DNA of 62,895 nucleotides, the filler included, from Methanobacteriota archaeon (GTDB taxonomy: Archaea; JACRDV01): NCBI GenBank assembly GCA_024860865.1. It is 8 parts of 8 records of this genome, joined end to end, with 100 filler letters (N's around TTAATTAATTAA, not from the genome) between each part and the next. Parts side by side here need not be neighbours in the genome. Positions count along the whole stretch, not along the records: positions 31,533 to 40,104 come from JACRDV010000025.1; 7 more parts are not named here. One strand, 5' to 3'. The position numbers and the translations under genes were made by a program. Shown one piece after another: positions 1 to 62,895 of the stretch (position 1 is its first letter; each line of letters starts with the position of its first letter). The notes under the pieces are model-generated. The model worked only from the letters and a program-made list of their open reading frames with translations, did no database searches and had not been told where the DNA came from.

Positions 1-852
1 ATTCCAAAAGAATAGTGAAGCCATCAGCAAAAAGAAAAGACCAGGATAGAAAAAAGAAACTGAGCCAATCGCAGAAAGTGCGAGGAGTATCGGCCAAAAT
101 ATGATTGACATAGCGAAGAGGAATGGCTGAAACACCATTTTGAGAGTTATGAACTTATCGCGAAAACTAAGAGATGGATGATGTGAAGACACGCGAACAA
201 AGGCAGATGCATCCCTTAAGCGCTTTTTTAAATAATTCTTTACCCCTATTTCAGGAACATGAAAAGTCACTGCGTTATTTTCAAAAATTACTTTATAACC
301 ACGTCCTGCAATCTTATAACTAACTTCTGCATCTTCACCATGAAACCAAGCTGGATTAAAACCGCCTATGGCTTTTAAAACATCCTTTCGATGAGCACAA
401 GTTGGCCCCATGGCAGAAACAGTATTCTTAGGAACTTTGCTATACCTCTCCTCAAATTCAACTGCACGGCAAACCGATGCTATATCATTCGTAGTTTTGA
501 AAATAGTTCTACCACCAACAGATGCAACTTTTGGATCAGAGAAATGTTTAACCAATTCCTTCAACCAATTCTCGCTTACTATACAATCTCCATCAGTATA
601 TGCAACAATGTCTCCATTTGCAAGTTGAAGTCCTAAATTTCTAGCATGAGAAATACCTTTTGGGTTTGAGTTAATAAGACGAATAGGGTATCTAGAAACG
701 ATTTCAGCAGTTCTGTCGGTTGATCCATCATCAACTATTATGATCTCTTTAGCCGGGTAATCGCAATTTAAAAGGGATTCAATACATTGACCAATTGTAT
801 TTTCCATGTTTCGAACGCCAACGATAATAGAAACCAATGGTATATATTCCAT
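1..852 (-). CDS. GT2-family glycosyltransferase (3' end runs off the window)
   Basis: Missed by the ORF track. Manual translation from ATG 852: MEYIPLVSIIVGVRNMENTIGQCIESLLNCDYPAKEIIIVDDGSTDRT, a classic GT-A/GT2 N-terminus. Confidence 0.9.
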   Translation of the reverse strand, partial: MEYIPLVSIIVGVRNMENTIGQCIESLLNCDYPAKEIIIVDDGSTDRTAEIVSRYPIRLINSNPKGISHARNLGLQLANGDIVAYTDGDCIVSENWLKELVKHFSDPKVASVGGRTIFKTTNDIASVCRAVEFEERYSKVPKNTVSAMGPTCAHRKDVLKAIGGFNPAWFHGEDAEVSYKIAGRGYKVIFENNAVTFHVPEIGVKNYLKKRLRDASAFVRVSSHHPSLSFRDKFITLKMVFQPFLFAMSIIFWPILLALSAIGSVSFFYPGLFFLLMASLFFWN

Positions 853-1151
853 AGGAATCAGCTCTTCTTTAGGCAATTTTCACTATTAGTCATTGTTTCT
901 TATGAATAATTAATTTAAATAAATTAGAAACTATAAAAATTATTATATACAATCTACTATAAATTTTCTCGCCGCAGTTTTCTATGATTCACCAGGTAAC
1001 TAAGCTTGAAGAAAAGACGGTTAAAAAATAGTGAAGGAAAGGGGAAATCAAAAAAACTATTCTTGTTGATTATCGAAGGGATTTTTATAATAATGCTCAG
1101 AAGGCTGAATAATATGAAGAACAAAATTTGTCTATTAGAAATGTGAGAAAT

Positions 1152-2864
1152 ATGCAAAAAGTCACCGTGCTCGGGATCGGAGATGGTCATGATGCTGGAG
1201 TTGCACTAATTCAAAGTGGAAAGGTTTTAGCAGCACTCCAAGAAGAAAGGCCATTAAATATTAAACACTATAACGGAGTTCCAGAAGTATCAATTCAAGA
1301 AGTTTTTAAGATAGCGAACATCCATCCAAGTGAAGTAGATTTAATTGCAATCGCTAGCATTAACCGAGTCTACGCTCCAACTGCAGAGTATCCATTTAAG
1401 GTAAAATTCTTCGAAAAGATCAGCCCCCTATTTCACGGCCACACTTTCTCAAAACTTTATGTGAAAATCCTCCATAAATTTAGGGACATAAAACAGTTAA
1501 AGAAAATATTTGAGCAACTTGGGATACAAGATAAAAAGACTGTTTTTATTGAACACCATCTAGCCCACGCTTCATCTGCATATCGCTCATGCCCTTGGTC
1601 ATATGAAGAGCCAGTGCTCGTTTTCACAGCAGACGGTGCTGGCGATGGAGTGAGTGCTACAGTAAATGTTTGTGAGAAAGGTGAAATAAAAAGAATTGCA
1701 ACCTCAACCTACTACGACTCACTTGGAAATGCATTCTATAGTGAAATAACTAGATACCTTGGATTAAAGCCCTATGATCATGAATTTAAAACCATGGGCC
1801 TTGCACCTTACGGAAAACCAGAATACTGCATAGACAAAATGAAAAAAATCATTAGGATAAACCCGAGCAATCCCTTAGGATTTGAAAATACAGTTGGCGC
1901 TTACCTTCAATCTGTGCAACCGAAGCTTAGAAAAATGCTTGCTGGACATAGATTCGATAACATAGCGGCAGCAGCGCAACAATACCTTGAAGAAATGATT
2001 TTAAAATGGGTCAAAAATGCTATAGAAAAAACAGATATCCACAAAATAGCTTGTGCCGGAGGAATATTTCTTAATGTTAAAGTCAACAAGCTAATCTTAG
2101 AAATGCCAGAGGCTGAAGATGCTTTCTTCTACCCTGCTGCGGGAGATGACGGAACTCCAGTTGGAGCTGCTTTGCAAGCCTATTACGACTATTGTGTTCA
2201 AGAGGGAATTAAACCTGAGAAAGTACCACTAACGGATCTTTACTATGGACCGGAGTATACAAATGAGCAAATTGAGCAAGTGTTGAAACAAACCAATTGG
2301 ATTAAAAAAGCTGAACGCTATAATGATATTGACGCAATTGTTGGAGAAGAAATAGCAAAAGGAAAAATTGTAGCGCGGTTCAATGGAAGGCTTGAATGGG
2401 GTCCCAGAGCACTTGGAAACAGGTCGATCCTCGCAGATGCTAGGGACTTAAAAGTTATAAGAAGAATAAACTTTGCTATAAAGCATCGCGACTTCTGGAT
2501 GCCTTTTGCCCCAACGATACTTGAAGATAGGATGGGCGAGTATCTTGTAAATTCGAGGTCAGCGCCATATATGATCCTCGCATTTGATACTACAGAAAAA
2601 AGAAATGAAATTATTGCAGCCTTGCACCCATTTGATCTAACATGTAGACCGCAGACTTTAAACAAAGACTGGAATCTAACTTATAGAAAAGTTCTTGGAA
2701 CATTCCAAGAAAAAACAGCAATAGGAGGAATACTTAATACGAGTTTTAATTTACATGGTTATCCAATTGTGTGTACACTCGAACAAGCGATTTGGACCTT
2801 TGAGAACTCTGAATTAGATGAACTTGCGCTTGGTAATTATATCATTAAAAGGTCTCAAACTTAG
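1152..2864 (+). CDS. Carbamoyltransferase, NodU/CmcH/TobZ family
   Basis: HDAGVAL, EHHLAHA, DGAGD, GPRALGNRS and LNTSFNLHGYP motifs; ATG 1152 preferred over TTG 1128. Confidence 0.93.
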   Translation: MQKVTVLGIGDGHDAGVALIQSGKVLAALQEERPLNIKHYNGVPEVSIQEVFKIANIHPSEVDLIAIASINRVYAPTAEYPFKVKFFEKISPLFHGHTFSKLYVKILHKFRDIKQLKKIFEQLGIQDKKTVFIEHHLAHASSAYRSCPWSYEEPVLVFTADGAGDGVSATVNVCEKGEIKRIATSTYYDSLGNAFYSEITRYLGLKPYDHEFKTMGLAPYGKPEYCIDKMKKIIRINPSNPLGFENTVGAYLQSVQPKLRKMLAGHRFDNIAAAAQQYLEEMILKWVKNAIEKTDIHKIACAGGIFLNVKVNKLILEMPEAEDAFFYPAAGDDGTPVGAALQAYYDYCVQEGIKPEKVPLTDLYYGPEYTNEQIEQVLKQTNWIKKAERYNDIDAIVGEEIAKGKIVARFNGRLEWGPRALGNRSILADARDLKVIRRINFAIKHRDFWMPFAPTILEDRMGEYLVNSRSAPYMILAFDTTEKRNEIIAALHPFDLTCRPQTLNKDWNLTYRKVLGTFQEKTAIGGILNTSFNLHGYPIVCTLEQAIWTFENSELDELALGNYIIKRSQT

Positions 2865-2988
2865 AGAATTTACAAGTTTTGAGAGGGACCGAGAAGAAAT
2901 TAGAGAACGTAAGAAAATGTGATTTTAGAAAAAATATTAAACGACAATAATGTGATGCTTAGAAAACGCCTGGAAACCCACGATTTAT

Positions 2989-3012
2989 GTTCGACTCCCC
3001 CCGCTACCACCA
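2989..3012 (+). other. Isolated tRNA-3'-end-like fragment (possible att site)
   Basis: GTTCGACT-CCCCC-CGCTACC-ACCA has T-loop, 5-nt, 7-nt, NCCA spacing; no 5' tRNA half upstream. Confidence 0.4.
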
Positions 3013-3033
3013 TTATGTTGGAATTGCTTTAGC

Positions 3034-3078
3034 TATAAATTCGTTTGGAAAAACAAACGTACGTTTGGAAAAACAAAC
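3034..3078 (+). promoter_or_regulatory. TATA-like box followed by tandem palindromic operator
   Basis: TATAAAT at 3034-3040, then CGTTTGGAAAAACAAAC twice (3042-3058, 3062-3078); each unit is GTTTG-N6-CAAAC. Confidence 0.65.
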
Positions 3079-3109
3079 AAATATGAGACAGTATGACAAA
3101 GTAAGAACT

Positions 3110-3754
3110 ATGTCTGAAGCGCTTACACCCAAAGTCATCTCAATTCTAAGGACTATGTACTCAGATATTGAGAAATGGTATTATACAAGGGAATTGGCCA
3201 AACTTGCTAAAGTCAGCACGTGGGTAGTATCCAAAGAGTTCAGCAAGCTTGTGAAGGACGGAATGGTTCAACAAAAGTCAGAGGGTAGAGAGAAATTTTT
3301 CAAGCTGAATTTGACAAATTCACGAACAAGAAAACTATGCGAGCTGTTTGAGACCGAAAGGAGAGAAAAATTCTACAAAGAAAACAGAAGACTTGCTTGG
3401 GTCCTAGAAGATTTTACAAAAAGGGTTTCTGACTTTGTTTCACAGGTTCATTCAATAGTATTGTTTGGGAGCGCGGCCAGAGGTCAGGGTGCTCCAAGAA
3501 GCGACATAGATGTTCTCGTTGTTGCACCAAATTCTGAGGAGGAACAGTTCAAGAAGTTGATGGATTCTGTTGATAAGTTAGCTGATGAGGTTAGTGGAAG
3601 ATATCCAGCAAAACTTGTGCCGGTTGTTATGATGACAAAGGATTTTGAGAAAAGCATTAAAGACAAAAAAAGGTTTGCTACTGATGTATTAAAAGATGGT
3701 ATTGTGCTCTTTGGGGAAGAAAGGTACTATCATTTGTTGTCGAGAGTGATTTAA
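3110..3754 (+). CDS. wHTH + minimal nucleotidyltransferase (MNT/MntA-like antitoxin)
   Basis: N-terminal wHTH (YTRELAKLAKVS); LFGSAARG...SDIDVLVV Pol-beta NTase motif. Confidence 0.85.
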   Translation: MSEALTPKVISILRTMYSDIEKWYYTRELAKLAKVSTWVVSKEFSKLVKDGMVQQKSEGREKFFKLNLTNSRTRKLCELFETERREKFYKENRRLAWVLEDFTKRVSDFVSQVHSIVLFGSAARGQGAPRSDIDVLVVAPNSEEEQFKKLMDSVDKLADEVSGRYPAKLVPVVMMTKDFEKSIKDKKRFATDVLKDGIVLFGEERYYHLLSRVI

Positions 3755-3819
3755 TGCCAAGAAAAGTGCTGACATGGAGCGATTGGTTGAATGATGCGCC
3801 CAAAGTATTCGCGATTTAA
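3754..3819 (+). pseudogene. 21-aa stub of the expected HEPN toxin partner
   Basis: TAATG coupling to the MNT stop; MPRKVLTWSDWLNDAPKVFAI*; identity inferred from the usual MNT-HEPN pairing. Confidence 0.45.
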
Positions 3820-3875
3820 TCGCACACCAAAATACATAATAAACTAAGGTTCCACAAATACTTTTTCATAGGAAG

Positions 3876-4010
3876 TATTCTCCAAATTTAAATGGAGCAG
3901 AGATAATAATAAGGGAAGTCAAAAAGGACGTTTGCTCAAATTACTGCTATAGCGATACAAAAGAGCTTAAAACAAACATAAAGAAATATTTTAAAATTAT
4001 ATGCCATTAA
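3876..4010 (+). mobile_element. IS630-family transposase C-terminal remnant
   Basis: YSPNLNGAEIIIREVKKDVCSNYCYSDTKELKTNIKKYF resembles the YSPELNPIE DDE_3 motif and following helix. Confidence 0.55.
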
Positions 4011-4292
4011 TTAAGTAATTCCACTTAAAATCAAGAGTAGGAAGAGGGACTTAGTCCTTGTCCCCTAGCCTAGCAACTGTAATCACTAAACTCAATCGCT
4101 TTCTTTATCGAATATTTGGCGAATCTATCGGGCACATTGAATATAACAACGTCGGAATTGTTTGTTTTAGAAATCTCCCTCCTTAAGTTTTCTTAGACTT
4201 TGAATTGCGTTAGCTCCACCCAATATGTATAAGAACCGTTTAGCGTTACATTTATATTGTATTGTATCACAATTTTTGTAACGGTGATTCTA

Positions 4293-4598
4293 ATGGGAAC
4301 TATAACTGCAAGAATTTCGCAAGAACTATTTAAAGATATCAAAAAAATTGAAAAGGAAGAGGCTGCAGACCGGGCTGAGGTAATTCGCAGATTACTTGCT
4401 GATGCAGTTAAACGATGGAAGCTAAAAAAAGCACTGGAGATGATACGAGAAGGAAGGGTTACTTTTCGTACAGCAGCGAAAACAGCAGGCTTAACATACA
4501 TTGAGATGCTAGATGAGGCTGAGAAGGCGAGCATTTCAATTGGTTATGCTCTTTCAGATTTGCAACAAGATTTAAAAATTATTAAACAGGAAAAATAA
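4293..4598 (+). CDS. RHH/UPF0175-family antitoxin
   Basis: MGTITARIS...DRAEVIRRLL RHH-like start; EGRVTFRTAAKTAGLT UPF0175-like helix; coupled to PIN gene. Confidence 0.8.
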   Translation: MGTITARISQELFKDIKKIEKEEAADRAEVIRRLLADAVKRWKLKKALEMIREGRVTFRTAAKTAGLTYIEMLDEAEKASISIGYALSDLQQDLKIIKQEK

Positions 4599-5104
4599 TG
4601 GTTGTTTGTGATTCAGGTCCATTAATCTACTTGTCAAGAATAAGTAGGTTAAGTCTTCTAAAAGAACTATTTGATTCTATTGAAATTCCCGCCTCAATTT
4701 ACCGCGAAGTAGTAGAAGAAGCTAAAGCTCTCCACAAATTTGGTGTAACTCCAATTGAAGAAGCAATTAGAGAAGGTTGGATTAAAATCATTACAATAGA
4801 TGAACTAGAAGTTGTAAACAAGTTGGCAACAAATGAGAGTATACAAGAAGAAGATGCAGAAATTCTATATTTAGCAAGAAAACTTTCAACAAAACTAATA
4901 TCGAACGATAAATGGCTTATAGAGCTTGCCAGATCTTTCGGATTAGTCTCTATTTGGACGACAACTCTAATACTTTTGGCAGTAAGGAAAGGTAAGCTGA
5001 GCAAAGATGAGGGGAAAGACCTCCTGAGAAAACTCGTTTTATCTGGACTTCATTTAAAGTCCAATGTTTATGGGGAGCTTCTAAGCACGCTTGAAGAGAT
5101 GTAA
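4598..5104 (+). CDS. PIN-domain toxin, DUF3368 family
   Basis: MVVCDSGPLIYL PIN motif, YREVV, EDAE, ISND; overlaps the antitoxin stop. Confidence 0.85.
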   Translation: MVVCDSGPLIYLSRISRLSLLKELFDSIEIPASIYREVVEEAKALHKFGVTPIEEAIREGWIKIITIDELEVVNKLATNESIQEEDAEILYLARKLSTKLISNDKWLIELARSFGLVSIWTTTLILLAVRKGKLSKDEGKDLLRKLVLSGLHLKSNVYGELLSTLEEM

Positions 5105-5246
5105 CTTTGAAAATGACATAGTAATTGTATTTCCCATAATTCATTATGATTGCATGTAATTGCAATTTCACCATTCTATATTTGGTATCTGTTCATTATC
5201 TAGTAAGCTTGTTTACTTTTTTCTTTGATTACCTAATAGACTTTAT

Positions 5247-5498
5247 TCATTTTCTAATAAGTTGTAATTGTTCAATATGTGGCACAACAATATTCCATGA
5301 AAATTTTGTAACAATCCATTCTCTGGCTTTTGTACCTATTTTAGATGCTAAACTCTTATTATTAAGAATTCTTATTAGAGCGTCTGCAAAGCCACGAACA
5401 TCGCCTGGATGAGCTAATAGACCAGTTTTTCCATCCATTACAATATAAGGAATGCCTCCAACTTTAGGAGCAATCGCAGGCTTACCGCAAGCAATGCT
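5247..5498 (-). pseudogene. GT4 glycosyltransferase C-terminal fragment
   Basis: SIACGKPAIAPKVGGIPYIVMDGKTGLL...FSWNIVV; no N-terminal domain or start. Confidence 0.8.
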
Positions 5499-6171
5499 GA
5501 TAGTATAGAGGAGCTTTTAGAGATAGCGAAAAATAGAAAAATAAAAATATTATGTATAGGCCGAGGTAGAAAGTTTTCTCATTATCTCTATGAGGTAGAG
5601 AAAATTGATAGTAGTAATTTCATTCTTAGCAATAATTTTGTGGCATAGATGTACATAAAAATTTTTTTGTAGCAACTTTCTCAGCAGTGAAAAAGAGACA
5701 AGAACTTTTGAGAACACTATAGAAGGATCTCAGCTTTTAAAGAGAGAATTCCACCGGTCTATTTGCTCTAACCAACGGAGTTTTCACAGAATGGTTGAAA
5801 CAAATGCAAAAAAGTTCTTATGTTCACTAGCTTCTTCAATGGCTAGTATTAAATTTAATAACAGCACATTCCCAAAAAGCCTAGATCTCGAAATGTTTAT
5901 AAAGTATAAATAGACTGGTGCAAATCTTTTTCTTAAGTTAGATTTTCAATTGTTTCGATTTTTGAAAAATTAACTATTGCCTGTTAGATGGGACATATAA
6001 CTGACTTCTAACTTTATAAAACTATACTGCTTTTTCTTCAAAGAGCTTGCGAATATCGCAGGTTGCCGGGGGTTGGAGGGTGTATAGGGGAATCTAGAAA
6101 ATAGTGCTTTCCAGTTGCAGCTTTCACATTGCCCGAAATTCTTATAAACGTTAGCAACGATAAAAATTACT

Positions 6172-6360
6172 ATGATAAACCTAAACGTAATGAGAAAGCG
6201 TCTTGAAATTCTGATTGGGCAGAGGCTTATGGATACAACTTCTGCAAGAATGGCAGTTGAAGTGCAGGATAAGCTAAGGCAGAAGTCAAAAACTCTGCGG
6301 AAGGGCAAAAGCAGCGTGGAGATTTTAAGGGAGTGGAGAGAGGGCAGATGGTCGTCCTAG
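6172..6360 (+). CDS. Probable VapB-type antitoxin (possibly 5'-eroded)
   Basis: C-terminal SSVEILREWRE typical of archaeal VapB; overlaps the vapC start. Confidence 0.55.
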   Translation: MINLNVMRKRLEILIGQRLMDTTSARMAVEVQDKLRQKSKTLRKGKSSVEILREWREGRWSS

Positions 6361-6534
6361 ATACATCTGTCGTTGCTAAATGGTTTCTTGATCTTGAATG
6401 GAAATGCTCAAATTGTTCTATGCGATTTAACTCTTTATGAGCTTGGAAACTTACTGAAATTCAAGGGGTTTTCTCCAAGCGAAACCGAATTATTAAAACT
6501 CTATAGCTTACATTCTGGACCTTGTCGTAGATGA
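6348..6534 (+). pseudogene. VapC PIN toxin pseudogene
   Basis: MVVLDTSVVAKWF then stop at 6438-6440; DLTLYELGNLLKFK continues in another frame. Confidence 0.75.
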
Positions 6535-6641
6535 TGAACTTGGCCTTTGTCAATTTGTTCACAATTTTTAAAATATATGTTAAATATTTAAACTTTTTTC
6601 ATAAAAACCTTATAAATTAATAAATTAAAATTATTTAAAAC

Positions 6642-6854
6642 TTAAGCTGATTTGGTTTCAAACTTGCCTGAGATAAGTCTTATCAGGATATAATAGCTGG
6701 TGATAATAAGCGCAGCTATTATTGTGAGATTTTGTATCCAATATCCATACACTGCAAAAAGTCTTTGCAAGAAAGTTAATGTTAAACTTGCAGCAAAAAT
6801 ACCGACAGATATGCCAACTAGTAAATATTCAAGGTTAGATTCTTGTTTTGCCAT
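6642..6854 (-). CDS. Small two-TM membrane protein
   Basis: 70 aa with two hydrophobic segments; degenerate paralog at 7590-7672. Confidence 0.6.
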   Translation of the reverse strand: MAKQESNLEYLLVGISVGIFAASLTLTFLQRLFAVYGYWIQNLTIIAALIITSYYILIRLISGKFETKSA

Positions 6855-6963
6855 TTTAATTCCGTATCTATATAATCTATATAAGCAGGCAAGTAATGCT
6901 TAAATGATTTTGCTCTGTTGCTTTTTCTACCTTTGTTACAGTAAGTCTACCAAGTGAGAAATG

Positions 6964-7275
6964 CTAAATTACTACTTCAATATGCTTTGCATCTTTTGAC
7001 TTTATCTCTACTTCTTTTCCCTTTTCAAGCCCTAGTGCATGTGCCAGTTCCTTTGGAATTCTGACGATAGTAGATTCGCCGAGTGTGCCGACCTTGACTT
7101 TCATGCCTCTCTTGTACTTATTGAGAATTAGTGCCTTTTCTGCATCTTCTGGGTGGAGGTATTCCTCTCCACATTTTTTGCACTTCCATGCCCGCATTCT
7201 GAACCCATCGATGACTAAGGTTGTTTCTCCAGCCCAGCCGCCGCATTTAACGCATTTCATTTTTTCTTTTTTCAT
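6964..7275 (-). CDS. Zn-ribbon + AbrB/MazE-domain antitoxin
   Basis: CVKCGG...CKKCGEEY and KVGTLGESTIVRIPKELAHALGL. Confidence 0.8.
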   Translation of the reverse strand: MKKEKMKCVKCGGWAGETTLVIDGFRMRAWKCKKCGEEYLHPEDAEKALILNKYKRGMKVKVGTLGESTIVRIPKELAHALGLEKGKEVEIKSKDAKHIEVVI

Positions 7276-7550
7276 TTTTTACCTTGAATTTTCCTACATG
7301 GATTACTGCGTAGACTTCCTGCTTGGACCAAAACTCGTAAGATTTAGCGATTACAACCTTTATTGTCTTATTCTTAATATCGACATTTTTCTATAGTACC
7401 TTCTTTTCTGCCGGCAGAGGAGCAATCGTAGCCATCTTCAAGAATTTGCAAAATATCATATAAATCCATGCCGAGGTCTTTTAATTCATAGTAAGCGCTT
7501 TTCGTTGGTCTAAGAGGAAGACCTTTATAGGCTATATCCAAATATTTCAT
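7247..7550 (-). pseudogene. Frameshifted RelE/DUF4258-like toxin
   Basis: MKYLDIAYKGLPLRPTKSAYYEL...GTIEKC, frameshift near 7383, then VDIKNKTIKVVIAKSYEFWSKQEVYAVIHVGKF; overlaps the antitoxin start. Confidence 0.65.
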
Positions 7551-7589
7551 ATGAATATCTCATATAAATATCTTTTTTAAAAATTCACA

Positions 7590-7672
7590 AAGTAAAATTA
7601 TTCAATCATCTCAAGCTGATAAGTAGCGCCAACCAGTAAATACTCAGGGTTAGATTCTTGTTTGGCTATTTA
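7590..7672 (-). repeat. Internally deleted copy of the 6642-6854 gene
   Basis: 7628-7670 matches 6813-6855 at 38/43 nt; start ATG changed to ATA. Confidence 0.7.
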
Positions 7673-9196
7673 ACTCCCGACATATTTGTAAATGTAAACA
7701 TAGTTTTGGTTTTGTGCCCAATTATAGATTCGAACGAATCGCACATCTTTAGCAAAATCATCTTTTGTAAAATTATAATAAAACATCGGAGTTAGGTCGC
7801 TTATTAGGAAACATGGTATGTAACTTTTATTTAGCGCATATTTTGCGATAAAACTTGGATCGGATACATTTTCAAAAAGATATAAATCAAAAGTCGTCCG
7901 CTCAGTTAAAACTATTGCCCAAGAGACCAATCTTTCTTCAGTTGCTATGGAATAACTTCTTGGGGTATTTTTAGCAAACCATGCAATTGCATCATATTCA
8001 TAGTCTTTAATTGATGCTTTAGGAGCTAGAAAAGGTGGGAAACCATAGCCTACCGCCATTAGTGCCGAGGGTACTATTAGCAATGTTGCCACAAAGGATA
8101 TAGAAATGCCCTTAACTATAGCCCTAATTGGGAATTGATGGAGAATTTTTTCCGCTCTATTTAACAAATTAATGAAAACATCAGCCCCAATTATTGAAAG
8201 TGGATAAGGTATAATTACTATAAATCTAATAATCTGGAAATACATTCGGACTTCAACTAAAGGTTCCCAAATTTGAAAATACAAATAAATGAGGACAAGG
8301 ATCCAGAAAAGCCATGTTGCTGGAAGGAGTTCTTTTCCAGGAATTTTTTTTGCCAATATTAAAAATACAACTAAAAATAAAATTCCCACTGTAAGTGCCA
8401 GCACGCGAAATTTTAAAAATGATAGCAGTAAAGGCAAACTGATATAGATCCCTTGTGGTCCTGCCCAATAAGTTCTAACCAGGTACACATTGATAAAGTA
8501 CCAGCTCATCAGTCCTATGGATAATAGAAAAGATATTATCACTGATTTGTTTCTAGGAGTAAGACCAGACTTTACTATTTCAGCTATTATATAGGTTCCA
8601 ACTACAGTGACCAAAAAATAGAGAGAGAACTCGTGGGCCATTATAGCTCCGCAAAATAGCAATATCAAAAACAAAATTCGTTTGATATCAATTCTATCGC
8701 TTGGTAGCTTGCACACGTAGTAAAAACATGCTAGAAGCAAAAACATTCCAAAATTGTATGCATGGAGGCTCCAAGAGACGGGAATTCCAAGGTTAAAATA
8801 GTTGGCGGCCCAGAAGAATGATGCTAGGAGCCCAGTTTTTCTATTATTATAAAGAGCCGATGCAAGCAAATACACCAATATTGCTGTAGCGCAATATAGA
8901 ATAGTCGGGATGATTTTCATAAGGGCAGTCAATGGTATATGGGTTAGAATGAAAATTGCAGCTAGTACTTGAAAAAATAATGGGGAAACTTGTAGAGAAA
9001 AGGGTTGCGCGTTATGAAAAGTATCTATAGGTCGGATTGCAAGATTTTGATTTACATAAAGCTTAGTATATTCGATGTAAGTTGCTGCGCCTCCACCAAC
9101 TGGGAAGTGGCTTAAGAGCTCAGGTAGGCCTCGAAGCAAAATTGCTATCGCGCAAATTAAAATGAACAAAATTTTTTCAGTTTTATCCAAGTTCAA
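7670..9196 (-). CDS. Polytopic membrane protein, GT-C glycosyltransferase-like
   Basis: About 11-12 TM segments, periplasmic loop after TM1, C-terminal DAIAWFAKNTP soluble domain; glycan-locus context. Confidence 0.65.
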   Translation of the reverse strand: MNLDKTEKILFILICAIAILLRGLPELLSHFPVGGGAATYIEYTKLYVNQNLAIRPIDTFHNAQPFSLQVSPLFFQVLAAIFILTHIPLTALMKIIPTILYCATAILVYLLASALYNNRKTGLLASFFWAANYFNLGIPVSWSLHAYNFGMFLLLACFYYVCKLPSDRIDIKRILFLILLFCGAIMAHEFSLYFLVTVVGTYIIAEIVKSGLTPRNKSVIISFLLSIGLMSWYFINVYLVRTYWAGPQGIYISLPLLLSFLKFRVLALTVGILFLVVFLILAKKIPGKELLPATWLFWILVLIYLYFQIWEPLVEVRMYFQIIRFIVIIPYPLSIIGADVFINLLNRAEKILHQFPIRAIVKGISISFVATLLIVPSALMAVGYGFPPFLAPKASIKDYEYDAIAWFAKNTPRSYSIATEERLVSWAIVLTERTTFDLYLFENVSDPSFIAKYALNKSYIPCFLISDLTPMFYYNFTKDDFAKDVRFVRIYNWAQNQNYVYIYKYVGS

Positions 9197-9299
9197 TTCC
9201 TCTTTGAAAAACCTCTGAAGAGAATAAAATAGGAAATAGAGAATTTTTCAAATAAATTTGTGAAATTATACTTTCTTACATAAAAATTCTCGCTTGGCA

Positions 9300-9359
9300 C
9301 AATCTCAAATCTTCCTCTAATTGTTTTGGAATTGTCACTTGCCCTTTACTAGTAACTAT
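9300..9359 (-). pseudogene. AbrB/SpoVT antitoxin fragment
   Basis: IVTSKGQVTIPKQLEEDLRL AbrB signature with no valid start. Confidence 0.6.
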
Positions 9360-9467
9360 CAGTTGTCTCTATTCCTCCTGGGAATGTTAGGTTAAGCTCT
9401 TTGGCTATGCCAGTTTAAAAAGACTCAGCAACTTATAAGTTGTTTAATTATAATTTTTTTGAGTAAT

Positions 9468-9731
9468 ATGGGCTATGTGAAGATTAAAGCAATTATTGAT
9501 TCTCAAGACTAGGTTAAAAGAGGCCCTTGGTACGCTTTTTAAACCATTAATTATAGAGGAACTAAATTTAAGTCTAATAGTAGTAGAAGTGTAATTCTGG
9601 CTGATGAAAAAAGGTTGAGTACCATTGGTTGTTTTATATATAAAGGCTCTTGAGAACAAAATATGTTTAGCAGCTTTAGCAACCCCAGAGCCATTGCTTG
9701 GAACTTCTGCAATGAGGATTTGGGTATAGCA
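9468..9731 (+). pseudogene. Degenerate clan AA (retropepsin-like) aspartic protease
   Basis: MGYVKIKAII...ILADEKRL...VLYIKALE...TPEPLLGTSA/EDLGI pieces in shifting frames with stops. Confidence 0.55.
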
Positions 9732-9831
9732 NNNNNNNNNNNNNNNNNNNNNNNNNNNNNNNNNNNNNNNNNNNNTTAATTAATTAANNNNNNNNNNNNN
9801 NNNNNNNNNNNNNNNNNNNNNNNNNNNNNNN
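9732..9831. other. Artificial contig linker
   Basis: N44-TTAATTAATTAA-N44 (stops in all frames); same linker at 19155-19254, 26080-26179, 31433-31532, 40105-40204, 47382-47481, 59813-59912. Confidence 0.99.
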
Positions 9832-10163
9832 ATAGCACATCACTTGCTTAAAAACAATGAGGAATACGTGGAAGAAGGGTTTGAAAAGGAAGTTAGGCTT
9901 AGCTTTCAAAATTTCAATTTTCCACCCCTACAAAAAATGGCAGAAATATTGGGGAATGCGGGCTATTTAATACAGCCGCCAACCTAACAGCAAAATCTTT
10001 TTCATAGCAACGCAAAACTTTAGATATTAAATAAAGACGCTAAAGATAGCTTTGATTAGCTTGATAATGGTTTCACTCGAGCTTGTAGCAACTAAAAAAC
10101 TACATTCAATATCTTGAAGCTATTAGGTATCTTATTTTTTATGAGGAAATTTTTAACCAATCA

Positions 10164-10472
10164 TTATCTTGTACTCACATACAGTAAGACCAACAGCGCG
10201 AATAATTCAAAGACATCAGCTATCGCTCTATAGAAATCAACTGGAGTAGAAGATAATTCATGAAAAAATAGAATCTTAATGATAGGAGATGAAAAGACGG
10301 CGCGAACAAGTAGAATAATGGCGAAAACTATTAAACCTAGGGCCATTTGAGATTTGATCTGTCTATATGACTTAGCAAATGTAAACAAGAAGATAGATAA
10401 GACAGTCATGTTTGCGATAGTTAGTATCAGGCGGATAATTTCTACAACATCAGTCACTGTATTTTTCTCCAA
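10164..10472 (-). CDS. Three-TM membrane protein, partner of ArsR-type wHTH
   Basis: Paralog of 18462-18770 (SYRQIKSQMALGLIVFA vs SYRKMRSTFTLAMILFA). Confidence 0.75.
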   Translation of the reverse strand: MEKNTVTDVVEIIRLILTIANMTVLSIFLFTFAKSYRQIKSQMALGLIVFAIILLVRAVFSSPIIKILFFHELSSTPVDFYRAIADVFELFALLVLLYVSTR

Positions 10473-10798
10473 ATATTAAAAGAGTATAGTGACGTTATGC
10501 TATAATAAAATTTTCTAAAATAAAATATTTATTCGCTCTTGTAACGAAGATTGTGGCTGAGAAATACAATTAGTTAAAAGCTCTAATCCTTAGAAAAGCT
10601 AACTAATTTTGTGAATTTAGTTAAAATTTTCTTAAATAGGGTTCTTATCTGAAATTTATTCTATCTGAAGAAAATTCTGCTTTAACAGTTTTTTAATTGT
10701 TTCATTTTTTGAAACTTTTAATCTTCAGCCACAACTTTCTTAACATGAGCGTATTTATTTAGTAATATTAAAATTTACAAGAGTTTGGTTGAGGATCA

Positions 10799-11080
10799 AT
10801 GAGAGAGCTATTCTGGTGGATTTTCGGCGGGACTGTAGGAGGTCTTACGAGAGCAGAAATTATTAAGGCCTTGAAAGATAGGCCTTATAATGCTAATCAG
10901 CTAGCCCAAAAGTTAGGATTAGACTATAAGACAGTTCGATATCATTTAGATGTTTTAGAAAGAAATGGACTTGTAAAGCCAACTGAACAAACATATCCTA
11001 TGTATTTTTTAACTGAAGAAATGGAGAAAGGTTATCAGGATTTTGAAATGATTTACGAGAAAATAGCCAAGAAGAAATAA
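10799..11080 (+). CDS. ArsR-like winged-HTH regulator
   Basis: RPYNANQLAQKLGLDYKTVRYHLDVL. Confidence 0.88.
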   Translation: MRELFWWIFGGTVGGLTRAEIIKALKDRPYNANQLAQKLGLDYKTVRYHLDVLERNGLVKPTEQTYPMYFLTEEMEKGYQDFEMIYEKIAKKK

Positions 11081-11144
11081 AAGAAAGTTTAATTATTTTT
11101 ATTTCGCAAAAGTTTAAATTTAAAAATTTTATACTGGTATTTTT

Positions 11145-11510
11145 ATGGTTAATGATAGAAAATTAATACCAGTTTATGTATTTTCGCTGTTTTTAATAAC
11201 TTTCGGACTTGCGAGGATAGTAGTACGTTCCCATCTAACATTTGAGCTCCTATGGAAAGGTTATCGAATACATCACTTCTTCTTTGGGATAATTTTATCG
11301 CTGATTGGGGGATGGATTGCACTTAACCAAGATGGTTCAAAATGGATTAAGGCAGCTAGCATTTTATACGGTATTGGACTTGGTTTAATTATCGATGAAA
11401 TTGGTTTATTGCTCACATGGGGCAACTATTGGGCAAGAGTGACTTACGATATCTTTATAGCTTTAGTTTTAATTTTTCTAATTTTTATTTTCTTAAAAAA
11501 AGTTTCTTAA
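11145..11510 (+). CDS. Conserved small membrane protein
   Basis: Four TM segments; RIHHFFFG and GLIIDE motifs. Confidence 0.7.
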   Translation: MVNDRKLIPVYVFSLFLITFGLARIVVRSHLTFELLWKGYRIHHFFFGIILSLIGGWIALNQDGSKWIKAASILYGIGLGLIIDEIGLLLTWGNYWARVTYDIFIALVLIFLIFIFLKKVS

Positions 11511-11605
11511 ATTTTTTATATTAAAAAAATTGAAGAGTGATATCATTTTATGTAAAAACGAAATTTTACCAATCTATAAAATTAAACTGTGGATTTTGAT
11601 GAATA

Positions 11606-12214
11606 ATGTTTGAATTCATTTTTACGCATCCATATCTGTATCTTTCTCTACTTATGGTTCTAGATACAGCATTTAGTGTGGTACCTTTTGAAATTTTGAT
11701 TGGGCTGGCAATAGTGTTAAAAATCAACCCATTAACTCTTGGGATGCTTGGAGCAGTTAGTTGTATGCTAGGTGCTTGGGTGGATTACTACCTTGGATTT
11801 TGGTCTGGGCGCTTTGTTTTTAAGAGGATCTCAGCGGAGAGACTCGAGTGGGCAAAAGAGTACTTGAAAAGATATGGTCCAGCAGGTATTTTAGTCAGCA
11901 GAATCATCCCATTTATACCATATAAACCCATATCGATGATTTGTGGGATGTTAAATTACAACCTCCTTCTTTTTTTATCGTTCACAGCAATTGGATCATT
12001 CTTACGATTCTATATTGAATCAATAGCTATTCTCAAAAGTGGAGTGGAACTAAAAAAAGCTAGTTATTTTATTGGACGTATAGAAGAGAATGTTATTTTA
12101 CCCCATAAATATTTGGTCACAAGTGCTATCACATTGGTTGTGATATTAGTTATGCTATATTTGGTTGCGGGAAAAAATATTATACGAAATTTCAAAACAA
12201 AATCTAATAAGTAG
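11606..12214 (+). CDS. DedA/VTT (SNARE-associated) membrane protein
   Basis: RYGPAGILVSRIIPFIP DedA motif. Confidence 0.82.
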   Translation: MFEFIFTHPYLYLSLLMVLDTAFSVVPFEILIGLAIVLKINPLTLGMLGAVSCMLGAWVDYYLGFWSGRFVFKRISAERLEWAKEYLKRYGPAGILVSRIIPFIPYKPISMICGMLNYNLLLFLSFTAIGSFLRFYIESIAILKSGVELKKASYFIGRIEENVILPHKYLVTSAITLVVILVMLYLVAGKNIIRNFKTKSNK

Positions 12215-12266
12215 CTGTTAACTGCATTTTTAAAACTTTTGATAAATTTTTGTTTTGTAGTTCGGC

Positions 12267-12827
12267 TCAATGTGTTACTGCTCCAAATGTAATAGCAGTT
12301 AACATTCCGGCAGAAAACGCTATGCCAATGCACAAAAGTGCATAAATTATATGATTTAGTTCCATGAATGATACGCTGAGATTCGCCTCATCTTGTTTTT
12401 GCCCTTGAGTAACTTTTGCAGTAAATCTTACTCCGCCCCAGTAGGCTTGGCTATTAATTTGAATTTTTCCAGAATAAACTCCAGGTTGACCTTCTGTTAG
12501 TTGTGCTGAAACTTTTTCTGGATTTCCTTTATATACATCAGCTATCACTACTACGTTTGCACCGCTTACTGGTTCCATCGTCACCTTATCATTTACTGAA
12601 ACTTTAAAGTCAATAGTGTCTATTGGTTTATAGATCAAAACTTTCATATCAATAACTCCAGGAATCAAGGTGTACTTTGCCGTTGGCTTTGGCTCGAATT
12701 TTATCGAAAAAACAGTTCCGCCAGCAACGGCTTCTGGAGCCTCTGTGCCAGTAGCTGAAACTACTGCCGTCATTATAAGAAATATTAAAATTAAAGTAGC
12801 AGTTAAGAAACATAATTTCGTTTTCAC
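12267..12827 (-). CDS. Secreted, C-terminally anchored beta-rich protein co-transcribed with TauE
   Basis: Signal peptide, Ig/YtkA-like core (LTEGQPGVYSGK), C-terminal TM; 1 nt from the tauE stop. Confidence 0.65.
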   Translation of the reverse strand: MKTKLCFLTATLILIFLIMTAVVSATGTEAPEAVAGGTVFSIKFEPKPTAKYTLIPGVIDMKVLIYKPIDTIDFKVSVNDKVTMEPVSGANVVVIADVYKGNPEKVSAQLTEGQPGVYSGKIQINSQAYWGGVRFTAKVTQGQKQDEANLSVSFMELNHIIYALLCIGIAFSAGMLTAITFGAVTH

Positions 12828-12828
12828 T

Positions 12829-13863
12829 TTACTTCCTCATTTTCTTAGGTTTAAATATAGTTACCAATGCAAATATCAGCACGCCTCCTGAAACAACAAG
12901 AACTGCAACAAGCAATCCAAGCCCTATAGAGGCTGCGATAGCTAAAGGAACTACCCTCATTAGTTGTGCCACGTCTACAATCATTTTCATTGCAACTATC
13001 AGCACAATTCCACCGAATATCATTCGCAATCTTGGTCCTTTGATGTACTTGGTAGCTTTAGCTCCAATTTGTGCTCCGATAGTTGTACCAATAAACATAA
13101 TAACAAGCAAATAAAGGTCAACGTTGCCACTAATCGCTTGCATGAGAGAGGCGTTTGTAGCAGTAAAAACCATTTGGAAAAGATCAGTTCCAACCGCAAT
13201 AACTACAGGTAGACCGAGGCCATAAACTAATGCTGGAGTCATTAAAAAACCTCCGCCGACCCCCATAAATCCAGAAAGAATACCGACCAAAAATCCTAAG
13301 CCTACCGCAAAAATCGCTGGAACTGAAACCTCAGCTTTTTCTAAAACTAATTTTGGAGGCAAAGGTAAAGATCGTATAAATCGGCTAACACCAGTTGAGA
13401 CCTCATCATCTTTTGTTTTAGGTTTTTGTTTTGAAGCTCTGTAGGACATCCAACCTTCAAGAAATAGAAGAGACCCTAAAAAGGAGAGGATAACCATCCA
13501 CACGATCTTAGTATAAAGCGTTAGATTTGATGCGCCCATAGTCTTCAATGAATTTAATAAATAAACTCCAGTCCAACCCCCAGGAATTGAGCCAATCAAA
13601 ATTGTTAATCCAAGCTTCCATTCAACATGGCCAAGTTTGTAGTGAGCAGCTGTTCCAGATGTGGCTGTTGCAACTATTCCAACTAAGTCTGTGCCAGCAG
13701 CGACGTTCATAGGTATTCTAAAAATGGAGTTTAGTAATGGAACCATCAAAAACCCGCCACCAACTCCAACTAAGCCAGCCAAAAAACCAACAAGTAGCCC
13801 TATACTAATTACTCCGAAAGGATTGACTTCAAGGCCAGCCCACGGTAGATACAACTCAAACAA
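12829..13863 (-). CDS. TauE/SafE (TSUP) family transporter
   Basis: Duplicated GVGGGFLM-P...AGTDL repeats. Confidence 0.9.
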   Translation of the reverse strand: MFELYLPWAGLEVNPFGVISIGLLVGFLAGLVGVGGGFLMVPLLNSIFRIPMNVAAGTDLVGIVATATSGTAAHYKLGHVEWKLGLTILIGSIPGGWTGVYLLNSLKTMGASNLTLYTKIVWMVILSFLGSLLFLEGWMSYRASKQKPKTKDDEVSTGVSRFIRSLPLPPKLVLEKAEVSVPAIFAVGLGFLVGILSGFMGVGGGFLMTPALVYGLGLPVVIAVGTDLFQMVFTATNASLMQAISGNVDLYLLVIMFIGTTIGAQIGAKATKYIKGPRLRMIFGGIVLIVAMKMIVDVAQLMRVVPLAIAASIGLGLLVAVLVVSGGVLIFALVTIFKPKKMRK

Positions 13864-13897
13864 AAAATCATCCTCACTCTAGTTCTAAGAAAACAGT

Positions 13898-14326
13898 TTA
13901 TCTAATAACTAGCACAGGACACGGAGCGTGCCTAGTTACCCTATCTGCAACACTGCCGAGCAAGGTATGACTTAATCCTCTTAATCCTCTAGACCCTATA
14001 ACTATGGCATCGCAAAATGTTTCTTCAGCTTCTCTAATTATTTCTTCCCATGCTTCGCCTTCCCTGATCTTTGTCATCATTTTAACATCTTCTTTCTCTG
14101 CTCTTGCTTTTACATCCGCTAGAATTTGTCTGCCTTTTTGCCACAGCTCTTTCTCCATGGTATCTCTGACCATCACATGAGTCAAACTCATAGCCCAGTG
14201 ACTTATATCAACCACATATAAAGCTGTTAATTGGGCTCCAAATTTCTTTGCTATTTCAATAGCATAATTTTCAGCTTTTTTTGCACATGAAGAGCCGTCT
14301 GTTGCAAGAAGGATTTTTTTATACAT
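13898..14326 (-). CDS. Universal stress protein
   Basis: ATDGS; GSRG...LLGSVA ATP-binding motif. Confidence 0.92.
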   Translation of the reverse strand: MYKKILLATDGSSCAKKAENYAIEIAKKFGAQLTALYVVDISHWAMSLTHVMVRDTMEKELWQKGRQILADVKARAEKEDVKMMTKIREGEAWEEIIREAEETFCDAIVIGSRGLRGLSHTLLGSVADRVTRHAPCPVLVIR

Positions 14327-14442
14327 AATATCTGTGTTAAATAGTTAAACTCGACTTAAATCTTTTTAACTAATAAAAATAGAATTTTGAATTCAATTTA
14401 TTTCAAAATACATGAGAGTTTTCTAACAAATAATAAAAAAAT

Positions 14443-14468
14443 TTCACTAGTAAACCTTTACTAGTGAA
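14443..14468. promoter_or_regulatory. Perfect 12-2-12 inverted repeat
   Basis: TTCACTAGTAAA-CC-TTTACTAGTGAA between two usp genes. Confidence 0.55.
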
Positions 14469-14493
14469 GTCTCATATCGTATTATTTTAGAAT

Positions 14494-15018
14494 TCAGTGC
14501 GATACTATTTGTTGAATTGAAGGCGTACTTTCAGGATGCGAAGGTCTCTTGATGCCTCCTAATAGAGGTCTAACTACAAATACTGGACAGTGTGCATGCG
14601 TAAGTACATTTTTAGAAACGCTGCCTAGCAAGACTCGACTTATACCCTTACGACTGTTTGATCCGACAACTACTAGATCATACTTGCCTACTTTAGCTTC
14701 TTTGACAATTTCTTCCCATGGATTTCCTTTTCTGACCTTGGTTTCAATTTGAATGCCTTCTTTTTCTGCCTTCTCTTTTAGATCCATTAAAAGTTCTTGA
14801 CTTCTCTCTATCGTTACTTGTTCTAGATATTCATCAAACGATTGCATTTTATCGTCTTTAATCACTGGGGTAGTTATCTTATACGAACGAAAAATTAGAT
14901 CAACTACGTATAAAGCTGTTAATTGAGCTCCAAATTTCTTTGCAATTTCAATTGCCTGTTTCTCCGCTTCTTTTGCGCTTTGGGAACCATCGGTTGCAAT
15001 TAATATTTTCTTGAACGT
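14494..15018 (-). CDS. Universal stress protein (apparent ACG start)
   Basis: USP motifs; GGAGG-N7-ACG TTC AAG AAA aligns with the MFKKIL/MYKKIL starts of its paralogs. Confidence 0.85.
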   Translation of the reverse strand, partial: TFKKILIATDGSQSAKEAEKQAIEIAKKFGAQLTALYVVDLIFRSYKITTPVIKDDKMQSFDEYLEQVTIERSQELLMDLKEKAEKEGIQIETKVRKGNPWEEIVKEAKVGKYDLVVVGSNSRKGISRVLLGSVSKNVLTHAHCPVFVVRPLLGGIKRPSHPESTPSIQQIVSH

Positions 15019-15435
15019 AAGAACGCCTCCTTTTTTTAAAATATTATAATGTAACAAACATTATTAAGGGATTTTTCAAAATTAGATTAAACTAAACTAC
15101 TTAAAAAGGAACAATTAATTTAAAATTGTTTTAAAATTAGTTTAATGAGTTTCCCAAACTTATTTATAATCTAGAACTTTACACCAAATTTTTTTGAACG
15201 AGAAGATTAGAATCAAAAATGCTAGCCTAGAATTTTGTTGTTTCAAATCTGAAAATAATTGATTTAAAAAATTTATTTATTTTAATAATTAGCAAAAAAT
15301 TAAAAATTTAAGTCGATTTTTCCGATTTTTCTTCGAAATCTTTTTATAGAGGCAACATCTTAACCGCGCTAATCTGATAGTAATTTTACATTAATTTATA
15401 ATTAAATTATAACTAATTAAAAAAGAGGGCTAAAA

Positions 15436-15696
15436 ATGCCATTTAATTCGAAAGGGATGATAACCGCTCTTTCGCTCGCCCTTGCTACTATTGTCGCTTA
15501 TTGGTTGGCTATCACTAAGGTAGGCGTAATTGAACGACTGTTTAGTGAAAACAAACTTGGCTATGCTGTATTATGTGTTAGCACTATGGCTATCTGTGGC
15601 ACTCTACTTGGATTTTTTGCAGACTCCATAACGAATTTACTAGGATGGAAAATAGAGAGAGTAGAAGAAGCCGAGGTAGAAAGACTGGAAGAGTAG
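15436..15696 (+). CDS. Small two-TM protein preceding TauE
   Basis: GAGGG RBS; two TM segments; acidic tail. Confidence 0.7.
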   Translation: MPFNSKGMITALSLALATIVAYWLAITKVGVIERLFSENKLGYAVLCVSTMAICGTLLGFFADSITNLLGWKIERVEEAEVERLEE

Positions 15697-15715
15697 AGTC
15701 AATTTAGGTGAGGAT

Positions 15716-16762
15716 ATGTATTTCCCATTTTCAGGTGTTGAATTTCCATTGTGGTATCTTCTTTTAATCGGCTTTACTGTCGGAGTTTGTGGCGGATTTT
15801 TCGGATTCGGCGGAGGATTTATGGTAACACCTTCTCTTGCTATCTTTGGATTTCCATATGCATTTGCAGCTGGCACAGATCTTCAACACATAGCTGGCAA
15901 GTCTATTATAGCAACTATAAGGCACAGAGAATTAGGCAATGTTGATTTTAAGCTTGGATTATTATTGTTGGCTGGAACTGTGCCTGGAGTAGAACTTGGG
16001 CACACGATAGTTGAATATCTTAAGTCCATAGGTAAGGAAGTGTACATGTTGTTAGTTTGTTTCATAGTTCTCAGCTGTATATCCGGTTATATGCTCTACG
16101 AACTTTCTAAAGTGAGGAGGTTTATAAAAGAAAAGGGAATAATAGGTAAGGACGTGGTACCGAGCAAACTCCCACAGAGGATACAGAATATTAAAGTTCC
16201 ACCTATGATATTACTGCAAGCAACAAAAGTCACGATTTCTCTTTGGATCATAATTGCTATAGCTTTCCCTGTTGGTCTTTTAGCTGGATTGCTTGGTGCT
16301 GGTGGCGGTTTCATTATGGTGCCATCATTGATTTATATCATTGGAGCTCCAACTACTGTAGCAGTTGGAACTGATCTTTTTCAAGTTATGTTTACAGCTG
16401 CTTATGGCGGTTTAACATATGCGCTTTCAGGACACGTTGATATACTAGCAGCCATATTGATGCTAGCCGTAGCCGCGGTTGGTGCACAAATAGGTTCAAT
16501 TGCAACGGCGTATGTGAGAGGTATATCCATCAGGTATTTGTTCTCTATAATGATATTCTCGGCAGGTCTAGGGGCGCTCCTTAGGTTTATAGCATCTCCG
16601 GAAACATACGGAATTGCTGTGCTTCAAAATGTCGCTTTGGTGCTCGTACTAGGCGCTGCTCTCATTCTGTGCATAGTGATAATAATATATTTGGCAAAAG
16701 GTATAACAGCTGCGCGTGAAAAGCAAAGAAAAGCAGAAGTTAAAAGTCAATCAACACGGTGA
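15716..16762 (+). CDS. TauE/SafE (TSUP) family transporter
   Basis: GFGGGFMVTP and GAGGGFIMVP repeats with GTDL. Confidence 0.9.
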   Translation: MYFPFSGVEFPLWYLLLIGFTVGVCGGFFGFGGGFMVTPSLAIFGFPYAFAAGTDLQHIAGKSIIATIRHRELGNVDFKLGLLLLAGTVPGVELGHTIVEYLKSIGKEVYMLLVCFIVLSCISGYMLYELSKVRRFIKEKGIIGKDVVPSKLPQRIQNIKVPPMILLQATKVTISLWIIIAIAFPVGLLAGLLGAGGGFIMVPSLIYIIGAPTTVAVGTDLFQVMFTAAYGGLTYALSGHVDILAAILMLAVAAVGAQIGSIATAYVRGISIRYLFSIMIFSAGLGALLRFIASPETYGIAVLQNVALVLVLGAALILCIVIIIYLAKGITAAREKQRKAEVKSQSTR

Positions 16763-16791
16763 AAAGAAAATGCAAAAACTTGAGTGTTTGT

Positions 16792-17217
16792 ATGTTCAAG
16801 AAGATTTTAATTCCAACCGATGGTTCTGTTTCTGCTGAAAAAGCTATTGAAGTAGCTGCAGACTTGGCTAAGAAATATGATGCTAAGCTGACGATTTTGC
16901 ATGTCTTACCTCTTCGGGCCAGTATATCCCCGATAGGCCCACTCGCTTTAGGAGAAGTTATGAAAAAGCTTCAAGCGGAGGCAGATAAGCATATTAGAAG
17001 CGGAAAAGAAATTGCTGATAAAGCAGGGATCGTAGCTGAGACTAAGACTATAGTTGGACTTCCTGCAATAACTATTCTCGAAGAAGCAGAGAAAGGCGAG
17101 TATAATCTCATTGTAATGGGGACTCGAGGTTTGAGTGCAGTAGCTAGGTTTGCACTAGGGAGTGTTAGTGATAAAGTAGTTCGACACGCTCCATGTCCTG
17201 TTATGCTAATTAGATGA
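16792..17217 (+). CDS. Universal stress protein
   Basis: MFKKILIPTDGS; GTRG...LGSVS. Confidence 0.92.
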   Translation: MFKKILIPTDGSVSAEKAIEVAADLAKKYDAKLTILHVLPLRASISPIGPLALGEVMKKLQAEADKHIRSGKEIADKAGIVAETKTIVGLPAITILEEAEKGEYNLIVMGTRGLSAVARFALGSVSDKVVRHAPCPVMLIR

Positions 17218-17363
17218 TAGTACAAAATTATCAAATTTTTTCTAAAATAAAATTTCCTAATTCCCTAATTCATTTTTAATTTAAAGTTGTTCTGTCACAA
17301 AATAAAAAAAGAGATTAAGCGAACCAAAAAAATAGGAACGCCATTTTTTCGTTGTTTTATTTT

Positions 17364-17870
17364 CTATCCTGACTTCACTGGTGATACAATAGCGCTTGGT
17401 ATTACTCTTGGCCTCTCCGCGATTTCTGGTAGCGATCTCGCTATGAGTACTGGGCAACGCGCATTAGCAAGAACTCTCTCGGCGACACTTCCTAAGAAAG
17501 ACAACATACCCTTACGGCTAGCTGACCCAATCACTAGTAAGCTGTATTTGTTTACTTTAGTTTCTTTAACTATTTCTTCCCATGGATTTCCTTTTCTGAC
17601 CTTGGTTTCAATTTGGATGCTTTCTTTTTCAGCTTTCGATTTAATGTCCTCCAAAATTTCTTTGCTTTTCTGTGTAAGCTCTCGTTCTAAAGCATATACG
17701 GCTCCTAATGGGATAGTTATAGTAGCCTCGTATGTACGAATTAGTTGTTGATCTACCACATATAAAGCTGTTAATTGAGCTCCAAATTTCTTTGCAATTT
17801 CAATAGCTTGCTCTTCTGCCTTCTTTGCACCAGTTGACCCATCTGTTGCAACCAAAATTTTGTTATACAT
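17364..17870 (-). CDS. Universal stress protein
   Basis: MYNKILVATDGS; LGSVAERV; GGAGG RBS. Confidence 0.92.
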   Translation of the reverse strand: MYNKILVATDGSTGAKKAEEQAIEIAKKFGAQLTALYVVDQQLIRTYEATITIPLGAVYALERELTQKSKEILEDIKSKAEKESIQIETKVRKGNPWEEIVKETKVNKYSLLVIGSASRKGMLSFLGSVAERVLANARCPVLIARSLPEIAERPRVIPSAIVSPVKSG

Positions 17871-18171
17871 TAAAACACCTCCTAAAGTTATTTTTATAAT
17901 AATCTATAACGGCCCTCTATAAGGGAATTTTTCAAAATTAAGTAAAAATTAATATCAAAATAATGTAAATTTATAATAAAATTATTATAAATTAATTATA
18001 ACTAGTTATAAATTAGTACAAAATTAGTTATTAATTAATATAAAATTAATACAAATTCAAATTTTTGCTATTATTTTAAAAATTGGCCTAAAAATTTGAA
18101 ATTAATCAAAAAGATATATCATAAGTGTATCTTTTACCATTATAAAATTACTATTATTAAAACCTCGAAAA

Positions 18172-18465
18172 GTGGCCTTTATGAAACATCTGCTTTGGTG
18201 GTTATTCGTTGTTTCTCGGGGCAGCGGCACTCGAGTAGAAATAGTACGTGCCTTAAAAGAAAGGCCGTATAATGCAAATCAACTGGCGGAGTTACTCAAT
18301 TTGGGTTACAGAACTATTCGCCACCACCTAAAAGTTCTAGAGGATAATGGTATAATAGAGACAGAGGGGAGCAGATACGGCATTATGTATTTTTTGTCTT
18401 CAGAGATGGAACAAAATTACGCCTTATTTGAGGATATATCGAAAAAAAGAGAAAAAAATAAGTGA
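18172..18465 (+). CDS. ArsR-like winged-HTH regulator
   Basis: RPYNANQLAELLNLGYRTIRHHLKVL; paralog of 10799-11080. Confidence 0.88.
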   Translation: MAFMKHLLWWLFVVSRGSGTRVEIVRALKERPYNANQLAELLNLGYRTIRHHLKVLEDNGIIETEGSRYGIMYFLSSEMEQNYALFEDISKKREKNK

Positions 18466-18770
18466 GGGATCTAAATATGAGTATGCTTACTACAATTTAC
18501 GGCATAGTTATACTTGCGATAAACGCTGGTTTTTTAATCGCTCTGCTTTTCTTGCTCTTTAGTTCTTATCGAAAAATGCGGTCAACATTTACCTTGGCTA
18601 TGATTCTATTCGCTCTTGTACTTTTAATGAAAGCAATTGCTAAAGAAGGTTTATATATCGCAGTATTCCTTGGCAAATCTGACATAGGCTTATTTTATGA
18701 TTATAACGTGGTCACTGAGACTACCGAATTTGTTGCTCTAGCTATTCTGCTTTATCTGATGACTCGATAA
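18462..18770 (+). CDS. Three-TM membrane protein, partner of wHTH
   Basis: Overlaps the wHTH stop; paralog of 10164-10472. Confidence 0.75.
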   Translation: MRDLNMSMLTTIYGIVILAINAGFLIALLFLLFSSYRKMRSTFTLAMILFALVLLMKAIAKEGLYIAVFLGKSDIGLFYDYNVVTETTEFVALAILLYLMTR

Positions 18771-18870
18771 AGTCGTACTGAAGTAAATGAAACCTAAAGG
18801 TGAGAATTCACTGAAGACATTTATATTCTCATACAATTAATAAAGAATCAAAAGTTTAGGAAGAACTTAC

Positions 18871-19154
18871 ATGTTTAAACGTATCCCTTTTGGGATTCCC
18901 GGTATCGATGAACTAACAAATGGTGGAATTCCGTTACCTTCTGCGATTTTGCTTTTAGGTGATCCAGGTACTGGGAAAAGCGTAATTACACAACAATTTA
19001 TTTGGGAAGGCCTTAGACTTGGGCAGCCAGGAATTTACTTTTGCGTTGATCATTCTCCTCAAAGCGTTAGAGAAAACATGGCATCTTTTGGTTGGAATGT
19101 AAAACCATATGAAGATAAAGAAGAGCTGATTTTAGTAGATGCATTCTTGGGTCG
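18871..19154 (+). CDS. KaiC/RAD55-family ATPase (truncated by contig end)
   Basis: GIPGIDELTNGGIP; Walker A GDPGTGKS. Confidence 0.88.
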
Positions 19155-19254
19155 NNNNNNNNNNNNNNNNNNNNNNNNNNNNNNNNNNNNNNNNNNNNTT
19201 AATTAATTAANNNNNNNNNNNNNNNNNNNNNNNNNNNNNNNNNNNNNNNNNNNN

Positions 19255-20442
19255 TCTGAAAATACAACAATTCCAGTGATCATACTGTTCTACAGCAGGG
19301 TGAATGAAAGTCTTGTCCAGAACTATGGTAAAATCAAGTACACGTATAAAATCATCCCAGGGATTGCAGCAGAAGTGCCGAATAAATATATCCAGGAAAT
19401 AGGAAGAAATCCTAAAGTAGAGTTAATTGAATACGATACTACTGAAATTTTCCTTGCTGATGAAATTATACCTTGGGGCGCTGAAAAAATTGGTGCTACA
19501 ACTTGCTGGAGTAATGGTGTTACAGGAAACGATGTTGTAATTGCAATTGTAGATGGTGGCGTAGACTATAATCATCCCGATTTAAAAGATAACTATATTG
19601 GTGGATATGATTTTGCTGATAATGACAATGACCCTATGGACTATGATGGGCACGGAACTAATTGTGCAGGAGCGGCTTTAGCCAAGAAGAATGGTTTCGG
19701 TACAGTTGGAATAGCACCCGGTGCTAAGTTACTGGCAGTTAAGGTTTTTCGTCAAGGTGGTAGTTCTCTAAGTACACTTATAGCAGGGATAGATTACGCA
19801 GTTCAAAATAAAGCAGATGTAATTTCGATGAGTTTTATTCTCGGGTCGAGTTATAGTTATGCCTCTTTGGCACAGGCTTGTCAAAATGCTTATATTAAGG
19901 GAGTGGTTTTAGTGGCCTCTGCTGGAAATCATGGCTCGAGTGGTGTTTTTTATCCAGCTAAGTATCCTACAGTAATTGCAGTAGGTGCAACAGATTCGAA
20001 TAATAAAATAGCCTGGTTTAGTTCTATAGGTCCAGAAGTTGAACTTGTTGCACCTGGTATTGGCATTTATACAACTGCGATGAACAATAAATATGAATAC
20101 GTAACAGGAACCTCAATATCAGCTCCACAAGTTGCTGGTGTAGTTGCATTAATGAGAGGTATTAATCCTAGTCTCTCACCAGACGAGATTAGAAAGATAC
20201 TTAGGGAAACAGCAGAGGATTTAGGAACGCTAGGTAAAGATGACTACTACGGATATGGTCTGGTCGATGCTGACGAGGCTTTAAGCAGGGTTGTAGCATC
20301 CCCTACAACGACAACAACCTCGACCACTACCACAACCACTACAAGCACAACTACATCTATAAGTGTAACCACTACATCTACAAGCACAACAACTACGACG
20401 ATACCTATAAGCAAGCCATTTCGTAGCATTGCTTTAAGGTAA
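19255..20442 (+). CDS. Subtilisin-like S8 serine protease with Thr-rich tail (5' partial)
   Basis: Triad IVDGGVD, GHGTNCAG, GTSISAP; I9-like propeptide remnant; poly-Thr at about 20304-20400. Confidence 0.92.
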   Translation, partial: SENTTIPVIILFYSRVNESLVQNYGKIKYTYKIIPGIAAEVPNKYIQEIGRNPKVELIEYDTTEIFLADEIIPWGAEKIGATTCWSNGVTGNDVVIAIVDGGVDYNHPDLKDNYIGGYDFADNDNDPMDYDGHGTNCAGAALAKKNGFGTVGIAPGAKLLAVKVFRQGGSSLSTLIAGIDYAVQNKADVISMSFILGSSYSYASLAQACQNAYIKGVVLVASAGNHGSSGVFYPAKYPTVIAVGATDSNNKIAWFSSIGPEVELVAPGIGIYTTAMNNKYEYVTGTSISAPQVAGVVALMRGINPSLSPDEIRKILRETAEDLGTLGKDDYYGYGLVDADEALSRVVASPTTTTTSTTTTTTTSTTTSISVTTTSTSTTTTTIPISKPFRSIALR

Positions 20443-20574
20443 TTAACCCTATTTTTCTAATGAGTATACTACATTCACACTAATTTAATCCTTTTCAATC
20501 TAAAAACTTTAGAGATTATAAAGCTAAAAAATGGTGGAGAAAAAGCTTTATCAAACCTTTGCTCAAATTCTGCC

Positions 20575-20695
20575 CAAATATTGCTTGCTAGTTCAAACGA
20601 TAGTATAAAGCTCGACGGCCCCACCAGTAGACTTCCATAAAATGGCAATTTCAGGCTCCTTTTTTAGCAAGGGAGCTGCTTAAATCCTGCTCAAT
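20575..20695 (+). repeat. att-like repeat copy 1 containing a tRNA-Pro-like 3' end
   Basis: GTTCAAACGATAGTATAAAGCTCGACGGCCCCACCA; homologous to 21567-21690 and 22204-22252. Confidence 0.7.
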
Positions 20696-20714
20696 GTTTG
20701 TACATAATGAATGT

Positions 20715-21135
20715 TCAGACTTCCTCATGTCTCTCAATGCCTGGGACTCCATCAAATCCTCGGTCAAAAGATATCAAATCTTTGATTTCCCGGCTCTGCA
20801 TTAACGCCACTTGTGGTTGAGTCGACAAAGCTGAGATTTGGGTATTTTTTAAAAATTTCACCCGCTATCTTCAACTCAACATCGCTTACTCTGGTGAGTT
20901 CCAGATTCTGGGATGAAAGTAGAAACTCGTACGCTTTGTTAGAGGCCTCAACCCCGCCTCGCCCGCTGAACCTGATCAGGGTTAGAGTTTCAGCCATCAC
21001 GTAATCCGTAAAGATACATCTACCGATTTTTCCAGTGCCTACTGCAGTCAAGATTTTTGAGGCATCTCTATGTCTGGCATCACGCTTGAGGGCCGCAGCC
21101 ACCAACACGACCGAGTCTATTGCAAACAAGGTCAT
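20715..21135 (-). pseudogene. VapC PIN toxin with a +1 frameshift
   Basis: IDSVV, MAETL, LSFVDS motifs; removing one A near 20811 restores VALMQSREIKDLISFDRGFDGVPGIERHEEV*. Confidence 0.82.
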
Positions 21136-21371
21136 CCGCGCCCGTACAAAATTTTGTTGTGATTTTTGGTCACGTCAGAAGGGTCTGCTTCGACTAGTCC
21201 AACCATCTGGAGAAGTGGGTCTTTTTTTATTTTTTTTCTTTTAAGCTTAACAACTATCTCAGCCCCCATTGGGAGCCACTCGAGCTCGTCGCCGACTTCG
21301 AGGCCAAATATTTTCCTGATCTCGGACGGAACCGAAGTTAGGTACTTTTTTGATACTTTTGTTGTAGCCAT
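21132..21371 (-). CDS. AbrB/MazE/SpoVT antitoxin
   Basis: TKVSKKYLTSVPSEIRKIFGLEVGDELEW; overlaps the vapC start. Confidence 0.88.
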   Translation of the reverse strand: MATTKVSKKYLTSVPSEIRKIFGLEVGDELEWLPMGAEIVVKLKRKKIKKDPLLQMVGLVEADPSDVTKNHNKILYGRG

Positions 21372-21566
21372 CCTTCACACCACTATTCTTTTTATTTACT
21401 ATGTATTTTTAAATATTTCTATACTATCCATTTTTTTACTTAGTCAAAGATTAAGCAAAGGATTCCTCTGTTATCCGAAAGCACCTGAACAACCTACAGT
21501 TTCATTTTCAACTCGCATGCTAAATCCCAACACTGAATAGACGACATTTCGTAAACATGGGGTACT

Positions 21567-21690
21567 GCTCAATAGCTGCATGTTAGTTCAAATGGAATTT
21601 TGAATCTCGACGGCCCCACTATACAAATCCATGAATTGAGCAGTTATAGAGCATATTTTGTATAAAGAAGTGCTATAAAGTCTGCTTTAT
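21567..21690 (+). repeat. att-like repeat copy 2
   Basis: GTTCAAATGGAATTTTGAATCTCGACGGCCCCACTA; TTCAAA-N6-TTTGAA dyad. Confidence 0.7.
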
Positions 21691-21747
21691 TTTTGCTATT
21701 TTAAGAAAGTTTTTTATCTTCGAGTATTTATTAAAAATTGAGTTAAC

Positions 21748-21888
21748 TTGAAAAGATCGTTATCGTTCTTAATAACTTTTCTAATAATTATAATTGGATT
21801 TTTATTTTCATCTTTTTTTGTTAGTGCCGAAAAGCCAAGAGTAGTTTGCTTGCAAACTCAATTGATTCTCTTTAATAATTACTCTTAA
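21748..21888 (+). pseudogene. Signal-peptide-bearing gene stub
   Basis: MKRSLSFLITFLIIIIGFLFSSFFVSA-EKPRVV then early stop. Confidence 0.4.
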
Positions 21889-22016
21889 TTAGAGCATAGT
21901 TACGGATGGATAAATGTGGTAAATATTAAATTAATAAATGGCGTCCAAAAAATTGGACAATTTAAAAATTGAAAACTGGGAAACATTAATATAATTTTGA
22001 GAAGTTATATAATTAA

Positions 22017-22120
22017 TAGCCAATCGGGGAGAAAATACCTCCTTATTACTTCCTCTGTTGAGGTAACAGTGCATCTTTTATGCGCTGTGAGAGCTTTTGA
22101 TTCTCTAAACCAATTGGCTA
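22017..22120 (+). ncRNA. Candidate structured RNA (multi-way junction)
   Basis: Closing stem TAGCCAATCGG/CCAATTGGCTA; inner stems TACCTC/GAGGTA and ACAGTGCAT/ATGCGCTGT; TATA-like sequence about 25 nt upstream; strand uncertain. Confidence 0.4.
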
Positions 22121-22203
22121 CTAGCAAAGACTGCCAACAAAATTACAATTGAAACTTGAAGTGACAATAAACTTAAACTAAATAAGAACTCTGCTTAATT
22201 CTT

Positions 22204-22252
22204 GCTCAAATATTGCTTGCTAGTTCAAACGCTAGTATAAAGCTACGGCCAC
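22204..22252 (+). repeat. att-like repeat copy 3 (partial)
   Basis: CAAATATTGCTTGCTAGTTCAAACGCTAGTATAAAGCT is nearly identical to 20575-20612. Confidence 0.75.
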
Positions 22253-22311
22253 ATATTTGATCAAAAATGCATAAAAACAAAGAGAGCAAGAATAAGATTG
22301 AAAGTGTTCCA

Positions 22312-23487
22312 ATGGAGCAAAAATTCCCCGTATTAGTTTTAGCCATTATGCTAATTATTATCTCTTCTGTATCAGCTCGTCTAGAAGTTGGTGGTGTTCC
22401 AATTATCAGCACAGTGATTTTAACTAGCGATAATGAAGCTGATTTAGTTGTATCTCACATTTTAGCCGATAGGATAATAGCGAGTATTGTAATAACACAT
22501 TGGGGGACTTTTAACGGAACTGCCTTTACAAAAATATTTTCTATTAAACCCTCAAGAGTTATGATAGTTGGTGGTCATGAAGCGATTCCTAAATCAGCTG
22601 AAGAAACGCTTGAAAAATTGGGAATTGCTTGCATACGTTATAATGGTAAAGACCGATACGAAACTGCAGCGTTAGTTGCCATAGAATGGAGAAACGTTGC
22701 TAAAATAATAATAGCAGAAGGCAATGATGAAGAAGGGATTCGTGAGGCTGAAGTTATTGCAAAAGCACAAAGAGTGCCAATTGTTTACATAAAATTCGAA
22801 GGTATACCTGCAGTTACAATTAATGTTACAACCAAGCTTGGAGCGACAACAGTCATTCTGATTTCAACACCGGGAATATCGGTTGAAGAAATTAAAACCA
22901 AACTCAGAGTCAAAATGGTTAATGAAACATTCAAAAAGAATTTCAAAGAAAGAGCAGCACATGCGATTGCTGAAGCTAGAGAGGAAATCAAAGAGGTCAA
23001 CCAAACTATTGCTGAATCTAATATAAAAGATTTGAATGTTACTGCTGCAGAAATTTTGCTTATGAATGCTCGTAACCATTTGGCCAACTCAGAAAAGGTG
23101 TTCAATGAAGCAAAGTTTGGCGAAGCTTTTGGAAATGCTCTTGTAGCCCAGCGAAATGCTGAGGATGCGAAAAGAATCTTAGAACAAAGGATTAAGCTAG
23201 ATGAAGAAGAGGAGGAAAATTTTGAAGCTGATGCAGCGACAAAAATAATCGTTAAAGCTGCTGGAGAGATTTCGGAGTTGAGAGAAGATATCGCTAAAGC
23301 CCAAAAAATAGGGATTGATGTATATAATGAAATTCAAATGCTTGATGATGCAACTGCCCTACTCACTCAAGCTGAAAAAGCCTTAGCTATTGGTAATGAA
23401 GACGAAGCCAAAGACCTCGCAATAGCGGCATGGGAATTCGCTTTTGATGCTAAAAGTAGTATCGAAGCACAATTAGAAGAAATTTGA
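22312..23487 (+). CDS. Secreted cell-wall-binding repeat 2 (CW_binding_2) protein with helical C-terminus
   Basis: Signal peptide; IVGGHEAI and RYNGKDRYETAALVA motifs. Confidence 0.8.
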   Translation: MEQKFPVLVLAIMLIIISSVSARLEVGGVPIISTVILTSDNEADLVVSHILADRIIASIVITHWGTFNGTAFTKIFSIKPSRVMIVGGHEAIPKSAEETLEKLGIACIRYNGKDRYETAALVAIEWRNVAKIIIAEGNDEEGIREAEVIAKAQRVPIVYIKFEGIPAVTINVTTKLGATTVILISTPGISVEEIKTKLRVKMVNETFKKNFKERAAHAIAEAREEIKEVNQTIAESNIKDLNVTAAEILLMNARNHLANSEKVFNEAKFGEAFGNALVAQRNAEDAKRILEQRIKLDEEEEENFEADAATKIIVKAAGEISELREDIAKAQKIGIDVYNEIQMLDDATALLTQAEKALAIGNEDEAKDLAIAAWEFAFDAKSSIEAQLEEI

Positions 23488-23555
23488 GCTAAAGAAAGAG
23501 CTCCTGGCCTCAAAAATATTAATAAAAAAGGAAAAAATTTACCAAAAAAATTTAC

Positions 23556-24020
23556 CTAAGTGCGTTTGAAAAACTTCGCATGGATGTCTGCAGCTGTGCC
23601 GTGGCAAACGCAACCTTTGGTTTTATGAATATTTGGCAAACTCTCTAAGTGACATTTATCGCACCTTGGTGATTTTTCCATTTGAGCCAGTGCTCCATGA
23701 CAATTGGGGCAACTAACAGGTTTTCCGCTGTGAATTGCATGATAATCGCTACCATGACACTTACGGCATGTCTCTTTTTCTACTGCTGGATGTACAGGTT
23801 TAAGATCGCCATGACAAAGTTCACATATAGCTGGAGTAATGTCAGTAGGAGGCTTTGCCAAAGTAGCCCTTAAGCTAGCTACGGTTGTATCTAATTCAGA
23901 AATTTTAGTATCTTTTTTCTGAAGTTCTAACTTGTAATAAGAACCGCTAGCAACCCAAGCGCCGCCACCAGCAATGATTAATACAACGATTATAATTGCC
24001 GCAATAGTTCCTTTTCCCAA
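23556..24020 (-). CDS. Membrane-anchored multiheme c-type cytochrome
   Basis: N-terminal TM; CELCH, CRKCH, CPNCH, CDKCH and a short CVCH; GGAGG RBS before TTG. Confidence 0.8.
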   Translation of the reverse strand: MGKGTIAAIIIVVLIIAGGGAWVASGSYYKLELQKKDTKISELDTTVASLRATLAKPPTDITPAICELCHGDLKPVHPAVEKETCRKCHGSDYHAIHSGKPVSCPNCHGALAQMEKSPRCDKCHLESLPNIHKTKGCVCHGTAADIHAKFFKRT

Positions 24021-24218
24021 TAGTGCACCTCCGAATTATAAAAATATCAGCTGGTTTATAATTACCACTTTGTAATATAGCTTTTGCGGCAACTAAAAAA
24101 TTATAGACAATAAAGGGTTTCAATCTATTTTTTAATTTATTTTTTTATATTTATCAAAAAATAATTATAAATATATATTTTAATCACTGAAAATAAAGAT
24201 AAGAAGAGGAATAAACCC

Positions 24219-24941
24219 ATGCAAAGATATTTAGCAGAATTTATAGGCACATTCATTCTTGTCTTTGCTGGAACTGGGGCTATCGTAATTAATGATCTAA
24301 ATGGGGGAGTTATCTCTCATATCGGGATATCCCTTACCTTTGGACTTGCAGTTCTAATTGTGGTTTGTGCTATAGGACACATATCTGGTGCACATATTAA
24401 TCCCGCTGTGACAATAGCATTCGCGGTTAACAAAAGATTTCCGATATCTTATGTACCTCCTTACTTAGTAGCACAACTCCTTGGTGCTATTTCCGCCTCA
24501 TTTCTGGTCTTTTTACTTTTTGGGAATATATCTAATCTGGGTGGAACCTTCCCAATGAACGGCAACGTAACTCAATCTCTAGTCCTAGAATTCGTCCTAA
24601 CATTTATCCTTATGTTTGTTATTATAGCAGTTGCTACTGATGAAAGGGTTCATGAGTCTGTTGCTGGACCTGCCATCGGACTAACTGTAGCGATGGATGC
24701 ACTTTTGGGCGGACCAATTAGTGGAGGTTCAATGAATCCTGCTAGGTCATTTGGTCCAGCATTAGTAGGAATTAATTTTCAATATCACTGGATATACTGG
24801 CTTGCTCCAATTTTAGGCGCTATAACAGCGACTTTCTTATTTGATTACATAAGAAAAGGGGAAGTACCAAAATGTGTGGATACTGGAGTATTTGGTTGTA
24901 TAGAATGTGAGGTGTATAAAAAGAGAGGCGGTAGAACTTAA
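24219..24941 (+). CDS. MIP-family aquaporin/aquaglyceroporin
   Basis: SGAHINPAVT and GGSMNPARS NPA motifs. Confidence 0.95.
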   Translation: MQRYLAEFIGTFILVFAGTGAIVINDLNGGVISHIGISLTFGLAVLIVVCAIGHISGAHINPAVTIAFAVNKRFPISYVPPYLVAQLLGAISASFLVFLLFGNISNLGGTFPMNGNVTQSLVLEFVLTFILMFVIIAVATDERVHESVAGPAIGLTVAMDALLGGPISGGSMNPARSFGPALVGINFQYHWIYWLAPILGAITATFLFDYIRKGEVPKCVDTGVFGCIECEVYKKRGGRT

Positions 24942-25148
24942 TGGAAGTCTCTAAATCTTTATTTACAATTAACATCAAACATAATAGATAAATCCTGCTC
25001 AATTAGAACTATGTCATTTGACATAAACTTAACGAAAGAAGTAGCAAAAAATTGAGTTCATTTTTAATCAGGTTCACACACATACAAAATATTTAAAAAC
25101 CTAACTTATATAAGAAGCCAATCGGCCATATATCAGCGAGGATTTCTA

Positions 25149-25838
25149 TTGCACGCTGTCATTTCACTTGGTGGTTCCATTTTAGCGCCAGAGAAGTTAG
25201 ATATAAAGTATACTCAAGAAGTTGCTGCCGAACTAAAAAAACTTGTAGAAAAAGGTCATAGCATAATGGTTGTTACAGGTGGAGGAGCTCGAGCTAGGAA
25301 CTACATTGAAGCAGCCCGCCAGCTTAAAGCTTCTGAAGCTTATTGTGACGTAATTGGAATCGAAGTAACTAGATTAAACGCAAGGATATTAATTTCTGCA
25401 CTTGGAAACTCTGCATATCCTGAACCTGCAAAAAATTTTGAAGAAGCTGTCAAATTTTATCGACCTGGCAGAATTGTAGTTATGGGTGGTACGCACATTG
25501 GCCATACCACAGATAGCGTTAGCGCAATGCTTGCGGAATATACTGGAGCAGACTTACTTATAATTGCAACTGATGTCGATGGAATTTATACATCTGATCC
25601 AAAGATTGATCCAAAAGCAAAAAAAATAGATAAAATTTCTGCTAAAGAATTTTCAAAATTTGCCTTAGAGCACGGTCAAGTTGAAGCAGGGTCTACATTT
25701 GTAGTTGATCCACATGCGGCTAAAATTATCGAACGATCAAAGATTAGAACAGTAGTTATAAATGGAAGGAAACTAAATGAGTTTGAACGGATAATCGAAG
25801 GAAAATCTCATACAGGAACTGAAATACTTCCGAGATGA
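25149..25838 (+). CDS. pyrH: Uridylate kinase
   Basis: VISLGGS, VTGGGARAR, GHTTDSV, DVDGIYTSDP. Confidence 0.93.
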   Translation: MHAVISLGGSILAPEKLDIKYTQEVAAELKKLVEKGHSIMVVTGGGARARNYIEAARQLKASEAYCDVIGIEVTRLNARILISALGNSAYPEPAKNFEEAVKFYRPGRIVVMGGTHIGHTTDSVSAMLAEYTGADLLIIATDVDGIYTSDPKIDPKAKKIDKISAKEFSKFALEHGQVEAGSTFVVDPHAAKIIERSKIRTVVINGRKLNEFERIIEGKSHTGTEILPR

Positions 25839-25842
25839 TTAA

Positions 25843-26061
25843 GTGACGGAAAAAGAGCGAGATTACATTGCCCCACACAGACACTGCATTATCTGCGGGA
25901 AATCAACAACTATTGATAGAGAAATTTGTTCGAAAAAGTGCGAAGAAATGTGGTTCCGTCAGCAGAAAAAGCAAAAGAGAAGTCAGTGGATTTGGATAGG
26001 CTTGCTTGTAATATTTTTCTTGATATTCATTGTTTTAGCTAGCATCAAGCCAAAAGGATAA
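25843..26061 (+). CDS. DUF2116-family Zn-ribbon membrane protein
   Basis: PHRHCIICG...CSKKC plus C-terminal TM; usual pyrH neighbour. Confidence 0.82.
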   Translation: MTEKERDYIAPHRHCIICGKSTTIDREICSKKCEEMWFRQQKKQKRSQWIWIGLLVIFFLIFIVLASIKPKG

Positions 26062-26301
26062 CGAATAGCACAGGAATAANNNNNNNNNNNNNNNNNNNNN
26101 NNNNNNNNNNNNNNNNNNNNNNNTTAATTAATTAANNNNNNNNNNNNNNNNNNNNNNNNNNNNNNNNNNNNNNNNNNNNAAGAGAGAATTCGGCCTTAGC
26201 TAATGGCGACATGTCGCTACCGCAGGGAAGTTTTAATAGAACTATATTAGCCTGGCAATATATTGTAACGAAAAAAAGAGAGTAGAATGAAATAAAGTTT
26301 A

Positions 26302-27237
26302 TTAAAAGCTAATACCATATAATTGTTTAAACTTTGCAAGCTTTTCTTCGAGTTTCGATTTTTCAGCTTTTGTTGTTCTAAGTTCTTCTTCCAATAAACA
26401 AGTTTTTTCTTGAATTTCAGTTATAGTGTTTAATGCTTTTTTTAATTCCTTGGCTTCTTCACTTTCTATTTCTTTTATCCGGTATTCCTCGCCTTCTAGC
26501 GATTTAACTCTCTCTTTGAGTTCTTGAGCCAATTCTTGTGCTTTATTTCGTTCTTCCTCTATTTGTTTGCTATTTGATTCTGATGTTCTGAGTTTTGCTT
26601 CAAGATCTGAAACTTTCTCCTCTAGTTCTGATATAAGACTCGATTTTTTTCTTAGGTTATCAAGATTTTTGGATCTCTCATTTTCTAGTGTCTCAATTTT
26701 CTCTTCCAACTTTTTAGCTAAATCTTGTGCTCTACTTTGCTCTTCTTCTATGGATTTGATTTTTGTTTCTAAATCTTTGATTTTTACTATTGCTTCACTT
26801 AGTGAGATTTTAGGCTTTGCGATTGAAGGCGGCTTTGGATACTGTTTAGTATAAAAGTCATGATCGCGTAAAAACTCTATAAGCGAGGATGGGAGTCTAA
26901 TCTCTTCTCCGGCTTTAGAAATAATATAAGTTTTCGTGTCAAGAACGTACTTCCCTTCCTGAAAACCATCCTCAACTTTTGACACGCTCCAGTCTCCAAT
27001 TTGTTCGTTTTTGCTCAATCCTTCTAAAAAGTAAAGAATGTTGACTGGAAGCTGTATGTTAAATTCAGCATATTTTCCTACTGGGTCGAACCTAGGCGTT
27101 TCACCAATGTACCTACAAGCCTCTGTAACCCAAAAATCAAAGGTTAAGATTGGTTCATCACCTTTTTTAACTGTTTTCAAACGCCATGTTCCATGGGCTA
27201 AGCCATCTTTTGGTTTTTCTGGCTTTTTCGGCATCAA
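26302..27237 (-). CDS. Hypothetical protein, globular N-domain + long coiled coil
   Basis: About 165-aa E/K/L heptad region with an internal repeat; GGGTGA RBS. Confidence 0.75.
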   Translation of the reverse strand: MMPKKPEKPKDGLAHGTWRLKTVKKGDEPILTFDFWVTEACRYIGETPRFDPVGKYAEFNIQLPVNILYFLEGLSKNEQIGDWSVSKVEDGFQEGKYVLDTKTYIISKAGEEIRLPSSLIEFLRDHDFYTKQYPKPPSIAKPKISLSEAIVKIKDLETKIKSIEEEQSRAQDLAKKLEEKIETLENERSKNLDNLRKKSSLISELEEKVSDLEAKLRTSESNSKQIEEERNKAQELAQELKERVKSLEGEEYRIKEIESEEAKELKKALNTITEIQEKTCLLEEELRTTKAEKSKLEEKLAKFKQLYGISF

Positions 27238-27243
27238 ATCACC

Positions 27244-27447
27244 CTATTTAGATAATTTATAATATGTCTCTCCGCTTCTTTCAGCAGCTTGAATCAATTG
27301 AAGTTGGATAAGTTCGTCTAACAATTTTTTTACATAATTTTGGTTTAAACCAAGTCTTTTTGAAATTGTCAAAAGTGGCAGCTCATCGACTTTTTCTAAT
27401 ACATTTAATATCCGCTGGTGTACTGGAGTCAGTTTTTGTGCAGACAT
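27244..27447 (-). CDS. Small winged-HTH protein
   Basis: ISKRLGLNQNYVKKLLDEL...YYKL; GAGGT RBS; co-transcribed with the coiled-coil gene. Confidence 0.75.
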   Translation of the reverse strand: MSAQKLTPVHQRILNVLEKVDELPLLTISKRLGLNQNYVKKLLDELIQLQLIQAAERSGETYYKLSK

Positions 27448-27867
27448 TTTTTACCTCGTAATTCAATTGAGTGCATTTAATTTAAAATAGTTATAGATAG
27501 CTTATTTAATCAATTACATCAATTTACTTGTGTTGTATAATTTCTTTTCTATTTGTATTAACAATGAAAAATAAGTTAACGTAGAAATAAGCTATATTAA
27601 AGCATTTTTTAACATTCCGGTTTTTAAGTATTTTTATAATTGCTTCTCAATGTATTAGAAATTTGATTTTATTATATTTTGCCGAATAGAACGACTTTTT
27701 AAGGCTAGATTAACTCGTGGAGCGCGTCAGACAACTTTAATTGTAAACCTGTTTGATATTTGAATTTTTTAACTTGGGCCCAATAAAATTAACACAAAAC
27801 AAAAATAATCGTTAAATTTTCAAAGTTATTTGACAGGTAGAGCAAAAAGATATGAAAACAAAAGACT

Positions 27868-28950
27868 TTAATCAAACATTAACACATTGCCTTCGATTTC
27901 GGGCTGTTTAAGCAACTCATTTGTAGCTCGTAAGGTACCTTCTCGGGTATTGCCGGCTATAATGAAGTATATCTGAGTAGGTGAAGCCGGATCATCGAAA
28001 AAAGTTTCAATCACGGCTTGATCTTGTTTTCTAGTTCCACTTAATGCCCAACCGAACCCATATTCAGAGAAGGGTTTAGGCATTTTAGGCTGGAGTTGTA
28101 AAGTAAAGTTATTAGCCTGTGGCCCACCGACTGTAAAAATTACTCGATATTTCCTGGTGATGTTGGTTGCTAGTGCTTCTTTGTCTGTTATTATGCTCGC
28201 ATTCTTGAATAGTGTTTGAATTTTCCTTGCGCAATCATAGTCAAGCTGAGCCGCTTTTTTACCAACTACTATAACCGCAGCATCCTTATCGAAGTACCTA
28301 TAGTAATAGCTAATCAAAACTTTAGGTTGATAATTTGTGATTATGTTTGTATAACCATTGTAAGTGGTAGAAGTAATCTGAATGTTGTCTTTTGAACCGA
28401 AAAAATTGTTGTTCCTATACACTTCGGCCTCGTAGCTGACATATTCATGATTTCCGTTGTACCACGCCATAGCCGGAACAATAAAGCTAACATTTCCAAA
28501 ACTATCTGAAAAACTTGTAGCAACTAAAGAACCAAATTTATCATATAATTTGACCTTTGCATTTGGAAGAATATTCCCGTTTGCATCGCAAATGCTTATG
28601 TCTAACTTTGCTGGGTAATCTTGAGTTCGAATAGACGCCGAAATATTCTCTGAAATAGTCTTTTCTATGCTCCCAACGCAAAAGCCTTTCACAAAAAGTT
28701 CAAAATAATAAGATTGCCAAGTGGGAAGATTGAAGTAAACTCTGCCAAAGCTATCAGTTATTTCTTTAGTGAGATATTTCCAATTAGAGTCGTACACTAC
28801 AATTAAGGCATTTGTGATCACATTAGAATTTCTATCGTATGCTCTGATCGTTACGGTTGCTGTGGCCGAAACAGCTGCTGTTAAGAAAAATGTTAAAGCG
28901 AGCATAAGAAAAATAAATACAAGGAAAAGTTTTTTCTTGGAAAAACCCAT
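27868..28950 (-). CDS. Secreted surface protein (carboxypeptidase-regulatory-like repeats + S-layer-type C-domain)
   Basis: Signal peptide; two TDSFGRV/SDSFGNV beta repeats; IVVGKKAA, VGGPQAN and IAGNTREGT S-layer C-terminal motifs. Confidence 0.7.
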   Translation of the reverse strand: MGFSKKKLFLVFIFLMLALTFFLTAAVSATATVTIRAYDRNSNVITNALIVVYDSNWKYLTKEITDSFGRVYFNLPTWQSYYFELFVKGFCVGSIEKTISENISASIRTQDYPAKLDISICDANGNILPNAKVKLYDKFGSLVATSFSDSFGNVSFIVPAMAWYNGNHEYVSYEAEVYRNNNFFGSKDNIQITSTTYNGYTNIITNYQPKVLISYYYRYFDKDAAVIVVGKKAAQLDYDCARKIQTLFKNASIITDKEALATNITRKYRVIFTVGGPQANNFTLQLQPKMPKPFSEYGFGWALSGTRKQDQAVIETFFDDPASPTQIYFIIAGNTREGTLRATNELLKQPEIEGNVLMFD

Positions 28951-29057
28951 TTTGAATCCCGATAGATTTTTGCTGCGTTAAACTATCAAGTTTTTTATAC
29001 GGCGTTGTTCAAAGACGAATTTTTAGAAATTACGCTTATCCATCAAAGAACCGAGGC

Positions 29058-29414
29058 TTACATTACAAGCTCTACAGGAAAACCTCTCTGTTTTAACAGC
29101 TCTACTTGTTTAACATCGGTGAATTCAAACATTTTGGTATCTCTGCTATATTGGACTCCCATTTCTTTGAGTTCATTCCAAACATCACCCAGCCTAAATG
29201 GCAACCTTATAGGTGTGTTTAAGGATATCCTAATGATCTGTGCAGGTCTAGGCACTGAGGTTGGAACAGAAGCTGGTTTAAGCGTAAATGCTTCTCCAGT
29301 AGCTAGCAAGTCCATTCTTACCTTAATCTCATCTACTGTAATTGGCTCAGCGAACTCAGAACTATGTGTTTCTCCGTCATCAAAAACAATGGAAAATTTT
29401 TTTACCTTTTTCAT
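29058..29414 (-). CDS. Hypothetical protein
   Basis: GAAGGAG RBS before ATG 29414; 118 aa. Confidence 0.6.
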   Translation of the reverse strand: MKKVKKFSIVFDDGETHSSEFAEPITVDEIKVRMDLLATGEAFTLKPASVPTSVPRPAQIIRISLNTPIRLPFRLGDVWNELKEMGVQYSRDTKMFEFTDVKQVELLKQRGFPVELVM

Positions 29415-29523
29415 TTGATCTCCTTCTTTATTCTTAAAGTCAATACCCCACAATAGTATATATTTTACGAAAGGAGTGCGGCTATTCAATAGCCAAAAGA
29501 AGTTTTTTAGATTATTATTGAGA

Positions 29524-30054
29524 TTATCTAAAAATCCTTTCACAATTTTTCTTAAAAGTGTCTGTTAACTCGCTATCAAATCCAATTAATATGATTTTTC
29601 CAAGATATTTTGGTTTATCTTGGTCAATAAAATCCTTAATTGTCCATATCATAACCCGTGCTGCGTCAGATTTCGGTAGACCACCAACTCCAGTTCCCAT
29701 TCCAGGGAAAGTTATACTCTCAATTTTGTTTTCGTCAGCACATTTCAGCGCAGCTAAAACAGCTTTTTTCACATTTTTAATTGATGTTAGTTGAGCAGGG
29801 CGCTCCATTGTTGGGGCATGTATTATTATTTTTGCAGATAATTTACCAGCTGTTGTTGTGATTGCTTTCCCAATTGGGATTGGAGATTTTGCTATAGCCT
29901 CTTTTTCAATAATTTCTCCACCAATTTTTTTGAGTGCACCCGCAACTCCTCCGCCCATAAACCCAAGAGAATTAGCTGGATTTACAATAGCATCAACTTT
30001 TTCTTGAGTTATGTCTCCTTGTTTAACAATAATTTTGATATTTTTATAGCCCAT
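29524..30054 (-). CDS. Macro-domain (ADP-ribose-binding/hydrolase) protein
   Basis: GDIT, IVNPANS, GGGVAGAL, FPGMGTGVGG. Confidence 0.93.
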   Translation of the reverse strand: MGYKNIKIIVKQGDITQEKVDAIVNPANSLGFMGGGVAGALKKIGGEIIEKEAIAKSPIPIGKAITTTAGKLSAKIIIHAPTMERPAQLTSIKNVKKAVLAALKCADENKIESITFPGMGTGVGGLPKSDAARVMIWTIKDFIDQDKPKYLGKIILIGFDSELTDTFKKNCERIFR

Positions 30055-30336
30055 TTGACTCAAAGGATTGTGGTCCATCCTCATAGAATTATTTTACTCC
30101 AATACTCAAGAAGTATTTAGCTACTATAATATAGAGGATGCCCGATTTCTTTATAAATTATTCCAAGATAAGTTAAAGTTGGATATTTAAAAAATATGCA
30201 AAATTATTAAAGATTGAACAAGCATCGAGGGAATATCTTGGTATTTGAAAATAAAAAAGTAAGTTTAAAGGAATTGTGAATTCATCTGATTTTCACTTCA
30301 GAACTTTTGTTTATTTTGGGGGTATTTAGTATTCCT

Positions 30337-31432
30337 ATGGAATTTCGAGAAGCTGACAGGTTAGAGAAAATATCTGTTTCAGGCATTAGAAAGATGTTCG
30401 AGCTCGTCCAAGCAAAAGATGTAATTAATCTTGGATTAGGGGAGCCAGATTTCACTCCACCAGAGCATGTGCTTGAAGCTGCTAAAAAAGCTTTAGATGA
30501 AGGATTTACGCACTACACCTCAAATTTTGGAATTTTAGAGCTTAGAGAAGCGATTGCGCAAAAGCTAAAGCAAGAAAATAAGCTTGATGTAAAACCAGAC
30601 CAGATTATTGTAACTTGTGGCGGCTCAGAAGCTCTTTTCGTAGCTGTTCAAGCAACTGTTAACCCAAATGAAGAGGTTCTAATTCCAGACCCGGGATTTG
30701 TTTCTTATGGCCCTATCGTAAAAATGGCTGGTGCTATACCAGTATCAGTTCCAGTTTTTGAAAAAAATGATTTTAGGTTAAAGCCTGAGGAAATTGAAAA
30801 GAGAATTACAAAAAGAACTAAAATGATGATAATTAACTCACCAGCAAATCCAACTGGATCAGTACTAACAAAATCTGATTTAAAGGCAATCGCTGAAATT
30901 GCAGAGCGCAAAAATATTTTGATTCTAAGCGATGAGGTTTATGAAAAATTAGTTTATGAAGGAGAGCATTTTAGCATAGGTTCTATTTCAGATAAAGTTA
31001 TTACAGTTAATTCTTTTTCAAAAACTTATGCTATGACTGGATTCAGGATTGGATATTTAGCTGCACATCAAGACCTAATTGAACCTTTACTTAAAGTCCA
31101 CCAATATTTAACAGCCTGCGCAAATTCTATCGCTCAAAAAGCCGCTCTTGCTGCTTTAACTGGACCACAAGATTTTGTAAAAAACATGTTTAAAGAATTT
31201 AAAATGCGCCGTGACTTGATTGTTGGAGGATTAAACGAAATAAATGGCTTTTCTTGTAAGAAACCGAAAGGAGCTTTTTATGCTTTTTCGAATATTTCAA
31301 AGCTTGGAAAACCTTCAAACGAGATTGCAATGTCGTTACTTGAGAAAGTGAAAGTTGTTAGTACAGCCGGTTCTGCCTTTGGAGAAAATGGCGAAGGTTA
31401 TCTAAGATTTACGTATGCTACTAAAAAGGAGC
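30337..31432 (+). CDS. Class I/II PLP aminotransferase (aspartate aminotransferase-like), 3' partial
   Basis: NSPANPTG, SDEVY, SFSKTYAMTGFRIG. Confidence 0.93.
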
Positions 31433-31532
31433 NNNNNNNNNNNNNNNNNNNNNNNNNNNNNNNNNNNNNNNNNNNNTTAATTAATTAANNNNNNNNNNNN
31501 NNNNNNNNNNNNNNNNNNNNNNNNNNNNNNNN

Positions 31533-31683
31533 ACTTAATTATTGAATTATAAAACAAAAACTTTAGCTTGACCTCTTTTAGCATGTTTCTCTTTTTAGAA
31601 GCCATAACATGCTCTCCAGTTAGCCTTTTAACAGAGGATAGATTTCCTTCAGCATCCCACCTGTAGCCATAGTTATACTTCTT
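31533..31683 (-). mobile_element. IS4/IS5-family transposase C-terminal remnant fused in frame
   Basis: YGYRWDAEGNLSSVKR matches Y-x2-R-x3-E-x6-K, followed by KEVKLKFLFYN. Confidence 0.65.
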
Positions 31684-33111
31684 AGCCACTTTTTCTAAAA
31701 GTTCATACCTATAAGATTTCACTAAGGGATTAAATATGGGTATTTGAAATGCTTTTTTAAGTTGATGAAAACCTTTTATAACAACAAATTTATTTCCTTC
31801 TCGTGTAGTTTCTTGGTGTGACTTAATACCAAGATCCTCTAAAAGTTTTTCAATAAGATCAGAATTCGGATAGCTTTCTATTCCAATTTCCTGTTTTGGT
31901 ACAGAAACCCATCCATCTGAATCCACAATTCCTTGAATGAAGGAAGCCTCAAACTTACGTTGCGCTGTAAAAATCCAATCCATTTTCAACGGCGCATAAG
32001 TTGTTGTCTCATAGTTCTTTAATCCTAACAATACATTAAATATGTATGTGTTAAGAGCAGAACTTTGACTTCGCCAGCAATAAAATTTCCTTTCACCAGA
32101 ATCTATATCGGTAACTCTATGCATTCTTAATCCCATTGCATTAACACATAAACTTACAAACTCTCCAAATCTAAGGTTACTCTTATAATTTTTAGACAAT
32201 TTTAATTCTATGTGAATATTCCCAATGTGCCCTTTTTTTGGTTTGTGCTTGCCACAATCTCCAACTAATGCTCCTAGAAAATAGGCAAAAAATTCATACT
32301 TGTTTTGTTTTATGTCAGTAAGGGAAAGCCCAAATTGTTTTCCCTTTTCAAAAATTTCGTTCAAAGGTTTAAGTTGATCTATAACTCCTTTTACATCTTC
32401 CCAGCGTTTTACAATTATTGGGACTTGAATAAATGGTTTTTCAGGTAATTTAGCTCCTCTAACATTTAAATTTAATAATTGGTGGTACTTTTTTGGTTTT
32501 CCTAACTGTGTATAAATTTCAAAGAAATGCCAAACTTTTGGAAGAGACCTACACGTAACGAACGCTTGAGTTGTTCCTTTTGGTAGGTGAAGCTTCCTAT
32601 CTATGTGCTTAAATTTTTCCCCATTCAAATACAGTTTGAGGCCCTTTAAGAATATTTCAAATCGCCTAATATCTTTTGGTCTTATGGGTTTCCAGTAAAA
32701 ATACTCAAGAAATTGTAAGTTCTTCTTTTTAATGTGATTTAAAAGTCTTTGAATAAGCCTATTTGGCATTTTTGGTGCTATTTTCCTCTTTATTATACCG
32801 AGTTTACGGAAATAAGAGGCTACTGTAGTTGGATGCACTTTATACATACTAGCTATAGTTTTGATGTCGGCATTTCTCTTGTACAATTCTTCCCATTCAT
32901 GTAGCACTTTTCTATTTATTTTAACTGCATATGGTTTGTTTCTTCCACAAAGCCATCTTTTAATTGTGCCGAGTGGAATTTTGAGTTGACTTGCTATTTT
33001 ATGATATTTTAGTTCCTCATTACGGAGTTTTATCGCTTCATTGTAAAGTTTCCTTCTTTTTTCATATAACTTAAATTTCTTCTCTATATCCATCTTGCTT
33101 ATCTTTCTCAC
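31533..33111 (-). CDS. HTH + double-motif LAGLIDADG endonuclease-like protein (no stop before the contig end)
   Basis: N-terminal HTHs (IASQLKIPLGTIKRW; IASMYKVHPTTV); YFLGALVGDCG and FIQGIVDSDGW. Confidence 0.8.
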
Positions 33112-33170
33112 TTCTCACGGATGTTAATGCATCCTTTATTTCTTTTGGTGTAGTGTAAAGCCTATAGTCA

Positions 33171-33345
33171 GTTCTGTTGCATTTTCGAGACTCAACTTTC
33201 CTCCCATCTGCTCACAGCCTTTTTTAAGGGACTGCTCAAAGCTTCAACTGAAGAGGCTATTACGGGCGAACCGCACCCGCTCATCTTGATTATTTTTGCC
33301 TTTCCTTTCCTATACCCATTGGTTTAGCTCATAGCACTTCGAGCA
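33171..33345 (-). ncRNA. Stand-alone TnpB omegaRNA-like element (non-autonomous IS200/IS605-group derivative)
   Basis: Homologous to 39716-39883 (21/22-nt terminal match, 17/18-nt internal match, covarying hairpin); TTATATAT box at 33374-33367. Confidence 0.75.
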
Positions 33346-33521
33346 GGTTCAATATTTAACTTTCAAATATATAAGTTGAGAGAGGTGACCGAAAGTATTT
33401 AGGTTAACTCGGAAAATTCAGAACCATGTTACAAATCTTTTGACATCGGGAAAATTATTCAAAAACGATATCTTCAAATATAAGTTTGAGAACCTCATAT
33501 AGGCAATGTGGGGGTGAAAAT

Positions 33522-33599
33522 TTGAGAAGACGTCCGGAAGGAGAGCCGGAAGAAGAATGGGAAGAAGAATGGGAGGAAGAAGAAGAGGAAGAATGGTAA
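33522..33599 (+). CDS. 25-aa acidic Trp-containing micropeptide
   Basis: GGGGGTGA RBS then TTG; MRRRPEGEPEEEWEEEWEEEEEEEW*. Confidence 0.6.
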   Translation: MRRRPEGEPEEEWEEEWEEEEEEEW

Positions 33600-33828
33600 A
33601 TTTAATTTAATTTGCACTTATTTTAAAATTTATAGTTCATTTTTGTTAAAAATTAATTGTTTTTCGTGTTGTAACACAAAGTATAGATAAGTATGCACAC
33701 CGGAGCGTTCCCATGAATCCTGAACCTATAACTTGTACTATGTACCATACTGGAGTAAACCAACACTAACTAGAAGTCAATGTAGGTAAAATTAAAAAAT
33801 AAACAAAAATGATTTGAAAAGTTAAAAA

Positions 33829-34695
33829 TTATTTACGGCGAAATTCTCTTAATTCCTGCAAGTTCTTTAACATTCCAAGATAGGTGCCATCTAAGAGATA
33901 AACTTCAGCTTCTTCTAATAAAAAAACATTAGGCTTTAGCAATGGGCCGAGCGACTCGTCAGGCTTAATTAAATTAAAAGCTAACCCGCTAATTAATTCA
34001 TTAAATGCTGGCATAATCAGTATTTCAAGTTCTCCTATTTTGATCTGATACTCCTCCTCTAAAACTTCAACTGCAGTTTTGTATTTTTTAATTAAATTTT
34101 CTGACTTTTGTCCGCTAAGTTTTTTAAGATAGTGTTGTGCAATTTCTTCTCTATTCAATTTTGTTCTTATCCAAGCAGGCTCAGTGCTTCGATGGCCAAG
34201 TTCATCTCTGAACTGAATTGCAGGGTGGTAATGCCCTGCTATTACTAAATCTGAGTTTAATAATTCCTCAGAGGGCCAGCTGTGACCGTGTAATAGCGCA
34301 ATTATCTTCTCATTTTTAATTAGAGTTCCTTTTAAATCATTGATTTTTACGTTTTCAGGTAGAAGAAATTCAATATCTCCATCATGATTCCCAGGAATAA
34401 TCTCAATTTTTATGCGCTGTGTCAATTCTTCAAATAACGTTGGGATATCTCTGAATTCCTGCCAAGCTATTCCTGGAACATTATGCTTAATATCTCCTAG
34501 CAAAATCAATTTTGAAGCTTTAGTTTTTTCAATTAAATTAAACAACCGCTGCTTATTTTTTTCTGTCTGCGGAGGTATGCTGACTCCGCTCTGGGCTAAC
34601 TCATACTCAATGCCTATATGTAAATCTGCTATAACTAAAATTCTTTCTTGGCCTTCAATTATTAAAGCAGGTTCATCAAAAACAAAAGTGAGCAT
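33829..34695 (-). CDS. Metallophosphoesterase (ICC/SbcD-related)
   Basis: ADLHIG, LGDIKH, GNHD, LHGH, GHYHP. Confidence 0.9.
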   Translation of the reverse strand: MLTFVFDEPALIIEGQERILVIADLHIGIEYELAQSGVSIPPQTEKNKQRLFNLIEKTKASKLILLGDIKHNVPGIAWQEFRDIPTLFEELTQRIKIEIIPGNHDGDIEFLLPENVKINDLKGTLIKNEKIIALLHGHSWPSEELLNSDLVIAGHYHPAIQFRDELGHRSTEPAWIRTKLNREEIAQHYLKKLSGQKSENLIKKYKTAVEVLEEEYQIKIGELEILIMPAFNELISGLAFNLIKPDESLGPLLKPNVFLLEEAEVYLLDGTYLGMLKNLQELREFRRK

Positions 34696-34725
34696 AAATT
34701 TAGTTATTTAAAACCTTTATTAATA

Positions 34726-35814
34726 CTATTCAGGAGGGCTTTTCTTTTCTTCAGGAGTTTTTTCTAGTTCTTCTTTTGGTATCTCCTTTGGCTTTTCTTC
34801 TGATTTCGCTGGCTTATAAAAGTCTTCAGACAACATTAAGATATTGGTTCTGCCTTCGCGATCTTTTCTCAAAACTCCTCTCTTTTCCAAGTCAAACACC
34901 AATCTACTGAGCTTTGCTTTTGAAAAGCCAGTTTTATCCTGGAGCTCCCTTTGAGTCATTTTTCCGCCAGCTACAAGCATTGCTTCGATTGCTTTCCTTT
35001 CATCTTCCTTCAGGACTGTTAGTGTTATGTCTACTCGCTCTTCTGTTGGCACTTTGTAGTAAAACCTGAAAAGTATGTAAATAATTAAACTGCCAGCAAT
35101 GAAACTAATCACCATAAAAATAATGAACTCATATGGCCCTAAGCTAAATTGTGGCTTTGCTCCTGGTCCAAATACAACAGTCGGTGAGATCTCCCAACCT
35201 GCAGGCAAATTGTTATAATCCCAAACTATTAAGAACCTATTGGCTTCTGTTTTAATGTTTGCATCTGGTGGACTCAAAGAGGGTGAAACAGATAACCCGC
35301 CAGTTGGCAAAGTTCGTTTTTCAGGGGTTACAATCCACATATATTCTGGTAGTTTAATTGATAAAGTGAAATTTTTGATTAAGGCTGGAGAAGTGAATGT
35401 AAATTTAAAAAATGTGTTCTCATTGATTCTGCCAATAAAACTAGTTGTTTGAAATCTAATGGTTAAGGTATATTCTTCATTTGTTCCGATTGGCTTTCGA
35501 AATAAGCATGAGATTATGCTGCTGTGTTCCTCTCTTGTGATGTTATAATTAAGCGGGCCTGTTGAATCTGAAACTTTAACATCAAAAACTTTCCCGGATA
35601 CTATGTAATCAACTTTCGTCATTGGAGTTGGACCAATATTCTTAATTGTTAAAACTATTTCCTCAGCAACTTTGTCCACACCAACGTCTGCTGAGATACT
35701 GTACTTAGTGAACTCGTATTGGTACTGACTATCACCAATGTCTTGTGCAAAGGCGATGCTAATTAAAAATAAAACCGAAATGAGACAAATAAAAAATAAT
35801 TTTAAATCTTTCAT
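34726..35814 (-). CDS. Membrane-anchored regulator: extracellular domain + TM + cytoplasmic wHTH
   Basis: Signal peptide, TM, then TQRELQDKTGFSKAKLSRLVFDLEKRG. Confidence 0.8.
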   Translation of the reverse strand: MKDLKLFFICLISVLFLISIAFAQDIGDSQYQYEFTKYSISADVGVDKVAEEIVLTIKNIGPTPMTKVDYIVSGKVFDVKVSDSTGPLNYNITREEHSSIISCLFRKPIGTNEEYTLTIRFQTTSFIGRINENTFFKFTFTSPALIKNFTLSIKLPEYMWIVTPEKRTLPTGGLSVSPSLSPPDANIKTEANRFLIVWDYNNLPAGWEISPTVVFGPGAKPQFSLGPYEFIIFMVISFIAGSLIIYILFRFYYKVPTEERVDITLTVLKEDERKAIEAMLVAGGKMTQRELQDKTGFSKAKLSRLVFDLEKRGVLRKDREGRTNILMLSEDFYKPAKSEEKPKEIPKEELEKTPEEKKSPPE

Positions 35815-35845
35815 AGTTAATTATTAAAAAACTATATTTTTAAAC

Positions 35846-36760
35846 TTAGCTAATCGGTATTCCTTCTTTTTCAGTTAATTCTGAATAAAGCTTCATCAGC
35901 TTTCGTGTAATCTGACCTACCTTGCCGGCACCAATCTTTCGGCCATCTATCTCAACTACTGGAGCTATTTCAGCTGCGGTTCCGGTCAAGAACAACTCAT
36001 CAGCATTGTAAATTTCTGGCAAAGTTAGGTCTCTCTCCTCGACTTGTATGTTTAACTTTTTGGCTAATTCGAATACAACCCGGCGGGTAATTCCCTTGAG
36101 CACTATGGTTTCTGGCGGAGTAGCTAGTTTTCCTTTCTTGACGATAAAAACATTGTCTCCAGTTGCTTCAGAAACAAAGCCTCGAACATCCAACATCAAG
36201 GCTTCTTCAGCACCAAAGTTTATTGCTTCAATTCTAGCGAGGATATTGTTTAGATAATTGCAAGATTTTATATTCGGGCTCAAACAATCTGGTGGAATTC
36301 TCCGCGTAGAGGCAGTTACTATCTTTAATCCTTTCTCATAAGCATCTCCGTAGTATTTTCCCCAGGGCTGAGCAATTATAACAACAGTTGGCTTCGAACA
36401 TTTTCTTGGATCAAGTCCGAGGTCTCCAACCCCTCTGCTGACTATTGGCCTAATATATGCATCCTTAAGATTATTTGCTCGCAAAGTTTTCAAAATTGCT
36501 TGTTTGAATTCTTCTTTTGTTAAAGGAATTTTGAGATCGATTGTCTGGGCTGATTCGTAAAGACGATCGATATGCTCGTTAAGCTTAAAAACTCGTCCGT
36601 TATAGCTTCTGATTCCTTCAAAAACTGCATCACCGTATAGGTATCCGTGGTCGTATACAGAAACTTTAGCTTGATTTGTTGGAACTAGCTCTCCATCAAT
36701 ATAAACTAAAAGTTCTTTCTCTGGCAATTTGTTCCCCAAGTCTTTTAGCTCCAATTGCAA
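35846..36760 (-). CDS. ilvE: Branched-chain amino acid aminotransferase
   Basis: [30 protein letters not shown]. Confidence 0.95.
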
Positions 36761-36801
36761 TTTTGTCTTTTCTAATTGCTTTGCTTTATAAATTGTTTGT
36801 G

Positions 36802-37422
36802 TTAAATTCGAACAACCTTAACCAAAGATTTCACTGGAACTCCATTAACTTTGTCTATCCCTTTCTTATCAATCAATACTATTACTGCTAATGGGTCAGC
36901 ACCAACTTCGCGCAAAAGCGTAACTGCTTCTCCCAGAGTTGAACCTGTTGTAATTACATCATCAACAATTACAACTTTTTTTCCTTGAACTGCGGCGAAG
37001 TTTGGAGTGATTACACCTTTTACTTTTTCAGCTAGCTCGGGCTCCCAAATAGTTTTTTTAGGCCGAATAACTGCCATAGAAGCTTCAACATAATCAGCAA
37101 TTATAGTTGCAAGAGGTATTCCACTCGTTGCAATTCCAACAATAACCTCGGGCTCAGGCAATTTTTTCTCAGCTAAACTCTCATGGAGCAAATCTGCCAT
37201 TGCGATTGCTAAGTTTCGCATCCGGAGAGGAGAGCTTCCAATTGTGCTCCAGTCTACAAAAATGTCTTTTGGAGCAACCTCTTCTTTCCTTTTCTTCTCA
37301 TGCATTAACAGCCAAACAGCAGTCTCGCGAGAAACGTTTAGCTCATCTGCTATCTCGCCGGTTGTAAATCCCTTCTCTTTTAACTCATGTGCTTTTTTCT
37401 CTAATTCTTCTAGAGTGCGCAT
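36802..37422 (-). CDS. gfcR: HTH + PRTase-like regulator (PyrE-like)
   Basis: [37 protein letters not shown] motif. Confidence 0.85.
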
Positions 37423-37423
37423 G

Positions 37424-37945
37424 TCATTCCTCCAATGCTCGTTTTTCACCAACCTTCTTTTTTAACTTAGTGCCACAAACCTCGCAGTTTTCAATTTGAG
37501 CCTGCATAGGATAAACTTTATGACAAGCTGGGCAATATTTTATCCAAATAAAAATCTCCTTTATCCCAACTGTAATAATTTTTTGATATTCAATTCCAAG
37601 CTTAGCAGCTAAATTTTGGATTGAATAATCGTCAGTAACAATTTTCGGATTGAAACCCTTTTCCCTTAAATCTAAAGCTAATGCTAAAATCTTTATGTCA
37701 GCAGTTGAAAGAATTCCAATATCGCCCGTTTCTATCGCTAATTTTTCAATTTCTTGGATTGATTGCTTTAATGGCTCAAGTATGGTTAATTTTTTTGTTT
37801 CTATGCTCAGCTCAGCTTTGAGCTTTCTTTCCTCATCTTTAACCTCTTGCAAAACTTCGTAAACTGTGTAAAGAGGTTCTTCAGCTAATTGAACATCAAA
37901 GCCTCCAAAAAGAGCTGATGTATCAAGAACTAAAACTTTGGTCAT
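37424..37945 (-). CDS. nob1: Nob1 PIN/Zn-ribbon endonuclease
   Basis: VLDTSA, LSTADI, TDDYSIQN, CPAC...CEVCG. Confidence 0.9.
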   Translation of the reverse strand: MTKVLVLDTSALFGGFDVQLAEEPLYTVYEVLQEVKDEERKLKAELSIETKKLTILEPLKQSIQEIEKLAIETGDIGILSTADIKILALALDLREKGFNPKIVTDDYSIQNLAAKLGIEYQKIITVGIKEIFIWIKYCPACHKVYPMQAQIENCEVCGTKLKKKVGEKRALEE

Positions 37946-37970
37946 AAAAAATAATAGAAAAGAAGAGAGC

Positions 37971-39608
37971 TTAAAGCTCTTCCTCACCCGGCGGTGAAGG
38001 CGGAGTCGGTGGTCTGCCTTTTTCCATAGCTGCTGCTGCAATAACATCATCGATTCTAAGAATCATCACTGCTGCTTCAGCTGCTGATTTTATTGCTTGA
38101 GTTTTAACTCTAAGGGGTTCTAAAACTCCTTTATTTATCATATCTACGGCTTTGCCTTCAAAAACATCAAGCCCAACCCACCTGCCATCTGCTTCGTGTT
38201 TTGCCCTGAGTTCGATTAACATGTCAATTGGATCAAGACCTGCATTTTCTGCCAATGATCTTGGGATAACCTCTAGTGAGTCTGCAAAAGCTTCTATAGC
38301 AAGCTGTTCTCTGCCCCCAATTTTCGCAGCATGTGCTCTAAGTTTCTTTGCAAGCTCAATCTCTGGAGCTCCACCACCTGCTACATACTTACCATCCTCT
38401 ATAGCTTTCGATACAACACAGAGTGCATCATGGATACCTCTTTCAACTTCATCAACCACATGCTCAGTTCCGCCTCTGGCAAGAATGCTGACTGCTTTTG
38501 GATCCTTGCAACCCTCAATAAAAGTCATTTCTTCTCCAGCAATCTTTCTCTCTTCTACAGCATCTGCAGAGCCTAAGTCATCTTTTGTTAAGTCTTTAAG
38601 GTTTGTAATTATTTTTCCACCAGTTGCTCTTGCAAGTTTTTTCATGTCAGATTCTGAAACTCTCTTAACTGCAAAAATTTCTTCCTTTGCTAGATAATGC
38701 TCAGCAAGATCATCAATACCTTTCTGGCAAAAAACTACATTTGCTCCGCTGGCTTTTATTTTTTCAACCATCTCTCTGAGCATTTTTTCTTCTTCAGCAA
38801 GAAAGGCTTTTAATTGATCTGGATCAGTAATTCGAATCTCTGCACTAACTTCAGTCTTTTTAACTTCGAGCGCTACAGCGAGCAAAGCAATTTTTGCATT
38901 ATCAACCCTTAAAGGCATCCCAGAATGGGCCCTTTCTTTATCAAAAACAATGCCTTTAATCAGCTGAGTATCTCCAATGCTTGCGCCCTGTTTCTTTTCA
39001 ACTTTGATATTATCTATGTCGACTCCAATTTTTTCATCTGTTTTTTCCATAACTTGCTTAACCGCTTGAACAGCTATTCTAGCAAGATATTCTCCTGCAA
39101 TTTCAACTTCTCTGCCACTCATAGAAGTTACTGCAATTTTCTTTAAGATATCTTCTTGGTCTGGTGAGACATTTTCTGCAATTTGATTTAGTATTTTTAT
39201 GCACTCTTCTGCGGCCATTCTATAGCCTTTAGTTATTACACTGGAGTGGATTTCTTGATCGAGCAATCCCTCCGCTTTTTTGAGAAGCTCTCCGGCTAGA
39301 ACAACTGCAGTTGTAGTTCCATCTCCAACTTCTTCATCTATAGTTTCTGCGACTTCAACCATCATTTTAGCAGCTGGATGCTGGATGTCCATTTCTTTTA
39401 GTATTGTTACTCCATCGTTAGTAATAACCACATCTCCTAAACTGTCTACTAACATTTTGTCCATACCCTTAGGACCTAATGTTGTTCTAACTGCTTCAGC
39501 AACAACTCTAGCAGCTAGAATATTCATCCTTTGAGCATCGCGCCCAAGGAAGCGCTGGGCCTTTTCAGGCAAGATCAACACTGGTTGACCACTTAATTGA
39601 GTTCCCAT
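37971..39608 (-). CDS. ths: Thermosome (group II chaperonin) subunit
   Basis: [24 protein letters not shown]. Confidence 0.97.
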
Positions 39609-39715
39609 TTTCTCCCTCCAAAAATCAAGTTTTGAGCGTTAAATGTAATGTTACTATAAATAGTTTTATCATCCGATTAAAAGTTTTTGGCAAGTATTAA
39701 ATATTTAGGTGCTAT

Positions 39716-39883
39716 GTTCTGTTGCATTTTCGGGACTTGAAAAATAATTTTTTCTCATCTGCCCACAGCCTTTAATGCAACTTCTGGGCTTAGGCTCGGC
39801 GGATTAGAGTTCATTGATCCCCCGTTCCGCTTCAACACTGCATTTGCCCAGCTATCTGGAGTGAACCGCACTCCTTCATCTTG
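39716..39883 (-). ncRNA. TnpB omegaRNA scaffold / element right end overlapping the tnpB 3' end
   Basis: Hairpin GGAGTG-CGGTT-CACTCC; ends ...CGAAAATGCAACAGAAC, shared with 33171-33192. Confidence 0.75.
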
Positions 39884-40104
39884 GGTTTTTAACAAATTGA
39901 TTGCAGCATTAAGCTGCCTGTCTATTAATCCACACTTGGGGCAGCTTGCAAGGTGTACATTCAAGTATTCCAAATTTGACCCACATATCGTGCACCTTTG
40001 CGAAGTCCCCTTTGGGTTTACTTCGATTATTTTGGCTCCTTCCCAGAGAGCTTTATACTTTATAAAATTTTGAAGCCTCCTCATGCAAGCTTGGTTTAGC
40101 CTTC
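39755..40104 (-). mobile_element. tnpB: IS200/IS605-group TnpB C-terminus (5' lost at contig end); RuvC-III reads DRQ
   Basis: IKYKA...VNPKGTSQRCTICG...CPKCG..DRQLNAAINL. Confidence 0.9.
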
Positions 40105-40204
40105 NNNNNNNNNNNNNNNNNNNNNNNNNNNNNNNNNNNNNNNNNNNNTTAATTAATTAANNNNNNNNNNNNNNNNNNNNNNNNNNNNNNNNNNNNNNNN
40201 NNNN

Positions 40205-40449
40205 TCTTCAACTCTATGAATAACAAAACGAAAGGCATTTGGCAATGAAACTGCAGTTGGGCGCGTTTTTAATAGAAGCTCTTCAACCTCTCGTAGTTCA
40301 GCTAAAAATTTCTCTCTAGAAGGAGCTTTAGATTCAAATGCCATAATTCTTAAAGCTTCAGCGCCAGCGCGAGCTGTTTTTCCAGCCCCGCGAATCTCCA
40401 TGTTTTGGATTTTTTTAGCAATTTTCAAAATTTTAGCCGGAATTTTCAA
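40205..40449 (-). CDS. Ribose-1,5-bisphosphate isomerase (eIF2B-like), 3' partial
   Basis: MEIRGAG and TRPTAVSLPNA. Confidence 0.85.
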
Positions 40450-40510
40450 ATTTAACCCTTAGAAAAATTTGTTTTCCTTTTAAATATATGTTAATGAAAT
40501 ATTTTGCTCT

Positions 40511-41416
40511 ATGGTATCAATAGTAGCGTTGGGATCTGCCAATGTCGATTTTATAGCAACAGTTGAGGCATTGCCAAAGAAAGGCAGTGAGGTTTTAGTT
40601 TATGAGTTATATCGATCACCAGGAGGGTCCGCTTCAAATTTTGCAGTGGGCATAAAAAGACTCGGACTGTCTTCTGGAATAATCGCAAAGGTTGGTAATG
40701 ATCAAATAGGAAAATTTTTAATTAAAGATTTTCGAAAGGAAGGAGTTGACATTTCTTGTGTGAAGGTTGAGAAAGGCATTCAAACTGGAACAGTTTTTAT
40801 TGCTGTCACAAAAGATGGTGAACGCTCGATGTTTTCATTCAGAGGAGCTAATGCGAAGATATCAGTAAATGATCTGGATCCAAAGTACATAGCTCAAGCA
40901 AAAGTTTTGCATGTAACTGGTACTTTAATTGAAGTTGCTGAAGCCGCAATGAGATGTGCCAAAAAAGCTGGAGTATTAGTTTCTTTTGATCCGGGGAGTA
41001 TTTTAGCATCGAGGGGATTAAATTATTTAAAAAAAGCGCTCATGAAAACTGATTTTTTTCTGCCAAATGAGGCTGAGCTAAAAAAAATTACTAATCTACC
41101 AACAATAGATAAAGCAGCAAATGTTATGCTTAAATTCGGAATAAAATATATTGTAGTTAAGCGCGGGAATCTTGGTTGTCGTGTTTATACAGAAGAAGAG
41201 AAAATTGATGTACCAGCTTTTAAAGTGAAAGTAATTGATGCAACTGGTGCTGGTGATGCTTTCTCAGCAGGTTTTATTTTTGGTTACTTGAAAAATTTTA
41301 ATTTAGAAAAAGCTGCTGAAGTAGGAAATGCAACTGCAGCATTTTGTATAGCCAGAAAAGGTGCAAGAGCGCTCCCATCACAAAAGCAATTGGAAGCCTT
41401 TTTAAATACCCGCTGA
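40511..41416 (+). CDS. PfkB/ribokinase-family carbohydrate kinase
   Basis: PGGSASN and DATGAGDAF. Confidence 0.93.
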   Translation: MVSIVALGSANVDFIATVEALPKKGSEVLVYELYRSPGGSASNFAVGIKRLGLSSGIIAKVGNDQIGKFLIKDFRKEGVDISCVKVEKGIQTGTVFIAVTKDGERSMFSFRGANAKISVNDLDPKYIAQAKVLHVTGTLIEVAEAAMRCAKKAGVLVSFDPGSILASRGLNYLKKALMKTDFFLPNEAELKKITNLPTIDKAANVMLKFGIKYIVVKRGNLGCRVYTEEEKIDVPAFKVKVIDATGAGDAFSAGFIFGYLKNFNLEKAAEVGNATAAFCIARKGARALPSQKQLEAFLNTR

Positions 41417-41580
41417 CTTTTGTTTGCCTAGCTTTGTTAGAAATCTTAACCACAGCACTTCGCATAGGTAGGAAAACCTCCAATTCGAAAACAAATTAAC
41501 GTTTTTTAAAAAGTGTCGGCCAATTGTCTGACTAAAATATTAATGTCAGTTTGTTACAATTTACTCTCCTAGGTGATATC

Positions 41581-42675
41581 TTGGCTACTGAAATTAATGT
41601 AGTGAATGAGCAGAAAGCAGCCCTTGATGTTGATCAAGAGCTTCAACAACTTCTTGAGCGAATAAAAACAAAAATTGTAGTTGTTGGAACTGGTGGAGCT
41701 GGTTGCAATACAATATCCAGGATGTACGAAGTTGGTATCGAAGGCGCACAGCTTATTGCAATGAATACAGATGCCCAACACTTGTTTATCACAAAGTCTC
41801 CAAGGAAACTTTTACTGGGGAAAGAGCTAACAGGAGGCCTAGGAGCAGGAAGCACACCAACTATTGGCGAAGAAGCAGCAAAAGAAAGTGAGCGCGGAAT
41901 TAAAGAGACACTTCAAGGAGCTGATATGGTTTTCATTGCCTGCGGATTAGGCGGTGGAACTGGGAGTGGTTCAGCTCCAGTCATTGGTGAGTTGGCAACT
42001 AAAATAGGTGCATTAACTATAGCTATTGTAACAATGCCTTTCAGTGTTGAAGGATTGATTCGCAGAGAAAATGCAGAAATGTGTCTTGAAAGACTTCAAA
42101 AAGCTGTTGATACCGTTATTGTAATACCAAACGATAAGTTACTAGATGTTTGTCCTAACTTGCCTCTTCAAGCGGCGTTTAAAGTTTGCGACGAAATTTT
42201 AATGCGATCAGTTAAAGGAATTACAGAAATGGTCACCAAACCAGGATTAGTTAACCTTGACTTTTCTGACATTAGAACTATCATGGAGCACGGTGGGCTT
42301 GCAATGATCGGCCTCGGAGAATCTGACTCAGAAAACAGAGTGACTGAAGTGGTCGAGTCGGCAATAAATAGTCCGTTGATTGATGTCGATATAACTGGCG
42401 CTAAAGGAGCTTTAATAAATATAACAGGTGGACCAGACCTTACAGTTTCTGAAGCTGAAAAGATTGTTCAAGGAGTTTCTGATAAATTAGACCCGCGCGC
42501 TCACGTGATATGGGGGGCACAAATAGACGGCAATTTAGGTAATGCGCTCAGAGTGTTGTCAATTGTGACTGGAGTAGAGTCCCCGCATATACTTGGGCGT
42601 GCTAAAGCCCCCTCTCCTGCCCCATCCCTAACCCCTGAGCAAAAAGCACATGTAGGTATTGATTTCATAGGGTAG
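41581..42675 (+). CDS. ftsZ: Cell division protein FtsZ
   Basis: [29 protein letters not shown] before TTG 41581. Confidence 0.97.
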
Positions 42676-42688
42676 TTGGGGATAAAAT

Positions 42689-42877
42689 ATTGGCGTTATA
42701 GAAAGGTTGCGCAACTTTATTGATGATGCCAAACGTATTTTACGGGTATCAAAGAAACCGAGCCGAGATGAGTACTGGATAGTGGCAAAAGTCACTGGGA
42801 TTGGCATTATTATAGTAGGTATTATTGGATTAATTATCCAAGTTATAACCTTCATTTTGAGCAGGTTACGGCCGTAA
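42689..42877 (+). CDS. secE: Protein translocase SecE/Sec61-gamma
   Basis: Missed by the ORF track. RILRVSKKPSRDEY plus TM; conserved position between ftsZ and spt5; start ATT 42689 or TTG 42707. Confidence 0.9.
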   Translation: MGVIERLRNFIDDAKRILRVSKKPSRDEYWIVAKVTGIGIIIVGIIGLIIQVITFILSRLRP

Positions 42878-42969
42878 GTTTTTAATAATCTATTTTCCAA
42901 ACTAGATTCTCAAAATTTTGCCTTTTTAGGTCTTAACTTTATAGTTTATAATCTATAATAAAAGGGGTT

Positions 42970-43458
42970 TTGAACTTGGCAGAAGAAAAAGAAGCGAAAA
43001 AACTCAGCGTTTATGCCCTTCGAACAACAATTGGGCAAGAAAAAAACGTAGCTGATATGCTAGCTGCCCGAGTGAAGGTGCAAAAACTTAATATCTCAAG
43101 CATTCTTGTACCTGAGGGGCTAAAGGGATATGTTTTAGTGGAGGCTCCTGCTGAAGCAGAATCGCAACTTGTAGCGATTAAAATTCCGCATGCTAGGGGA
43201 ATAGTTACCGGAATAACCGAAACAAAGGAAGTGTCTCACTTTCTAGAGCCAAAACCAGTTATTGCCGGCATTGAGGAGGGCTATACCGTTGAGCTGATCT
43301 CAGGGCCATTCAAAGGTGAAAAAGCTAGAGTTATTCGAGTTGATAAAAGCAAAGAAGAAATTACAGTTGAACTTTTTGAAGCAACTGTTCCAATCCCAGT
43401 TACTGTCCGCGGCGACCATGTAAGAGTTTTAGAAAAGGAGAAAGAAGTAAGTGGCTGA
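42970..43458 (+). CDS. spt5: Transcription elongation factor Spt5/NusG
   Basis: [12 protein letters not shown] domain; ISGPFKG KOW. Confidence 0.95.
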
Positions 43459-43939
43459 AAAAACATCCCTTGACATTTTGATTGAAGGTGGCAAGGCAAC
43501 GCCTGGACCTCCAATTGGAAGTGCACTTGGTCCACTTGGTGTGAATGTTGCTAAAGTAGTTGAGACTATCAATGAAAAAACGAAAGAATTTGCTGGAATG
43601 CAAGTTCCGGTTAAAGTCATAATTGATAAAGCTTCAAAGGAATTTGAAATTCAAATTGGGACTCCTCCAGCTTCGGCACTAATTAAGCGTGAGCTCAAAC
43701 TTGAAAAAGGTTCGGCTACACCTAAAACCCAAGTTGTTGGGAATTTAACAATGGAACAAGTTATTAAAATAACAAAGATGAAAATCGACGAGATGTTGGC
43801 CTCTGATTTAAAGGCAGCGGCAAAAGAAATAGTGGGTTCATGTGTGAGTTTGGGAATAACTATAGAAGGCAAACCTGCAAAAGAGGTTATTAAAGAAATT
43901 AGCGAAGGTAAATATGATCAACTGTTTGTGAAGGTATAA
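43451..43939 (+). CDS. rpl11: 50S ribosomal protein L11
   Basis: [16 protein letters not shown]. Confidence 0.97.
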
Positions 43940-43941
43940 TA

Positions 43942-44583
43942 ATGGCTAAAATAGCTGAAGCTGTTCAAAAAGCAAGGACTGCTGGCAAGCAAAGAAATTT
44001 CACGCAATCTATTGACTTAGTTATTAACTTGCGGGAAATTGACCTGAGCAAGCCAGAAAATAGAATTAATGAAGAAATAGTTTTACCCCATGGCAGAGGA
44101 AGAGATATTAAAGTAGCTGTAATCGCTGATGGTGAACTTGCGCTTCAAGCTCAAAAAGCTGGTGCAGATTTAGTTATCACTAGAAAAGAAATAGAAGAAT
44201 ATGCTAAAGATAAGAAAAAACTCAAACAAATTGCTAATGTGCATAAATTCTTTGTAGCTCAAACGGATATTATGCCTTTGGTTGGAAAGCACTTTGGACC
44301 AGTTCTTGGTCCGCGAGGTAAAATGCCGAAACCAGTTCCGTCAAATATTGCCATTGTACCTTTGCTCGAAAGATTAAAAAAAACCGTTAGGTTGCAATTA
44401 AAAGAGAGGCCTATATTGCATGTAGTTATTGGAAATGAAAAGATGGATAATGAAAAAATAGCGGAGAATGTTGAGGCAGTTCTAGCTCGTTTAGAGATGG
44501 CACTTGATAAGGGCAAGAACCAAATAGGATCTGTTTACATTAAATCTACTATGGGCAGTCCTGTTAAACTCGATATTAGGTGA
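43942..44583 (+). CDS. rpl1: 50S ribosomal protein L1
   Basis: RNFTQSIDL, LGPRGKMP, KSTMG. Confidence 0.97.
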   Translation: MAKIAEAVQKARTAGKQRNFTQSIDLVINLREIDLSKPENRINEEIVLPHGRGRDIKVAVIADGELALQAQKAGADLVITRKEIEEYAKDKKKLKQIANVHKFFVAQTDIMPLVGKHFGPVLGPRGKMPKPVPSNIAIVPLLERLKKTVRLQLKERPILHVVIGNEKMDNEKIAENVEAVLARLEMALDKGKNQIGSVYIKSTMGSPVKLDIR

Positions 44584-45590
44584 AACAAATGCCAGCTCAG
44601 TGGAAAGTTGAAACGGTCCAAGATTTAAAGGCCACAATTTCTCAGTACCCGGTTGTTGGTGTAATTAATTTATTCAAGATGCCGAGTAGGCAACTTCAGC
44701 AGATGAAAAGAAGTTTGCGCGATTCAGCGGCGCTTAAAATTTCCCGCAAAAATTTGATTAAATTAGCTCTCGAAGAAACTTCAAAAGAAAACAGAAAGGG
44801 ACTGAATGAGTTAATCAAATACATCGATGGAATCCAACCTGCTTTAATTCTTACCAAAATGAATCCCTTTAAACTCTATAAGATCCTTGAGAAGGGGAAG
44901 GCAAAGGCCCCGGCTAGGGCCGGAGATTTAGCTCCCTACGATATAACCATTCCTCCCGGAGAAACACCATTCACACCCGGGCCTGTGATAGGCGAGTTTG
45001 CGAAAGTTGGAATTATTACCGAAGTTAAAGGCGGAAAAATTTGCATAAGCAAAGAAACTACAGTAGCAAAAAAAGGAGAGCCAATTAGAAGGGAAGTAGC
45101 AGATATTTTAATGAAACTTGGATTTGAACCAATGGAAATTGGGCTTGATTTAGTTGCAGCTTATGAAGATGGTTTAATTTTTGAAAAAAATGTTTTAAAA
45201 ATAGATGAGCAAAAAATAATTGGGAATATCCAACAAGCTTATATCGAAGTCATTAATTTAGCTGTGAGTGCTTCAATACCAAATAAAATATCTATCAATT
45301 TACTGGTTCAAAAAGCATTTTATGAAGTAAGAAATTTAGTTTTAACTGCTGGTTTGCCAACTCCAGCTCTAATGAAAGAGATAATTGAAAAAACACACGG
45401 AGAAATGTTGGCTTTAGCATCAAGTGTTGGATCAAAAGATAAAAAGGCATTAGATGAGGAATTAATTCAAAGGATGTCTGCTCAACCTGTTCCAATAGTT
45501 CCTGAGAAAAAAGAAGTTAAGCCTGAGGAAAAGAAGGAAGAAGAGAAGAAGGAAGAGGCGGTAGAAGGTTTGGCATCTTTGTTCGGTTAG
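44580..45590 (+). CDS. rpl10: 50S ribosomal protein L10 (P0)
   Basis: [21 protein letters not shown] tail. Confidence 0.96.
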   Translation: MKQMPAQWKVETVQDLKATISQYPVVGVINLFKMPSRQLQQMKRSLRDSAALKISRKNLIKLALEETSKENRKGLNELIKYIDGIQPALILTKMNPFKLYKILEKGKAKAPARAGDLAPYDITIPPGETPFTPGPVIGEFAKVGIITEVKGGKICISKETTVAKKGEPIRREVADILMKLGFEPMEIGLDLVAAYEDGLIFEKNVLKIDEQKIIGNIQQAYIEVINLAVSASIPNKISINLLVQKAFYEVRNLVLTAGLPTPALMKEIIEKTHGEMLALASSVGSKDKKALDEELIQRMSAQPVPIVPEKKEVKPEEKKEEEKKEEAVEGLASLFG

Positions 45591-45598
45591 ATTAGGAG

Positions 45599-45907
45599 GT
45601 GAAAAGAGTGGAGTACATCTATGCAGCTATGGTCTTGCATGCAGCAAAAAAACCAATTAATGAAGAGAATATCAACAAAGTCCTTCAAGCAGCGGGTATT
45701 AATGTTGATTCAACTAGGGCAAAAGCATTAGTTGCAGCGTTAGAAGGCATAAATATAGAAGAGGCTATTAAAACAGCGGCTCCAATAGCACCAGCAGCCG
45801 CACCAGCAGTTGCCCCGGCACCTGAGAAGAAAGAAGAGAAAAAGAAGGAAGAGGACGAGAAGAAGGAAGAAGCTGCCGTTGAAGGTCTTGCTTCCTTGTT
45901 TGGATAG
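45599..45907 (+). CDS. rpl12: 50S ribosomal protein L12 (P1)
   Basis: [10 protein letters not shown], Ala/Pro hinge, EGLASLFG. Confidence 0.96.
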
Positions 45908-46070
45908 ACCTTTTTCCTCCTTTTTTATTGGAAAACTTTCTATTGTTTTGTTGGGTTATTATAATGCCAGTTATAACGTGCTTTAGGCTAGTTGTAAAAA
46001 TTTTTTTAAATTTAGCCAATAAACAAAGGATTTTTTAACCTCAATTCTCAACTCTATTTTTGGGAAATTA

Positions 46071-47381
46071 ATGAAAGAGTCAGAAGGATACCAAATCAGG
46101 CTATTTCAAGAACAAAAGTTTTACCGAAAACAGTGTCCTAGCTGCCAGCGATTTTTCTGGACCTTAGATCCAGACCGAAAGACATGCGGCGATGTACCTT
46201 GTGATGAATATGCATTTATTGGAAATCCACCCATTAAGCAGAAATATAACATTCATGAAATGCGCGAGACTTTTCTAAAATTTTTTGAAGAACATAATCA
46301 TACAAGAATAAAAAGATATCCAGTTGTTGCTTCGCGTTGGAGAGATGATGTCTACTTAACTGGCGCTTCGATTTATGATTTTCAACCATGGGTAACTTCT
46401 GGACAAATTCCGCCTCCAGCAAATCCTCTTACAATTGCTCAACCCTCAATCAGATTTACTGATATCGACAATGTCGGGCGGTCTGGCAGACATTTTACCT
46501 GCTTCGAAATGATGGCTCATCATGCGTTTAATTCTGAGCAGCAAAAAATCTATTGGATGGATGAAACAACCGAGTACTGCCACAAGTTTTTAGTTGACTG
46601 CCTTAAGCTAAAACCAGAAGAAATCAGTTATATCGAAGATTTTTGGGAGGGGGGAGGCAATGCAGGCGAGGACTTCGAAGTCTTAGTGTGCGGCTTAGAA
46701 CTTGCAACTCTTGTTTTTATGCACTATGAAAAAATTAATGGTCAATATAAAGAGCTGCCTCTTAAAATCGTTGACACTGGTTATGGGCTGGAAAGATTTG
46801 TTTGGCTAACCCACGGCACCCCTTCCGCGTATGAAGCAACATTAGGGCCTGCAATTTCAAAGCTAAAAAAATTAGTTGGTATTGAAGATATTGATAAAAA
46901 AATTTTGATCGAAAACGCAAAGTTTGCGGGTTTAATCGACCTAAAGGTTTCTGGCAATTTAAGATTGCTTAGGAGCAAAGTTGCTGAGAAAGTTGGATTG
47001 ACAGTTGAAGAACTTGAAAAGTTAGTAAAGCCATTTGAGGCCATTTATACTATTGCTGACCACTCTCGTTGCTTAGCTTTTATGTTTGGTGATGGAATTG
47101 TTCCATCAAATGTTCGAGAAGGATATCTTGCAAGGCTAGTTTTGAGAAGGGCTTTAAAATTTATGCGAGAAATTGGATTAGAAATCCCGCTTTCTGAAAT
47201 CGTAAAGATACACATAGATGACCTTGGCAATGATTTCCCTGAGCTTAAAGAAAATGAGCGCTATATTTTAGAAATCGTTGGTATTGAGGAAAAGAGATAT
47301 AGGGAGACTTTAGCTCGAGGCAGAAGATTAGTTGAGAAAACAAGCGATTATCTTGCTCGTGAAAATAAAACAGAAATGCCA
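46071..47381 (+). CDS. alaS: Alanyl-tRNA synthetase, 3' partial
   Basis: [32 protein letters not shown]. Confidence 0.97.
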
Positions 47382-47481
47382 NNNNNNNNNNNNNNNNNNN
47401 NNNNNNNNNNNNNNNNNNNNNNNNNTTAATTAATTAANNNNNNNNNNNNNNNNNNNNNNNNNNNNNNNNNNNNNNNNNNNN

Positions 47482-48498
47482 AAAAGTGCCATCTCTCCCA
47501 AAGACAAATTCTGGATAAATTACGCCCCCATTTTCTTCCCCGCCAACATAAGCATTCATTTCCTTAAGAGCTTTTGAAACATAAACATCTCCAACCTTAG
47601 TCTTAACTATTTTTGAACCGAACATTTTTGCGATATCATCGATTACCTGCGATGTTGCAACTGTAGTTATGACTGGCTCGCCCGGTTTAGCTTTAAGAAG
47701 ATAAAATGCTAAAATAGCAAGAGTTCGATCCCCAGATAAAATATTTCCATTTTCATCAACAACAACACAGCGGTCTCCATCTCCATCATGGGCAATTCCA
47801 AGGTCAGAACCTGTTGCAATAACAGCTTTTGAAAGATCTTTTAAATTCTCTGGAGTTGGCTCAGAATCTCGTCCAGGAAATGTCCCATCGAGCTGAGAAT
47901 TAAGGGTTATAATCTGACATCCAAGTTTTTGTAATAAAAATGGGGTGGTTAAACAAGTTGTTCCATTTCCAGGGTCAACAATTACTTTCAATTTAGTATT
48001 TTTAACTGGGCCTCTATCAACTAAGTCAAGAATAGTGTTATTATATGTATCAAGAAAATTTAAGTTAGTAATTTTTCCAACTTTGTTCCAAGGAACATAA
48101 TTAAACTTACCTTCAAACAGTATTTTTTCAATTGGTTCTGCTTCTTCCTTTGAAATTCCAATTCCATATTTACCAAGAAGTTTAATCCCATTATATTCAG
48201 GTGGGTTATGAGAAGCTGTTATAACTGTTCCACCATCTGCCTCCAAATATTTCGTTGCAAATTGAACACATGGTGTAGGGGCTATTCCAATTGAAATTAT
48301 GTTACAACCGGTGCTTACTAAACCAGAAACAACTGCGCTCTCTAACATCTCACCAGAAAGCCTAACATCTCTTCCAATCACAACAGTTTTATTTCCTCCG
48401 AGGAATGTGCCGAATGCTGCCCCAATTTTATAGGCCAATTCAGGGGTCAAAGTTTTTCCAACAATACCCCTTGTGCCAAATGTTCCGAAGAGACTCAT
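47482..48498 (-). CDS. Phosphoglucosamine/phosphomannomutase-family enzyme, 3' partial
   Basis: FGTFGTRG, TASHNP, DGDGDR, GEENG. Confidence 0.93.
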
Positions 48499-48656
48499 GC
48501 TCTCATCTAATGCAATTTGTGTTAAAACGTATTTTCTTACTTACTTGAATTTATAATATTTTTAAAACTGATTTGATAATCGAGGCTGATATAAGCAGTA
48601 TAAGAAGCTTGCTTCTTCTATAAATTGCCAACTAATGTTAAATTTATTATCTTTAA

Positions 48657-48683
48657 ACAACAATTATATATAAATATTGTTGT
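48657..48683 (+). promoter_or_regulatory. 8-bp inverted repeat straddling a TATA box
   Basis: ACAACAAT-TATATATAAAT-ATTGTTGT, 14 nt before ATG 48698. Confidence 0.55.
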
Positions 48684-48697
48684 AATAAAATAATAAT

Positions 48698-50365
48698 ATG
48701 AAAAGAAAAGAAATCGAAGCATTGCTGTTGCTACGAGAGCGAGCATTAACGATAAATGAATTAGCGAGAAGCTTAAAATTAAGTTACTATTGGACCTCAG
48801 CGATAGCGAGGCTTCTTATAAAAAAAGGTTACGCAAGAAAGGATGGAAAAATAGGACTTACTCCCACAGCTAAAACAGCACTTTTTATTAGGTTATCACG
48901 TAAGTATAATCTGACCACCTTATTAGTAGACCCGCATGAAGAAGTTTTGCTAATTCTATTAGATCCACTATCACTCGCATTAATACAAAAAAAGACATCA
49001 CTCGCGCACGCAACAACTTATAAAGCTCTCAATACTTTAATGCAAATAGGTGCTATCAAAAAAATTAGTGGTCAATATTTAGTATCAGATAATGAGCTTA
49101 AAAACTTTCTATTGATTCTAAAAGAGGAGAAAGAAATAGCTGGTATTGAGACATATGCAACCATAATTTACTCTAATTATTTTAAATTAAAAAAAGTTCC
49201 AATTGGTACGAAAGCACAGGGAAGCTTGACAGCTTTCTCTCTTTTTAAAAATTACGGCATTGAGTATTATACAACTTATGATTATTATATCCATCCTGAA
49301 AAAAAGGTTTCAATTGAAGAAATTTTAATTCATTCGCTACTTTGTTCTGAAACTAAAATTGACATAGCAATGTGTGCAGTATTCTATGTTAAAAATAAAG
49401 CTATAATAGATAATACTAAAGCAAAAAAAATTGCCAAAGAATTAGGAATATTTCAACTGTGGAGTGATCTTCAAAATTATGTTAAAAATATACCGGTGAA
49501 ATTCTCCGATAAATTTCCTTCGTGGAAAGAGTTTGTAGAAAAAGCTTCACTTTACGGTTTACAGATTTACCAACCGCCTCCTTTAAAAACATATTTAGAT
49601 ATTTTTGATAAAATTGGGAGTGCTTTAGAAAAACCACTAAGAATCTACGTTTTTGGCGGACAAAACATGCTTATGCGCGGGTTAAAAGCTGCAACAAAAG
49701 ACGTAGATATAATTGTTGAGAATGAAAATGATTTTAAAATCCTTAATAGCACCCTTCGTGCCATAGGTTATTCTCCGGTCGCAGAGATCACGTTAGAGGA
49801 TAAAAAGCTCTCTCCAAGCGGCATATACATCGCTGAGAAGTTACCAAGATTAGATGTTTTTACAAAAACTATTGCAGGTGCTTTCACTTTAACTGAGGAT
49901 ATGAAAAAGCGAGCAGAACCAAGAAAATACAATAAACTAATTGTGGGGTTGTTAAGCCCGAATGATATATTCCTGCTTAAGGCAATAACCGATAGGGAAG
50001 GAGATATAGAAGATATGAGCATATTGGCGCGCACATCGAACCTTAATTGGAAAAATATATTCAGAACCTACATGGAAGAAGAAAAACTAACTAAAAGGCA
50101 CTTTTGTTTTACAATCCTGGATAATATAGAGATACTACAAGAGAAGTATGATGTCAAAATTCCATTTCACAGAAAGTTGGTTAGCCATTGTACAGATGCA
50201 ACTATTATAGACGCTGTTTCAAAGGGATGTAAGACGGTAAAAGAGATAAAAAAGTTAATTGATTTTCCTGAACATCATATAAGAAATAGAATAAATGTGC
50301 TTGCCAAGAAGGGGGAAATAAAGAAGAAAATAAGAAAGAAGAAAATATTATTGCAACCTATCTAA
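48698..50365 (+). CDS. Multi-wHTH + DUF6036/AbiEii-like nucleotidyltransferase fusion
   Basis: Two N-terminal wHTHs; VFGGQNM...ATKDVDII and LLKAITDREGDIED; C-terminal wHTH. Confidence 0.7.
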   Translation: MKRKEIEALLLLRERALTINELARSLKLSYYWTSAIARLLIKKGYARKDGKIGLTPTAKTALFIRLSRKYNLTTLLVDPHEEVLLILLDPLSLALIQKKTSLAHATTYKALNTLMQIGAIKKISGQYLVSDNELKNFLLILKEEKEIAGIETYATIIYSNYFKLKKVPIGTKAQGSLTAFSLFKNYGIEYYTTYDYYIHPEKKVSIEEILIHSLLCSETKIDIAMCAVFYVKNKAIIDNTKAKKIAKELGIFQLWSDLQNYVKNIPVKFSDKFPSWKEFVEKASLYGLQIYQPPPLKTYLDIFDKIGSALEKPLRIYVFGGQNMLMRGLKAATKDVDIIVENENDFKILNSTLRAIGYSPVAEITLEDKKLSPSGIYIAEKLPRLDVFTKTIAGAFTLTEDMKKRAEPRKYNKLIVGLLSPNDIFLLKAITDREGDIEDMSILARTSNLNWKNIFRTYMEEEKLTKRHFCFTILDNIEILQEKYDVKIPFHRKLVSHCTDATIIDAVSKGCKTVKEIKKLIDFPEHHIRNRINVLAKKGEIKKKIRKKKILLQPI

Positions 50366-50381
50366 GCTGTAAATTTGCTAT

Positions 50382-51119
50382 TCACTCTCTATACGATTTT
50401 AAAAAATTATCAAGTGTAAAAGAAGAAACGAATGGTATGTTTGGAATTCCTTCGGTACTTAGATTTAGAAGTTGACTTTTTCCATTAATTGCTAACCAAC
50501 TCAATAATTCTTTTGCAAAAGATAGTTTTTTTGCTTGAATATCGTTTTCAGCTCGATTTAAGTCCATACCCGCTAAAATTATCAGCTGTGCTCCTAGTTC
50601 TTCAGCCATAAATGCACAGCGGTCGCCATCAGAAAAACCGCCGAAGTTCCATAAGTTGGAAAAAGGTTCATTTTGAGTTGTTCCCAATAATAGCCCGATA
50701 AATTTATGCACTTCATCCAAAAGATGGATATTATCACTGTGAGCGTGTATAATAACAATTGACCCCTTTGAATTCGCTAGAACAAGGTCCTCGATTTTTC
50801 CATCTAAATCAGTAATGATAGCATTCGGTAGAATTTTATTCTCTATTAAAGTTGAAGTGGCTCCATCTGCTGAAAAAATGAAAAATTTACTTTTAAAATC
50901 TTTTAAAACATTTAAATGCTCAACTAAAGACTGCCCCTTCCCAAAGATTAGAACAATTCTTTTTTGTTTTATTTGGTCCCTTAAATTAGACAAAGAAGCA
51001 AGTTTTTTTGTTCGAAGGATTTGACTTAAAATTTCTGCAGCTTTTTTATCGCGCTTTTGATTATAATGCAAAGTTTGACAAATTTTATTATACCAAGGTT
51101 GCCATTCTGAAAATTTCAT
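50382..51119 (-). CDS. mptE: 6-hydroxymethyl-7,8-dihydropterin pyrophosphokinase (DUF115)
   Basis: SADGAT, TDLDG, HAHSDN, NFGGFSDGDR. Confidence 0.85.
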   Translation of the reverse strand: MKFSEWQPWYNKICQTLHYNQKRDKKAAEILSQILRTKKLASLSNLRDQIKQKRIVLIFGKGQSLVEHLNVLKDFKSKFFIFSADGATSTLIENKILPNAIITDLDGKIEDLVLANSKGSIVIIHAHSDNIHLLDEVHKFIGLLLGTTQNEPFSNLWNFGGFSDGDRCAFMAEELGAQLIILAGMDLNRAENDIQAKKLSFAKELLSWLAINGKSQLLNLSTEGIPNIPFVSSFTLDNFLKSYRE

Positions 51120-54100
51120 TTAATTCTCTCAATTGCAATTCTAAATTTTTCTTCTTCAATTTCCCAATCTTTTTTGTATGCCTTTTCGCCAGGTTGGATT
51201 CGGCCTAATTTATTGAGAGTTAACTGATTTCCTCGAACTTCCCTTAAAATATAAGGCACATTTATCTTTAATAGCTCTACTGTTTCACTTTCTTCTGCCT
51301 CAACATTAACTAAAATTCTTTCTTCCTCGCGAAGATCCATTTCTTTGCGCATTTGTTGGATTCTCCGAATGACTTCACGTGCTAATCCTTCAGCTAAAAT
51401 TTCGCGGCTTATTCTAGCATCCACATAAATCTTGGTATTCCCGAGAACACTTGAACTAATATATTCTGGGGTTGTCTCTTCAAAAATAACTTCTTCAGGC
51501 AATATCTCGACTGTTCCATCACTTAATGTTAGTTCAAATTTTTTATTACGATCAAATGCCTCTCTGACAATACGCCCATCGATATCTGAGAGCGCAGCTA
51601 AAATAAATCCTGCTCTTTTTTTATATTTAGGGCCTATCTTATCCATCAGTGGTTTAACTTGAATTCTAATCTCAGAAAATTCTTCGTTTGGTTCTAGCAA
51701 TTGAATTTCTTTAGCATTAGCTTGAGCTAAAAGAATCGACTTTAAATTTTCAATTGCTTGTTTTATAGTTAAACTCTCTGGTAGAATTGTAATCCTTTGA
51801 ACGGGTCGTCTTAACTTTAGATTTGCTTTCTGCCTTGCACTTGAGATAGCCTCAATCAAGCCCTTGATTGCCCTCATCTGATCTTCTAGAGTTGGTACAA
51901 TTAATTCGTCTTTTTGTTTTGGCCAATTGCATATGTGAATGCTTTCGGGAGCTTCAGAACTAACGTTCCTAACAAGGTTTTGATACATTTCTTCAACTAT
52001 ATAAGGCGCTATTGGTGCCATCACTCTAAGCAAAGTTGTAAGAGTTTCATATAAAGTATAATAAGCTGAAAGTTTTATTGGATCTTCTACTTCAATCCAA
52101 GTTCTTTTTCTGATTAATTTAACATACCAGTGGCTTAAATCTTCTATTACAAATTCATTTAATGCTCTAGCAGCTTTATGAAGTTGATATTCTCCCATGT
52201 TATAATTAAGTTCTTTGAGCAATGAGTTTAATCTTGAAAGAAGCCATTTATCTTCTATGTAAAGATAATTTTTAATTTTTTCAAATGTAACTTCACTAGG
52301 ATTAAATTTGTCAAGACACATGAAAGTTGTTGCAAATACATAGATGTTCCAAAAAATACCAAACATTTTATTGATTGTTTCAACTTCTTCTAAATTAAAC
52401 CTAAGGTCTTCCCATGGAGCAGTTGTCCACAATAAATAGAACCTAAAAACATCAGCACCGTACTTTTCAATAACTTCCTCAGGTTTGATCACATTGCCTA
52501 AAGATTTTGACATTTTTCGGCCAATTTTATCCAGCATAAATCCGTGCATTAGAACTGATTTGTATGGAGTGCTGTTAAAAGCAATTAACCCAGTCCCCAG
52601 TTGCGAGTAAAACCAACCGCGAGTTTGATCGTGTCCTTCACAAATAAAGTCGGCGGGCCACCATTCTTTAAAATAATGCTCTGATCTGGGGTAACCCAAG
52701 CATGCCCAAGATGCGACACCGGAATCAATCCACACATCTAATACATCTTGCACTCGTGCCATTCTACCGCCGCAATTGCAGTTTAAAGTTATTTCATCAA
52801 TCCAAGGGCGGTGATAGTCTTCGGGAATTTTTCCAAATTTTTGTTTGATCTCCTCAATGCTTCCGACTACCACATGATTTTTGCATTTTTCACAAATCCA
52901 AATTGGAATTGGAATGCCCCAGTATCGCTGCCTGGTAATACACCAATCTCTTATATTTTCAATCCAATCCCTGAACCTAGCTGATCCTGCCCACTCAGGT
53001 ATCCATTTTACTTTTTCAATTTCTTCGAGCATTCTTTGCCTCAATGCAGTAGCTTTTAAGAACCACTGCTCAGTTGCGCGCAAAATAATCGATGTTTTAC
53101 ACCTCCAACAGTGGCCGTACCTGTGAACTATTGTTTCGAAATAAAGCATCAACCCTTTTCGCTTTAAATCAGCTATAATTTCATGATTTGCTGTTTTTAC
53201 ATACTTGCCAGCATATTTGCCGCCTTCCTGTGTAAAGTTTCCACTTTGGTCTACTGGACAAAAAATTGGTAAAGCATTCGCCTTTCCAATTTCAAAATCT
53301 TCCGGCCCATGCCCAGGTGCTATATGAACGCAACCAGTTGTACCTTCACCAATAACAACTATCTTGCTCAAAACCACTCTACAAATATTTTCAAAATTAA
53401 GTGGAACTTCCTCTTTCAAAGGGTGTGTATATTTTAATCCTTCAATTTTCTTTCCAGGAAAAGTTTCTAAAATCTTATATTGAAACTTTAATTTCTGAGC
53501 CAGCTGTTCAACCAAATCTTTTGCCAATATATAAATTTCATTTCCAACTTGAGCTTTAACGTATTCAAAATCAGAATGAACTGCAACCGCTAAATTTGCA
53601 GGTAGAGTCCAGGGCGTAGTTGTCCAAATCAAGATAAACTCATTTGGTTTATCTCTCACAGGAAATTTAACATAAATTGAAGGGTCTTCAACATCTTCAT
53701 ATTCAATTTCATAATTACTAGCAAGTGCGGTCTCACATCGTGGACACCAATTCACTACGCCCAAATCCTTGTATAACAAACCCTGTTCATGACTTTTCTT
53801 AAGCGTCCACCAGGCTGCATTAATAAACTCGGGCTGAACTGACATGTATGCATTGTCCCAATCCATCCAAACTCCAATACGCCTGAACTGTTCAGTCATT
53901 CTATCCTTGTATTTAAGAGCAAATTCTTTGCATTTTTTAACGAATTCCCTAACACCAACTTTAGTTTCAATCTCTTTCTTGCTTTTAATTCCAGTTGTCT
54001 CTTCTACTTTGACTTCAATTGGCAATCCGTGCATATCCCAGCCTGGTTGATCTCTGACATGATAACCAAGCATTGTTTTATGGCGAATTATTACGTCTTT

Positions 54101-54292
54101 AATTACCTTATTCCAAGCTGTTCCTAAGTGAATTTCACCTGTAGTGTAAGGAGGGCCATCCATGAAGAAGAATTTAGGTCCAGTTTTTCTTTTTTCTTTA
54201 GTCTTTTCGTAAATCTTGTTTGCTTCCCACCATCTCTGAACTCTCTGCTCCAACTCCAGTAGATTTAGCTGTTTTTGAGCTCCTCTGATCAT
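51116..54292 (-). CDS. ileS: Isoleucyl-tRNA synthetase
   Basis: DGPPY/HLGT, WTTTPWTLP, DQTRGWF, KMSKS. Confidence 0.97.
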   Translation of the reverse strand: MIRGAQKQLNLLELEQRVQRWWEANKIYEKTKEKRKTGPKFFFMDGPPYTTGEIHLGTAWNKVIKDVIIRHKTMLGYHVRDQPGWDMHGLPIEVKVEETTGIKSKKEIETKVGVREFVKKCKEFALKYKDRMTEQFRRIGVWMDWDNAYMSVQPEFINAAWWTLKKSHEQGLLYKDLGVVNWCPRCETALASNYEIEYEDVEDPSIYVKFPVRDKPNEFILIWTTTPWTLPANLAVAVHSDFEYVKAQVGNEIYILAKDLVEQLAQKLKFQYKILETFPGKKIEGLKYTHPLKEEVPLNFENICRVVLSKIVVIGEGTTGCVHIAPGHGPEDFEIGKANALPIFCPVDQSGNFTQEGGKYAGKYVKTANHEIIADLKRKGLMLYFETIVHRYGHCWRCKTSIILRATEQWFLKATALRQRMLEEIEKVKWIPEWAGSARFRDWIENIRDWCITRQRYWGIPIPIWICEKCKNHVVVGSIEEIKQKFGKIPEDYHRPWIDEITLNCNCGGRMARVQDVLDVWIDSGVASWACLGYPRSEHYFKEWWPADFICEGHDQTRGWFYSQLGTGLIAFNSTPYKSVLMHGFMLDKIGRKMSKSLGNVIKPEEVIEKYGADVFRFYLLWTTAPWEDLRFNLEEVETINKMFGIFWNIYVFATTFMCLDKFNPSEVTFEKIKNYLYIEDKWLLSRLNSLLKELNYNMGEYQLHKAARALNEFVIEDLSHWYVKLIRKRTWIEVEDPIKLSAYYTLYETLTTLLRVMAPIAPYIVEEMYQNLVRNVSSEAPESIHICNWPKQKDELIVPTLEDQMRAIKGLIEAISSARQKANLKLRRPVQRITILPESLTIKQAIENLKSILLAQANAKEIQLLEPNEEFSEIRIQVKPLMDKIGPKYKKRAGFILAALSDIDGRIVREAFDRNKKFELTLSDGTVEILPEEVIFEETTPEYISSSVLGNTKIYVDARISREILAEGLAREVIRRIQQMRKEMDLREEERILVNVEAEESETVELLKINVPYILREVRGNQLTLNKLGRIQPGEKAYKKDWEIEEEKFRIAIERIK

Positions 54293-54348
54293 AGGCTAGC
54301 CTCCGAAGTATGTAAATCAACAATCCGAGAGAGAAAAATGTTTGACCT

Positions 54349-55116
54349 TCACTTCTTTTCTTCGGTTCTAGAACTGGGTTGAAAAAAGCGAAGCATCTCA
54401 ATTGGGAATAGAATCGTCACATTCTTCTCAGCAGCTACTTCAAGCATTGTTTGGAGATATCTTAGTGTAATTGGATCTGTATTCAATACTTTAGCAGCTT
54501 CGCTCAATTTTTCGGCTGCTTGAGCTTCAGCTTCAGCCATAATTACTCTTGCCCTACGTTCTCGCTCAGCTTCTGCTTGTCTAGCCATAGCCCGATACAT
54601 TCCTTCAGGGATGACTACATCCTTAACCTCAACTGCTGAAACTTTTATTCCCCATGGATCAGTAGCCATATCAATAATTTCTTGCAACCTTTTGTTAACC
54701 TTCTCTCGTTCAGCTAGCAACTCATCTAAGACCGCATGGCCAATCACACTTCTTAAGGTTGTTTGCGACATCATAGAAGTTCCATATGTATAATTCTCAA
54801 TTTGAGTTACAGCTTTATTTGGATCAAATGCCCTAGCATAAACAACAGCATTTACTTTAACAGGTACATTATCCCTGGTAATCGCATCTTGGGATGGAAC
54901 ATCTATTACAAAAGTCCTTAAATCGACCTTGACCATTCTGTCCACAATTGGGATTAAAAAGAATATACCAGGGCCTTTAGCCCCAATAAGCCTCCCTAGC
55001 CTAAACACAACTCCTCTCTCATACTCTCGCAGAACTTTGATTGAACTCCAAAGCAGAAACAAGAAAATTAGAACTACTGCTATGATCGCAAGAAACGTTG
55101 CAGGAGGAAGCGGCAT
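54349..55116 (-). CDS. SPFH/stomatin (slipin) protein
   Basis: EYERGVVFRLGR; QAEAERERRA. Confidence 0.93.
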   Translation of the reverse strand: MPLPPATFLAIIAVVLIFLFLLWSSIKVLREYERGVVFRLGRLIGAKGPGIFFLIPIVDRMVKVDLRTFVIDVPSQDAITRDNVPVKVNAVVYARAFDPNKAVTQIENYTYGTSMMSQTTLRSVIGHAVLDELLAEREKVNKRLQEIIDMATDPWGIKVSAVEVKDVVIPEGMYRAMARQAEAERERRARVIMAEAEAQAAEKLSEAAKVLNTDPITLRYLQTMLEVAAEKNVTILFPIEMLRFFQPSSRTEEKK

Positions 55117-55120
55117 TATT

Positions 55121-56410
55121 TCACCTCTTTTTTCTAACAAATAATTTTAATCCTTCTGTACGAACAATTACTACTTTTTCACCTTTTAAAATTTCCCCTT
55201 CTTCTGCATAAGCCTTCCAATATTCGCCTCGAGCCATTACTGTGCCTTCAGGCTTTAGATTGGACTCAGCTATTGCTTCCATACCAATCATCTCTTCTGG
55301 TCCTATAGCTGGTTTTCTCCTATGAGCCAAAATAGCCTTTCCAATAGCAAATACAAAGAAGGCTGTTGTAGTGCCCACAACTGCAACAATCACTGGCCAA
55401 GAAATCTGAATAAATGGTTGTTCAGGAGATGGGACTAGCATCAGCGATCCAATTACCAAAGCAGCAATCCCTCCAGCCGTTAAAATGCCGTGTGTAGGCG
55501 CTTTAATATCTGCTATGAACAAGATTATAGCAAGGACTATTAACAAAATACCGGTAATATTAACCCCTATGGTCCCAAATGCGAATAATGCTAATATTAT
55601 ACAGATCCCGCCAAGAACTCCGGGCAAGATTGCCCCGGGTGAGTAAAGTTCAGCAATCAAACCAATGAAGCCAATTGTAAATAAGATGTAAGCAACATTT
55701 GGATCTGCTATTGTTTGCATGAATCTTTCTTTAGTTGACATTAAAATTTCATTTGTTGAAGTGCCTTTTAGGTCTAATTTTATTTTTTCATGAAAAACTT
55801 TGACCTCTTTATCATGAGCCTTTGCTTTAAGATCTGAAAGATCAACTGCAATAAAATCAATTACTCTTTGTTCAAGAGCTTCACTTGGGCTTAAGGCAAG
55901 ATTTTGAGTGACAAATTTCTCGGAGATATTTATTGGCCGCTCATGATCTTCAGCAAGAGACCTCATTTTTGATGCATATGCATTAATAGTCTTGTTTGAA
56001 GTTTTTGTACCGGTCATTTCAACGGGTTGGCAAGCTCCAATCGATGTAGCCGGAGCCATGGCTGCTATGTGACTCGCCATTAAAATGTAAGTGCCAGCAG
56101 AAAATGCATGAGCCCCACCTGGGGCTACATAAACTATTACTGGAACTCTTGAATTTTCTATCCTCCCAATGATTTGGTCCATTGACTGAACTAGTCCACC
56201 TGGTGTATTAAGCTGGATAATTAGCGCGTTAGCGTTATCTTGCTGAGCTTTATCTAATGCTCTGAGAATATAATCTGCTGAACCCGGATTGATCATCCCC
56301 TCAACTTTAACTAAGTAAACAAAGCCTTGGCTAGCTCCCACTGATGAAAAAATTAATAGTCCTAAAAATACTCCAATTAGCACTCCGTACTTGTAAAACA
56401 TGAACATCAC
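55121..56410 (-). CDS. nfeD: NfeD membrane-bound ClpP-class protease
   Basis: NTPGG, AFSAG, TM bundle, C-terminal OB fold (GEYWKA); paired with stomatin. Confidence 0.92.
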   Translation of the reverse strand: MMFMFYKYGVLIGVFLGLLIFSSVGASQGFVYLVKVEGMINPGSADYILRALDKAQQDNANALIIQLNTPGGLVQSMDQIIGRIENSRVPVIVYVAPGGAHAFSAGTYILMASHIAAMAPATSIGACQPVEMTGTKTSNKTINAYASKMRSLAEDHERPINISEKFVTQNLALSPSEALEQRVIDFIAVDLSDLKAKAHDKEVKVFHEKIKLDLKGTSTNEILMSTKERFMQTIADPNVAYILFTIGFIGLIAELYSPGAILPGVLGGICIILALFAFGTIGVNITGILLIVLAIILFIADIKAPTHGILTAGGIAALVIGSLMLVPSPEQPFIQISWPVIVAVVGTTTAFFVFAIGKAILAHRRKPAIGPEEMIGMEAIAESNLKPEGTVMARGEYWKAYAEEGEILKGEKVVIVRTEGLKLFVRKKR

Positions 56411-56465
56411 TTTCGAACAAAATAATAATATCTAACTAGTATATGAAACTGAACGAGGTTTTATT

Positions 56466-57461
56466 TTGATTATTGAAGAGATATGGGTAGAAAAATGGCG
56501 TCCGAAAACATTAGATGAGGTTGCTGGACAAAAGGAAGTTGTTGAGCGATTAAAATCGTATGTTAAAGTAAAAAATCTGCCACATATGATATTTGCAGGT
56601 CCGGCTGGAACTGGTAAAACCAGCGCTACTTTGTGCTTAGCACGAGAACTTTTTGGCCAAAATTGGAGAGCTAATTTTTTAGAGATGAACGCAAGTGATG
56701 AACGCGGGATTGATGTAGTTAGAGGAAAAATAAAAGATTTTGCAAGAACTATTCCGTTAGGAGAGGTTCCATTTAAAATTATTTTTCTTGATGAAGCTGA
56801 TGCTTTAACACCTGACGCTCAAAATGCATTGCGCAGAACTATGGAAAATTTCACTGCTACCACAAGATTTATCCTCTCGTGCAACTTTTCGAGCAAGATC
56901 ATAGATCCGATTCAGTCTCGCTGTGCAGTTTATCGATTTAAACCCCTCTCTAAAAAAGAAGTCTCTGAGAGACTAAAATTCATTGCAAAAAATGAAAAAT
57001 TAAACATTGCTGATGACGCTATCGATGCAATTATATACGTTTCAGAAGGCGATATGAGGCGAGCAGTTAATTTACTTCAAGCTGCTGCTTCTCTTGGAAA
57101 AAAAATAACAGCTGAAACGATGTACCAAACTGCCGCAATTGCTCGACCTGAAGAAGTAAAAGAATTAATTCATGTTGCTTTAAAAGGGGATTTCCTGGCA
57201 GCTAGAGACAAACTTGATGAATTGTTAATCACATACGGAATGTCAGGCGAGGATATTCTCCAACAAATTCACAAGGAAATTTTTGCACTTGATGTACCTG
57301 AAGATGTTAAAGTTAAAATTGCAGATAAAGCTGGAGAATATGATTTCAGAATGGTTGAAGGAGCAAATGAAAGAATTCAGCTTGAGGCTTTGCTTGCACA
57401 AATCACATTAATTGGAGAAGGCTTGGGAATAGAGAAAAAGAAGAAGACTAAAACAATTTGA
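56466..57461 (+). CDS. rfcS: Replication factor C small subunit
   Basis: WVEKWRP, GPAGTGKT, NASDERG, DEAD, SRC. Confidence 0.97.
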   Translation: MIIEEIWVEKWRPKTLDEVAGQKEVVERLKSYVKVKNLPHMIFAGPAGTGKTSATLCLARELFGQNWRANFLEMNASDERGIDVVRGKIKDFARTIPLGEVPFKIIFLDEADALTPDAQNALRRTMENFTATTRFILSCNFSSKIIDPIQSRCAVYRFKPLSKKEVSERLKFIAKNEKLNIADDAIDAIIYVSEGDMRRAVNLLQAAASLGKKITAETMYQTAAIARPEEVKELIHVALKGDFLAARDKLDELLITYGMSGEDILQQIHKEIFALDVPEDVKVKIADKAGEYDFRMVEGANERIQLEALLAQITLIGEGLGIEKKKKTKTI

Positions 57462-57627
57462 ATTAAAGCATTTTATTATAAATATTATAAAAAATTAAAA
57501 CTATATAAAAAGGCTTTTTCAAACTTTTGTCAGACTTTAGGCCAGCAAATTGAAAAAAGCCAGCCTAAAAAAATTAAAAAGTTAAGTTAATTAATTAGAA
57601 CAACGCTAGCGATAGCGGGAAAATAGG

Positions 57628-58311
57628 ATGGAGAAAGGTACTCTAACTCTGGACTTAATTCTAGATGGCCTTCCTAGGACCTCAAGCATAGTAATTATAG
57701 GCGAGTTGGGCGCAGGGAAATCTATTTTAAGCCGCCAACTTTTGTTCGAACAGCTAAAAAAAGGCGAAACAGGAATTTATGTGTCATCTGACGAACCCCC
57801 GCGAGAAGTGCGTGAGCACATGAAAAGCTTTGGTTGGAACATTGAACCATATGAAGGCAAAAACCTGGCCATTATTGACAGCTATACATGGGGAATTGGA
57901 GCAACTTGGATACTTGAACAAATCAAAGGGAAAGAAGAAAAATATGTCGTTCCTTCTCCTGCCTATCCATACCAGATTATTAAAGTAATCAAAGAAGCTG
58001 AGAAAGAAGTTGGCAAAGGTACGGTTATTTTAGATTCGCTTACTGGTATTACCAGAATTGCTTACTCCGAGCCAGAACTCTGTTTACGATTCGGAAAAGA
58101 TATCCTAGGGGAAAAAATTGGAGAACCAATAATTGTAACTGTCGATGAAAAAATAATTGAACCTATGAGGATTAAAGCACTTGAAGCTGTATCTGATGTC
58201 GTCATTCACTTAGGGCCCTATCCAGAAGGATCTATTTTCAATTGTAAATCTAAAACCCGAAAGTTTGAATCAAAATATTCGATAAAGTCAAATGGGGTTT
58301 ATCTTGAGTAA
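57628..58311 (+). CDS. KaiC/RAD55-family ATPase (single domain)
   Basis: GELGAGKS Walker A; VILDS Walker B. Confidence 0.85.
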   Translation: MEKGTLTLDLILDGLPRTSSIVIIGELGAGKSILSRQLLFEQLKKGETGIYVSSDEPPREVREHMKSFGWNIEPYEGKNLAIIDSYTWGIGATWILEQIKGKEEKYVVPSPAYPYQIIKVIKEAEKEVGKGTVILDSLTGITRIAYSEPELCLRFGKDILGEKIGEPIIVTVDEKIIEPMRIKALEAVSDVVIHLGPYPEGSIFNCKSKTRKFESKYSIKSNGVYLE

Positions 58312-59521
58312 AAAAATAGAGATGCGGTATGGAAAAGGAAAAATTGCTTTCGAAATTCCGGAGAAAAATATTCTTCAAATTATTGAACCGACTGAAGTCA
58401 CAGGCGTTAATGATGCTGACTTGGAAATTGAGCATGCGATAAAAAATCCAATTGGATCTAAACTTGATGAAATAGTCAATTCTAAAGATAGGGTCGCAAT
58501 AATCGTGCCCGATCAAACTAGATATAGCAAATCGATTGAAAAAATTGCTCGTGCGCTTTTGAAGAAGCTTTTAGAACTTGGCGTTGGGAAAAATAATATA
58601 TTTATTATAGTAGGTCAAGGAGCTCATAGAAAACCAACTGAGAAAGAAATTGCGCATCTGCTTGGGACAATACCTCAAGAGTTTAAAGTTTATGTTCATG
58701 ATCCTCTTGATAAAAACTTAACTTTTGTTGGGCGTACATCATATGGTACCGAAGTTTGGGTCAATTCACTCGTCTATAATGCAGATAAAAAAATTTCCAT
58801 CGGATTGATTGCTCCTCATCCTTTTGCTGGATACACAGGAGGTTCGAAAAGTATTTTGCCGGGAGTGTGTGGAATAAAAACAATAAAGCAAAACCATTCT
58901 TGGCTAATCCACTCTAGGGCTAAATCTGGTTTATCTAAAGGAAATCCAGTTTTTGAAGATATAATTGAAGGCGCTAAAATGGTTGGACTTGACTTTATTG
59001 TAAATATTGTAGTAAATCACAAAGATCACATCATTAAGGCTGTTGCTGGAGATTTTATTAAAGCACATAAAGAGGGTGCGAAAATCTCTGACGCAATTTA
59101 CCGCGCTCCAATAAAAGAAAAAGCTGACATTGTTATAGCAAGCGCTGGGGGATACCCCATAGATAGCACTTTACAACTTTCAATGAAAAGTTTAGAAAAT
59201 GCAATTTTAGCTTCAAAAGATGATGGAGTAATAATTCTTGCAACAGCATGTGAAGAAGGTACAGGTCTTGAGATATTCTTTCCAGAAAAAGATCCTTTTC
59301 AAGAAATTATTGTTGCGCCAGTTCATGAATTTGCCAGAGCAATAAAAATTCCGCAATTCTTATTTTTAGTTACAGAGCTTTCAGAAGGTATCACAAAGAA
59401 ACTTCTGCTACGAAAGGCACCGATAACTGAAGCTTTAGATTGGGCTTTTCTTGTTAAAGGTAAAGATGCGAAAGCGATAATTATGCCTTATGCTTGGAGA
59501 ACCGAACCGGTGATTAGCTAA
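58292..59521 (+). CDS. larA: LarA-family nickel-pincer racemase/epimerase
   Basis: PDQTR, GAHR, PHPFAGYTGGSKS, NHS and GGYP motifs; start may be TTG 58304. Confidence 0.88.
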   Translation: MGFILSKKIEMRYGKGKIAFEIPEKNILQIIEPTEVTGVNDADLEIEHAIKNPIGSKLDEIVNSKDRVAIIVPDQTRYSKSIEKIARALLKKLLELGVGKNNIFIIVGQGAHRKPTEKEIAHLLGTIPQEFKVYVHDPLDKNLTFVGRTSYGTEVWVNSLVYNADKKISIGLIAPHPFAGYTGGSKSILPGVCGIKTIKQNHSWLIHSRAKSGLSKGNPVFEDIIEGAKMVGLDFIVNIVVNHKDHIIKAVAGDFIKAHKEGAKISDAIYRAPIKEKADIVIASAGGYPIDSTLQLSMKSLENAILASKDDGVIILATACEEGTGLEIFFPEKDPFQEIIVAPVHEFARAIKIPQFLFLVTELSEGITKKLLLRKAPITEALDWAFLVKGKDAKAIIMPYAWRTEPVIS

Positions 59522-59812
59522 TGATAATTCCTACTGGAATCCCGGGTTTAGATGCCCTATTAGGTGGTGGATTTAAATCAAGTTCGAATATTCTTGTAGC
59601 AGGTCCACCTGGCTCAGGTAAATCGATTTTAAGCAGGCAAATTCTGTACGATGGGTTGAATAAAGGCTTTTCTTCAGTTTATATTACTGTTGATGAGCCC
59701 CCACAGCAAATTCGCGAGAATATGATTAGCTTCAAATGGGATATATCCAAATTCGAGCAACAAAATTCGTTCAGATTTATCGACGCCTTTACTTGTTTGC
59801 TTGGAGAGTTTG
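59521..59812 (+). CDS. KaiC/RAD55-family ATPase, 3' partial
   Basis: TGIPGLDALLGGG; GPPGSGKS. Confidence 0.88.
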
Positions 59813-60144
59813 NNNNNNNNNNNNNNNNNNNNNNNNNNNNNNNNNNNNNNNNNNNNTTAATTAATTAANNNNNNNNNNNNNNNNNNNNNNNNNNNNNNNN
59901 NNNNNNNNNNNNTATGCAGTTCTGAAGTACAGCCTAAAGAATGATTAGATTAAAATCTTTATATATATAAAACAATTCTGATAACTGGAATAATGGCTTA
60001 AGGGCAAATTTGGTTTGGATGCACTTATACTAGAAGGTGGAAGAAAAGGGATAATATTTAAATTTAAAAAGCGTTGGAATTTATTTCAACTTTAAAAGTT
60101 GGTTTTCCCCGCCATAAATGACGGGTTTCCTTTGGAGGTTTTTC

Positions 60145-60840
60145 ATGAAAATATTCCTATTGGCAGCGGGTGTTGGGAGCCGTCTTCGCCCTTACACTGA
60201 TTTGATTCCTAAAGCATTATTACCAGTAGCAGGACGACCTGTTTTGATTTGGATTTTGGAGAGACTGAAAACTCAAGGATTTAAGAAGGTCGTACTCTGC
60301 ATTAATGAACATTTTAAGAATCAATTTGAATACCACACCTCAAAAATTGATGGAATAAGATTTGAGTTCTCAGCCAGCAAAAAACCATTAGGTACAGCTG
60401 GGGAAATATTAAACTGCAAACACTTAATTGATGATTCTTTTATAGTATACTATTGCGATGAGCTCACAGAAATTAATCTGCGCGACCTTGTTAAATTTCA
60501 CCGAGAAAGGAATGGCGTTGGGACCCTTGCTTTAGTTAAAAATATTCCTCTAGAAGTTGGAGTAGTTGAAACGGATAATAATGGCAGCATCCAAAGTTTC
60601 ATAGAGAAACCTCCCCTTGAAAAGCTCACATGGGCAGGCATCGGAGTTTTTGAAAAAGAAATACTCAATTTCATAACTAGGTCTGAAGGATTAGATTTCG
60701 CAAAGGATATTTTTCCAGCCATTTTGAAAGCGGGTAAAAAACTCTATGGCTATGTTTCTGAGGCGACATGGTTAGATGTGGGGTTGCCCCATCATCTTGA
60801 GATTGCAAATAAATTGTTGTCAAAGCAAAAATTGCATTAA
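60145..60840 (+). CDS. Sugar-phosphate nucleotidyltransferase (NTP_transferase)
   Basis: LAAGVGSRLRPYT...PKALLP; LGTAG; FIEKP. Confidence 0.92.
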   Translation: MKIFLLAAGVGSRLRPYTDLIPKALLPVAGRPVLIWILERLKTQGFKKVVLCINEHFKNQFEYHTSKIDGIRFEFSASKKPLGTAGEILNCKHLIDDSFIVYYCDELTEINLRDLVKFHRERNGVGTLALVKNIPLEVGVVETDNNGSIQSFIEKPPLEKLTWAGIGVFEKEILNFITRSEGLDFAKDIFPAILKAGKKLYGYVSEATWLDVGLPHHLEIANKLLSKQKLH

Positions 60841-60913
60841 TTTGTTCACTTTTGGCAATTTCGTTTATTTGAAAAAATTCTATTAAGATTGAGCAAGAGA
60901 GTTGTTTTCAATA

Positions 60914-61483
60914 TTAGATGTTTAAAAGATTAGCAAATTGAATTGCAGCGCTTTCATCATCAGCCTCGATAGATATAAAATAATCGCCTGCCATATTACT
61001 TAACCAAGAGACTAGAATGTACCTTTTTCCATCGTAGTACATTGAGAAGAGAATCCCTTTAGCATTGACATTTCGAACAAATTTTAAATTGGGATCTTCA
61101 CTAAATCGCAATGCCTTCACTTGGGCATAGATTTTCTCTTCGAACCTGATTATGTTTATTCCGACAATTTTTTCATTGAATTTATACAAAGCTTGAGCTT
61201 CGCCAATAACATTCTCTTCAAATCCACTTCTTTTCTCGCTTAGCTTATACAAAGCATATTCACTGGGCAATTTTTCTTTAAATGGAAACATAAGTATAGG
61301 CGAGCCTGTTGTTAGATAGGCATGTCTATACCCTAAATCGAAGCCTATTTTGTGGCCAGACTGGTAACTAGTTTGATTGCCAGCAGCAAATCCTTTTTTG
61401 TAGCCTACTAAGTAACCAACAGCAGAACCTAAAATCAAAACTATCACGATAATGCTAATTAACATTGATTTTGAAATCGGCAT
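60914..61483 (-). CDS. Membrane-anchored hypothetical protein
   Basis: N-terminal TM followed by GYxxG repeats. Confidence 0.7.
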   Translation of the reverse strand: MPISKSMLISIIVIVLILGSAVGYLVGYKKGFAAGNQTSYQSGHKIGFDLGYRHAYLTTGSPILMFPFKEKLPSEYALYKLSEKRSGFEENVIGEAQALYKFNEKIVGINIIRFEEKIYAQVKALRFSEDPNLKFVRNVNAKGILFSMYYDGKRYILVSWLSNMAGDYFISIEADDESAAIQFANLLNI

Positions 61484-61911
61484 CTAAATCCTCATGGAGT
61501 CAAAAAATTATGACTTATCTCTAGGTAATTAATCCATAAGATGCAAAAATTTAACGTGCATTTTTGCTATATATTATTAGTGTCTGACTTAGATTAAAAA
61601 ACAAGTTGTGGGTTAAATCTATTGCATGATAAAAACAAAAATAGACCTGACCCACTTTTTCTATTTCAGTGTGGATGGTATTAATATCTTGCACTTCATT
61701 CAGAAAATTTTTCTCACAGAACAGCAGGGATAGAAAAAGATTCTTCAAAAGGCTGCTGGCTTGGTAAGTATAGTCTAGAAAAAGCTCACTGAATTCCTTT
61801 TATGGGCTCCAAATTGCTCTAAGTGTGCACAAGAATGGGGCTTATTCTCTCCGGAAATGGAAACCTCCTCCCGATCTAAAATTTGGGGAGAGGATAGCTG
61901 ATTGGAACAAG

Positions 61912-61950
61912 ACATTGGCTGCGCCATTAGAAGAAAATAATGAAAAAATT
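61912..61950 (+). repeat. Degenerate direct repeat (other copy 62648-62686) flanking the acylphosphatase gene
   Basis: ACATTGGCTGC(G/A)CCATTAGAAGAA, 23/24 identical. Confidence 0.65.
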
Positions 61951-62104
61951 GAAGGGCTAAATCAGTTTTTTAAAGCAAATTGAGGCTAAAGATAGCAAAG
62001 CAAGAATTCAATCTTTTTCATACCAACTACATCAAAGCAAGATTTATACGTCTTTATTACCAATAAGTCGACTGTTAAAAGATTCTCGTAAAGTGGTGCA
62101 AGGC

Positions 62105-62554
62105 ATGCAAGCCAAAGTTAAGCGTTATTACGTCGTTGTTAGAGGAAGAGTCCAAGATGTAGGGTATAGAAAGCGAATAGAAGGCACAGCAGAGCTTTTC
62201 AGTCTCAAAGGTTTTCCATGGAATGATGTGGATGGCTCTGTTAAAATTATTTGCGAGGGTCAAGAGGATTTTCTGAACAGATTTTTAGAAGATATTGAGA
62301 TTAAAGAAAAATTACCTTCAGGTATTTTTGTTGAAAGCTTGGAAAAGAAAGAGATTTCGATTGAATTCCCCCTTCCACCAAAGTTTGCAAGACTAGAAAC
62401 AGAAGAACTTGCTGAGATTTCAAGAAAACTAGATATAGGGAATGAACGATTAAAGGGGATCGAAGTGAATACCGGAACGATGAGAGAAACTCTAAAAAGC
62501 ATTGATTCAAAATTAGATACTTTACCAGAAAGAATCGCTAACGCTATAAAGTAA
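62105..62554 (+). CDS. Acylphosphatase domain + C-terminal coiled coil
   Basis: GRVQDVGYR and WNDVDGSV; heptad tail. Confidence 0.8.
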   Translation: MQAKVKRYYVVVRGRVQDVGYRKRIEGTAELFSLKGFPWNDVDGSVKIICEGQEDFLNRFLEDIEIKEKLPSGIFVESLEKKEISIEFPLPPKFARLETEELAEISRKLDIGNERLKGIEVNTGTMRETLKSIDSKLDTLPERIANAIK

Positions 62555-62895
62555 CCCCTTACGTTCATAGCCATTAACGTGAATGCTGCCGTTCTTCTTC
62601 ACCTATTTTTGTTCAACCAGAGTGATTTGGGTGTTAAAAGAAACAGTACATTGGCTGCACCATTAGAAGAACAAGTGAAAAAGATTTTGCTGCTAGATTC
62701 TCTACATTCCCGGGGTGGTTTGTTCTTAGCCAACAAAGAAAAATTATTAACTATAACTAACTCTTATCTGAAATATTAGAATCTAAGAAAGCTTTCAACT
62801 ATTTGCCCAATTATCTTCGTAAAATATCTCCAACAAACATTCCAACAAGCCTAAGCTCTTCTAAAAGATATTTATTTAAATTCTACAGTTCGTAA

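What the first reader, a model, noticed from the sequence alone, without database searches (positions are those of the whole stretch)
33150..33374. Stand-alone TnpB omegaRNA with its own promoter and a different guide
Seen: on the minus strand, 33288-33171 is homologous to the tnpB 3' end at 39883-39716 on the same contig. Both end in GTC(T/C)CGAAAATGCAACAGAAC (21/22 nt over the terminal block) and then diverge abruptly: TGACTATAGGCTTTACACTAC here, ATAGCACCTAAATATTTAATAC there. The first hairpin covaries (CGGGTG-CGGTT-CGCCCG vs GGAGTG-CGGTT-CACTCC). Its GTTC can pair with the terminal GAAC. A TTATATAT box at 33374-33367 sits upstream, and no tnpB ORF is present. Known: TnpB omegaRNAs end at the element right end, form a pseudoknot next to the guide, and use the flank as guide. 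Inference: this is a separately transcribed guide RNA that could load a TnpB in trans, giving one protein several guides.
Basis: partly seen in the sequence, partly recalled or inferred. Interest (0 to 1): 0.8.

Follow-up and report, generated by a model that had tools for sequence, protein, structure and literature searches.

The report
Gene-less transposon remnant keeping guide RNA
This is the right-end piece of a degraded TnpB transposon that has lost its nuclease gene but keeps a well-preserved guide-RNA scaffold, a kind of stand-alone guide already described for these elements.

Summary
A covariance model built only from 12 tnpB-linked omegaRNAs of metagenomic relatives hits window 33171-33287(-) over its full length (84.1 bits, E about 1e-17). 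No tnpB ORF lies upstream. The scaffold keeps 46 of 48 family-invariant bases.

Upstream is a decayed relic of the last ~30 tnpB codons, with two in-frame stops. The 48 nt next to the RNA start keep only 8 of 18 conserved bases (Fisher p 1e-5). So the RNA has been preserved while the gene decayed.

The relatives are ~1.3-kb tnpB-only elements. They have 14-28-nt terminal inverted repeats and 7-9-bp flanking direct repeats that follow a T-rich motif. Other archaeal genomes hold protein-less derivatives of 212-534 nt made of left end plus complete omegaRNA.

The window copy looks like one of these, but has no clean left end or target duplication. Its "guide" is simply the DNA flanking the right end.

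Use in trans by a TnpB is plausible and consistent with the preservation. It is untested: no RNA data, no genome, and the only tnpB in the window is a fragment of another omegaRNA subtype.

Stand-alone omegaRNAs acting in trans are already published. This is a new member of a known kind.

The parts
33171..33287 (-). Complete omegaRNA scaffold (short-form subtype) ending at the transposon right end
   Evidence: R1 gives 84.1 bits, E 9.7e-18, model 1-127. 46 of 48 family-invariant positions are kept. The cmsearch alignment marks 4 non-standard pairs among the 27 model pairs.
33263..33279 (-). First hairpin (6-bp stem, loop holding the invariant GGTTC)
   Evidence: Helix 1 has 5 of 6 pairs with compensatory change across 33 sequences.
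33170..33170 (-). Last base of the right-end tip (T here; C in 22 of 22 metagenomic relatives; T or A in some genomic copies)
   Evidence: L089 ends ..GAACT, L094 ends ..GAACA.
33150..33169 (-). Guide-equivalent flank directly 3' of the right end
   Evidence: The sequence diverges from the other copy here. There is no second close copy in the window (one 3-mismatch match at 59657-59672, within chance) and no 18-mer match in viral contigs.
33288..33381 (-). Decayed relic of the last ~30 tnpB codons (second CxxC of the zinc finger onward), with in-frame TGA and TAG
   Evidence: tblastn. In-frame peptide scores 51 against a shuffle mean of 27.4 and maximum of 46, 0 of 200. A DNA profile of this coding stretch does not detect it at E<=10. 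8 of 18 conserved positions are kept in the last 48 nt.
33367..33374 (-).
   Evidence: Promoter activity was not tested.
33450..33494 (-). Left-end-like segment (GGTTCT tip plus A/T-rich stretch)
   Evidence: It aligns to the left end of the 260-nt derivative L092 with score 17; 0 of 300 shuffles reach this, and 7 left ends were tried. It is not detected by the left-end HMM or as an inverted repeat of the orphan's own right end. No flanking direct repeat.
33403..33425 (-). Second left-end-like tip (GGTTCTGAATTTTCCGAG...), not statistically supported
   Evidence: Seen by eye. Alignment to the reverse complement of the orphan's right end scores 8, against a null of 8.4-9.2.
39716..39882 (-). tnpB-linked omegaRNA (long-form subtype with a ~48-nt insert in the terminal hairpin resembling the orphan's 3' half)
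   Evidence: R1 gives 74.6 bits. Compared with L007 and L016 and with the orphan.
39755..40104 (-). 3' fragment of tnpB, cut by the contig end
   Evidence: PF07282, E 2e-18. 70-76% identical to six of the seven full-length homologues of 403-418 aa, 55% to the seventh. Linker at 40105.
39694..39714 (-). Guide-equivalent flank of the tnpB-linked copy
   Evidence: An X2 contig follows the window up to 39714 and then departs.

Best explanation
Window 33171-33287(-) is the omegaRNA-plus-right-end module of a tnpB-less derivative of an archaeal TnpB insertion sequence. It is a stand-alone omegaRNA of the MITE or PATE kind.

Shown:
- The parent family consists of ~1.3-kb elements carrying only tnpB.
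- They are bounded by terminal inverted repeats (left tip GGTTCTG..., right tip ...CAGAACC).
- They are usually flanked by 7-9-bp direct repeats that follow a T-rich motif.
- The omegaRNA overlaps the tnpB 3' end and stops at the right tip, so whatever DNA follows the tip becomes the guide.
- In the window copy the gene is gone except for about 30 decayed codons with stops.
- Left-end-like fragments lie 100-200 nt upstream, but no intact left tip or target duplication remains.
- The RNA scaffold is nearly perfect at family-invariant positions.

Inferred:
- The RNA is read from an A/T-rich, left-end-derived or fortuitous archaeal promoter upstream.
- It is bound in trans by a TnpB made elsewhere in the genome.
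- It directs that TnpB to T-rich-motif-flanked copies of its 3' flank, meaning alleles lacking the insertion. This favours retention or copying of the remnant, as proposed for protein-less omegaRNA elements.
- This copy probably can no longer transpose.
For: Scaffold identity:
- Independent model R1 gives 84.1 bits over its full length.
- The family structure is supported on 33 sequences: 92.4% of cells paired against 70.5% in shuffles (0 of 500), 19 of 27 pairs with changes on both sides, and 39-48% when the partners are slid.

No gene in cis:
- No ORF over 62 aa in 33115-33828.
- TnpB homologues match only 33381-33259, weakly.
- The in-frame relic is significant (score 51, 0 of 200 shuffles) and keeps the family's 9-codon spacing to QDE.

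Preservation contrast:
- 46 of 48 invariant omegaRNA positions kept. Among the 21 sequences not used to build the model, only one scores higher and one ties.
- Only 8 of 18 conserved positions kept in the 48 nt just upstream, against 18 of 18 in the window's tnpB. Fisher p 1e-5.

Element type:
- Inverted-repeat scores of 14-28 in 11 of 17 metagenomic loci examined, and 7-9-bp direct repeats in 9 of those 11.
- R1 found 14 matches in 6 of 151 genomes. Only 2 have an unbroken tnpB. Seven have a left-end inverted repeat that gives whole-element lengths of 212, 223, 260, 353, 422, 534 and 990 nt.
- Flanking 8-bp repeats match 8/8, 8/8, 8/8, 7/8, 7/8 and 5/8 in six of these seven. TTTT lies just 5' of the left repeat in all six.

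Left-end trace in the window: the L092 left end aligns at 33494 (score 17, 0 of 300 shuffles).

Right-end boundary: an X2 contig (2127 nt) follows the window from 38526 to 39714 and then runs on for 936 nt unlike it. That is 1-2 nt from the tip of the neighbouring element.

Precedent: stand-alone omegaRNAs working in trans (PMC10691335) and PATEs encoding omegaRNAs.
Against: - No intact left end. The orphan's own right end has no significant inverted partner within 1.5 kb (score 8, null 8.4-9.2. One search gave only a low-complexity match).
- A left-end HMM finds nothing upstream, and no flanking direct repeat is visible. It is therefore not a clean MITE.
- The one significant left-end alignment came from 7 trials.
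- Preservation of the scaffold could come from gene conversion by other copies rather than selection on this copy. The last ~57 nt are suspiciously close to the neighbour's.
- The neighbouring tnpB carries the other (long-form) omegaRNA subtype, so compatibility is unknown.
- In the probable source run the orphan region lies at baseline summed contig depth (3.9-7.0) while the tnpB 3' end reaches 63.8. This is a weak hint that no close short-form copy is abundant there.
- Folded alone the orphan is not unusually stable (z +0.82).
- No transcript evidence of any kind.
Confidence: 0.6

Rival explanations
1. Inert debris. It is a truncated right end left by deletion or recombination, neither transcribed nor bound by TnpB. 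Its good state reflects recent origin or gene conversion from active copies.
For: - No left tip, no target duplication and no significant inverted repeat.
- Decayed and fragmentary copies are the majority in related genomes: 11 of 14 R1 matches lack an unbroken tnpB and one more is cut by a contig end.
- The 3' 57 nt resemble the neighbouring copy, which suggests sequence exchange.
- No other copy of the upstream region occurs in any held locus.
Against: - A recent origin does not fit the heavy decay of the adjacent coding relic: two stops, catalytic D/R/N/A positions lost, and 12 of 48 nt matching the consensus.
- The scaffold keeps 46 of 48 invariants, whereas clearly decayed copies keep 31-40 of 48.
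- Gene conversion would need a short-form donor, and none is seen in the window.
Confidence: 0.35
2. Domesticated guide-RNA gene serving the host, for example steering a nuclease-dead or active TnpB to regulate or defend against a specific target, as in TldR-type systems.
For: The scaffold is preserved without tnpB in cis. It sits 60-80 nt upstream of, and on the same strand as, an HTH/LAGLIDADG-like ORF.
Against: - The guide-equivalent flank has no second close match in the window and none in viral contigs.
- The locus could not be compared in relatives; the best orthologue of the neighbouring gene is 45% identical among 401 genomes.
- In run X2 the downstream gene region is largely uncovered, so the neighbourhood is variable rather than conserved.
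- The only TnpB seen keeps the family's zinc-finger and RuvC-III consensus residues in the fragment available.
Confidence: 0.04
3. Chance resemblance or a conserved protein-coding fragment, not an RNA element.
For: Single-sequence folding is unremarkable. Rfam has no family for it: 0 matches at gathering score and only a chance SNORD49 match elsewhere in a laxer scan.
Against: - R1 E-value of about 1e-17 with full-length alignment.
- All frames over 33171-33381 are broken by stops.
- Compensatory changes occur in 19 of 27 pairs in the family.
Confidence: 0.01

Closest known systems
Stand-alone omegaRNAs of OMEGA systems (Altae-Tran et al. 2021, as summarised in PMC10691335; passages read)
   Same: An omegaRNA with no effector or transposase in cis, in a genome that also holds an effector-bearing locus. 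Reported to work in trans and to add target sites.
   Different: Here trans use is untested. The cis tnpB remains are still visible as a decayed relic. The only effector seen nearby carries another omegaRNA subtype.
PATE-like protein-less IS200/IS605 elements encoding omegaRNAs in Geobacillus stearothermophilus (Meers et al. preprint 10.1101/2023.03.14.532601; passages read)
   Same: Minimal non-autonomous elements that keep the transposon ends and an omegaRNA, and must borrow TnpB (and a transposase) in trans.
   Different: PATEs have the asymmetric hairpin ends of IS200/IS605 and make no target duplication. This family has terminal inverted repeats and 7-9-bp flanking repeats. The window copy also lacks a clean left end.
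DDE-transposase-associated TnpB branches with inverted terminal repeats, and solo TnpBs flanked by the same ends (PMC10691335, section 9; read)
   Same: tnpB within 250 bp of a symmetrical transposon end. tnpB-only copies presumably mobilised in trans.
   Different: No transposase gene was found next to any of the elements examined here. The main text of that paper names only IS630. Its supplements, which may list this clade, could not be opened.
IS6-family terminal inverted repeat (IS257 GGTTCTGTTGCAAAGTT, PMC4856351; IS6/IS1216 repeat, PMC2920175)
   Same: The first 12 nt (GGTTCTGTTGCA) equal the tip of several of these elements, including the reverse complement of both window right ends apart from the outermost base. 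An 8-bp duplication is typical of IS6; that point is recalled and comes from no call.
   Different: An IS6-type DDE domain (PF13610) was found in only 1 of 5 element-bearing genomes, and without matching ends. The link is a resemblance only.
TldR, domesticated TnpB acting as RNA-guided transcription factor (PMC10705468; search listing and abstract only)
   Same: A guide RNA used outside the transposon life cycle.
   Different: No sign here of a conserved host target, of an inactivated TnpB, or of a conserved neighbourhood.

Membership tests
TnpB omegaRNA (this archaeal clade) | Sequence and secondary structure match omegaRNAs that overlap tnpB 3' ends | tested here: met
   R1, built from 12 tnpB-linked copies, gives 84.1 bits over its full length. 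46 of 48 invariants are kept.
TnpB omegaRNA (this archaeal clade) | Scaffold ends at the transposon right end and is followed by a variable flank that acts as guide | tested here: met
   The scaffold ends in ...CAGAAC plus 1 nt, like all 22 relatives, and the flank diverges after it. The boundary of the sister copy is confirmed by the X2 contig.
TnpB omegaRNA (this archaeal clade) | Transcribed and bound by TnpB | not testable with these tools
   No RNA holder was listed. No genome is held.
Stand-alone omegaRNA / protein-less non-autonomous element (MITE or PATE type) | No effector ORF in cis | tested here: met
   only a roughly 30-codon relic with stops.
Stand-alone omegaRNA / protein-less non-autonomous element (MITE or PATE type) | Both transposon ends present, with signs of mobilisation (target duplication, multiple copies) | tested here: not met
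   No significant left tip or inverted repeat. No direct repeat. No other copy in the window or the held loci. One left-end-like alignment exists. Counterparts in other genomes do meet this feature.
Stand-alone omegaRNA / protein-less non-autonomous element (MITE or PATE type) | Compatible effector encoded elsewhere in the same genome | tested here: inconclusive
   One tnpB fragment lies 6.4 kb away, with a long-form omegaRNA that shares hairpin 1 and the last ~57 nt. The rest of the genome is not available.
IS200/IS605 family (IS1341 group) | Asymmetric ends with subterminal hairpins, no terminal inverted repeats, no target duplication | tested here: not met
   Relatives have 14-28-nt terminal inverted repeats and 7-9-bp flanking repeats.
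IS6-family-type ends | GG..CTGTTGCA inverted-repeat tip, 8-bp duplication, and an IS6 DDE transposase in the genome | tested here: inconclusive
   The tip matches the published repeat over 12 nt and 8-bp repeats are seen. PF13610 was found in only 1 of 5 genomes, without matching ends. These MAGs are incomplete.
Domesticated guide RNA (TldR-like) | Conserved locus and a guide matching a host or mobile-element target | tested here: not met
   No target in the window or in viral contigs. No close relative was available for a synteny test.

The most novel reading that the evidence does not exclude
The orphan may be a selectively maintained, trans-acting guide belonging to a TnpB clade that rides transposons with inverted repeats and target duplications (IS6-like tips) rather than IS200/IS605 elements. 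These would insert exactly 8 bp downstream of a TTTT motif, so that motif plus duplication plus flank rebuilds a TnpB target at every empty site. Derivatives of 212-534 nt that keep only the left-end promoter region and the entire omegaRNA would then be guide-only parasites of both an unseen transposase and TnpB. The shared 57-nt guide-proximal module of the two window copies would mark module exchange that lets one TnpB read both RNAs.
Probability: 0.25. Interest if true: 0.6.

Novelty: new member of a known kind. Interest (0 to 1): 0.4.

Why it matters
For the finding itself: it adds an archaeal example of an omegaRNA that outlives its nuclease gene. A sharp preservation boundary falls exactly at the RNA's 5' end. 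This is indirect evidence that such RNAs stay useful, at least to the element, when TnpB is supplied in trans.

For the family: the ends do not fit IS200/IS605. They consist of inverted repeats, 8-bp duplications and a T-rich motif directly before the duplication. This suggests RNA-guided homing coupled to a different, still unidentified transposition chemistry, and it points to a candidate T-rich TAM for these compact archaeal TnpBs.

Tried and rejected
Genome and earlier notes:
- Whole-genome searches were impossible because no genome is held.

RNA families: Rfam gave no family at gathering score. A laxer scan gave only a chance SNORD49 match.

Genome-contig scan with the 21-nt end motif:
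- It gave one hit, in a Nitrosopumilus MAG.
- That locus has no tnpB upstream. That genome has no TNB domain, and R1 does not match the locus.
- I treat the hit as chance; my own estimate of the expectation is about 0.5.

Left end of the orphan: its own inverted repeat and a left-end HMM were both negative.

Coding relic: a DNA profile of the tnpB coding stretch did not detect it. Only the protein-level test did.

Sequencing runs:
- No RNA holder was listed.
- In the laid contigs, the X2 and X3 pieces around 33190-33460 are short, end at 33290 and 33364, and may come from paralogous copies.
- No empty-site or presence call could therefore be made for the orphan locus.

Guide searches:
- The orphan guide has no exact 18-mer in viral contigs.
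- The neighbour's guide has 4 matches, none preceded by TTTT (one by CTTT). I judge them chance for an A/T-rich 18-mer.

Other searches:
- IS6 transposase co-occurrence: found in 1 of 5 genomes, without matching ends.
- Orthologous-locus test: the best orthologue of the adjacent phosphoesterase is 45% identical among 401 genomes, so no close relative was reached.
- Metagenome records behind the loci could not be searched as wholes.
- An apparent inverted-repeat pair at window 24351-25750 spans two ordinary ORFs and is taken as chance.

Literature: two searches for TnpB together with IS6 ends found nothing relevant. Supplements of PMC10691335 were not available and may already list this clade.

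Full report
**1. What is in the sequence**

The window is not one molecule. It is 8 contigs joined by N44-TTAATTAATTAA-N44 linkers, with 36.3% G+C. Both features of the finding lie on one 8.6-kb contig (31533-40104). The surrounding genes are ordinary archaeal chromosomal genes:
- thermosome, a PIN_6 domain protein, a phosphoribosyltransferase, a class IV aminotransferase, a winged-helix protein and a calcineurin-like phosphoesterase;
- FtsZ on the next contig.

The 'tnpB' at 39755-40104(-) is only the last ~115 codons, cut by the contig end. It carries the TNB/zinc-finger domain (PF07282, E 2e-18). It is 70-76% identical to six of the seven full-length proteins found (403-418 aa) and 55% to the seventh.

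They share CAAGATGA, then a hairpin with different stems around a common loop, then a well-matched last ~57 nt. The terminal 21 nt differ at one base, and the sequences diverge completely after GAAC. The terminal 17-mer occurs exactly twice in the window, against 0.29 expected at up to 3 mismatches.

**2. Independent test that the orphan is an omegaRNA**

A scan of metagenome contigs with a TnpB alignment returned 80 loci. In 22 of them I located the tnpB 3' end and the sequence beyond it. All 22 end in ...AGAAC (one in GGAC, one in CGAAC) followed by C, and their flanks then differ.

Two subtypes are visible:
- a short form of 122-129 nt (12 loci);
- a long form with an extra central stem (L004, L005, L007, L016, and the window's tnpB-linked copy).

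The 12 short-form copies gave a consensus structure of 27 pairs, 14 of them with compensatory changes. From these I built covariance model R1, which contains neither window copy.

R1 results:
- With filters off over the whole window, the orphan scores 84.1 bits (E 9.7e-18, model positions 1-127). The tnpB-linked copy scores 58.5 bits, or 74.6 bits for 39716-39882 with default filters. Nothing else exceeds 12.5 bits.
- On an alignment of 33 copies, 92.4% of cells form standard pairs, against 70.5% in shuffles (0 of 500). 19 of 27 pairs change on both sides. Sliding the partners gives 39-48%.

Against this, the orphan folded alone is no more stable than shuffles (z +0.82), and Rfam has no matching family. 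The pseudoknot is therefore compatible with the data but not tested by covariation.

**3. What lies upstream**

No ORF over 62 aa exists between 33115 and 33828. TnpB homologues match only 33381-33259. In the frame continuous with the QDE codons that open the omegaRNA, the translation reads like the second CxxC of the zinc finger and what follows. It has in-frame TGA and TAG stops and keeps the family's 9-codon spacing to QDE.

With the omegaRNA part excluded, this peptide scores 51, against a shuffle mean of 27.4 and maximum of 46 (0 of 200). The other two frames score at the null. A DNA profile of the same coding stretch from 16 loci finds the window's real tnpB (E 1.2e-19) but not this relic at E<=10. 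The relic is therefore real but heavily decayed.

**4. A sharp preservation boundary**

At the 48 positions invariant in the 12 model sequences, the orphan keeps 46. Among the 21 sequences not used to build the model, only one scores higher (48) and one ties (46). Visibly decayed copies keep 31-40.

In the 48 nt immediately upstream of the RNA start, the orphan keeps 8 of 18 near-invariant positions and matches the consensus at 12 of 48. The window's tnpB keeps 18 of 18 and matches at 32 of 48. Fisher p is 1e-5 for 46/48 against 8/18.

The gene has therefore decayed while the RNA has not. That fits either selection on the RNA after loss of the gene, or repeated gene conversion from intact copies. 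It does not fit a very recent truncation.

**5. What kind of element this is**

The relatives do not look like IS200/IS605.
- In 11 of 17 metagenomic loci examined, the sequence 50-70 nt upstream of the tnpB start is the reverse complement of the right end over 14-28 nt (left tip GGTTCTG..., right tip ...CAGAACC).
- In 9 of those 11, the element is flanked by a 7-9-bp direct repeat. More tnpB loci show such repeat pairs spaced 1260-1320 nt apart.
- The left end carries a TTTAAATA-like box about 25-30 nt inside the tip and about 30 nt before the start codon. I read this as the tnpB promoter; that is inference.

R1 run over 151 genomes of the phylum of handle G001 matched 14 places in 6 genomes:
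- 2 have an unbroken tnpB;
- 3 have tnpB in pieces across frames;
- 3 have internally deleted tnpB;
- 4 have no TnpB similarity beyond the last codons;
- 1 has only an N-terminal piece;
- 1 is cut by a contig end.

Seven of these have a left-end inverted repeat, giving whole-element lengths of 212, 223, 260, 353, 422, 534 and 990 nt. In six of the seven the flanking 8-bp repeats match 8/8, 8/8, 8/8, 7/8, 7/8 and 5/8, and TTTT lies directly 5' of the left repeat in all six. In the metagenomic loci the same position is T-rich (TTTT, CTTT, GTTT, TTTA and similar).

Protein-less 'left end plus whole omegaRNA' derivatives are thus a regular product of this family. Because a T-rich motif plus the duplicated 8 bp plus the flank is exactly what the guide would recognise, an empty site would be a TnpB target. 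That last step is inference.

**6. How the window copy compares**

It has the right-end half in excellent state but no clean left half.
- Its own right end has no significant inverted partner within 1.5 kb.
- A left-end HMM finds only the two right ends, in reverse.
- No flanking direct repeat is seen.
- One of 7 genuine left ends (L092) aligns to 33494-33450 with score 17, which 0 of 300 shuffles reach.
- Several further GGTTCT/TTCTCAA-like fragments lie between 33530 and 33360.

I read this as a derivative whose left side has been rearranged or degraded. It is probably no longer mobile.

**7. The neighbouring copy**

In run X2 a 2127-nt contig follows the window from 38526 to 39714, with 30 other letters. 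It then continues for 936 nt that do not lie on the window, which is 1-2 nt from the right tip at 39716. This confirms the boundary. It also shows that the tnpB element is absent or different at this site in a related population.

The neighbour's omegaRNA is the long form up to GAAGTTGCA. A ~48-nt segment resembling the orphan's 3' half then precedes the shared tip. It looks chimeric.

**8. Function**

Shown: a scaffold of the right family, no gene in cis, preserved better than its surroundings, and a flank-derived guide.

Not shown: transcription, a promoter, or a partner protein. No RNA run was listed. The guide-equivalent flank has no second close match in the window and no exact 18-mer in viral contigs. 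The neighbour's guide has four matches that look like chance.

The most likely working model is the published one. Stand-alone omegaRNAs can be loaded in trans (PMC10691335), and protein-less elements encoding omegaRNAs depend on TnpB from other elements (Meers et al. preprint). Whether the only TnpB seen here accepts a short-form scaffold is open, because its own RNA is long-form.

**9. Comparison with what is known, and novelty**

The concept is already in print, so the finding is a new member of a known kind. The family's end structure departs from IS200/IS605. DDE-associated TnpB branches with inverted terminal repeats are reported (PMC10691335, section 9), but the main text names only IS630.

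The tip GGTTCTGTTGCA equals the first 12 nt of the IS6-family repeat. However, an IS6-type DDE domain was found in only 1 of 5 element-bearing genomes and without matching ends. Two literature searches found no paper linking TnpB to IS6 ends. Supplements were closed.

**10. Verdict**

| Item | Verdict |
|---|---|
| Observation | confirmed |
| Interest | 0.4 |

Noticed in passing
Loci L004-L019 (metagenome) and L086-L094 (genomes G042, G075, G086, G114, G118): The tnpB-only relatives are bounded by 14-28-nt terminal inverted repeats and by 7-9-bp direct repeats. A T-rich motif (TTTT in 6 of 6 genomic cases) sits directly 5' of the left repeat. These are not IS200/IS605-type ends. An empty site would read motif plus guide target.
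   Followed up: partly
Reverse complement of the right ends at window 33171-33190 and 39716-39735; L024, L043, L052, L053: The element tip GGTTCTGTTGCA equals the first 12 nt of the published IS6-family inverted repeat (IS257, IS1216). PF13610 was found in only 1 of 5 element-bearing genomes, without matching ends.
   Followed up: partly
window 39716-39790 (-): The tnpB-linked omegaRNA looks chimeric. It is a long-form scaffold up to GAAGTTGCA, followed by about 48 nt that resemble the 3' half of the short-form orphan, then the shared tip. The tnpB reading frame ends inside this segment.
   Followed up: partly
window 39714/39715: An X2 contig (2127 nt) matches 38526-39714 and then runs on for 936 nt unlike the window. 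The tnpB element is absent or replaced at this site in a related population.
   Followed up: partly
window 39827-40104: Summed contig depth in run X1 is 63.8, against 4-8 over most of the contig. This suggests many tnpB copies in that community and would explain why the contig breaks inside tnpB. The tool warns that summed depth is not a copy number.
   Followed up: no
window 31533-33111 (-): An ORF of at least 526 aa with weak HTH_23, HTH_40 and LAGLIDADG_3 matches starts 60-80 nt downstream of the orphan on the same strand and is cut by the contig end. Run X2 hardly covers 32391-32962, so this gene may be variable or mobile.
   Followed up: no
window 33525-33599: A GAA/GAG-rich 12-15-nt periodic repeat (5 copies). 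It shows length differences in run X2: GAA inserted after 33548, and 1 and 5 nt missing at 33510 and 33610.
   Followed up: no
window 33360-33530 (-): A cluster of four short left-tip-like fragments (TCTTCTCAAA, GGTTCTCAAAC, GGTTCTGAAT, TCTCTCAAC) lies upstream of the orphan. Its origin is unexplained (stacked or rearranged ends?).
   Followed up: partly
L001 1313-1334 (Nitrosopumilus MAG): An exact 21-nt match to the orphan's right tip, followed by C, with no tnpB nearby and no R1 match. It is either chance or a solitary element tip.
   Followed up: partly
window, whole: The window is 8 contigs joined by artificial N/TTAATTAATTAA linkers at 9732, 19155, 26080, 31433, 40105, 47382 and 59813. 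ORFs that appear to cross them are artefacts.
   Followed up: yes
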